Shown here: positions 1 to 32,299 of the stretch, one piece after another | How the letters are laid out: the number at the start of each line of letters is the position of its first letter | How positions within the stretch are numbered: the first letter of the stretch is position 1 | Source: Candidatus Cloacimonadota bacterium | Lineage (GTDB): Bacteria; Cloacimonadota; Cloacimonadia; JGIOTU-2 | DNA: 32,299 nt | Direction: 5' to 3' | NCBI GenBank assembly: GCA_049903315.1 | Contig: JBNGBT010000016.1 | Coordinates: 1 to 32,299, forward strand | Notes under the pieces: model-generated | Told to the model about the DNA's origin: nothing | Database searches by the model: none | The model's input: only the letters and a program-made list of their open reading frames with translations | Program-made: the position numbers and the translations under genes

Positions 1-32
1 CGAGTTAACACCAATGGAGAAATTAATAGCAT
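1..32 (-). CDS. Possible 5' end of a gene running off the left edge (MLLISPLVLT...)
   Basis: On the minus strand AGGGAAG precedes an ATG at 32, and the frame is open to the window edge. Only 10 codons are visible. Confidence 0.3.
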   Translation of the reverse strand, partial: MLLISPLVLT

Positions 33-76
33 ATTTCTTCCCTAAAAGTGTAAACAACGCGTGAAAATCTTACATA

Positions 77-1234
77 TTATACACCTAAATTTTTCTCTAA
101 ATACTTCCATCTCCACACCATTGCAACAAACGACACCAGCACAAGAATTATCAAATGGAAGGCGTAGCCCTTTACGGAAGACCATCCTCCTCCCATCACA
201 CTGAGCTTAATGAATCCATTGAAAAACGGGGTGGTGGGAATTGTATGCGCAAGCCACTTAATGGGCAGCGGCATGGTCGAAAGCGGCCAGGAGTAGCCGC
301 AGATTAAAAATAGCGGATATGAAGTAAATGCTATAATTTCCATATACCTTTTCTGGCTGCGGAAGAAGGATGCAACAAAGAGCGTATAGAACAAAACCGA
401 GAATAGAAAGAGCATGCTCATCACAGCCACAGCAAGCAGGTTGCCCGTTATCGGGATTTCAAAGGCTTGAAAAACAACTGCGAAAAAGAATAGAAAATAT
501 GCGACATACAAAAGAAAATAAAACCCGCTTTTACCGGAAAGCATCTGCAGCAGGTTGTTTTTTCCCTCAGCAAAGAATTTAGAGAATTTATTTTTTTCAT
601 TTTCTTTTGCAATGCTTTCTCCAAAGCCAATGAGGAGTGTCTGTTGCAGGATTAGTAGGAATAAGCCGGGTAGGAGGAAGTTGCCGTAGCAGTTTGTTGT
701 ATTATAGATGGGATGGACTTCTGCGGAAAGGGGCTCGACCAACTCCTGTGCTGTTGTCTGCGTCATTCCTCTTGCTTCAAAAAAGCGCAGCCGGATACCC
801 GCGCTATAGGTAAGAAGGATTTCCTGCACCGCATTGTTCAGGTCATTCGAGGGCATAAAGCGAGTTGTATTCAGGTAGAGTTTTACATCCGTACCATTCA
901 AAGATTTGATATCATCTTCAAAACCATTTGGGAAATAGAGAAATCCCTGGATATCCATCTTATAAAGTCGGTCAATGCCCTCTTCGTAGCTTCCCAGTGT
1001 GCCGATCATTTTTATCTTCTGGCTTGCATCCATGAATCGATAGAGCTGGCGCGTGGTGGGAGTTCTGTCCATGTCCACGACAGCGAAGCTTATCTGGTTG
1101 GCATCCTTATATAGATAGATGGAGCCGAGGAAAAAGGCATAGAGGATCGGAGCAATGAGCACAGTCAGTACAATGCTGTGGTCTTTGAAAATGATGCCCA
1201 GCTCGCGGGAAAATACTCTGAGAAAAGTCTTCAT
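77..1234 (-). CDS. ABC-2 type transporter permease (YbhR/YhhJ-like)
   Basis: N-terminal TM helix, extracytoplasmic domain starting 'AVVDMD', 'FLLPGL' motif and C-terminal TM bundle with 'GYSWP..MP'. Overlaps the upstream permease by 4 bp. Confidence 0.9.
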   Translation of the reverse strand: MKTFLRVFSRELGIIFKDHSIVLTVLIAPILYAFFLGSIYLYKDANQISFAVVDMDRTPTTRQLYRFMDASQKIKMIGTLGSYEEGIDRLYKMDIQGFLYFPNGFEDDIKSLNGTDVKLYLNTTRFMPSNDLNNAVQEILLTYSAGIRLRFFEARGMTQTTAQELVEPLSAEVHPIYNTTNCYGNFLLPGLFLLILQQTLLIGFGESIAKENEKNKFSKFFAEGKNNLLQMLSGKSGFYFLLYVAYFLFFFAVVFQAFEIPITGNLLAVAVMSMLFLFSVLFYTLFVASFFRSQKRYMEIIAFTSYPLFLICGYSWPLSTMPLPIKWLAHTIPTTPFFNGFIKLSVMGGGWSSVKGYAFHLIILVLVSFVAMVWRWKYLEKNLGV

Positions 1235-2412
1235 AATATGGACCGAAGCTCGAATTTTTTCGTTCGTATGCTGAGTGCGACAAGGCTTCCAATAAATCCG
1301 ACAAGCACAAAAAGAAGCAGCACAAGGATTTCGGGACGTGCATATCGGGCGGGAGTATTCATCTGGAAGAGCTTGAAAAAGCCGTATAAAAAGTGGGTGT
1401 ATGGAATGAACTGCGCATAGAATTTATCAAAAAGCGGCATCGCAAAGATCGGGAATGTGAAGCCGCTGAAAACAAAAGCTGGCGAATTATAGAAAAAAGC
1501 TATATCGAGTGCGAGGATCTCATCCTTTACAATGCAGGAGAGCATGAGCCCGAGAAAAATAACGGACACCAAAAATATGATGAAAAAACCTAAGATAAGA
1601 AGCAGGTTTCCGTTTATCGGAATGCCAAAGAGTGGATAGATAATACCGAGAATAAAGAGCAGGATGAGGAGTCCCATGATCAGGTAGGCAAATGCTTTTC
1701 CAGCAAGGATGTTGAGCATTTTTCCTTTTGCGGTGCGCAGCAATTCGCTAAAGGTATTGTTATTGAATTCGGAATTAATTGCCCGAGTCACCACAAAGAA
1801 AATGATCATCTGCAGGAGCACTGTCATGAGTCCGGGCACGAGGTAATATAAGTAATTATAGTTAGGATTAAAAAGCGGTTTTGCATCAACGCGTATGGGA
1901 AGCGCAAGGTTCATTGCTTGTTCTTCGGTCATGCCTTGTTTCATGAATGTTTCTATCAGGATGCCTGCATTCACCGTATTCACGACATCCTCAGCTTCCT
2001 TATAGATCGTGTTGCCAAAAATGATATTTGATGAATTCGTGTACACCCCGATCTTCGTGCTTTTTCCAGAATATACATTGTCCGAAAGCCCTTTTGGGAT
2101 TTCGTAAATTGCTTCTATCTTGTTGTTTTCCAGGAAGATGGTTCTGATGTCATCCGACGAATCGAGATAGCGCACAACCTTTGTTTCCGGCGATGCTTCT
2201 ATAAAGCGCACAATCGTTCTGGAAAGTTCTGTATTATCCTTATCATAAACTGCGATTGGAATATCGTGTAGGATTCCTTTTACATAGATGAAGGAGAGCA
2301 GCAAAAATACACAGACGGGAATAAAGAGGAGTAAATTCCGCGTAGATTTTTGGTGGACTATTCTGTCCAGTTCACGCATGGTTACGTGAAAGAACGCAGG
2401 GGAGAATTTCAT
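1231..2412 (-). CDS. ABC-2 type transporter permease (YbhS-like)
   Basis: 'PIAVYDKDNTELSR', 'FNPNYNYLYYLVPG' and 'SGFTFP..AMP' are typical of ABC2_membrane_3 permeases. Confidence 0.9.
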   Translation of the reverse strand: MKFSPAFFHVTMRELDRIVHQKSTRNLLLFIPVCVFLLLSFIYVKGILHDIPIAVYDKDNTELSRTIVRFIEASPETKVVRYLDSSDDIRTIFLENNKIEAIYEIPKGLSDNVYSGKSTKIGVYTNSSNIIFGNTIYKEAEDVVNTVNAGILIETFMKQGMTEEQAMNLALPIRVDAKPLFNPNYNYLYYLVPGLMTVLLQMIIFFVVTRAINSEFNNNTFSELLRTAKGKMLNILAGKAFAYLIMGLLILLFILGIIYPLFGIPINGNLLLILGFFIIFLVSVIFLGLMLSCIVKDEILALDIAFFYNSPAFVFSGFTFPIFAMPLFDKFYAQFIPYTHFLYGFFKLFQMNTPARYARPEILVLLLFVLVGFIGSLVALSIRTKKFELRSIL

Positions 2413-2418
2413 ATATTG

Positions 2419-3393
2419 TTAGAAGTAAACCTGAGCGGTCATGCCGGGACGTAATCCCTCAATTGGTTTTATGGGTTTAAGATGTACTTCGAAGGTTTTC
2501 AGGTCGAACTGCCCTGTGGCTTTTGTGGGAACCCAGGTGGCAAAATCTGCCATGACAGAGATAAAATGCACAATGAATTCGAATTCTTTGTTTTTGAGAG
2601 CAGGGATTCTTACTTTGCATGTGTTATCTTTTTGGAAAGCAGGCAGTTTATCCTCGCGTACATTTAAAAGTAGGTATATATCTTCAGGAATCTGAATTGA
2701 AAGCAATGGATATCCTGCCCCCATTACCTCACCCGGATTGGCAATACGGCTGCAAACTTCACCGGATACAGGAGCGATAACCTCAAGCTCATTATGATAT
2801 GCAAGCGCTTCTTTGTATACATTATGCGCTTCGACATATTCCCCTTTTGCAGCGTCTATATCCTCGATTCGAGCGCCCTGAAGTGCCATATCATACATTG
2901 CTTTTGCTGCGTTCATCTGATCTTCAGCAGCGTGGTATTTAAACTCGATCTCATCCATTTCCTGCTGGGAAATAATACTGTCGTCATAGAGCACCGTGAA
3001 ACGCAAGTAGGTTTTTTTTGCAAATTCAAACTGGCTTTTTGCCATCTCATACTGGTTTTTTGCAGCGGATTTTTCCTGTTCACGCGCACCATTTTCTGCC
3101 TTTTCCACAAGCGCTTGAGCTGCCTGCAAGACACCTTGTGCCTGGCCGAGTTTTGCGTTCATGATATTGGGCTGGATTGTTGCAAGGAGCTGTCCTTTTA
3201 TAACCACGTCTCCTCTATCCACAAAAATCGTGTCGATACGACCGGGTATTTCCGAGGCAACATCGACGACCGTTGTTTCAAACGTGCCGGTGAAAACTTC
3301 CTTTTCACTTGAGCATGAATGCATGAACAGAAAGATGATGGCAATAATGATCAAAATCAGAGGAATGAGCAAAAGCAGGCTTTTATTGTTCAT
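2419..3393 (-). CDS. HlyD-family membrane fusion (periplasmic adaptor) protein
   Basis: N-terminal anchor, lipoyl half-motifs 'VASEIPGRI..V.RGD.V.KGQ' and 'VIAPVSGEV', a coiled coil, and C-terminal 'LRPGMTA'. Confidence 0.92.
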   Translation of the reverse strand: MNNKSLLLLIPLILIIIAIIFLFMHSCSSEKEVFTGTFETTVVDVASEIPGRIDTIFVDRGDVVIKGQLLATIQPNIMNAKLGQAQGVLQAAQALVEKAENGAREQEKSAAKNQYEMAKSQFEFAKKTYLRFTVLYDDSIISQQEMDEIEFKYHAAEDQMNAAKAMYDMALQGARIEDIDAAKGEYVEAHNVYKEALAYHNELEVIAPVSGEVCSRIANPGEVMGAGYPLLSIQIPEDIYLLLNVREDKLPAFQKDNTCKVRIPALKNKEFEFIVHFISVMADFATWVPTKATGQFDLKTFEVHLKPIKPIEGLRPGMTAQVYF

Positions 3394-3408
3394 ATAATTC
3401 TCCGAAAC

Positions 3409-4845
3409 TTATTTTTTTAAGATTTCAATTACCCGGCTGGGCTGCCCAACAGCGATAAAAAGTTGGGATAAAGATGTATAATAATTATACAACGAGAGAA
3501 GCCGCTCTATTGAAGCCGCCTGGAACAGAAGTTGTGCATCTATCACATCTATTGATTTGCCCAACCCTTCGCGGAATCGCGTCTCGTTAATATCCAGATT
3601 TTTCTTTGCCAGTTCGACTGTGGGCTTCAGTTTGAGAAAGCGAGTTTTGCTGTTTTTTGTTTTATAAAAAAGTTCTTCTGTGAGCAGCATTATCTCGTCT
3701 TCTGCATATTGCTTGGCGACCCTCACTTCTTTTGTAAGATGCTTCATAGACTTTAATTCGTTTATTTTCTTCATACCATGAAATAAGTTGAGTTCGAGTT
3801 GAACGCCAAGTGAATAGCGCGGAAGCACAATTGGATAATTTTCCCGGATAAGATTATATTCCCCAATCGCAACGATTTGCGGAAGGAATTTTGCGCGTTT
3901 TACGGCAAATGCCTGATCTGCGATTTTCTGCTTATGGCCGATCTCTTTTAGGATGGTGTTTCCTGCAAGAGCGAGCTCTTTCATCTCCGTCAAATTTAGC
4001 TGCACATCGTGGAAATAGAGTGAATCGGTAAGAAGCAAGTGCGCGTATGCTGGCAAATTGAGTGTTGCACGAAGCGCAGAGGTTGCAAGAGAAAGCTCGT
4101 TTTGTGCATCTTCCAGATTTCTTTCTGCATTTGCAACTGCGACTTGTGCGCGAATGATTTCCGGTGGAGCAATAACCCCTATCTTGATAGCTCTTTCAGC
4201 TTGAGACTCGTGTTTCTTCATGCCGGCGAGTGTTTTTTTTCGTAGTTCAACCACCTGTTCGAGAAGGATCACGGAAAGATACTGTTGCGTGGTGCTATTG
4301 ATTATCTCATTGCGGGTTTTATTGAGTCCTTCATTTGCGAGACCCAACTCGGCTTGTGCAAATTTTTTTCCCGCCCAGAGTTCTCCACCGAGGAATATCG
4401 GCTGAGTGACAACAAGGTTTGCATTTTTATATGTTTGTTGGTCTATCTCAAGCTTGTATGCGGGGAGTGTACTCAAACCAGCCACTATTTCATCATGTAT
4501 CACCTGCTGTGTCCACGGAGAAAGGCCAAGTTGTTTTGCCATGACCGCGCCATAATCTCCGAACATGTCATCGATGGATTCCTTAATCTTTTCTGTGTCA
4601 AATTCTGGATTATCACTCAGGTATGTATAACCGGCAAAAAGATCGATTGAGGGAAAAAAATTGCTGATGGAAGCTTTGTTCAAATACTCTTTTTGCAGAA
4701 CAACCTCTTCCTGCTGTTTGATCTTCCTGTTGTTGACAAGTGCACTGTCAATGGCACTTTCCAGTGATAAAGAAATCTCCTGTGCGGGCAGGGAGTGCGG
4801 CAATATTATTGAGACTATAGCAAACAATAACAATCTTATTTTCAT
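3409..4845 (-). CDS. TolC-family outer membrane efflux protein
   Basis: Signal peptide, 'LSLESAIDSALVNN' and duplicated OEP repeats ('RFREGLGKSIDVIDAQ'). First gene of the export operon. Confidence 0.9.
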   Translation of the reverse strand: MKIRLLLFAIVSIILPHSLPAQEISLSLESAIDSALVNNRKIKQQEEVVLQKEYLNKASISNFFPSIDLFAGYTYLSDNPEFDTEKIKESIDDMFGDYGAVMAKQLGLSPWTQQVIHDEIVAGLSTLPAYKLEIDQQTYKNANLVVTQPIFLGGELWAGKKFAQAELGLANEGLNKTRNEIINSTTQQYLSVILLEQVVELRKKTLAGMKKHESQAERAIKIGVIAPPEIIRAQVAVANAERNLEDAQNELSLATSALRATLNLPAYAHLLLTDSLYFHDVQLNLTEMKELALAGNTILKEIGHKQKIADQAFAVKRAKFLPQIVAIGEYNLIRENYPIVLPRYSLGVQLELNLFHGMKKINELKSMKHLTKEVRVAKQYAEDEIMLLTEELFYKTKNSKTRFLKLKPTVELAKKNLDINETRFREGLGKSIDVIDAQLLFQAASIERLLSLYNYYTSLSQLFIAVGQPSRVIEILKK

Positions 4846-4964
4846 ATAAAGTCCTAAAAATTTTTCAAAATTACAAACGAATTTATGTGTGTACTTTCCA
4901 AAACCTTGTATAAAAAGTCAAATCTCTTGTATTGTTAATGAAAACAGAAAATTTACATCCACGC

Positions 4965-4993
4965 TTGCATTTTCAGGATTTTTGTGTTATATT
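4965..4993 (+). promoter_or_regulatory. Putative sigma70 promoter for the tRNA cluster
   Basis: TTGCAT (4965-4970), 17-bp spacer, TATATT (4988-4993) with an extended-10 TG at 4985-4986. A second TTGACA lies at 5022-5027. Confidence 0.5.
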
Positions 4994-5063
4994 CTTCCTC
5001 ATAGAGAGGTGTGTCATTTTCTTGACAGCATATTCGACGAGTAAAAATGTTGTATTCCTTTAA

Positions 5064-5140
<77 letters not shown>

Positions 5141-5155
5141 TTTTTTTGAATTCGC

Positions 5156-5232
5156 GGCGATGTAGCTCAGCTGGTTAGAGCATCGGAATCATAATCCGAG
5201 TGTCCGGGGTTCAAGTCCCTGCATCGCTACCA
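5156..5232 (+). tRNA. tRNA-Met (elongator, anticodon CAT)
   Basis: GGCGATG/CATCGCT acceptor stem, anticodon arm TCGGA-ATCATAA-TCCGA and encoded CCA. Met rather than Ile2 is inferred from the GGC start and loop sequence. Confidence 0.88.
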
Positions 5233-5238
5233 TTTTTT

Positions 5239-5262
5239 GCTGCCGATAAGGCAGTTTTTTTT
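5239..5262 (+). terminator. Intrinsic terminator between tRNA-Met and tRNA-Arg
   Basis: GCTGCC-GATAA-GGCAGT hairpin running into a T8 tract. Confidence 0.6.
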
Positions 5263-5268
5263 GCATGT

Positions 5269-5345
5269 GCGCCAGTAGCTCAGCAGGATAGAGCAACAGC
5301 CTTCTAAGCTGTGGGTCAGAGGTTCGAATCCTCTCTGGCGTACCA
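5269..5345 (+). tRNA. tRNA-Arg (anticodon TCT)
   Basis: GCGCCAG/CTGGCGT acceptor stem, anticodon arm ACAGC-CTTCTAA-GCTGT, TTCGAAT T-loop and encoded CCA. Confidence 0.95.
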
Positions 5346-5414
5346 TTTTTAACTCACATAAAATTGCTTATTTTATATCTTGACCACTCAAGATATTATT
5401 TTTCTATTTGTCAT

Positions 5415-6959
5415 ATGTTTACTAAGATAATTTCTTTTTCAATTTTAGGCATCGATGCCATTCCTATTGAGGTGGAAATTGATACTAAACATGTTTACAT
5501 GCCCTATTTTACAATGGTCGGACTGCCGACGAATTCGGTCAAAGAAAGCAAAGACAGGGTCACTGCGGCAATAAAAAATAATGGTTACGATAAGCCGCCA
5601 CGTGCATACACGGTTAATCTCGCACCCGCGGATGTGAAAAAAGAAGGAGTTGGCTTTGATCTCCCTATTGCGATAGGTATGCTTACTTCGCTTAAGCAGA
5701 TACATCCAATTCTTCTTGAAACCGTCGGTATGGTTGGAGAGCTTTCGCTTAATGGCGAGGTTCGTCCGGTGACAGGCATTCTGCCAATTACGATCGCTGC
5801 GAAAGAAAAAGGGTTAGAGGGATTGATCGTTCCTGAAGAAAACGCGAAAGAAGCGGCTGTTGTGGAGGGTATTTCAATATATCCCGTGAAAAGTCTTGTA
5901 GAATGCGTTGCTTTTATAGAAGGTCGTGAGGCTATAGAACCATTGAGAATTGATATTTCCACACTTTTTGAAAATGAACGCAGAGAAACGATTGATATCT
6001 TCGATGTGAAAGGGCAATATAATGTGAAGCGGGCACTGGAGGTTGCGGCAGCTGGGAGCCATAATATTCTTATGATAGGACCTCCGGGCTCCGGGAAAAC
6101 TATGCTTGCCCGTCGAGTTCCGACTATCCTTCCCCAACTTACCCTTGACGAGGCTTTGACCACAACAAAAATCCATTCTGTTGCCGGGAAAACGGCTCAG
6201 GAGCACTCGCTCATAGCCACCAGGCCGTTTCGTTCACCACACCATACAATAAGCGATGTTGCACTCATCGGCGGAGGGAGTTATCCAAAACCAGGAGAGG
6301 TTTCACTCGCGCATAATGGCGTACTCTTTCTTGACGAATTGCCGGAATTCAAAAAAGCTGTATTAGAAGTGCTCAGGCAACCACTCGAAGACGGGATTGT
6401 CACAATTTCTCGAGCTGTTCAATCACTCACATTTCCCGCAAATTTCATGCTCGTTGCATCAATGAATCCATGCCCGTGTGGCTATTACGGGAGCAATGTA
6501 GAGGGGCATACCTGTACCTGTTCTCCGACAATTATACAAAGGTATGTTTCAAGAATATCCGGACCGCTCCTGGACCGTATTGATATTCACGTTGAGGTAC
6601 CGGCAGTGAAATACGACGAACTCTCACGAGACCCAAAAGGTGAACGATCTGCAGTCATACAGGAAAGGGTGAATGCTGCGAGGAATGTCCAGCACCAGCG
6701 CTTTGCCGGATCAAAAAGAACCTACTCTAATGCGGATATGGAGTCAAAACAGATAAGGGAGTTTTGTCGGATAGACGACGAAGGTAAAAAGCTCATGAAG
6801 ATCGCTATTGAAAAGCTTGGGCTTTCGGCACGTGCTTATGACCGCATTCTAAAAGTTTCACGGACTATTGCCGATCTTGAAAAAAGCGAACAAATTACTC
6901 CTGTCCATATAAGCGAAGCTATCCAATACAGAAGTCTGGACAGGAAGTACTGGGTGTAG
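5415..6959 (+). CDS. comM: YifB/ComM family Mg-chelatase-like AAA+ ATPase
   Basis: '[12 protein letters not shown]', Walker A 'GPPGSGKT', 'FRSPHHT', 'LFLDELPEF' and 'GPLLDRID'. Start moved to ATG 5415 (MFTKIIS) to match the family N-terminus. Confidence 0.95.
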
Positions 6960-8183
6960 ATGAGCTCAACAGCCATCATTCAGAAATTCGACTGGAAGCT
7001 GATGATCATTCTTCTGCTTCTTTTGGTTTTCGGCGAACTTGCCCTGTATAGCGCTTCAGTGCAGAAAGTAGGAGAGGAAATAATTGTAAGCGATTTTTAC
7101 GTTAAACAACTTGTGTGGATAATGGTCGGGTTTGTTGTTTTTTTCACCATATTATATATTCCTGATATAATATTGGATCTGCTTATCGTGCCCTATAACG
7201 TGCTGATCCTTCTGATGCTGATTGTTGTGCTCTTGCTTCCGCCCATTAAAGGTGTTCATCGCTGGATTAGTCTCGGAAGTGTGCATATTCAACCATCAGA
7301 GTTTGCAAAGCTTGGCGTCATTTTTCTTATGGCAAAGGTGTTTTCAACCAAATATATACCCAATTACAAGATCGTGATCTTCGGTTTCATTCTCGCCACA
7401 CTCCCGGCGCTACTTGTGTTATCACAGCCCGACCTCGGAAGTGCGCTGGTCTTTTTTGCAATCTTATTCCCAATGATGTATTTTGCAGGCGTGTCTTTTT
7501 TTACTTTATTCATTATCATTACCCCAATAATAAGTATTCTTGTCGGCTTCAACATCACATATTGGATTATTTTTGATGTCTTTCTTCTCCTTGTGCTGAT
7601 CCTTCGAAAGGTATCTTTGTTCCCCGCAGGAGCTATACTTATAGGAAACGCTTTCATCTCTTTGGTAACGCCCTATATGTGGTGGAGTTTGCATGGATAC
7701 CAGAGAAACCGTATTCTCGCATTTATAAATCCGAAATTTGATGTACTTGGAAGCGGATATCAGATCATTCAATCAAAAATAGCTGTTGGATCCGGAGGCA
7801 TTTTTGGCAAAGGCTTTTTACTTGGGACACAGAAGAACTTAAATTTTTTGCCCGAACAACAAACCGATTTCATTTTCTCTGTCATTGGGGAAGAACTCGG
7901 TTTTGTTGGTTGTTTTTTCCTTTTACTACTTTTTGGAGCGCTTATCTGGCGCATTGTAATAATATTAAGGAAAATCAGGATCGACAGGAGGCGGCTTGTC
8001 ATTGCAGGCATTCTGTCCTATTTTATTTTTCAAATAGTCGTGAATATCGGCATGAACATCGGGATCATTCCGGTCGTAGGAATTCCACTTCCGTTTGTCA
8101 GTTATGGTGGAAGCAGCTTGCTTGTCAATCTGGCTTCAATGGGACTTATTTTTAAATATGCGAGGGAGCGGAGTTTTGTATGA
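6960..8183 (+). CDS. rodA: Rod shape-determining SEDS peptidoglycan glycosyltransferase RodA
   Basis: 'IQPSEFAK', 'QPDLGSA', 'GYQIIQSKIAVGSGG', 'FLPEQQTDFIF' and 'PFVSYGGSS'. Confidence 0.92.
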   Translation: MSSTAIIQKFDWKLMIILLLLLVFGELALYSASVQKVGEEIIVSDFYVKQLVWIMVGFVVFFTILYIPDIILDLLIVPYNVLILLMLIVVLLLPPIKGVHRWISLGSVHIQPSEFAKLGVIFLMAKVFSTKYIPNYKIVIFGFILATLPALLVLSQPDLGSALVFFAILFPMMYFAGVSFFTLFIIITPIISILVGFNITYWIIFDVFLLLVLILRKVSLFPAGAILIGNAFISLVTPYMWWSLHGYQRNRILAFINPKFDVLGSGYQIIQSKIAVGSGGIFGKGFLLGTQKNLNFLPEQQTDFIFSVIGEELGFVGCFFLLLLFGALIWRIVIILRKIRIDRRRLVIAGILSYFIFQIVVNIGMNIGIIPVVGIPLPFVSYGGSSLLVNLASMGLIFKYARERSFV

Positions 8184-8245
8184 TGAAAATTGGTCAAAAT
8201 ATTTCTTGCGTGATTTTTTTTCACTTACAGCAAATGGTATAACTT

Positions 8246-8821
8246 ATGAAAATGAAAGAATTATTTGATGAAGCCCTTCGAGAACACAAGAAGGTTATAG
8301 ACGGATTAGAAACTTTTTATCCGGACATTGAGGTAATTGCATCTCAAATATCCGAAACACTTAAAAGGGGCAATAAGATCATGCTTTGCGGAAATGGCGG
8401 GAGCGCAGCAGATGCACAGCATATTGCCACCGAATTCATCGTACGGTTCCGTGGTGAGTTCAACAGGAGATCTCTACCGGCAATTGCACTTACAACTGAC
8501 ACATCATTACTCACGGCATGTGCAAACGATTATGGATTTGACGAGGTTTTTAAACGCCAGGTTGAAGGGCTTGGAAACGAGGGAGATCTTTTAATCGGAA
8601 TAAGCACCAGCGGCAACTCCCCGAATGTGTACAAAGCAATAGAATATGCGAACGAACAGAACATCCTGACAGTTTTATTAGCAGGAAGAAATGGCGGCAC
8701 GATCGCAGGAATCGCACAATATTCAATTATCATTCCCCATAAAGATACAGCCCGAATCCAGGAAGCCCATATTACAATTGGGCACATCCTCTGCAGGCTT
8801 ACCGAAGAACTAATTTTTTAA
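8246..8821 (+). CDS. gmhA: D-sedoheptulose 7-phosphate isomerase (SIS domain)
   Basis: 'CGNGGSAADAQH', 'ANDYGFD', 'ISTSGNS' and 'TARIQEAH'. Confidence 0.95.
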   Translation: MKMKELFDEALREHKKVIDGLETFYPDIEVIASQISETLKRGNKIMLCGNGGSAADAQHIATEFIVRFRGEFNRRSLPAIALTTDTSLLTACANDYGFDEVFKRQVEGLGNEGDLLIGISTSGNSPNVYKAIEYANEQNILTVLLAGRNGGTIAGIAQYSIIIPHKDTARIQEAHITIGHILCRLTEELIF

Positions 8822-8845
8822 ATAAACCCATAGATAGGAGATGAA

Positions 8846-9127
8846 ATGGCCAAGAAAAAAGAAACTGATGAAAAATATCTCTATGACGCAAAGAAATTCT
8901 GTGTCCCCGTAACAAAGATCGGCAGCCTTGAAAGCATTCAGTTTGTGATCGATGACTTCATTGATAAGAAGGTGACATTCTGTGTGGACGGCAGCGATGA
9001 CCGCTGGGAAGTCTGGCGCATCGAAGAAGAAGGAGATTCTGACAAGATCAAGAAAAAAGATTATCCGAGAAAGCCAAAATTTTTATATATTGATGGCGAA
9101 AAACTCGATTACGTATTAAAAAAATAA
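8846..9127 (+). CDS. Small hypothetical protein (93 aa)
   Basis: AGGAG RBS. The ORF fills the gap between gmhA and eno on the same strand. No recognisable motif. Confidence 0.8.
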   Translation: MAKKKETDEKYLYDAKKFCVPVTKIGSLESIQFVIDDFIDKKVTFCVDGSDDRWEVWRIEEEGDSDKIKKKDYPRKPKFLYIDGEKLDYVLKK

Positions 9128-9139
9128 AGAGGAGAATAT

Positions 9140-10426
9140 ATGTCTCTAATAGATGGAATTTTTGCTCGTGAGATATTAGATTCTCGAGGGAATCCTACAG
9201 TTGAAGTTGATGTCATGCTCGAATCCGGTTACTGGGGTCGAGCTGCTGTCCCTTCAGGTGCTTCGACAGGTGAGTATGAGGCAGTAGAACTTCGCGATGA
9301 AAATAATGACCGATATAATGGAAAAGGCGTACTGACAGCAGTAAAAAACATTAATGAAATAATTGCACCGGAAATACTCGGCATCGAGAGCGAACGACAG
9401 GTAGAAATAGACACCATAATGTGTGATATGGCAGGATCACCGAATAAAGAAAAACTCGGAGCGAACTCGGTTCTTGGTGTTTCAATGGCAATAGCTCGAG
9501 CAACAGCGCTGGAACTCGAACTTCCTCTTTATCGCTATTTGGGCGGCACAAATGCAAAAACCCTCCCCGTTCCTATGCTTAATGTGCTCAATGGCGGAAA
9601 GCATGCTGACAATAATGTTGATGTTCAGGAATTTATGATCATGCCGCTGGGAGCCGAGACTTTTTCACAAGCACTACAAATGGCTACTGAAACATTTCAC
9701 GCACTCAGAATGATACTCAAAAATGGCGGTTTTAGTACAGCAGTTGGCGACGAGGGTGGCTTTGCCCCCAACCTGGAATCTAACGAAGATGCAATAAAAT
9801 TTATACTGAGAGCGATTGAAACAGCAGGATACCGTCCGGGAGAAGACATCTCTATTGCACTTGATTCTGCCGCATCTTCTTTTTTCCAATCAGGCAAATA
9901 TGCTTTTAATACAGGCAAAACAGAAAAGCTCACAAGCGCAGAACTCGTGGGAATATACAAAGAGTGGACAAGAAAATATCCCATCGTTTCCCTCGAAGAC
10001 GGACTTGATGAAAATGACTGGAAAGGCTGGAAACTTCTCACAGATGAGCTTGGTGATAAAATTCAAATTGTAGGCGATGATATTTTTGTCACAAATATCA
10101 GGCTGCTGGATCGGGGCATAAAAGAAGGCGTGGCGAATTCTATTCTTATCAAGCTGAACCAGATCGGCACTGTGACCGAGACCCTAGATACCGTTGAACG
10201 GGCAAAGAATGCAAGCTATACCTCTGTCGTCTCGCATCGCTCAGGAGAAACTTGTGATACATTCATAGCAGACCTCGCCGTGGCATTGAATAACGGACAG
10301 ATAAAGACCGGTTCAACATCACGCTCCGAACGTATTGCAAAGTATAATCAGCTTTTGCGAATTGAAGAAGAACTTGGCAAAACAGCACGATTTCCAGGAA
10401 AAAACGTCTTTAAGCATACAAAATAA
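9140..10426 (+). CDS. eno: Enolase
   Basis: '[12 protein letters not shown]', 'VPSGASTG', 'GDEGGFAP', 'SHRSGET' and '[15 protein letters not shown]'. AGGAG RBS. Confidence 0.99.
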
Positions 10427-10433
10427 ATAGATC

Positions 10434-10763
10434 ATGGATGCCCGAAGAAGGAAAAAATCCACTGCATGGCGAAGTAATATAACCATATTTTTGATCCTTC
10501 TTCTTCTTGGGCTTGTGTGGTTCCTGTTTTTTTATAAATATAGCGTTATCAAGATTTTGCGAACGAATTTTCTCTTGAACCAGAAAACCGAACAGATCGA
10601 GAGACTCGCACAGGAGCGAGAAATTCTGGAAGAAGAAAAATTCAACCTCGAGGAGCAGGACCCAAAAACAATTGAGAAAAAAGCCCGTGAATTGGGACTT
10701 ACAAAAGAAGGCGAAACCATTATCCGCATCAAAAAAGAGAATGAAAACGAAAAAGATAATTAA
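10434..10763 (+). CDS. ftsB: Septum formation initiator (FtsB/DivIC family)
   Basis: TM helix, coiled coil and 'IEKKARELGLTKEGE'. The eno-ftsB gene order is a familiar arrangement. Confidence 0.8.
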   Translation: MDARRRKKSTAWRSNITIFLILLLLGLVWFLFFYKYSVIKILRTNFLLNQKTEQIERLAQEREILEEEKFNLEEQDPKTIEKKARELGLTKEGETIIRIKKENENEKDN

Positions 10764-12039
10764 AGGAAAGCTACTCACGGCAATCTCACCTGAAATCATT
10801 TTATTTCTTGATCCCGGATATCTTGTTATTTCCGAAGAAGGTGTTATAGAAGATGTTCGCAATGATAACCCAAAAGGCAGCGAGTTTGGGCAAGAATATT
10901 ATGATTATTCCGACAAGCTGATATGCCCGGGTTTCATTGATATTCATAATCATCTTCCCCAATTTACTTTAAGCGGATTATACAGGGGTAATCTCCTTGA
11001 ATGGTTGAGCGACATCGTTTTCCCTGCAGAAGGACGGTTTTCGTCCCCAGAAGTTGCAGAAAGTTTTGCAGAAAGATTTTTTCAAGAACTACTCAGCAGG
11101 GGTACGACAACCACCAGTTCGTATGTGACGAGCCATAAAGATGCGACCGATATTGCGTTTCAGCATGCAGATAAATCGGGAATAAGGGCATTCCTCGGTA
11201 ATGTGCTCATGGACCAAAATGCGCCGGAATACTTAATTAAAGATGCACCAGTTTTGCTGCGAGACTCAGAAGAGCTTATTGAAAAATGGGACGGCTATGA
11301 TGACGGAAGACTTCGCTATGTTTTCACCCCTCGCTTTGCTCCTTCTTGCTCATTTGATCTCCTAATGGGGATTGGAAAAATTGCAAACAAGCACGGTGTG
11401 CACATCCAATCGCATCTTGCAGAAAGTAAAGAAGAAATTGCTACAGTGATGGATATTTTTTCTGACTTTGACAATTATACCGATGTGTATTATAAAGCAG
11501 GATTACTCACAGAAAAAACAATTGCCGCACATTGCATTTATCTCGATGACGGAGAGATAGAGCTGCTCAAGAAAACAGGAACAAAGATAAGCCATTGCCC
11601 TTCATCAAACAGATTTCTTCAAAGTGGCATAATGCCATACAGGAAATTAGAAAAAACCAGAATTCCGATTGGCTTGGGAACAGATGTGGGTGCCGGGTAC
11701 AGCCTTTCTATGTTCTCTGAAATGAGAGAAGCCATCGAATCCTCAAAAACAATACATTTCCTGGATTCTTCAAATAACTACAAACCGCTGAGATCAATCG
11801 AAGCATTCTATCTTGCCACACTCGGCGGAGCAAAAGCACTTTCTTTGGAAGACGAGATCGGAAGTCTTGAAAAAGGGAAAAGCGCAGACTTTTCTGTCAT
11901 TGATATTGCGCAGCTTAATGTTTTGAATGAAAATTTTTTCACAAATCCCGAAGACCTTGTTTCAAAGCTGATCTATAGTAATGGAGAGAATTATATCGAA
12001 AAGGTTTTTGTAAAGGGGAAATTGGTTTATAAAAAATAG
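10741..12039 (+). CDS. guaD: Guanine deaminase (amidohydrolase superfamily)
   Basis: 'PGFIDIHNHLPQF', 'LLEWL...FPAE', 'TPRFAPSCS', 'HCPSSN' and 'GLGTDVGAG'. Start set at ATG 10741. Confidence 0.9.
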   Translation: MKTKKIIKGKLLTAISPEIILFLDPGYLVISEEGVIEDVRNDNPKGSEFGQEYYDYSDKLICPGFIDIHNHLPQFTLSGLYRGNLLEWLSDIVFPAEGRFSSPEVAESFAERFFQELLSRGTTTTSSYVTSHKDATDIAFQHADKSGIRAFLGNVLMDQNAPEYLIKDAPVLLRDSEELIEKWDGYDDGRLRYVFTPRFAPSCSFDLLMGIGKIANKHGVHIQSHLAESKEEIATVMDIFSDFDNYTDVYYKAGLLTEKTIAAHCIYLDDGEIELLKKTGTKISHCPSSNRFLQSGIMPYRKLEKTRIPIGLGTDVGAGYSLSMFSEMREAIESSKTIHFLDSSNNYKPLRSIEAFYLATLGGAKALSLEDEIGSLEKGKSADFSVIDIAQLNVLNENFFTNPEDLVSKLIYSNGENYIEKVFVKGKLVYKK

Positions 12040-12109
12040 TATTTTTAGAACCATACATGTCTTCGTTCCCAGGTTGAATTTGGGTAGGTGTGTTAAATAA
12101 GGAGTCAAA

Positions 12110-14941
12110 ATGTATACAGTATTATTTATACTATTACTGATCGTTGCGGGTTTGATCATTCGCAGCGGTATCAAAAAGAAGAAAAAGGCTGTGACGATAC
12201 TCGGGTTTATTATTCTCGTGCTTACCCCGCTTTTTTTCTGGCTGCTGGATTTTTGGGGAGAAATGCTGTGGTTTCAAAATCTTGGCTACGGATCACGTTT
12301 TTGGGAAGTAGTTTTGTCACAGTTTTTCAGTGCTGTTTCAGGTGGATTATTTGGAATACTATTTATTTTCTTATTAACTTTTTCTCTCAGGAAAAGCCCC
12401 AAAATGATTCGTATAATTGCGTGTGGCATAGGTGCGATCATTGGCGCGAATTGGGGATATGCAAATTGGTCGGTTTTTCTTAAATATTTTCATTCGGTTA
12501 CGACCACGGAGCTAGATCCGATCCTCCACATAAATACAGGATTCTATCTTTTCAAGCTTCCTTTTTACGATGCGCTTTACACCATTTTAATCATTCTTTC
12601 TGTCATTTCGCTCATCGCATTACTCTTTTCGAAGCTCTTCGGTCTTGAGGAGGGGCAGGTAAAAATGGTGAACCTCGATGGTGATGAATTCCAACAGGTA
12701 AGCTTTGGTTCTGTCTATTTCAATGCAGGTATTGTCGTGCTGGTACTGGCTTTTGGTAAGTTTCTTGAGCGGTTTCATCTTATGTATTCCACATGGGGAG
12801 CAGTACACGGACCCGGTTGGACAGATGTACATTTACGCTTTCCTGCATATACAGTTGTGATTATTCTCACAATCCTTGCAGCTCTGTTTTTGATTATTCC
12901 TCAGCTAAGAACAGTATTACAGAAAAAGCTCAGCAGAGGGGATGGATTTGGTGCGCGTAGGAGACTTTCTCCAATAATAGTTCTTGCAGTGATTGTTGTT
13001 GCTTTTTGGATACTTGCGCTTGAAGCAATGCCGAGACTTTTTCAGTGGATGCGGGTTGAGCCAAACGAGATTACCATGGAAAAGCCCTATATCGCGAATA
13101 ATATAGAGTTTACTCGCAAAGGATTCAAGCTTGATAATGTCGAGGAACGGGAGTTTCCTGTGAGCGATGTTTTTACTCCTAATATGGTGACCGAGAATGA
13201 AAATATCTTTAAGAATATCCGGCTTTGGGATTGGCGTGCGCTAGATGCGGTGTATAAGCAGTTCCAGGAAATTCGGCTTTATTATGAATTTGTTGATGTA
13301 GATATTGATCGTTATATGATCAATGGTAATTACCGGGAAGTCATGGTGTCTGCACGAGAGCTGAGATTTTCCAACCTCCCGTATCAAAGCCAGACTTTTG
13401 TGAACAGAAGATTCAAGTATACGCACGGATATGGGATCACTCTGACAAATGTGAGCGAGTTCACACCGCAGGGATTACCCAATCTTCTCATTAAAAATAT
13501 CCCTCCAGTGAGTACGTATCCCGAGCTGGATGTAACTGTGCCACAGATATATTATGGAGAACTGTCTTCCGGGCATGTGATCGTGAACTCCGAAGAGGAG
13601 GAATTTGATTATCCAAAAGGCGAAGATAATGTGTATACTCGCTATTCCGGAGTAGGCGGTGTGCAGATAACTGACTTCTGGAGGAAATTTCTGTACGGAT
13701 GGAAGTTCGACGGCACGCGCTTGCTGCTTTCCGGCTATCCGACAAAAAATAGCAGGATCATGTTCCACAGGCAGATAAAAGACCGCGTAAGAACGCTTGC
13801 TCCCTTCCTGCAATTCGACGCCGATCCTTATGTGGTGCTCATCGACGGAAAATTATATTGGATGCTCGATGCGTATACGACCTCAGGATATTTTCCTTAT
13901 AGTGAACCTTATTATTCAAGCGAGATTGTTCAGCAAAGGGCTGCGAATCGCTCTCTTCAGAACCTTGTCTCAAATTCTATGGCAAATATAAATTATATCA
14001 GGAATTCGGTGAAGATTGTTATCGATGCTTATAATGGCTCGACAGACTTTTATATTTATGATGAAGATGATCCAATTATTCAGGTGTGGAACAAGATATT
14101 TCCTGGCATGTTCAAAGCAAAAGACGAAATGCCGAAGGCAATGCAAGAGCATGTGCGCTATCCCGGGAAAATGCTGCTGATACAGGGACTTGTGTATGCA
14201 AAATATCACATGAATGACCCGGCAGTGTTTTATAACCAGGAAGATCTGTGGATCAGAGCAACAGAGAAATATTATAGCAAAGTACAAGCGGTTGAGCCTT
14301 ATTACATTATGTGGGAAATTCCCGAAACCAACCAACAGGAGTTTGTATTGATCCTTCCCTTCACACCCAAGAAGCGGCAGGTGATGATCGGCTGGATCGC
14401 AGGTATGTGCGATGGAGATAACTACGGAAGATTCATCGCATATAAATTCCCGAAAGAAAAACGAGTGCTTGGCACACAGCAGGTAGAAACCAAGATCGAT
14501 CAGGATTCCTACCTTTCGGGACAGCTTACCCTCTGGGATCAGCGGGGCTCGAATGTGATACGCGGGAATGTGCTTGCAATCCCAATTGAGAATACCATTC
14601 TGTATGTTGAGCCAATTTATTTACAGGCAGAAACGGCTGCCTATCCGGAACTTCGACTTGTTGCAGTCATGCATGGTGACGAACTCAGTTATGCAGAAAC
14701 CTTTGATAAAGCGCTGCAGGGATTGTTTGAAAAAACTTTAGCAGAAGTTATCACAGAAACTAATGTGGGCGACGTATTTACCATGGAAGAATTGATCAAA
14801 AGAGCAAGTAATGCGTTTGAGAATTATATAAACTTCTTAGGAGAAAAACGTTATATTGACGCATCGAATGCGCTGCAGGAACTTGAAAATACCCTGAGAG
14901 AACTTTCTGATGAAGGAGCTTTCAGTACTGGATCAGAATAA
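12110..14941 (+). CDS. UPF0182 family membrane protein
   Basis: Multi-TM N-terminus, 'NIRLWD', 'YTHGYG', 'PQIYYGE', 'NYIRNSVK', 'VIRGNVL' and 'LYVEPIY'. AAGGAG RBS. Confidence 0.92.
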   Translation: MYTVLFILLLIVAGLIIRSGIKKKKKAVTILGFIILVLTPLFFWLLDFWGEMLWFQNLGYGSRFWEVVLSQFFSAVSGGLFGILFIFLLTFSLRKSPKMIRIIACGIGAIIGANWGYANWSVFLKYFHSVTTTELDPILHINTGFYLFKLPFYDALYTILIILSVISLIALLFSKLFGLEEGQVKMVNLDGDEFQQVSFGSVYFNAGIVVLVLAFGKFLERFHLMYSTWGAVHGPGWTDVHLRFPAYTVVIILTILAALFLIIPQLRTVLQKKLSRGDGFGARRRLSPIIVLAVIVVAFWILALEAMPRLFQWMRVEPNEITMEKPYIANNIEFTRKGFKLDNVEEREFPVSDVFTPNMVTENENIFKNIRLWDWRALDAVYKQFQEIRLYYEFVDVDIDRYMINGNYREVMVSARELRFSNLPYQSQTFVNRRFKYTHGYGITLTNVSEFTPQGLPNLLIKNIPPVSTYPELDVTVPQIYYGELSSGHVIVNSEEEEFDYPKGEDNVYTRYSGVGGVQITDFWRKFLYGWKFDGTRLLLSGYPTKNSRIMFHRQIKDRVRTLAPFLQFDADPYVVLIDGKLYWMLDAYTTSGYFPYSEPYYSSEIVQQRAANRSLQNLVSNSMANINYIRNSVKIVIDAYNGSTDFYIYDEDDPIIQVWNKIFPGMFKAKDEMPKAMQEHVRYPGKMLLIQGLVYAKYHMNDPAVFYNQEDLWIRATEKYYSKVQAVEPYYIMWEIPETNQQEFVLILPFTPKKRQVMIGWIAGMCDGDNYGRFIAYKFPKEKRVLGTQQVETKIDQDSYLSGQLTLWDQRGSNVIRGNVLAIPIENTILYVEPIYLQAETAAYPELRLVAVMHGDELSYAETFDKALQGLFEKTLAEVITETNVGDVFTMEELIKRASNAFENYINFLGEKRYIDASNALQELENTLRELSDEGAFSTGSE

Positions 14942-15035
14942 AACAGGAGAAGTAATACGAAAAGAAACATAAATGACCTATCTCATTGCCGCAAGTACGA
15001 TCGAGGATATGGTCAAATAAGAAATAATTCCATTT

Positions 15036-16316
15036 ATGGCTCATAGAACACTGAAAAACAACTATTGTTCACTTGTAGAAAGGTTCAATAAATTTCCTCA
15101 AGGTGTAGCTCCCTCAAAAACACTTTATAAAATTCTGAGCATGCTGTTCTCAGAAAAAGAAGCAGGACTCGTTTCACTTCTTCCTATCCGGCCGTTTAAT
15201 GCAGAAAAAGCAAGCCGAGTCTGGAAAATCGATATTGTAGAAACACGAAAATTATTAGATCAACTCGCGGATAAAGCGCTACTTGTTGATATAGAGCAGA
15301 AAGGCGAGCAGATCTATGTGCTCCCGCCCCCGATGGCTGGATTTTTTGAGTTCTCTATGATGAGATTGCGAACCGACGTAGACCAGAAAGTGCTCGCAGA
15401 GCTTTTCTATCAGTACATGAATGTTGAAGAAGACTTCATTAAAGGACTGTTTACTGATGGTGAAACTCAACTTGGCAGAACCTTTGTGCACGAACCAGTA
15501 CTCTCAGAAGAAAATGCACTACACGTTTTGGATTATGAACGGGCTTCAGAAGTGATCGAAACCGCTACACACATGGCTGTTGGAATATGCTATTGCAGGC
15601 ACAAAATGCAGCACCTCGGCAAAGCATGCGATGCCCCGATGGATATTTGCATGACATTCAATAATACTGCTGCTTCTCTAAGCATGCATGATTATGCACG
15701 GACAGTAGATAAAAATGAAGGGCACGATCTGCTGCAAAAAGCATATGATCATAAATTGGTTCAATTTGGCGAGAATGTAAGACAGAGCGTTGCCTTTATT
15801 TGCAACTGTTGCGGATGTTGCTGTGAAGCTATGATCGCAGCAAGAAGCTTCGCTATTTATCATCCAATACATACCACAAACTTTATCCCCGCAATCAACG
15901 AAACGACCTGCAATGGTTGTGGTAAATGTGTGGAGGTTTGCCCTGTCGAAGCAATGACTTTAGTTTCTGCAAACGATCCGCATAATCCCAAAAGGAAAGT
16001 TGCTTGCCTTAATGAGGAAATCTGTCTCGGATGCGGACTCTGTGTAAGAGAATGTCCAACAAAAAGTATTACTCTCCTCTCTCGATCCGAGCGGGTGATC
16101 ACGCCAGTCAATGGTGCGCACCGGGCAGTTGTTATGGCTATTGAGCGCGGAAAACTCCAGAACTTGATTTTCGACAATCAGGTTCTCTGGCACCATAGAG
16201 CCCTGGCGGCACTACTGGGGGTGATTCTCAAATTACCAGGCATTAAACAGACTCTTGCGTCAAAGCAGATGAAATCAAGATATCTCGAGCATGTAATACT
16301 CAATCTTCAACAATAG
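15036..16316 (+). CDS. 4Fe-4S dicluster domain-containing protein of unknown function
   Basis: Two CxxCxxCxxxCP motifs plus 'CYCRH...C....C' and 'CNCCGCCC'. Confidence 0.85.
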   Translation: MAHRTLKNNYCSLVERFNKFPQGVAPSKTLYKILSMLFSEKEAGLVSLLPIRPFNAEKASRVWKIDIVETRKLLDQLADKALLVDIEQKGEQIYVLPPPMAGFFEFSMMRLRTDVDQKVLAELFYQYMNVEEDFIKGLFTDGETQLGRTFVHEPVLSEENALHVLDYERASEVIETATHMAVGICYCRHKMQHLGKACDAPMDICMTFNNTAASLSMHDYARTVDKNEGHDLLQKAYDHKLVQFGENVRQSVAFICNCCGCCCEAMIAARSFAIYHPIHTTNFIPAINETTCNGCGKCVEVCPVEAMTLVSANDPHNPKRKVACLNEEICLGCGLCVRECPTKSITLLSRSERVITPVNGAHRAVVMAIERGKLQNLIFDNQVLWHHRALAALLGVILKLPGIKQTLASKQMKSRYLEHVILNLQQ

Positions 16317-16381
16317 GCATGTTGTACTTGCTCTTTGGAAATTCTTGACACAATACAGGTAGGCGAAATTTTTCTGAATTT

Positions 16382-16447
16382 ATGATAAAGGATATAGAAA
16401 AAATCATCGGTATTATAATCATTAATGCGTCGCCCTACCGGTTCTGA
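16382..16447 (+). CDS. Ile-rich leader peptide, duplicate copy (MIKDIEKIIGIIIINASPYRF)
   Basis: Intact ATG-to-TGA frame with all 8 Ile codons retained, followed by the antiterminator and terminator. Confidence 0.7.
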   Translation: MIKDIEKIIGIIIINASPYRF

Positions 16448-16461
16448 CAAAATTTCTGTCG

Positions 16462-16495
16462 AGCCGCGACAGGGGTAACCTGTGGCGGTTTTTTT
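16462..16495 (+). terminator. Attenuator terminator, copy 1
   Basis: AGCCGC-G-ACAGG-GGTAA-CCTGT-G-GCGGTT hairpin with a T7 tract. Confidence 0.8.
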
Positions 16496-16525
16496 ATATC
16501 TTAAATAAATTATAAGGATTATACT

Positions 16526-16630
16526 ATGTTCAGAAAGATCGACGTGAAAGCAAAACCGGCAGAGTTTGAAAAGCCAGTTCACGCATTCTATATGCTCTCT
16601 ATAAGTAAATCCAGGCAACCTGCCGCTTAA
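16526..16630 (+). pseudogene. ileS: Truncated ileS 5' fragment (17 aa identical to IleRS, then unrelated sequence to a stop after 34 aa)
   Basis: Translates as MFRKIDVKAKPAEFEKP-VHAFYMLSISKSRQPAA*. Confidence 0.85.
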
Positions 16631-16680
16631 GAATTGGAGGTAACAGATTGGGAATAAAATCAAATTATAGGAGAATATAA

Positions 16681-17823
16681 ATGAAAAAAAACATTTTAAG
16701 TAACATTACATTATTTGTTTGTATCTGTATTATTTCAACAGGAATAGTTCTTTTAACGAATGGATGTTGCAAAAAGGCAACCGGACCCGATACTCAGGAT
16801 AGTACGTTTGCTGAGAAAGTAGAAAAAATACTCAACGACAAATTAGCTTTGTGTGAAGTTAACGGAGTCACCGTATTTGTCAGGAACAATGATGGTGAGA
16901 TATGCAACATTGGAGCCGGGCTGGCAGATGTTGAAAACGACATTCCAATGCTTGCAGACACCAAAATGCGGATCGCCAGCATTTCTAAAACCTTTCTTGC
17001 GACTGTTGTTCTACAACTCTGGGAAGAGGGCTTGCTTGATATTGATCATTTGATGAGCCAATATCTTCCTGATTCCACTGTTGCGTTGTTTCCTTATGGA
17101 GATCAGGTCACTTTAAGACAGCTATTAAACCATACAAGTGGAATTTATGATTTTGAAGATGATAATTTTCTATATAATTTAATGGTAGATCCTCTTTATC
17201 ATTGGACTCCGAACGAGCTTCTGGAGTATGCCGTAAATTCTCCATCGAGCGTACACAACGAACCCGGGACGCTATTCAGTTATTCGAACACGAATTATAT
17301 TCTTCTCGGGCTGATCGTTGAATCTGTCACTGGCATCAGCATGGAGCAGAATATAAGGGATAGGATACTTGATCCGCTTAACCTGGAAAACACGTATTCG
17401 GGCAACGAAGGGATACCACAAGATAACTATTCAAAAGGATACCAGCCGCTCGATGAAACCACGATCTATGTTGTGTCAGACCAGACGCTTCCGCTTTATT
17501 TTGAGTGGGCACATGGCCAAATGGTATCAACCACGGAAGACCTGTGGAGCTTCCTGAATGCTCTTTCCTCTGGCGAACTCTTCTCACAAGAGGCAACACT
17601 AAATGCGATGCTTGCTTTTACTCCTATCTCGAATTTTTCATATGGGCTTGGAATACTCAACTTTGGTGAAGAGATTGGATTTGGTCATACCGGAGGGACA
17701 CTTGGCTTTTTTTCTTATGCGATGATTAATCCCACGATCGGTACAGCCCTGATCTTAATATATAATACTTATAACACTGAATTCATGGGGGCTGCCGCTA
17801 ATGCAATTTTTGGAATTATGTAA
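16681..17823 (+). CDS. Serine hydrolase of the beta-lactamase/DD-peptidase family, probable lipoprotein
   Basis: SxxK ('SISK'), YxN ('YSNTNY') and HTG motifs, 'LRQLLNHTSG', and a lipobox-like 'LTNGC'. AGGAG RBS. Confidence 0.9.
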   Translation: MKKNILSNITLFVCICIISTGIVLLTNGCCKKATGPDTQDSTFAEKVEKILNDKLALCEVNGVTVFVRNNDGEICNIGAGLADVENDIPMLADTKMRIASISKTFLATVVLQLWEEGLLDIDHLMSQYLPDSTVALFPYGDQVTLRQLLNHTSGIYDFEDDNFLYNLMVDPLYHWTPNELLEYAVNSPSSVHNEPGTLFSYSNTNYILLGLIVESVTGISMEQNIRDRILDPLNLENTYSGNEGIPQDNYSKGYQPLDETTIYVVSDQTLPLYFEWAHGQMVSTTEDLWSFLNALSSGELFSQEATLNAMLAFTPISNFSYGLGILNFGEEIGFGHTGGTLGFFSYAMINPTIGTALILIYNTYNTEFMGAAANAIFGIM

Positions 17824-17899
17824 TAATTTCCGAGAAATGTAATTTATTTATTCATACCGGGCAAATAGAAAGAATTTATACATAAGTGAGCTCTATCTC

Positions 17900-17926
17900 A
17901 GGCGAGAATGAGCGTTCTCGCCTTTT
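17900..17926 (+). terminator. Intrinsic terminator of the serine hydrolase gene
   Basis: AGGCGAGAAT-GAGC-GTTCTCGCCT hairpin followed by TTTGTGT. Confidence 0.7.
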
Positions 17927-17943
17927 GTGTACTTTGGAAATTC

Positions 17944-17972
17944 TTGACACAATACAGGTAGACGAAATTTTT
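17944..17972 (+). promoter_or_regulatory. Putative ileS promoter (consensus -35 TTGACA, weak AT-rich -10)
   Basis: TTGACA at 17944-17949, conserved in repeat copy 1 (16345-16350). The predicted start site falls near the leader ATG at 17981. Confidence 0.55.
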
Positions 17973-17980
17973 CTGAACTT

Positions 17981-18046
17981 ATGATAAAGGATATAGAAAA
18001 AATCATCGTTATTATAATCATTAATGCACCGCCCTGCCGGTTCTGA
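17981..18046 (+). CDS. ileS attenuator leader peptide (MIKDIEKIIVIIIINAPPCRF)
   Basis: 8 of 21 codons are Ile, including the run ATC ATC GTT ATT ATA ATC ATT. It lies directly upstream of ileS and its stop codon sits inside the antiterminator 5' strand. Confidence 0.85.
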   Translation: MIKDIEKIIVIIIINAPPCRF

Positions 18047-18094
18047 CAAAATTTCTGTCGAGCCGCGACGGGGTAACCTGTGGCGGTTTTTTTT
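18032..18094 (+). promoter_or_regulatory. Transcription attenuator: antiterminator (18032-18073) mutually exclusive with terminator (18061-18094)
   Basis: Antiterminator: CGGTTC-T-GACA pairs with TGTC-GAGCCG, extended by CCCTG/CGGGG. Terminator: AGCCGC-G-ACGGG-GTAA-CCTGT-G-GCGGTT with a T8 tract. Confidence 0.85.
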
Positions 18095-18124
18095 ATATTT
18101 TAAATAAATTATAAGGATTTTACT

Positions 18125-21100
18125 ATGTTCAGAAAGATCGACGTGAAAGCAAAACCGGCTGAGTTTGAAAAGCCAATTCGCGATTACTGGAAGCAGCACA
18201 ACATTCCACAAAAAAGCGAAGATTTCCGCGATAGCGCACCGAAATTTATTTTTTACGAAGGGCCTCCTACCGCAAACGGCATGCCCGGTATTCATCACGC
18301 AATGAGCAGAACACTCAAGGATGTGGTATGTCGTTATAAAACCATGCAGGGCTTTCAGGTGCGCAGGAAAGCCGGGTGGGACACACACGGACTGCCAGTC
18401 GAGATAGAGGTGCAGAAACAACTTGGTTTTTCAGTTAAAAAAGAGATCGAGGAATACGGTATAGAGAAATTCAATAAGAAATGCAGGGAATCGGTCTTTA
18501 CGTATGAAAAAGAATGGCGGGAGATGACGAATCTCCTGGGCTATTGGCTCGATCTGGACGATCCTTATATCACCCTTACGAATGACTACATCGAAACTGT
18601 GTGGTGGATACTCAATCAATATTGGAAGAAGGATATGATCTATATTGATAAAAAGATCGTTCCCTTCTGTCCGAGCTGCGGCACCCCGCTTTCTGACCAT
18701 GAAGTGGCATTGGGTTATAGGGAAGTCGAGGATCCATCAGTATATATACGCTTCAAGGTCAAAAATGAGGAAAACACCTATTTTCTTGCGTGGACAACCA
18801 CACCCTGGACGCTTATATCAAACGTTGCACTCGTCGTTCATCCTGATCATGAGTATGTGAAAGTAAAGACCGGAGATGAATATCTTATATTAGCAAAAGC
18901 CCGGCTCGATGTCCTCAAAGAGAGCTATGAAATAGTTGAAAAGTACAAAGGCAGAGATCTCGAATACAAGGAATACGAACAGCTCTTCCCGTTTATCAAG
19001 CCCGAGGAAAAAGCATTCTATGTGGCGCTTGGAGATTATGTTACCCTTGAAGACGGGACGGGGATCGTGCACACGGCACCCGCATTTGGAGAAGAAGACT
19101 TTGCAATCGGCAAGGAGTACGATCTTCCCTTTATGCGACCGGTCGACGAAGAGGGCAAATTCACTGAAGAGATCACGGATTGGGCTGGCGAGTTCATCAA
19201 AGATGCGGACAAAGGCATTATAAAAGATCTCAATATGAGAGGAATGCTCTATAACCGCACACAGATCAAACACACCTATCCCTTCTGCTGGCGCTGCGAC
19301 AGCCCGCTTATCTATTTTGCACGCAAGTCCTGGTACATCAGAACAACCGCATACAACGATAAAATGATCGAGAATAATAAAAAGATCGCCTGGTATCCTT
19401 CCTATGTTGGGGAAGGCAGATTCGGAGATTGGCTTGAGAATAATAGAGATTGGGCGATAAGCAGAGACCGGTACTGGGGCACTCCGCTCAATATCTGGAT
19501 CTGTGAGAAGTGCGGACATCAATTTTCTCCTGATTCAATAAAAGAACTTCGGGAGAAGGGCACGCTTGCAGATGGCACACCCGTTCCGGACGACATCGAG
19601 CTTCACAGACCATATGTGGATGATGTCGTATTTACATGCCAGGAATGCAAGAGCACCATGCGCAGAACTCCAGAGGTTTTAGATTGCTGGTTTGATTCGG
19701 GATCAATGCCCTTCGGGCAATGGCACTATCCTTTTGAAAATGAGGATATCTTTGACAAGGAACTCTTCCCCGCAGACTTCATAGCAGAAGGTATTGATCA
19801 GACAAGAGGGTGGTTCTATACCATGCTGGCGATTTCAACTTTTATAAAAGGGGAGTCGTCATATAAGAGCTGCCTGGTGAACGAAATGGTTCTGGACAAA
19901 CACGGCAAAAAGATGAGTAAGTCCAAAGGAAATGCCGTTGATGTGTTTAAAATTTTGGAGAAATACGGCGCTGACGCCACCCGGTGGTATATGCTTTCTA
20001 CAAGTCCCCCGTGGCTTCCTACACGCTTTGACGAAGAGGGGGTGCTGGAAGTGAATAATAAATTCATCGGCACGCTGAAAAACGTGGCATCCTTCCTTGC
20101 AACCTATGGCAATATTGATAATTTTGAATATAAGGAATATTCTATAAAAATAGAGCAACGTCCCGAACTGGACAAGTGGATAATTTCCCGTTTGAATTCT
20201 GTGATAAAGAAAGTTCGAGAGTTCAATGAAAAATATGATCTCACCCGTGCTGTACGCCTGTTACAATCCTTTGTGATCAACGATGTGAGCAACTGGTATG
20301 TGCGCCGCATCCGAAAACGCGTGTGGGCATCCGGTATGGAAGATGATAAAATTGAAGCATATATGACCCTCTATGAAGTCTTACTGACGATCTCAAAATT
20401 ATGCGCTCCCTACACGCCGTATATTTCTGAGGAGATATATCAATCGCTGACTGATAAGGAAAGTGTGCATCTGGAAAATTATCCGGAATATGATGAAGAT
20501 TTGATGCTGCCGGAACTCGAGAATGAGATGCAAAATATAATCGACATTGTCTCTCTGGCACGTGCTGCAAGAAACGAAGTGCAGATAAAGATACGCCAGC
20601 CGTTGCGAACCCTCTTCGTCCCCGAAGAAATGAAAGATGTCGTTGAACGGATGAAACCTCTGATAATCGAAGAGATTAACATCCATGATATAGAATTTGT
20701 AAGAGATAACACTCGTTTTATGGATTACAGTGTTAAACCGGATTATAAAGTGCTGGGACCCACATACGGCAAACATATGTCACACATTGCGCAAGCGCTT
20801 CAAAATATGGGCGCAAACCACCTCATTGATGTCCTGAACAAAGATGGTGTCTATCATCTTGATGTTGATACTGTTGAGGTGAAGCTGACAAAAGAAAGTC
20901 TGCAAATCGATACTCAAAATAAAGAAGGTTTTGTGTATGGTGAAGATGCCGATGTTTTTGTTGCGCTGGACACCCGGATAGATGAAGAACTCCTGCTTGA
21001 AGGGAATGCCCGTGAGCTGGTGAACAAGATTCAGTTTATGAGAAAAGAAGAAGACTTCGATATTATGGACAGGATAATTATTTCTTTCTTTACTGAATCC

Positions 21101-21253
21101 GATGATATCAAGGAAACCTTCGAGAAGTTTACCAACTATATCAGAAAAGAAACCCTGGCACTTGAAATTGTTGAAGTAGAAAGCTCAGAAAACTTGAAAA
21201 GCTGGGACGTGAATGGAAAAGAGGTCTTCCTTCAGGTAAGAACTAAAAAATAA
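18125..21253 (+). CDS. ileS: Isoleucine--tRNA ligase, type 2 (IleRS2)
   Basis: 'EGPPTANGMPGIHH', 'GWDTHGLP', 'WTTTPWTL', 'DWAISRDRYWG', 'EGIDQTRGWF' and 'KMSKS'. It is 1042 aa with an IleRS2-type C-terminus lacking the type-1 zinc finger. Confidence 0.98.
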   Translation: MFRKIDVKAKPAEFEKPIRDYWKQHNIPQKSEDFRDSAPKFIFYEGPPTANGMPGIHHAMSRTLKDVVCRYKTMQGFQVRRKAGWDTHGLPVEIEVQKQLGFSVKKEIEEYGIEKFNKKCRESVFTYEKEWREMTNLLGYWLDLDDPYITLTNDYIETVWWILNQYWKKDMIYIDKKIVPFCPSCGTPLSDHEVALGYREVEDPSVYIRFKVKNEENTYFLAWTTTPWTLISNVALVVHPDHEYVKVKTGDEYLILAKARLDVLKESYEIVEKYKGRDLEYKEYEQLFPFIKPEEKAFYVALGDYVTLEDGTGIVHTAPAFGEEDFAIGKEYDLPFMRPVDEEGKFTEEITDWAGEFIKDADKGIIKDLNMRGMLYNRTQIKHTYPFCWRCDSPLIYFARKSWYIRTTAYNDKMIENNKKIAWYPSYVGEGRFGDWLENNRDWAISRDRYWGTPLNIWICEKCGHQFSPDSIKELREKGTLADGTPVPDDIELHRPYVDDVVFTCQECKSTMRRTPEVLDCWFDSGSMPFGQWHYPFENEDIFDKELFPADFIAEGIDQTRGWFYTMLAISTFIKGESSYKSCLVNEMVLDKHGKKMSKSKGNAVDVFKILEKYGADATRWYMLSTSPPWLPTRFDEEGVLEVNNKFIGTLKNVASFLATYGNIDNFEYKEYSIKIEQRPELDKWIISRLNSVIKKVREFNEKYDLTRAVRLLQSFVINDVSNWYVRRIRKRVWASGMEDDKIEAYMTLYEVLLTISKLCAPYTPYISEEIYQSLTDKESVHLENYPEYDEDLMLPELENEMQNIIDIVSLARAARNEVQIKIRQPLRTLFVPEEMKDVVERMKPLIIEEINIHDIEFVRDNTRFMDYSVKPDYKVLGPTYGKHMSHIAQALQNMGANHLIDVLNKDGVYHLDVDTVEVKLTKESLQIDTQNKEGFVYGEDADVFVALDTRIDEELLLEGNARELVNKIQFMRKEEDFDIMDRIIISFFTESDDIKETFEKFTNYIRKETLALEIVEVESSENLKSWDVNGKEVFLQVRTKK

Positions 21254-21276
21254 AAAAATCTGAAATTATTGAGGGC

Positions 21277-21307
21277 GGGGAGTGCTTTGCGGCGCTCCCC
21301 TTTTTTT
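21277..21307 (+). terminator. Intrinsic terminator of ileS
   Basis: GGGGAGTGC-TTTGCG-GCGCTCCCC hairpin followed by T7. Confidence 0.85.
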
Positions 21308-21317
21308 GTTTATAGCT

Positions 21318-21386
21318 CACAGATCAACACTGATGGTATTTTAACAATGATAATTTGTTCTCAGTGTACTCTGTGTTCTCTGTGGT
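21318..21386. repeat. Short imperfect inverted repeat with 9-nt periodic units (CTCTGTG)
   Basis: CACAGATCAACACTGA (21318-21333) is complementary to TCAGTGTACTCTGTG (21361-21375). The right arm continues as TTCTCTGTGGT. Confidence 0.5.
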
Positions 21387-21396
21387 TATAAATCCA

Positions 21397-22158
21397 TTAC
21401 AACTCGATCTCTATCCCGACAGGGCAGTGATCCGAACCCATAACATTCGGGAGAATGAATGCATCCTTCAGGCTTGGGCGAAGCATTTTCGAGATAAGAA
21501 AATAATCGATCCTCCACCCCACATTATTTGCACGGGCATTGAACATATAACTCCACCACGAATAATTTCCACCATCCTGATTGAATTCACGAAAGGTATC
21601 TATAAAACCCGCATCAATAATGCGAGTGAAATCTTCACGCTCTTCGTCAGTGAAACCAGCATTATGACGATTGTCTTTTGGACGAGCCAGATCTATCTCT
21701 TTGTGGGCAACATTAAGGTCTCCGCAAAAAATAACGGGCTTGGACGCTTCCAGATTTTTCATATACGCAAGGAAATCTTTATCCCACACCTGGCGATATT
21801 CAAGCCGCGTGAGACCCCTTTGAGAATTTGGAGTGTACACATTCACAAGGAAAAAATTTTCGTATTCAAGAGCGATTACGCGCCCTTCATTATCATGCAT
21901 GATGATTCCCATGTCATTATAAGCATTGAGGGGCTTAGCTTTAGTGAAAATTGCTGTTCCGGCATAGCCTTTCTTCAGGGCATAATTCCAAAAGTCATGG
22001 TATTCGGAGAAATTCAATTCAACCTGACCGGCTTGTAATTTTATTTCCTGAATGCAAAGGATATCGGGTTCCTCATCTTGAAGGAAATTATCAAATCCTT
22101 TTTTTAGAACAGCACGAAGCCCATTTACGTTCCAGGAGATTATTTTATATTTCTTCAT
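21397..22158 (-). CDS. xth: Exodeoxyribonuclease III (AP endonuclease)
   Basis: 'SWNVNGLRA', 'QEIK', 'YTPNS', 'GDLNVAH', 'GWRIDY' and 'GSDHCP'. Confidence 0.97.
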   Translation of the reverse strand: MKKYKIISWNVNGLRAVLKKGFDNFLQDEEPDILCIQEIKLQAGQVELNFSEYHDFWNYALKKGYAGTAIFTKAKPLNAYNDMGIIMHDNEGRVIALEYENFFLVNVYTPNSQRGLTRLEYRQVWDKDFLAYMKNLEASKPVIFCGDLNVAHKEIDLARPKDNRHNAGFTDEEREDFTRIIDAGFIDTFREFNQDGGNYSWWSYMFNARANNVGWRIDYFLISKMLRPSLKDAFILPNVMGSDHCPVGIEIEL

Positions 22159-24509
22159 AAACGTTCCTGTTCGAGTTCAATGATTTTTTCACACATAAGC
22201 GCTGCGCTGTAAAGAGCATATTTTTTCTTTGATATGTTGAGCTGGGTATAGCAGACAACGCTGTATGTCCACTCAAGAAGCGCGATAAGATAAGGGGTGA
22301 TATCTGTCTCAAAAAGGGTCACCACATTTGCATACTCCCGCAGCTTACAGATCATTTTGTAGGCTTTTTCTACCATGGGATCTTCACCATGATATATAAA
22401 TGGGGGGATCTGCCCAAGCTGGCTCGGCTGCAATAAACCCAGCTCAAACTCGAGCATTTGTGTGAGATCTTTCTCAGTATTGATGCCACACATCTCGATC
22501 TTAAAGATCGGTTCAAGTCGTGCGAAATCAGCAATTATGCTGCGAGGTTTTGTTTCTGAGAAGTCAATGATATAAATATTCTCTTTTTCATCCAGAAGAA
22601 TGTTTTGCATATTCAGATCGCCATGCGTGACAGCCTTATACCAGAGTTTTGATTGTTCTTTACGTCGGGGATATTCATGTTTGAGAAAATAGAAAGGGTT
22701 GATAATTTCTCTATCCAATTCATCGCATTGGAGTTTTTCAGTATCAGGAGAAATACCGAGTTCTCGCTCAAGGCATTCATAAAGATTGGTGAAGAGAGCC
22801 AGGGGAGAATGCTCGATATAAGGATGAATATGCTCCCAGTGCGGCTGTCCATACCAGGGCTTGAGGATGTCGGTAAAAATCCGGTCAAAAAGCGGGATAA
22901 GTTTTTCTGCAGGATATTTTTTATAATAATCTGTCAACCACACGAGCGTGCTGTCCGATCCATTAATGCCAAGAAAATTATAGCGCAGCCCGCCCCAGTT
23001 CTTGTAGGTTGTCGTTCCCATGATAGTGGTGCTGTTGTTGAGTATAAATTTCTTCACATATTTATGATATGCATTCACCTCGTTGTCATTGTTCTTGATC
23101 GACCCTATCTTTAAAACAGTTGGCAGGAGCCGCCGACCGTCTTTGTCATAACTGGTTACATTAAATGTAGTTGAGGTGAAACCTCCATGTAAGGGATTAA
23201 GAATAACCTTCCCGCAGTCAGCATAGATCCTCCGAATTATCGTGTCCCATTCAGAATTATATGAAATTTCTCCGCTGGTTTCAATAGTAAGTTGCTTTTC
23301 TTCTGCCGGACGAAGTGCTGAAGGAAGAAATATCCACGATCTTGAATTTGAGATCTCAGTTTTTGGTTCGACATGCACGACATCTTTCACGCATTCTGAC
23401 TTTGTGATTTGCGAGATAAGCATATCCATATACTGGATATCCACAGAAAAGTCATTATTCAATAAAAACGCATGTGCATAGATATTTAAAGAACTTGAGA
23501 TAAGAGAAAAATTCTTAAACTGATTTCTTAATCTTTCGTCTTTTGTCAGCATATCAGCATCGTAATGAATGCCGACAATAAGAGCTTTTTTGCTTGTTCC
23601 GGCTGTGCATTCAGTAAAATTGAGAGGAGCAAGGTCTTTCTCTTTTTCTAATTTTGAGGTATGGAGTGTTTCGGTTTCTGCTAATATAATAAAACCCCAC
23701 GCAGGCGGGATAGCGTCTAATTTCGACTCAAAAAAAGAATGAAAGTTTTCAAGGAGTTTTTCCAGTGTGACGAGATCGCGCCCGTCCTGTTTTATCATTA
23801 TAGAAGGTTCGCCTGAAAAACTAAATGCTTGAGCAAGATACATTTGAACTTCGACAGGAGTGCCAGTAAAAAGAAAGTCGGGTCTGCAATAACCATCAGC
23901 CGGAGAAACACCAGCAGCACCCTTCAATGAGACGAACAAGCCCAAGCCCTCTTGCGCCTGAGCAGAAGAATTGCCGAATCCACCCAGCCCAAAAGAGATC
24001 CCGAGTTCACTCAGATTGGTAGGCATAAGCGTACTTTTATCAAAGCTTTTCGCAGAAAGCTTCTTTGCATTATTCCAAATATCAATCATAGAATTTGGTT
24101 CAAGTTTACCAGTACAACTATATGTGCATCCTGTCACCGCAAACTCTTCTTTGTGCCCAGCCCCTTGTTTCAAATGTCCAATATGTGCCAAAGCATCTTC
24201 CTGATGGGGTACAACAGTGAAGTGTTCTGAGAGTCCAGTAAGCTGTAGAACCTTCGCCACTTCTTGGTCCATGCCAAATAGAACAAGCTTGCCGCCTTTT
24301 TTTCGGAGGTCTTTTTCCTTTTTAAGCAATGCCCTGATTCCAGCACTGGACATATAGTCGACATTCCGAAAATCAACGATCCAGTGAGAGGAATCAGGAT
24401 AGAGATTGTGTGTGTCTTTTTCAAAAAGATCTGCACCGAAACCGTCGAGACGTCCTTTAAGAACAAGGCATGGAATTTCTTGATATGATTGAACGTTAAT
24501 TTCGAACAT
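22155..24509 (-). CDS. STAS (anti-sigma-factor antagonist) domain, unknown central domain and APH/kinase-like phosphotransferase domain fusion
   Basis: N-terminal 'GRLDG...DFRNVDYMSSAGIRALL'. C-terminal 'HGGFTS', 'VLKIG', 'HGDLNMQNIL' and 'IIDF'. Confidence 0.85.
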   Translation of the reverse strand: MFEINVQSYQEIPCLVLKGRLDGFGADLFEKDTHNLYPDSSHWIVDFRNVDYMSSAGIRALLKKEKDLRKKGGKLVLFGMDQEVAKVLQLTGLSEHFTVVPHQEDALAHIGHLKQGAGHKEEFAVTGCTYSCTGKLEPNSMIDIWNNAKKLSAKSFDKSTLMPTNLSELGISFGLGGFGNSSAQAQEGLGLFVSLKGAAGVSPADGYCRPDFLFTGTPVEVQMYLAQAFSFSGEPSIMIKQDGRDLVTLEKLLENFHSFFESKLDAIPPAWGFIILAETETLHTSKLEKEKDLAPLNFTECTAGTSKKALIVGIHYDADMLTKDERLRNQFKNFSLISSSLNIYAHAFLLNNDFSVDIQYMDMLISQITKSECVKDVVHVEPKTEISNSRSWIFLPSALRPAEEKQLTIETSGEISYNSEWDTIIRRIYADCGKVILNPLHGGFTSTTFNVTSYDKDGRRLLPTVLKIGSIKNNDNEVNAYHKYVKKFILNNSTTIMGTTTYKNWGGLRYNFLGINGSDSTLVWLTDYYKKYPAEKLIPLFDRIFTDILKPWYGQPHWEHIHPYIEHSPLALFTNLYECLERELGISPDTEKLQCDELDREIINPFYFLKHEYPRRKEQSKLWYKAVTHGDLNMQNILLDEKENIYIIDFSETKPRSIIADFARLEPIFKIEMCGINTEKDLTQMLEFELGLLQPSQLGQIPPFIYHGEDPMVEKAYKMICKLREYANVVTLFETDITPYLIALLEWTYSVVCYTQLNISKKKYALYSAALMCEKIIELEQERL

Positions 24510-24536
24510 TAGTACCCCTCTGCAAAGCGTAAAAGA

Positions 24537-25568
24537 TTACTTATTTTTCAAAACAAATTTCTCAATAGCTGAACGTTCCTGGGGAGTTGTCATTATGATG
24601 AGAGAAGTTCCCTTTGCTATTGTGGTTGTATCATTTGGACTATATATCCATCCAATTTTTGTGCGGACGGCAAGGAGGAGAGTATTTTTATATTGCTTCA
24701 AATTTAAATCTTTTAACTGCTTACCCTCAAATGAATCAAGGAGAGGAGTTTCTTCAATGCGAAGATTTTTATTCGTATCCCGCAGCATCGTATCAAGAAA
24801 GGTGACTACTGTCGGTCGGATCATTTCAGAAGCCATTCTCAATCCGCCGATCAACGTAGGAGAAACAACAGCAGTAGCACCAGCCCTCCTCATCTTCTCT
24901 GCATTCATATTGTTATGGCAGCTTGCCACGACCTTTATATTCGGATTGATCTGCCGTGCAGAAAGACTGATAACAAGATTCTTATTGTCATCGTCCATTG
25001 CAGCAAAGAGCCCAAGCGCTTTTTCAATACCTGCTTTTTTCAGCACAGTATCATCGATCGGATCACCTTCAACATAAACCTGCTCAGGGAAGCGTTCTTC
25101 AAGACGCGAAATACGCTCTGGATCTGGAGTTACTACAACACTGTTTCTGCCAGTTGCGTATAGTTCGTTAATAATATGGAGACCAACCTGTCCCACACCG
25201 CATACAATATAATGATCTTTCAGACGTTCGATCTTTTTTTCCATTTTTCTTCTCCTGAAGGTGGCTTTTAATTCCCCTTCGACCGTAAACGAGGTTATCG
25301 TTGAAATCACATAGGTGAGAATACCGACACCAGTAAAGGCAATGATCATTGTGAAGATCCTACCGAAGTTGTTTCCGGACAGATCAATAATTTCAGAATA
25401 TCCGATAGTAGAAATAGTGACAACTGTCATATACAGGCAATCGAGCATAGAATATGAATCGCCAGCAATAACCCAATACACTGCCGTTGCACCAAATACA
25501 ACTATGAGGAGCGCAGTTCCTGCAAGGAGGAATTTTTTAAGAAGCTTTGAGGTTATATATCCTTTCAT
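24537..25568 (-). CDS. Potassium channel protein (2TM pore with RCK/TrkA-N and TrkA-C domains)
   Basis: Pore motif 'TVVTISTIGYS' between two TM helices and Rossmann motif 'HYIVCGVGQVG'. Confidence 0.92.
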   Translation of the reverse strand: MKGYITSKLLKKFLLAGTALLIVVFGATAVYWVIAGDSYSMLDCLYMTVVTISTIGYSEIIDLSGNNFGRIFTMIIAFTGVGILTYVISTITSFTVEGELKATFRRRKMEKKIERLKDHYIVCGVGQVGLHIINELYATGRNSVVVTPDPERISRLEERFPEQVYVEGDPIDDTVLKKAGIEKALGLFAAMDDDNKNLVISLSARQINPNIKVVASCHNNMNAEKMRRAGATAVVSPTLIGGLRMASEMIRPTVVTFLDTMLRDTNKNLRIEETPLLDSFEGKQLKDLNLKQYKNTLLLAVRTKIGWIYSPNDTTTIAKGTSLIIMTTPQERSAIEKFVLKNK

Positions 25569-25700
25569 ATAGGCAAACTCACGTATGGTTATTAGCTCTT
25601 GAACGAAGATAGGATGTCAATAATTAAATGAAATCCCTCATCTATTTATGACACAGAATAATTGACAGAAATTACTTCTCCCGAGAAATGAAGTGACGCT

Positions 25701-25777
25701 GCGCCCGTAGTTCAACTGGATAGAGCAACGGACTTCGGATCCGTGAGTTGGGGGTTCGACTCCCTCCGGGCGTGCCA
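25701..25777 (+). tRNA. tRNA-Arg (anticodon TCG)
   Basis: GCGCCCG/CGGGCGT acceptor stem, anticodon arm ACGGA-CTTCGGA-TCCGT, TTCGACT T-loop and encoded CCA. TTGACA lies upstream at 25662-25667. Confidence 0.95.
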
Positions 25778-25794
25778 AATTTTTTAATAGCTAT

Positions 25795-26445
25795 ATGAAG
25801 AAAAAAGGTCTTTTTATTACGTTTGAAGGTATAGAAGGTTGCGGGAAAAGCACCCAGGCAAGGCTTCTAACGGAATCGCTCCGCGTGCGCGGATATGAGG
25901 TTCTTCTCACAAGAGAACCTGGCGGACCACGGATTTCCGAAGAAATCAGAACAATCCTTCTCAATAAAGAATTTACTGAGATGAACAGACTCACTGAGGT
26001 ATTTCTCTATATGGCAAGCAGGGCTCAGCACACACTTGAATGGATAATTCCCACACTCGAAAAAGGGCAGATCGTCATATGCGACAGGTATTATGATTCC
26101 ACTTATGCCTACCAGGGAGCAGCCAGAGAAATACCCGACTATGAAATTGAAACAATAAATACTATTGCTACTACTGGACTAAAACCGGATGTGACATATA
26201 TTATTGATGTCCCCGTCGAGATAGGTCTTGAGAGGTTACATAAAGGAACAAAAGCCGAGGACATTGATCGTCTTGAAAGCGAAAATTTTGATTTTCACAG
26301 AAGGGTCAGAGCTGGCTACCTTAAATTGGCAGAAAAAGAACCATATCGAATAATTGTCATAGACGGGACAAAAAATATTGAAGAAATTCATCAGGATATA
26401 ATGAAAAATATTAAACAAAGATACGAAGATTTATCAGGGGAGTAA
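25795..26445 (+). CDS. tmk: Thymidylate kinase
   Basis: '[15 protein letters not shown]', 'TREPGG' and '[13 protein letters not shown]'. Confidence 0.97.
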
Positions 26446-26450
26446 AAAAA

Positions 26451-28028
26451 ATGAAAAAGAAACAAGTAGTGATCCTTGCTGTTGTTGTCATACTGATTTT
26501 TGGCTTTTTGATCGGCAGGGTTAGTCTGGTAAAAGCAGAGAACACCCAGGGCAGTTTGTATGATTATATGAAACTTTTTACAGATATCATAACCAAACTC
26601 AATCAGGCACATGTCGAAGAGGTCGATCCGCAGGTACTTTTTGAGAGTGCGATCAATGGTATGCTGGATACACTCGATCCCTATACAAGCCTGTTGACCC
26701 CAGAGGAATTTGCTGATCTGCAAACAAGCACCAAGGGCGAGTTCGGCGGATTGGGTATTCATATTTCATCGGAAGACAGCGACTATATAATGGTGATATC
26801 CGTGATCGAAGCAACTCCTGCGTATAAAGCGAATCTTATGGCTGGAGATGAGATCGTTGCGGTGAACGGCATGTCAACCGAAGGATGGACCTCCACGAAA
26901 GCAGTGGAACATCTTCGTGGTCCCAAGGGCTCTGAGGTTACTATATCCATCAAAAGGGAAGGTCTATCTGAAAACTTTGATGTGGTTATTGAACGAGATA
27001 AAGTCAAAATGGATAGTGTTCCCTATGCCTATAAAATCGGAGATATCGGTTATATTCGTATTACAAACTTCAATGCAAGTACCGGTGATGATCTGCATAA
27101 CGCAATGGTCGATCTTGAAAGGCAGGGCATCAAAGGATTGCTCATTGATGTACGTTCGAACCCGGGCGGTTTGCTCAGTACCGCGATCGAAACCGTGGAC
27201 CAATTCCTTCCCAAAAACAAACTTGTAGTTGAAACAAAGGGACGGATTGCGACGTTCAATAGAAAATTTTACACAGCAGACAATTATGCCTTTGAAGGAA
27301 TTCCAATCATTGTGATGGTGAATCAGGCGAGTGCGAGTGCAGCAGAAATTTTCTCGGGCTCCCTTCAGGATTGGGACAAGGCACTTATTGTTGGGCAAAA
27401 CAGTTTTGGCAAAGGATCTGTACAGCAGCTATTCCCTCTTCCTATGAATTATGGACTCAAGATAACAACCTCAAAATATTACATTGAGAGCGGACGCTGT
27501 ATTCATGACGATGCGAATGAAGATGCCATTAAAAAAGAGGGACATATTGATCTGACAAAGAAAGAAAAGAACGATGATGAGCCGCGTGAGGCGTTCTATA
27601 CAGTTGGTGGACGTGAGGTTTATGGCGGTGGCGGCATAACACCGGATATCATTATCGTACAGGATACATTAAATTCATTTGAGCTTGATGTGCGCAGGAA
27701 TAATTTATTCTTTCCCTTTGCCGTAGATTTTCTTTCAAAAGTAGATATTGATGAGAATTTCTATGTCGATGACGAACTTTTTGATGAGTTTGTTGAAAGC
27801 ATAAAAGAGAAGGATATTGAATATACTGAAGAAGAGCTTGCCGATTCGGAAACCTGGCTAAGGAATGCACTTGAGGCACAGATCATCAGCAACAAGTTCG
27901 GGCTTCAGGAAGGGAACAAGGTTGCGATAAGACAAGACCCCCAACTTCAAGCAGCCCTGAAACTTTTTGATGAATATGGTTCGCTGGAAGAGATGTTCAC
28001 ACATGCGGATAAAGTAGCAAACGAATAA
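26451..28028 (+). CDS. ctpA: S41A carboxyl-terminal processing protease with PDZ domain
   Basis: 'LDPYT', 'FGGLGI' (PDZ), 'DVRSNPGGLL', 'SASAAEI', 'FGKGSVQ' and 'GGGGITPD'. Confidence 0.93.
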   Translation: MKKKQVVILAVVVILIFGFLIGRVSLVKAENTQGSLYDYMKLFTDIITKLNQAHVEEVDPQVLFESAINGMLDTLDPYTSLLTPEEFADLQTSTKGEFGGLGIHISSEDSDYIMVISVIEATPAYKANLMAGDEIVAVNGMSTEGWTSTKAVEHLRGPKGSEVTISIKREGLSENFDVVIERDKVKMDSVPYAYKIGDIGYIRITNFNASTGDDLHNAMVDLERQGIKGLLIDVRSNPGGLLSTAIETVDQFLPKNKLVVETKGRIATFNRKFYTADNYAFEGIPIIVMVNQASASAAEIFSGSLQDWDKALIVGQNSFGKGSVQQLFPLPMNYGLKITTSKYYIESGRCIHDDANEDAIKKEGHIDLTKKEKNDDEPREAFYTVGGREVYGGGGITPDIIIVQDTLNSFELDVRRNNLFFPFAVDFLSKVDIDENFYVDDELFDEFVESIKEKDIEYTEEELADSETWLRNALEAQIISNKFGLQEGNKVAIRQDPQLQAALKLFDEYGSLEEMFTHADKVANE

Positions 28029-28053
28029 TAACCCCATAATAACATATAATTAT

Positions 28054-28086
28054 GAAAGGCTTGCGTAATAGTGAGCCTTTCTTTTT
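28054..28086 (+). terminator. Intrinsic terminator after ctpA
   Basis: GAAAGGCTTGC-GTAATA-GTGAGCCTTTC hairpin followed by TTTTT. Confidence 0.8.
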
Positions 28087-28250
28087 GTCTAAAATTTTTC
28101 TGGTTAGCCACAGCCGGGTAACCAGACGCTTTACTAAGCTGGGGCTTAGCAAAGAGAAATGTTGGGGATAATAATATAGAGTTTTTTCAGGCTGGTCTTC
28201 ATCCCTGGATGGAGTTAAGATTGAGGGGAAAATATCGTAACCGATATAAT

Positions 28251-28282
28251 AAAAAAGCCCACGAAATCGTGAGCTTTCTTTT
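28251..28282 (-). terminator. Intrinsic terminator after the 291-aa secreted protein gene
   Basis: Minus strand GAAAGCTCACG-ATTT-CGTGGGCTTTT hairpin running into a T tract. Confidence 0.8.
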
Positions 28283-28296
28283 GTAAAAAAAATTCG

Positions 28297-29166
28297 TTAT
28301 CTTATTATCACTACTTTTTTGGTTTCATACAATCTGTTCTCAATAAGAAGTTGGTAAAGGTAGATTCCAGAGGAAAGATCATTCCCCCCTGAATCTTTGC
28401 CATCCCATGAAAGCTGAAGATCCTGATTCTTTTGGACAGCATTATTAAATAACGTACCGACAAGCTGTCCTTTAATATTAAAGACATTCAGCTTCATGTG
28501 ACCTTGAGAGGGAGAATGTATGAAAAGTTCTGTTGAGGATGAAAGTGATCCAAAGGGGTTGGGTGCGCTTTGTATATAAAAGAGCAGAGGATCCTCGATT
28601 GAAGGTTCCACAGAGAGTAAAGAAATATCTCCTGAACCATAAAAAGTATTTGTAAGTAAGCCCGAAGGGAATCCAGCAGCTGATATTAATCCGGTACCAG
28701 ATGTTGACCAATCTATCCCGGAATTCTGGGAAGGATCGGAAATATTCCATTCGATAGAACAAACCGGTTCCCATTCATTTAATATCGGATTATATAAAGT
28801 AGTGGTCGGAGATATAGGACCGATAATTGAGAAAGTCAAGGCTATTCCGGCAGACGATATTGCTATACTATATTCTGGAGTATCAAGGTTTGGGTTGAGG
28901 TTTGTATATGTTGGATCTTCAGTAAATCCAAGTGTATTATAACTAAATTGGAGATCACCATTCCATAGGAGATCATCATAACCAATATTCGGAACAGTAA
29001 AAGGCCATGAGGATGTACGTTTTAGCTCAACATCCATTTTAAACACACCATTATCAGTTCTCGCATTTGAGATTCTTAGATCAATGGTATTTTCATCTCG
29101 AAAGGATTGAGAGAAAAGCATAGAAATAAGAGATATAAATAAAAGGAAGAATATAATTTTTTTCAT
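28297..29166 (-). CDS. Secreted protein: signal peptide, ~158-aa beta-rich (cohesin-like?) domain and FlgD-Ig/T9SS-A-like C-terminal domain
   Basis: 'MKKIIFFLLFISLISMLFS' signal peptide and C-terminal 'PNPF...FNIKGQLV...WDGKD..GN.LSSGIYLY'. Start set at ATG 29166. Confidence 0.88.
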   Translation of the reverse strand: MKKIIFFLLFISLISMLFSQSFRDENTIDLRISNARTDNGVFKMDVELKRTSSWPFTVPNIGYDDLLWNGDLQFSYNTLGFTEDPTYTNLNPNLDTPEYSIAISSAGIALTFSIIGPISPTTTLYNPILNEWEPVCSIEWNISDPSQNSGIDWSTSGTGLISAAGFPSGLLTNTFYGSGDISLLSVEPSIEDPLLFYIQSAPNPFGSLSSSTELFIHSPSQGHMKLNVFNIKGQLVGTLFNNAVQKNQDLQLSWDGKDSGGNDLSSGIYLYQLLIENRLYETKKVVIIR

Positions 29167-29170
29167 AATC

Positions 29171-29212
29171 AAAAAGATAATCCCGGATTCGCATTAAGCG
29201 AACCCGGGATTG
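29171..29212 (-). terminator. Strong hairpin/terminator between the two secreted-protein genes
   Basis: Minus strand AATCCCGGGTTCGC-TTAAT-GCGAATCCGGGATT (14-bp stem) followed by ATCTTTTT. Confidence 0.8.
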
Positions 29213-29229
29213 GTTAAATAGTTAATACA

Positions 29230-32200
29230 TTATTTTACAACGATAAGTTTTTTGATATCGGAGTAATCGTCAGTTTGTAATCTGTAGAAGTAGATGCCAT
29301 GTCCCATATCAGAAGTATCGAGTGTTGCGACACCGTTTCTTCCCTGAAGTGTTTTCACTAACTCGCCACGAATATTATACACACTGATCGTGGCATTCTG
29401 ATCAATGACCGTACCTTTGATCTGGTACTTGATCTTTGTAGAGTTGATAGCCGGGTTGGGGAAGTTACCGATCAGTTGAGTGCTGGCAATCAGGTCAGGC
29501 GTACTGTCACCATCAATATCTCCGGGAGTGTAGGCAATAGGACCATGGAAGGAAGAAGTTCCACCAAAGTCTACCACCTCAAGCCAGTAGTAATGAGTGA
29601 CATAGACATCAGCAACGACATCATCGTAGTTGTAGCTTTGAGGTTCGGTTGTCGTACCGGCAGCAGGGATGAGCGAGTAATTGATGTGTCTTCCTGCACG
29701 TGTAAGATCCTTAAATTCTGAACGATAAATGTTGAACCCATTAACGTCAGTTTCTGTTGCAGTATCCCATCTGAGCTCGATGTTTTCATTTGCCGAACTG
29801 AACATTGCATTGAATGCAGAGAGTTCAACAGGAAGTGTGATGTCTCCAGAGCCATAGTAGGTATTTGTGAGCAAGCCCGAAGGGAAACTCGCAGCAGAGA
29901 TAAGACCTGTACCGGACTCATTCCAGACAACACCAGAGTTTTCATGAATATCAGCAATGGTAAGTTCAATAGTACAGATGGTTTCCCAGACATTAAATGC
30001 AGGGCTGTACATGGTTGGAGTTACAGGATTGGGACCAGTGATGGAGAGAGTAAGCGCATTCGCAGCAACAGAGATATCGGTCGAATACTCAGCAGTATCG
30101 AGACCGGCATTCAGATTGCTGTATGCAGGAGCACCGGTAAATCCAGCAGGATTATAATCGAACTGGAAGTCCGCATCTTGGAGTAGATTATCATATCCAA
30201 TACCAGGAACAATGAATGGCCAATCAGAAGTTCTCTTGAGCTGAACTTCCATCTTGAACATGCCGCCCTCAACACGAGGATTAGAGATCTGAAGATCTAC
30301 TGTGTTAGCCTTTGAACCAGGAGCAGTGATTTGTACATCAAGGGGATGTCCGCCATCTTTGGCTGTCTGGTTAGGAACAGTGGTTGCTTTTCCTCTGTTA
30401 TTGTAACAGGAGATCGCATCACCGATCGTGACCGAACCATTCATGTTGAAGTCCCAGATAAGGTAGCCGGTCTGTCCTCTGTGACTGTATATCTCAATCG
30501 CATCACCAATGGTAACGGAGTTGTTGTCATTCACATCACCGCCATAGAGACCATAGTTACCACTACCAAGACTGGCAAATCCACCACCGTAAGCAGCAGT
30601 TGCACCAGTAAGGTCAATGGATGTCGCCTGGCTAGCGAAGTCACCAAATGTATGAGTTAATGCACTCATAATATCAATGTGATTTGTGTGATGTATCACA
30701 AGATAGTACTCGACATCAGTCGTATAGTAGAATGGGAGACTGCTGTTACCGTTCACGTCAACGATTGTACCGTTTTTCAGTAAGAATGCATTTGCCTGCT
30801 TGACTGTTTCCCCAGTTGCAGCAAGACGCAGTTCAACGTAGATCCAGTCAATTATCTGGTTGTTTGGAAGTGGTAATGCAGTAATGGTCTCACCATCATA
30901 AGGAGAGACAAGGGGTTTTACAGCACCATCAGTCATTGTTCCATTGGAATAAGGACCCTGAAGGAATACCTTCATGTTTGCGTATGCAGGAAGGTTATCC
31001 TTGGGAGCTGCAGAACCAGTCTGCCATGCGGACTGAGCACCAGCATCTTTTAAGATTGGTTCTGTGTATGAGATATGATTTTCGTCAAATCCACCAAGCT
31101 TGGTTGGATTGTACACAGATGCCATTCTGAAGTCGTATGGTGTGTCAGAGGCAGGAGCAGGAAGAAGTGCAGTGTAGTCATTGGTTCCAGTGCCATTATC
31201 ATAACAAGCTATGTCTGCGAGGAAATCCCACTGTCCACCAGAAACACTCGGCATAAAGATCTCAACCACATAGTAGCTCACACCGTATGCAGTATCTTTT
31301 ACGGCTGTATAGAATGGATCGTCAATAGAAAGAGTGTAATCAACGAGTATCCATCCACCGTTATCACCAGGATTATCAGTGAATACTACACCGGTAGGAG
31401 GTGCAGGATCGTTCAGTTCCTGTATGACAATATCTGTAAGCTCGGACATGTAATCCGGAGGATTAGTATCGTACTCCCATGCATAAATGGTCAGATGATC
31501 TGCTGCATCGAATGGCAGTGCAGAAATACATGCACCTGTGATCTCTTTAAATCCAGAAACAAGGAGCTGCTCTTCCGGAACGGAGAGAGCAACATGACTG
31601 CTGCTGAAGTCAGCAAGATTACCATAGGAGAAGTCCCTGATGCCATTGGCATCCGCAGCACACACACGAAGATCAAAGTAGTTGTCTACGTATGGTGAAG
31701 CAGGATCGATCTGAAGCAGGAACTGATCCATTGTAACAGTATACAATGTTGTCAATCCTACATCTTGATACCAGGGATTGAAGTCCACATACTCAGATAC
31801 TTCATCACCGGAACCTGAACCTAGACCATAATCAAAGGTCCAGCTCGGGCCGTCTGTCGCACCCCAGTAGTTGTAGGTCGCATCAAGCACTGCTTTTGCA
31901 CCAGTATCATCATTCTGTACACCAACATCGTTACCATCAATTATATTGTAGTTGATAGTGACATTGGTTGCAGATTTTACTAGAATACCGTACGTATTAT
32001 AGCTTATTTCGTTAGGTCTGGTGTTATCTGTAAAACCGATAGCGACATTAGTGAACGTATCATCACTGTCACTACCTACCCTGATACCCTGTGCGAATCC
32101 ATAAGATGAAGATGTTCCACCAATGTAGTTATCCTGAACAAATACAGTACCAAGATCACCGACGAGGTTGATACCCTGATATGCACCGGAAGTACTCCAG

Positions 32201-32299
32201 TCAACCCACGGTATCATAGTGGTTTCAATCGTATTATTATAGATGACCTGCATTGCCGGGTTATCATCAATTGTTATTGCACGCAGGCACATACCGGTA
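29230..32299 (-). CDS. Large secreted multidomain protein, 5'-truncated by the window: beta-helix repeats, Ig/Fn3-like region, dockerin-like repeats, duplicated beta domain and T9SS-A-like C-terminus
   Basis: The frame is open to the right edge. Motifs include 'N.I..N..GI' beta-helix repeats, 'NYWGATDGP', 'KVFLQGPY...DWIYVELR', two DxNxNxSVTIGDA repeats, 'LPVELSAF' and 'NFPNP...YNIRGELV...GIYFY'. Confidence 0.88.
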   Translation of the reverse strand, partial: TGMCLRAITIDDNPAMQVIYNNTIETTMIPWVDWSTSGAYQGINLVGDLGTVFVQDNYIGGTSSSYGFAQGIRVGSDSDDTFTNVAIGFTDNTRPNEISYNTYGILVKSATNVTINYNIIDGNDVGVQNDDTGAKAVLDATYNYWGATDGPSWTFDYGLGSGSGDEVSEYVDFNPWYQDVGLTTLYTVTMDQFLLQIDPASPYVDNYFDLRVCAADANGIRDFSYGNLADFSSSHVALSVPEEQLLVSGFKEITGACISALPFDAADHLTIYAWEYDTNPPDYMSELTDIVIQELNDPAPPTGVVFTDNPGDNGGWILVDYTLSIDDPFYTAVKDTAYGVSYYVVEIFMPSVSGGQWDFLADIACYDNGTGTNDYTALLPAPASDTPYDFRMASVYNPTKLGGFDENHISYTEPILKDAGAQSAWQTGSAAPKDNLPAYANMKVFLQGPYSNGTMTDGAVKPLVSPYDGETITALPLPNNQIIDWIYVELRLAATGETVKQANAFLLKNGTIVDVNGNSSLPFYYTTDVEYYLVIHHTNHIDIMSALTHTFGDFASQATSIDLTGATAAYGGGFASLGSGNYGLYGGDVNDNNSVTIGDAIEIYSHRGQTGYLIWDFNMNGSVTIGDAISCYNNRGKATTVPNQTAKDGGHPLDVQITAPGSKANTVDLQISNPRVEGGMFKMEVQLKRTSDWPFIVPGIGYDNLLQDADFQFDYNPAGFTGAPAYSNLNAGLDTAEYSTDISVAANALTLSITGPNPVTPTMYSPAFNVWETICTIELTIADIHENSGVVWNESGTGLISAASFPSGLLTNTYYGSGDITLPVELSAFNAMFSSANENIELRWDTATETDVNGFNIYRSEFKDLTRAGRHINYSLIPAAGTTTEPQSYNYDDVVADVYVTHYYWLEVVDFGGTSSFHGPIAYTPGDIDGDSTPDLIASTQLIGNFPNPAINSTKIKYQIKGTVIDQNATISVYNIRGELVKTLQGRNGVATLDTSDMGHGIYFYRLQTDDYSDIKKLIVVK

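Follow-up and report, generated by a model that had tools for sequence, protein, structure and literature searches.

An isoleucine-rich leader ORF and a predicted transcription attenuator upstream of ileS in Cloacimonadota

Classical leader-peptide attenuation has been described in detail (PMC1183508), and pheST is listed among the leader-peptide attenuators (PMC1262725). A Streptomyces trpS2 attenuator appears as a candidate in the latter source (PMC1262725), while His leaders are placed before hisS paralogues in bacilli (PMC2965389). For ileS, the control described in Firmicutes and Actinobacteria is by T-box riboswitches (PMC1262725; bioRxiv 10.1101/2022.02.09.479832). Table S0 of PMC2965389 assigns a T-box to 40 of 58 ileS candidates, and none of the 30 ileS rows of its Table S8 is annotated as a leader peptide, some being unannotated or marked as sORF. 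Our literature search, which had most subscription journals outside its reach, found no ileS leader peptide and no Cloacimonadota attenuator. A later experimental paper on the Streptomyces trpS2 attenuator reportedly exists. The trp and his leaders are subject to super-attenuation when the leader is untranslated. The mechanism considered here is thus classic and not new; its target gene and lineage were not found in print, although this does not establish their absence from it.

We analyzed a window of 32,299 nucleotides, the whole stretch of DNA considered here, from a Cloacimonadota genome of 2.96 Mb that is 96% complete. Its ileS gene (18125-21253, on the forward strand like every feature below) is very probably governed by a ribosome-mediated transcription attenuator, predicted from sequence and folding models, that would set IleRS synthesis by the supply of Ile-tRNA. 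The region resembles E. coli pheM-pheST and the trp, his, thr, leu and ilv leaders in having a short leader rich in cognate codons, then a competing antiterminator and intrinsic terminator; as at pheM-pheST, an aminoacyl-tRNA synthetase is predicted to be controlled by its own charged tRNA. It differs from pheM-pheST and the classical leaders in its target (ileS), its phylum (Cloacimonadota), its lack of an Rfam match and a leader ORF that is probably leaderless, and from trp and his in that no 1:2 protector helix is predicted in the genus, where the untranslated RNA is predicted to read through. Like the Streptomyces trpS2 and bacilli hisS leaders, it would place a synthetase gene under a leader peptide outside Proteobacteria, where relatives have other sensors; those leaders, however, serve auxiliary or paralogous genes, whereas the sole ileS is the target here. 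With the ileS T-boxes it shares the gene, the signal (uncharged versus charged tRNA-Ile) and, for those of Firmicutes, the terminator/antiterminator output, but the proposed sensor is the ribosome and a T-box was not found here. An earlier note on this DNA had likened the layout to the trp/his/thr/ilv/pheST attenuators, and the same arrangement of leader, antiterminator and terminator emerged from our analysis: the window contains an Ile-rich ORF, an amino acid matching ileS, a predicted terminator and a mutually exclusive antiterminator.

The leader ORF, MIKDIEKIIVIIIINAPPCRF (17981-18046), comprises 21 codons, eight of which encode Ile (3 ATA, 3 ATC, 2 ATT), with six in a seven-codon control run (18002-18022) that is conserved in the genus leaders; the ORF, its eight Ile codons and the run are present as the earlier note claimed. 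A short ORF with six Ile in seven codons arose in 1 of 5000 dinucleotide shuffles of 17944-18124, and with Ile use of 9% in the genome, the binomial probability of six Ile in a given seven-codon window is 3e-6. A genome-wide scan of 440 predicted terminators, with 289 short ORFs next to them, found six Ile in nine codons only in this leader and its duplicate, described below. Ile occupies codons 9, 11, 12, 13 and 14 in all nine genus leaders of 21 codons, with synonymous Ile changes at codons 5, 8, 9, 11 and 13. Every leader contains at least one ATA codon, and tilS is present in the genome. The earlier note was right that all three Ile codons are used, but its suggestion that both tRNA-Ile species could be sensed gains little special support, since ATA makes up 34% of the Ile codons in the leaders (41 of 119) and 27% of those in long ORFs of the genome; dual sensing as a design feature is possible and is not singled out by these data.

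Beyond the Ile run lies the 5' arm of the antiterminator (18028-18048), made up of outer (ACCGCC/GCCCTG), core (CGGTTC) and inner (GACA) segments and spanning the leader's Pro-Pro codons and stop codon. Its 3' arm (18056-18074) doubles from 18061 as the terminator 5' arm and loop. The core elements begin at 18038 (CGGTTC) and 18060 (GAGCCG), the inner ones at 18045 (GACA) and 18056 (TGTC), and CCCTG at 18032 faces CGGGG at 18069; the full antiterminator includes GCCCTG:CGGGGT pairing. An extra pairing, absent from the earlier note, can join ACCGCC (18028-33) to GGCGGT (18082-87), engaging the terminator 3' arm. The predicted intrinsic terminator (18061-18094) has a stem from 18061/62 to 18086, a GTAA loop and a T8 tract (18087-18094) ending 30 nt ahead of the ileS ATG. 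The stop-codon-containing hairpin at 18038-18065, the GTAA-capped terminator, the T8 tract and the 30-nt gap are all in the sequence as the earlier note described them. In the window, the antiterminator is predicted at -23.0 versus -18.4 kcal/mol for the terminator, and a fold as good as the antiterminator arose in 2 of 300 shuffles of the upstream sequence. The Shine-Dalgarno-like AAGGA of ileS (18113-18117) lies outside the switch.

When a ribosome is masked onto the window's RNA, the predicted probability of the terminator stays at 0.01-0.02 while the A site is at any of Ile8-Ile11. It is 0.01-0.14 at Ile12 and 0.12-0.5 at the final Ile of the run, and reaches 1.00 from Pro17 or Pro18 on, an outcome that is stable for footprints of 10-17 nt and from 4 to 37 C. 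The earlier note had proposed a check by forced single-strand folding; in our ribosome-masked folding the switch occurs at the right codon. A stalled ribosome does free the antiterminator in these models, as that note supposed. Freeing 18038 onward is however insufficient, the outer helix from 18032 being needed: the terminator is still the minimum-energy fold when 17973-18037, close to what that note proposed, is kept single-stranded, whereas the antiterminator wins when only 17973-18031 is so constrained. Stalling must therefore leave nucleotides 18028-18036 uncovered, and the codons where it is effective are Ile8-Ile12. Likewise, a ribosome at the stop codon is predicted to permit termination, but the transition falls earlier than had been thought, with termination already predicted at Pro17.

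We propose that RNA polymerase initiates at the leader ATG or slightly ahead of it, with the ribosome following behind. Were charged tRNA-Ile scarce, the ribosome would wait on Ile8-Ile13 and leave 18028-18048 free to pair with 18056-18074, holding the terminator 5' arm and allowing read-through into ileS. Were Ile-tRNA ample, the ribosome would reach Pro17 and the stop codon and cover or unwind the antiterminator arm, upon which the terminator would form and transcription would end at about 18090-18094. The naked RNA of the window's genus (g1) is predicted to fold into the antiterminator, and the 1:2 protector helix is not predicted there (a 1:2-like helix is predicted in genomes G015, G017 and G018). 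Since untranslated RNA of the genus is predicted to read through and to lack such a helix, translation would be needed for switch-off, and the models predict that the untranslated state is ON in the window's genus. A pause hairpin coupling ribosome and polymerase was not identified in the leader. Contigs of two RNA runs (X19, X20) derive from relatives and leave the leader uncovered.

A switch of this kind might instead read general ribosome speed, or pausing at Pro-Pro or Pro-stop, with the Ile codons an AT-rich by-product. The leaders are indeed AT-rich, those of genus g6 carry only five scattered Ile, and Pro recurs near the end of the peptide (PP in g1 and g5, NP-stop in g2 and g3, YP-stop in G019). 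The CCC codons, however, constitute the outer antiterminator arm, and a ribosome resting on them is predicted to terminate rather than to read through. Furthermore, Ile is kept via synonymous changes and is rarely swapped for other AT-rich codons in g1, the leader amino acid fits the downstream gene, and valS and leuS are without such a leader. We accordingly regard a general-speed or Pro sensor as quite improbable beside an Ile-sensing attenuator. No other convincing amino-acid attenuator was found in the window's genome among the 440 terminators scanned, nor by eye upstream of eight other synthetase genes found by motif.

The predicted promoter (17944-17972) has a perfect -35 box, TTGACA (17944-17949), and a poor -10 box at about 17967-17972, the start site itself being a prediction; a consensus promoter scan did not call it. 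TTGACA lies upstream of 18/18 homologous leaders, and 16 of the 17 spacer columns vary among nine genus leaders. Genome-wide, TTGACA promoters occur without a clear TATAAT-type -10 consensus. The ATGs of long ORFs in the genome peak 28-30 nt after YTTGACA (19/241), with another peak at 52, and the nearer peak suggests that some mRNAs of this genome are leaderless. No Shine-Dalgarno sequence precedes the window's leader ORF, which is probably read from a leaderless or almost leaderless transcript. In 13 of the 18 homologues the ATG falls 29-31 nt past TTGACA; in the remaining five it falls 40-52 nt past it and is accompanied by Shine-Dalgarno-like purines, a pattern from which we infer that the leader is leaderless or near-leaderless in four genera and Shine-Dalgarno-led in two. 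In the comparison of homologues the leader frame is kept with synonymous changes, and the ATG stands at the distance expected for the start site.

The lack of a Shine-Dalgarno sequence before 13 of the 18 leaders would also suit an untranslated leader, in which binding of IleRS itself, or of uncharged tRNA in the manner of a divergent T-box, decides between the folds, or which carries a fixed, leaky terminator. The predicted read-through of naked g1 RNA fits this too, and divergent T-boxes are reported to be able to escape Rfam (PMC5314783). Yet an ATG-started open frame is found in 18/18 homologues, the G004 leader is shortened in frame by 12 nt, and Shine-Dalgarno-like sequences appear just where the ATG is 40-52 nt from the -35 box. 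Moreover, the leader is only about 115 nt long. The T-box model (RF00230) finds no match in the window, nor at E up to 10 on 17830-18200, which is consistent with the earlier note's view that this is not a T-box; it matches in none of 21 family genomes, compared with 5 of 14 known genomes used as a control. We thus consider an untranslated leader very improbable and retain the translated Ile leader. A known Rfam amino-acid leader (Thr, Leu, Phe, His, Trp) was likewise rejected, no leader family being among the matches up to E = 10.

To place the element phylogenetically, the region upstream of ileS was compared in 78 genomes of the class, 18 from the window's family (f1) and 60 from other families. 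Every one of the 18 family genomes that include the 5' end of ileS, from six genera, carries a terminator and an Ile leader. The leaders contain 3-8 Ile, with at least four in nine codons in 17 of 18, and examples include MKIIIKIIIIRNP, MKINIIIIIIFNP, MKVQIGIIIIIFPPCRARQN and MKVNIKIGLIFIGIFNL. The weakest is MKTNKFLAETEVIII, whose terminal TEVIII recurs in metagenome locus L161; the G013 leader ends in three Ile, as does that of L161. The family consensus is an ATG-started Ile leader with a terminator of the form RCCGYRRYRGG-loop-CYTRTKGCGG-T6-8. The earlier note had named the conservation of an Ile-rich uORF in relatives as a check, and the uORF, the terminator and their spacing are all kept across the six genera. 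Terminator and Ile leader occur together in none of the 58 evaluable genomes of other families, a count from which L154 (start not found) and L136 (start unreliable) were dropped and in which three genomes have less than 320 nt upstream of ileS. Where these genomes were read, ileS sits close behind another gene or has a promoter that leaves no space for a leader. A covariance model built from the 18 homologues matched 0/130 genomes of other families, and it matched six metagenome loci outside its training set among 27 loci searched (L031-L041 were not taken as independent, being apparently the same assemblies as family genomes).

The distance from the last Ile codon to the antiterminator CGG core, the partner of the terminator's CCG, is the strongest comparative signal: 15 nt in ten genomes, 13 in two, 12 in five and 9 in one. 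A distance of 12-15 nt is approximately one ribosome half-footprint. Leader length (13-21 codons) and the stop codon (from 18 nt inside the core to 6 nt before it) are variable. This also bears on whether the ORF is a separate gene for a small hydrophobic peptide, with its own terminator, that merely adjoins ileS. The peptide does have a short hydrophobic core, and a Pfam scan of it gave no match. However, peptide sequence and length diverge between genera while the RNA spacing persists, the 30 nt that separate the terminator from ileS show no sign of a second promoter, and leader and ileS remain together among relatives whose upstream neighbors change. An independent peptide gene is thus extremely improbable. 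In three loci of genera g3 and g6 (L011, L012, L014) the gap from terminator to ileS is 115-252 nt and includes imperfect palindromes of some length (ACCACGA...TCGTGGT-like), resembling inserted repeats. In a quick IleRS tree, the IleRS of G021 (L018, family f2) is nested inside f1, and its gene has a promoter 63 nt ahead of ileS and no leader; this position would possibly mean one loss of the attenuator.

Covariation lends modest support to the competing helices. The antiterminator is 77% paired, against 34-49% in slid controls, with two-sided changes at 6 of 15 pairs, and the terminator is paired in 94.9% of cells over the 18 homologues, with one two-sided change; these counts are overstated, because the core hardly varies, the genomes share ancestry and two rows are displaced by one column in the MAFFT alignment. 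The antiterminator folds better than shuffles (at most 2/300) in 13 of 18 homologues, and five do not beat them (29-136/300). Equilibrium folding gives a clear switch in 11 of 18 homologues, a partial one in G019 and none in the other six (G012, G013, G014, G015, G017 and G018). In these six the terminator wins at every ribosome position, and an antiterminator is predicted solely for nascent RNA from which the terminator 3' arm has yet to emerge. These six would therefore need kinetic antitermination, by whichever helix forms first. G014 has only three core pairs, and G017 has a mismatch within the core.

The earlier note does not mention that the promoter, leader and terminator are duplicated together with the first ~18 ileS codons. 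This duplicate lies at 16333-16583, ahead of a serine hydrolase gene, and is 94.8% identical over 252 nt. The duplicate leader, MIKDIEKIIGIIIINASPYRF (16382-16447), is followed by a terminator T tract from 16489 and a truncated ileS start (16526-16630) of 34 codons, ~18 of them ileS-like. The hydrolase, of the PF00144 beta-lactamase family (16681-17823), lies between the two copies, with a terminator-like hairpin past it at 17900-17923. An assembly artefact was rejected because public DNA contigs (runs X12 and X6) span 16531-18066 without differences and run from copy 1 through the hydrolase into copy 2; X6 carries a flag as a possible source, which X12 does not. Only the window's genome, of 21 in the family, has the second copy, and a search for copies of the RNA before other genes gave only two weak matches (E 0.012 and 0.046). 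In the duplicate, changed Pro-Pro-Cys codons weaken the outer helix, and even when the ribosome stalls the predicted probability of the terminator is ~0.45. Relatives have different genes upstream of ileS, which marks this as a variable site. The duplicate may be a decaying by-product of an insertion, or the hydrolase may now be under partial Ile control.

More distant ileS genes offer a broader view. Many more distant IleRS2 loci (L047-L049, L071 and several of L170-L221) have a terminator with a T-box-like GGTGG motif, by pattern match only, and related ileS genes elsewhere thus appear to use T-boxes. At L185 (positions 2311-2483 of FWPV01001389.1), a 35-codon Ile-rich ORF, MNQGFILSIIGLQISIFYIIIIFLLQTIVGNKTSS, precedes a distant ileS (57% identity); there a GTGGGC can pair with the terminator 5' arm, and the family RNA model finds no match. 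The sequence of L185 suggests a probable independent Ile attenuator, unrelated in sequence to that of the family.

The ileS gene at 18125 is the sole copy in its genome (TIGR00392 score of 1000 bits against a cut-off of 621), and none of the 18 family genomes that carry ileS has more than one copy. Its product is of the IleRS2 type and is 91% identical to the IleRS of Ca. Celaenobacter antarcticus. The signature motif HXGH is replaced near residue 56 by GIHH (GXHH), and G[IV]HH occurs in 30/30 Cloacimonadota IleRS examined; the best NCBIfam score is for MupB, under the MupB cut-off. The GXHH motif in IleRS has been reported to lead to mupirocin hyper-resistance (bioRxiv 10.1101/2023.01.31.526100), and such resistance is predicted from the motif throughout the class. 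Mupirocin would probably fail on the native GIHH enzyme and be usable only in a host with a sensitive IleRS. As to the tRNAs, tRNA-Ile(GAT) and tRNA-Ala(TGC) are not in the assembly, probably reflecting an unassembled rRNA operon. The genome has three CAT tRNAs, one of which should be the lysidine tRNA-Ile2, tilS being present; two CAT-anticodon tRNAs cluster with tRNA-Arg(TCT) at 5064-5345 of the window, and the tRNA list also includes tRNA-Sec and a tRNA called Leu(AAG).

The metabolic context suggests why ileS might be a point of control. No ilvC scored above cut-off in 21 family genomes, and neither ilvD nor ilvB was found in the window's genome. From these missing genes, in genomes that are incomplete, the family probably takes up isoleucine. 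With genes for Ile biosynthesis not found in these genomes, the synthetase would be the point where charging can be adjusted. A wider reading, which we advance tentatively and consider rather doubtful, gives this attenuator a separate origin and a minimal design. A leaderless Ile mini-gene at the first bases of the transcript would drive a switch of two helices without a protector, ON by default, and termination would require the ribosome to get past the Ile run. Together with L185, it would make ileS a repeated target of new leader-peptide sensors in organisms without T-boxes and unable to make isoleucine, with the duplicate a switch lent to the serine hydrolase.

Overall, this predicted attenuator would give the essential gene ileS, whose control is described with T-boxes in the published sources cited above, a second, ribosome-based solution. 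The element is self-contained within ~115 nt and comes in 18 natural variants, both leaderless and Shine-Dalgarno-led, which together offer a way to explore if attenuation can operate when no protector helix is present.
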